Source: a phage. Taken from it: a DNA stretch of 441 bases. Positions 1 to 441 of the stretch are shown in pieces. The notes below the pieces were generated by a model. The model did no database searches and was not told the DNA's origin. It was given only the letters and a program-made list of their open reading frames with translations. The DNA lies in the sequence record M38334.1. One strand, 5' to 3'. A program made the translations under genes and the position numbers. Numbering within the stretch: the first letter of the stretch is position 1; every line of letters starts with the position of its first letter.

Positions 1-30
1 CTGTGAGTGCATGACTAGCGGATAACTCAA

Positions 31-48
31 GGGTATCGCAAGGTGCCC
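31..48 (+). promoter_or_regulatory. RNA stem-loop in the 5' leader (7-bp stem, GCAA tetraloop); likely the upper stem of the RNase III processing site upstream of gene 0.3 (R0.3)
   Basis: Seen in sequence: GGGUAUC (31..37) pairs with GGUGCCC (42..48) as G31-C48, G32-C47, G33-C46, U34-G45 (wobble), A35-U44, U36-G43 (wobble), C37-G42, enclosing the GNRA-type loop GCAA (38..41). A possible lower stem is GUGCA (7..11) with UGCAC (70..74). Established knowledge: T7 early mRNA is cut by host RNase III just upstream of gene 0.3; the exact cut position within this window is inferred, not verified. Confidence 0.4.
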
Positions 49-74
49 TTTATGATATTCACTAATAACTGCAC

Positions 75-79
75 GAGGT
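75..79 (+). promoter_or_regulatory. Shine-Dalgarno ribosome-binding site for ocr
   Basis: GAGGT at 75..79, complementary to the 16S rRNA 3' end, followed by an 8-nt A-rich spacer (AACACAAG, 80..87) before ATG 88. Spacing and sequence are typical of a strong E. coli translation initiation region. Confidence 0.8.
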
Positions 80-87
80 AACACAAG

Positions 88-441
88 ATGGCTATGTCTA
101 ACATGACTTACAACAACGTTTTCGACCACGCTTACGAAATGCTGAAAGAAAACATCCGTTATGATGACATCCGTGACACTGATGACCTGCACGATGCTAT
201 TCACATGGCTGCCAGTAATGCAGTTCCGCACTACTACGCTGACATCTTTAGCGTAATGGCAAGTGAGGGCATTGACCTTGAGTTCGAAGACTCTGGTCTG
301 ATGCCTGACACCAAGGACGTAATCCGCATCCTGCAAGCGCGTATCTATGAGCAATTAACGATTGACCTCTGGGAAGACGCAGAAGACTTGCTCAATGAAT
401 ACTTGGAGGAAGTCGAGGAGTACGAGGAGGATGAAGAGTAA
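88..441 (+). CDS. ocr: Ocr (gene 0.3 protein), DNA-mimic anti-restriction protein that inhibits type I restriction-modification enzymes; T7 or a very close T7-like phage
   Basis: Seen in sequence: complete ORF from ATG 88 to TAA 439..441, 117 codons, matching the supplied ORF track; Shine-Dalgarno 8 nt upstream. The protein has 33 acidic residues (16 D + 17 E) against 6 K/R and ends in the tail [11 protein letters not shown]. Established knowledge (recalled, not searched): the N-terminus [27 protein letters not shown], the acidic C-terminus and the 117-aa length match T7 Ocr; I cannot confirm from memory whether every residue is identical. Confidence 0.93.

Follow-up and report, generated by a model that had tools for sequence, protein, structure and literature searches.

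The sequence of record M38334.1, a window of 441 nt that represents the whole stretch of DNA analysed here, is almost certainly bacteriophage T7 DNA running from about nt 839/841 to nt 1278 of the T7 genome, and covers the whole of gene 0.3 (ocr) together with its ribosome-binding site and, ahead of them, the 3′ portion of the early leader. A base-by-base alignment of window nt 4–441 with T7 nt 841–1278 showed 436 of 438 bases to be the same, with two mismatches that are adjacent to each other. The only departures from sequenced T7 are this two-base swap, which falls in codon 43 of the gene and replaces Asp with Ser, and nt 1–3 of the window. The gene, its context and its functional class are already known, and only two features of this record deserve mention: a D43S codon that is likely to be spurious, and a 5′ end that is damaged.

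The ocr CDS occupies nt 88–441 of the plus strand, on which all features described below are also found, and is supported by profile, alignment and fold. It begins with ATG at nt 88, ends with TAA at nt 439–441, and specifies 117 codons plus stop, or a mature protein of 116 aa after removal of Met1. It is the sole long ORF of the window. The remaining ORFs of at least 20 aa number three (25–31 aa) and use a different frame or the opposite strand; these were rejected as genes, being too short, located inside a known gene and unsupported. An earlier note, made from the sequence alone, had proposed a complete T7 Ocr gene at this position on the basis of its length, N-terminus and poly-acidic C-terminus, and this is borne out by the translation, in which both termini are found as in Ocr and 116 of 117 residues are those of the T7 protein. 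At the nucleotide level 352 of the 354 coding bases are the same as in T7 gene 0.3, annotated in the T7 genome (V01146) as nt 925–1278 with the description 'inhibits EcoB and EcoK host restriction'. The note had also anticipated that residue differences from canonical T7 Ocr might be found, and the alignment gives exactly one, Ser for Asp at residue 43.

Database searches returned a consistent picture. The protein matched Pfam PF08684 ('DNA mimic ocr') with a score of 214.4 bits against a cut-off of 25 (E = 2.7e-64), residues 3–103 aligning with positions 1–101 of the 101-position profile, and it also matched PHROG 2568 ('ocr-like anti-restriction', E = 1.7e-56) and PDB 1s7z (116/117 residues, E = 2.1e-72). 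The same Ocr sequence is common to PDB entries 1s7z, 6r9b, 6r9g, 7bst, 7btp, 7eew, 8q56 and 8v45. When the window was compared with 50,697 phage records (megablast), 192 matched, 103 of them at 99% identity or more, with T7 on top. There is no evidence against the gene identity. Copies of the window were detected neither among 72,556 PLSDB plasmids nor in 5,426 complete E. coli genomes (megablast), and these empty searches speak against an origin from a plasmid or an engineered strain. Of the two sources that had been suggested for the window, the early region of a T7-like phage therefore stands, the phage being T7 itself with its native 0.3 leader, while a cloned ocr cassette finds no match in plasmids or E. 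coli genomes.

Once the phage DNA has entered, Ocr is the earliest T7 protein to be synthesised. It is a textbook DNA-mimic anti-restriction protein, with a crystal structure dating from 2002–2004 and more recent complexes with type I methyltransferases, RNA polymerase, PglX/BrxX and AriA. The monomer consists of four helices and the dimer forms a bent, highly acidic rod. In shape and charge the dimer resembles bent B-DNA of about 24 bp, and it occupies the DNA groove of type I restriction-modification (R-M) enzymes while most of the genome has yet to enter (PMC3439906). Ocr also binds the BREX methyltransferase PglX/BrxX (PMC11341690), and its dimer is sensed by AriA of the PARIS system, from which phages escape by the changes F54V or L82R at the dimer interface (PMC10802264). 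The inhibition of type I R-M and BREX and the sensing by PARIS, which the earlier note had named together with the status of ocr as a known counter-defence gene, are thus all documented in the literature (PMC3439906, PMC11341690, PMC10802264). The window protein is predicted to behave likewise, i.e. to bind and inhibit type I R-M enzymes and PglX, and to trigger PARIS.

An AlphaFold2 model of the window protein (alignment of 48 family members) gave a pLDDT of 91.2 and a pTM of 0.83, and contains four predicted helices (residues 8–25, 31–45, 50–57 and 78–116), the last of them long. Foldseek comparison of this model with the PDB returned eight Ocr chains (TM 0.81–0.93, rmsd 1.2–2.2 Å), a fold match that is itself a prediction and follows for the most part from the protein being 99% identical to one of known structure. 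Only Ocr chains were found at E ≤ 0.001, the next match having an E value of 2.7, and a check on the Ocr fold that had been proposed from the sequence was in this way answered positively. The matches include BREX PglX/BrxX–Ocr complexes (8q56, 8zek, 9ex7) and a PARIS AriA–Ocr complex (8v45). ArdA, and Arn of phage T4, are like Ocr in being acidic mimics of the DNA backbone that act against type I R-M systems (PMC2731889), but are unrelated to it in sequence and fold, and neither was found by Foldseek at E ≤ 0.001.

The window protein contains 33 acidic (D+E) and 6 basic (K+R) residues, compared with a composition of 34 and 6 given for T7 Ocr in PMC3439906; it is this extreme acidic excess that leads to mimicry of the phosphate backbone in Ocr. 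In the translation, F54 and L82 (Met1 numbering) of the dimer interface are unchanged. In a set of laboratory lines of T7 (T7250L/T7170S, MZ375xxx records), by comparison, Ocr carries F54L (protein group P0004, QZB84632.1 and others) on 18 contigs, and this is the same interface residue that is changed to Val in PARIS escapers. Two of the MZ375 records, MZ375278 and MZ375294, show one mismatch more to the window than wild-type T7 does.

The acidic C-terminal tail (residues 100–117, nt 385–438) is evident in the sequence. The truncated proteins Ocr99 and Ocr109 are still active against EcoKI restriction in vivo, so the tail is dispensable (PMC3439906). Within this segment, nt 392–433 consist of two adjacent 21-nt units, TCAATGAATACTTGGAGGAAG and TCGAGGAGTACGAGGAGGATG, which are 71% identical and present in two copies. 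The pair is attributable to the Glu-rich tail, in which it encodes a repeated EY-L/E-EE motif, and could be an old internal duplication or simple low complexity. A repeat search of the window otherwise found only short two-copy matches.

Early in infection, E. coli RNA polymerase transcribes from the T7 promoters A1–A3; RNase III cuts these transcripts at the R0.3 site, and the 0.3 mRNA is translated from a strong Shine-Dalgarno sequence. Window nt 4–87 are the same as the T7 0.3 leader (T7 nt 841–924), including both the hairpin and the Shine-Dalgarno sequence. The hairpin (nt 7–74) is interrupted and has a folding energy of −24.5 kcal/mol (z = −2.43); it is supported by RNA folding, identity to T7 and conservation. 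Its upper stem-loop (nt 29–50), a 9-bp stem with a tetraloop, is invariant in six Teseptimavirus leaders, while in the lower stem of the same leaders two pairs vary on both sides with the pairing kept. RNase III reportedly cuts at about T7 nt 890 (Dunn and Studier 1983), corresponding to about nt 53 of the window, which falls within the internal loop on the 3′ side of the upper stem. In T3 and T7 the R0.3 site lies between promoter A3 and gene 0.3 (PMC3276506), and the hairpin at nt 7–74 is this processing site, where the 0.3 mRNA acquires its 5′ end. The Shine-Dalgarno motif GAGGT (nt 75–79) is spaced 8 nt from the ATG and does not vary among the six aligned leaders.

A scan of the window for sigma-70 promoters and terminators found none. 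The lack of a promoter is accounted for by the upstream position of A1–A3, which are annotated at T7 nt 498–750, outside the window. An Rfam search of the window gave no credible family, only four chance matches (E = 1.1–7.8) far under the gathering scores, and the R0.3 site has no family in Rfam. At the other end, the window finishes on a base shared by two genes: the A at nt 441 (T7 nt 1278) is both the last base of the 0.3 stop codon and the A of the gene 0.4 start codon, as seen in the T7 annotation and in the sequence AGTAATGTCT. Gene 0.4 is located at T7 nt 1278–1433 and its body lies beyond the window. The TAATG overlap suggests translational coupling of genes 0.3 and 0.4. The placement of the gene as the first early gene is supported by the T7-identical leader with its hairpin and Shine-Dalgarno sequence, and by the stop codon that overlaps the 0.4 ATG.

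Two relatives display variations on this arrangement. Klebsiella phage vB_KpnP_IME305 (OK149215.1, nt 16,688–16,747; H80) has the R0.3 leader hairpin, being 98.3% identical over 60 bases to window nt 4–63, but the match stops short of ocr; it seems that the RNase III processing module can move independently of its downstream gene. In phage 13a (NC_011045.1; L005, nt 100–339) a gene of 80 codons, 0.45, is located between a T7-like leader and gene 0.3, and splits the window match in two.

The left end of the window departs from T7 at nt 1–3, which read CTG where the T7 genome has TCT (nt 838–840). These three bases are most simply read as the CT of T7 nt 839–840 followed by one extra G. A 30-base query across the 5′ end had no match in the phage collection, and a 26-mer spanning the junction was absent from IMG/VR, JGI metagenome contigs and GTDB genome contigs (exact scans). 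The possibility that the window begins at an AluI site (AGCT, T7 nt 835–838) was considered as well, but it needs both a substitution and a deletion, and the idea of a restriction fragment was dropped in favour of the simpler start at T7 nt 839 with one added G.

The second departure lies at nt 214–215, where the window has AG and T7 (nt 1051–1052) has GA, so that codon 43 (nt 214–216) is AGT (Ser) instead of GAT (Asp). The change amounts to two transitions that give a clean in-frame missense, and AGT is the codon also used for Ser59 in the same gene. Counting Met1 it is D43S, which corresponds to D42S in the mature numbering, since the Ocr literature omits the cleaved Met; it reduces the acidic residues from 34 to 33 and leaves the six basic residues as they are. 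At this codon GAT is found in both of the early records of Dunn and Studier, V01127 and V01146.

Among 133 representatives of the Ocr family, the column corresponding to residue 43 contains Asp in 121, Glu in five, Gly in three, Ala in two, Tyr in one and a gap in one. Ser was not found at this column in any of the 133 representatives, nor was Asn. The residue at mature position 42 is thus acidic in 95% of the family, where the window has Ser; the position is conserved yet not family-defining, as six natural members are non-acidic there.

Searches for the variant itself gave the same outcome at each scale. A 51-base query centred on the swap had no match in the 50,697 phage records; its flanks are shorter than 28 bases, so that it finds no seed on wild-type T7. 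The exact 30-mer carrying AGT (the variant-spanning k-mer of the Ser43 allele is GCTGCCAGTAATGCA) was absent from IMG/VR, JGI metagenome contigs and GTDB genomes (one per species), while the positive control, the 30-mer carrying GAT, recovered the T7 genome. No gene call in an index of 153 billion positions specified the exact Ser protein. In a collection of 15 billion proteins it occurred solely as NCBI nr entry AAA32564.1, with no contig, compared with 248 contigs for wild-type Ocr. AAA32564.1 is labelled '0.3 gene product [Escherichia phage T7]' and is the same as the window product over all 117 residues, including Ser43; it was very probably translated from this nucleotide record.

The reading we lean towards, with some reservation, is that the codon-43 swap and the three leading bases are not biology but mistakes made when the sequence of a legacy database entry was read or transcribed. 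The distribution of the variant argues for this: the Ser codon is missing from the phage records and from the IMG/VR, JGI and GTDB contigs in which the wild-type control is present, Ser is unrepresented at the family column, and the Ser protein is known only as one old-style, contig-less accession. An exchange of neighbouring bases and a defect at the extreme end of a record would both, moreover, be typical of manual gel reading. Against it, the provenance of AAA32564.1 is one that we infer, the variant must have come from a source other than V01127 and V01146, which carry GAT, and a true double substitution, or a mutation made by design, would look the same, the more so as the Ser codon is clean. 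A genuine allele, either a polymorphism of the phage stock or a deliberately sequenced missense mutant of gene 0.3, in which one surface carboxylate is lost and some defence interactions are slightly altered, is accordingly given some weight but seems unlikely. In its favour, the swap keeps the reading frame and gives a well-formed codon, AGT, which also serves for Ser59; the residue is exposed and forms a salt bridge, D42–K1097, with PglX (PMC11341690); position 42, being acidic in 95% of the family, is under selection; and Ocr missense changes do arise in evolved T7 lines (F54L in P0004, for example) as well as in PARIS escapers (F54V or L82R). It would, however, require two adjacent substitutions of which neither one-step intermediate is found in T7, and across the family representatives the intermediates would be Asn, which is absent, and Gly, which occurs in only three. 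No instance of it was seen in assembled phage genomes, metagenomes or gene calls, the searchable literature holds no Ocr D42/D43 mutant besides the all-acidic POcr, and a point mutant leaves the anomaly at nt 1–3 unexplained.

A more specific form of this proposal, that Ser43 is real and that loss of the D42 carboxylate weakens BREX inhibition or changes PARIS sensing while anti-type I activity is kept, making it a separation-of-function variant, is regarded as very improbable. Rather improbable too is that ocr was cloned or engineered as a cassette, or that its sequence was altered on purpose, in which case nt 1–3 would represent a junction to non-T7 DNA and D43S would have been designed or introduced by PCR. 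Such a cassette would agree with the ungapped T7 homology that starts only at nt 4 and with the end of the window at a stop codon, as in a subcloned or trimmed insert, and a dinucleotide change is a typical product of site-directed mutagenesis. Yet the plasmid and E. coli genome searches were empty, the 84 bp of native leader with its RNase III site has been kept whereas published constructs fuse NdeI at the ATG, and AAA32564.1 is labelled simply as a T7 gene product. The substitutions in the published series of Ocr mutants are D→N, E→Q or D→C, with no case of D→S, and D42 is not singled out among them. One extra G, moreover, accounts for nt 1–3 without a junction.

Whatever its origin, the likely effect of the substitution can be gauged from previous studies. 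In the crystal structure of the Salmonella BREX PglX:Ocr complex, D42 is surface-exposed and bonds K1097 of PglX, as one of six salt bridges (PMC11341690). In the literature searched, that list of salt bridges is the only place where the residue is named; among the Dryden-lab mutagenesis and chemical-modification papers and those on E. coli BrxX and PARIS, D42/D43 of Ocr goes unmentioned. In the work of Roberts et al. 2012, D42 was spared by the clustered charge-removal mutants and changed only in the all-acidic POcr (PMC3439906). Ocr proved highly tolerant of such changes: removal of five to six charges at once in aa 12–26, aa 25–35 or aa 92–99 left activity like that of the wild type, and the block mattering most for anti-restriction was aa 59–91 (PMC3439906). 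D42 lies outside this block, and D42S is predicted to be active because blocks of five to six charges can be removed outside aa 59–91 with wild-type activity kept. Published mutagenesis therefore suggests that D43S would barely affect anti-restriction activity. By inference, Ocr D42S would still fold, dimerise and block EcoKI, with at most a slight loss of affinity for PglX.

Compared with T7 Ocr (OCR_BPT7; PDB 1S7Z; V01146/NC_001604, nt 925–1278), the window is alike in its 117 codons, leader, Shine-Dalgarno sequence, overlap with gene 0.4, domain, predicted fold, dimer-interface residues and tail, and differs in codon 43 (AGT, not GAT), in the resulting loss of one acidic residue, and in nt 1–3, which are unlike T7 nt 838–840. 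The Ocr-like proteins of other Autographiviridae (among them 13a, EG1, NC-A, phiA1122, SP6 and Yersinia and Proteus phages) all carry PF08684, are about 112–123 aa in length and 52–97% identical, and share with the window protein an acidic tail and a position as first early gene; none has Ser at column 43, and they show many other differences. In their source records, several clear Ocr homologs (P0018, P0006, P0065, P0086 and H70; PF08684, 70–95% identical) go by the name 'protein kinase' or 'receptor binding protein kinase', which is probably annotation carryover from gene 0.7 or from mis-indexed lists. The Ocr-like protein of Yersinia phage phiA1122 (P0029) is 140 aa long and has an additional Pfam match, PF27024, besides PF08684, which points to an extended N-terminus or to a start codon called further upstream.

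For discovery the record offers little, and its value is curatorial. If it is used as wild-type Ocr, whether for gene synthesis, structure work or variant calling, it imports a D43S change that is probably spurious and that sits at a conserved, contact-forming acidic residue. Should the Ser residue nevertheless be real, the protein would still function as Ocr, its acidic residues numbering 33 in place of 34, and the allele would provide a cheap single-residue probe of the Ocr–PglX interface.
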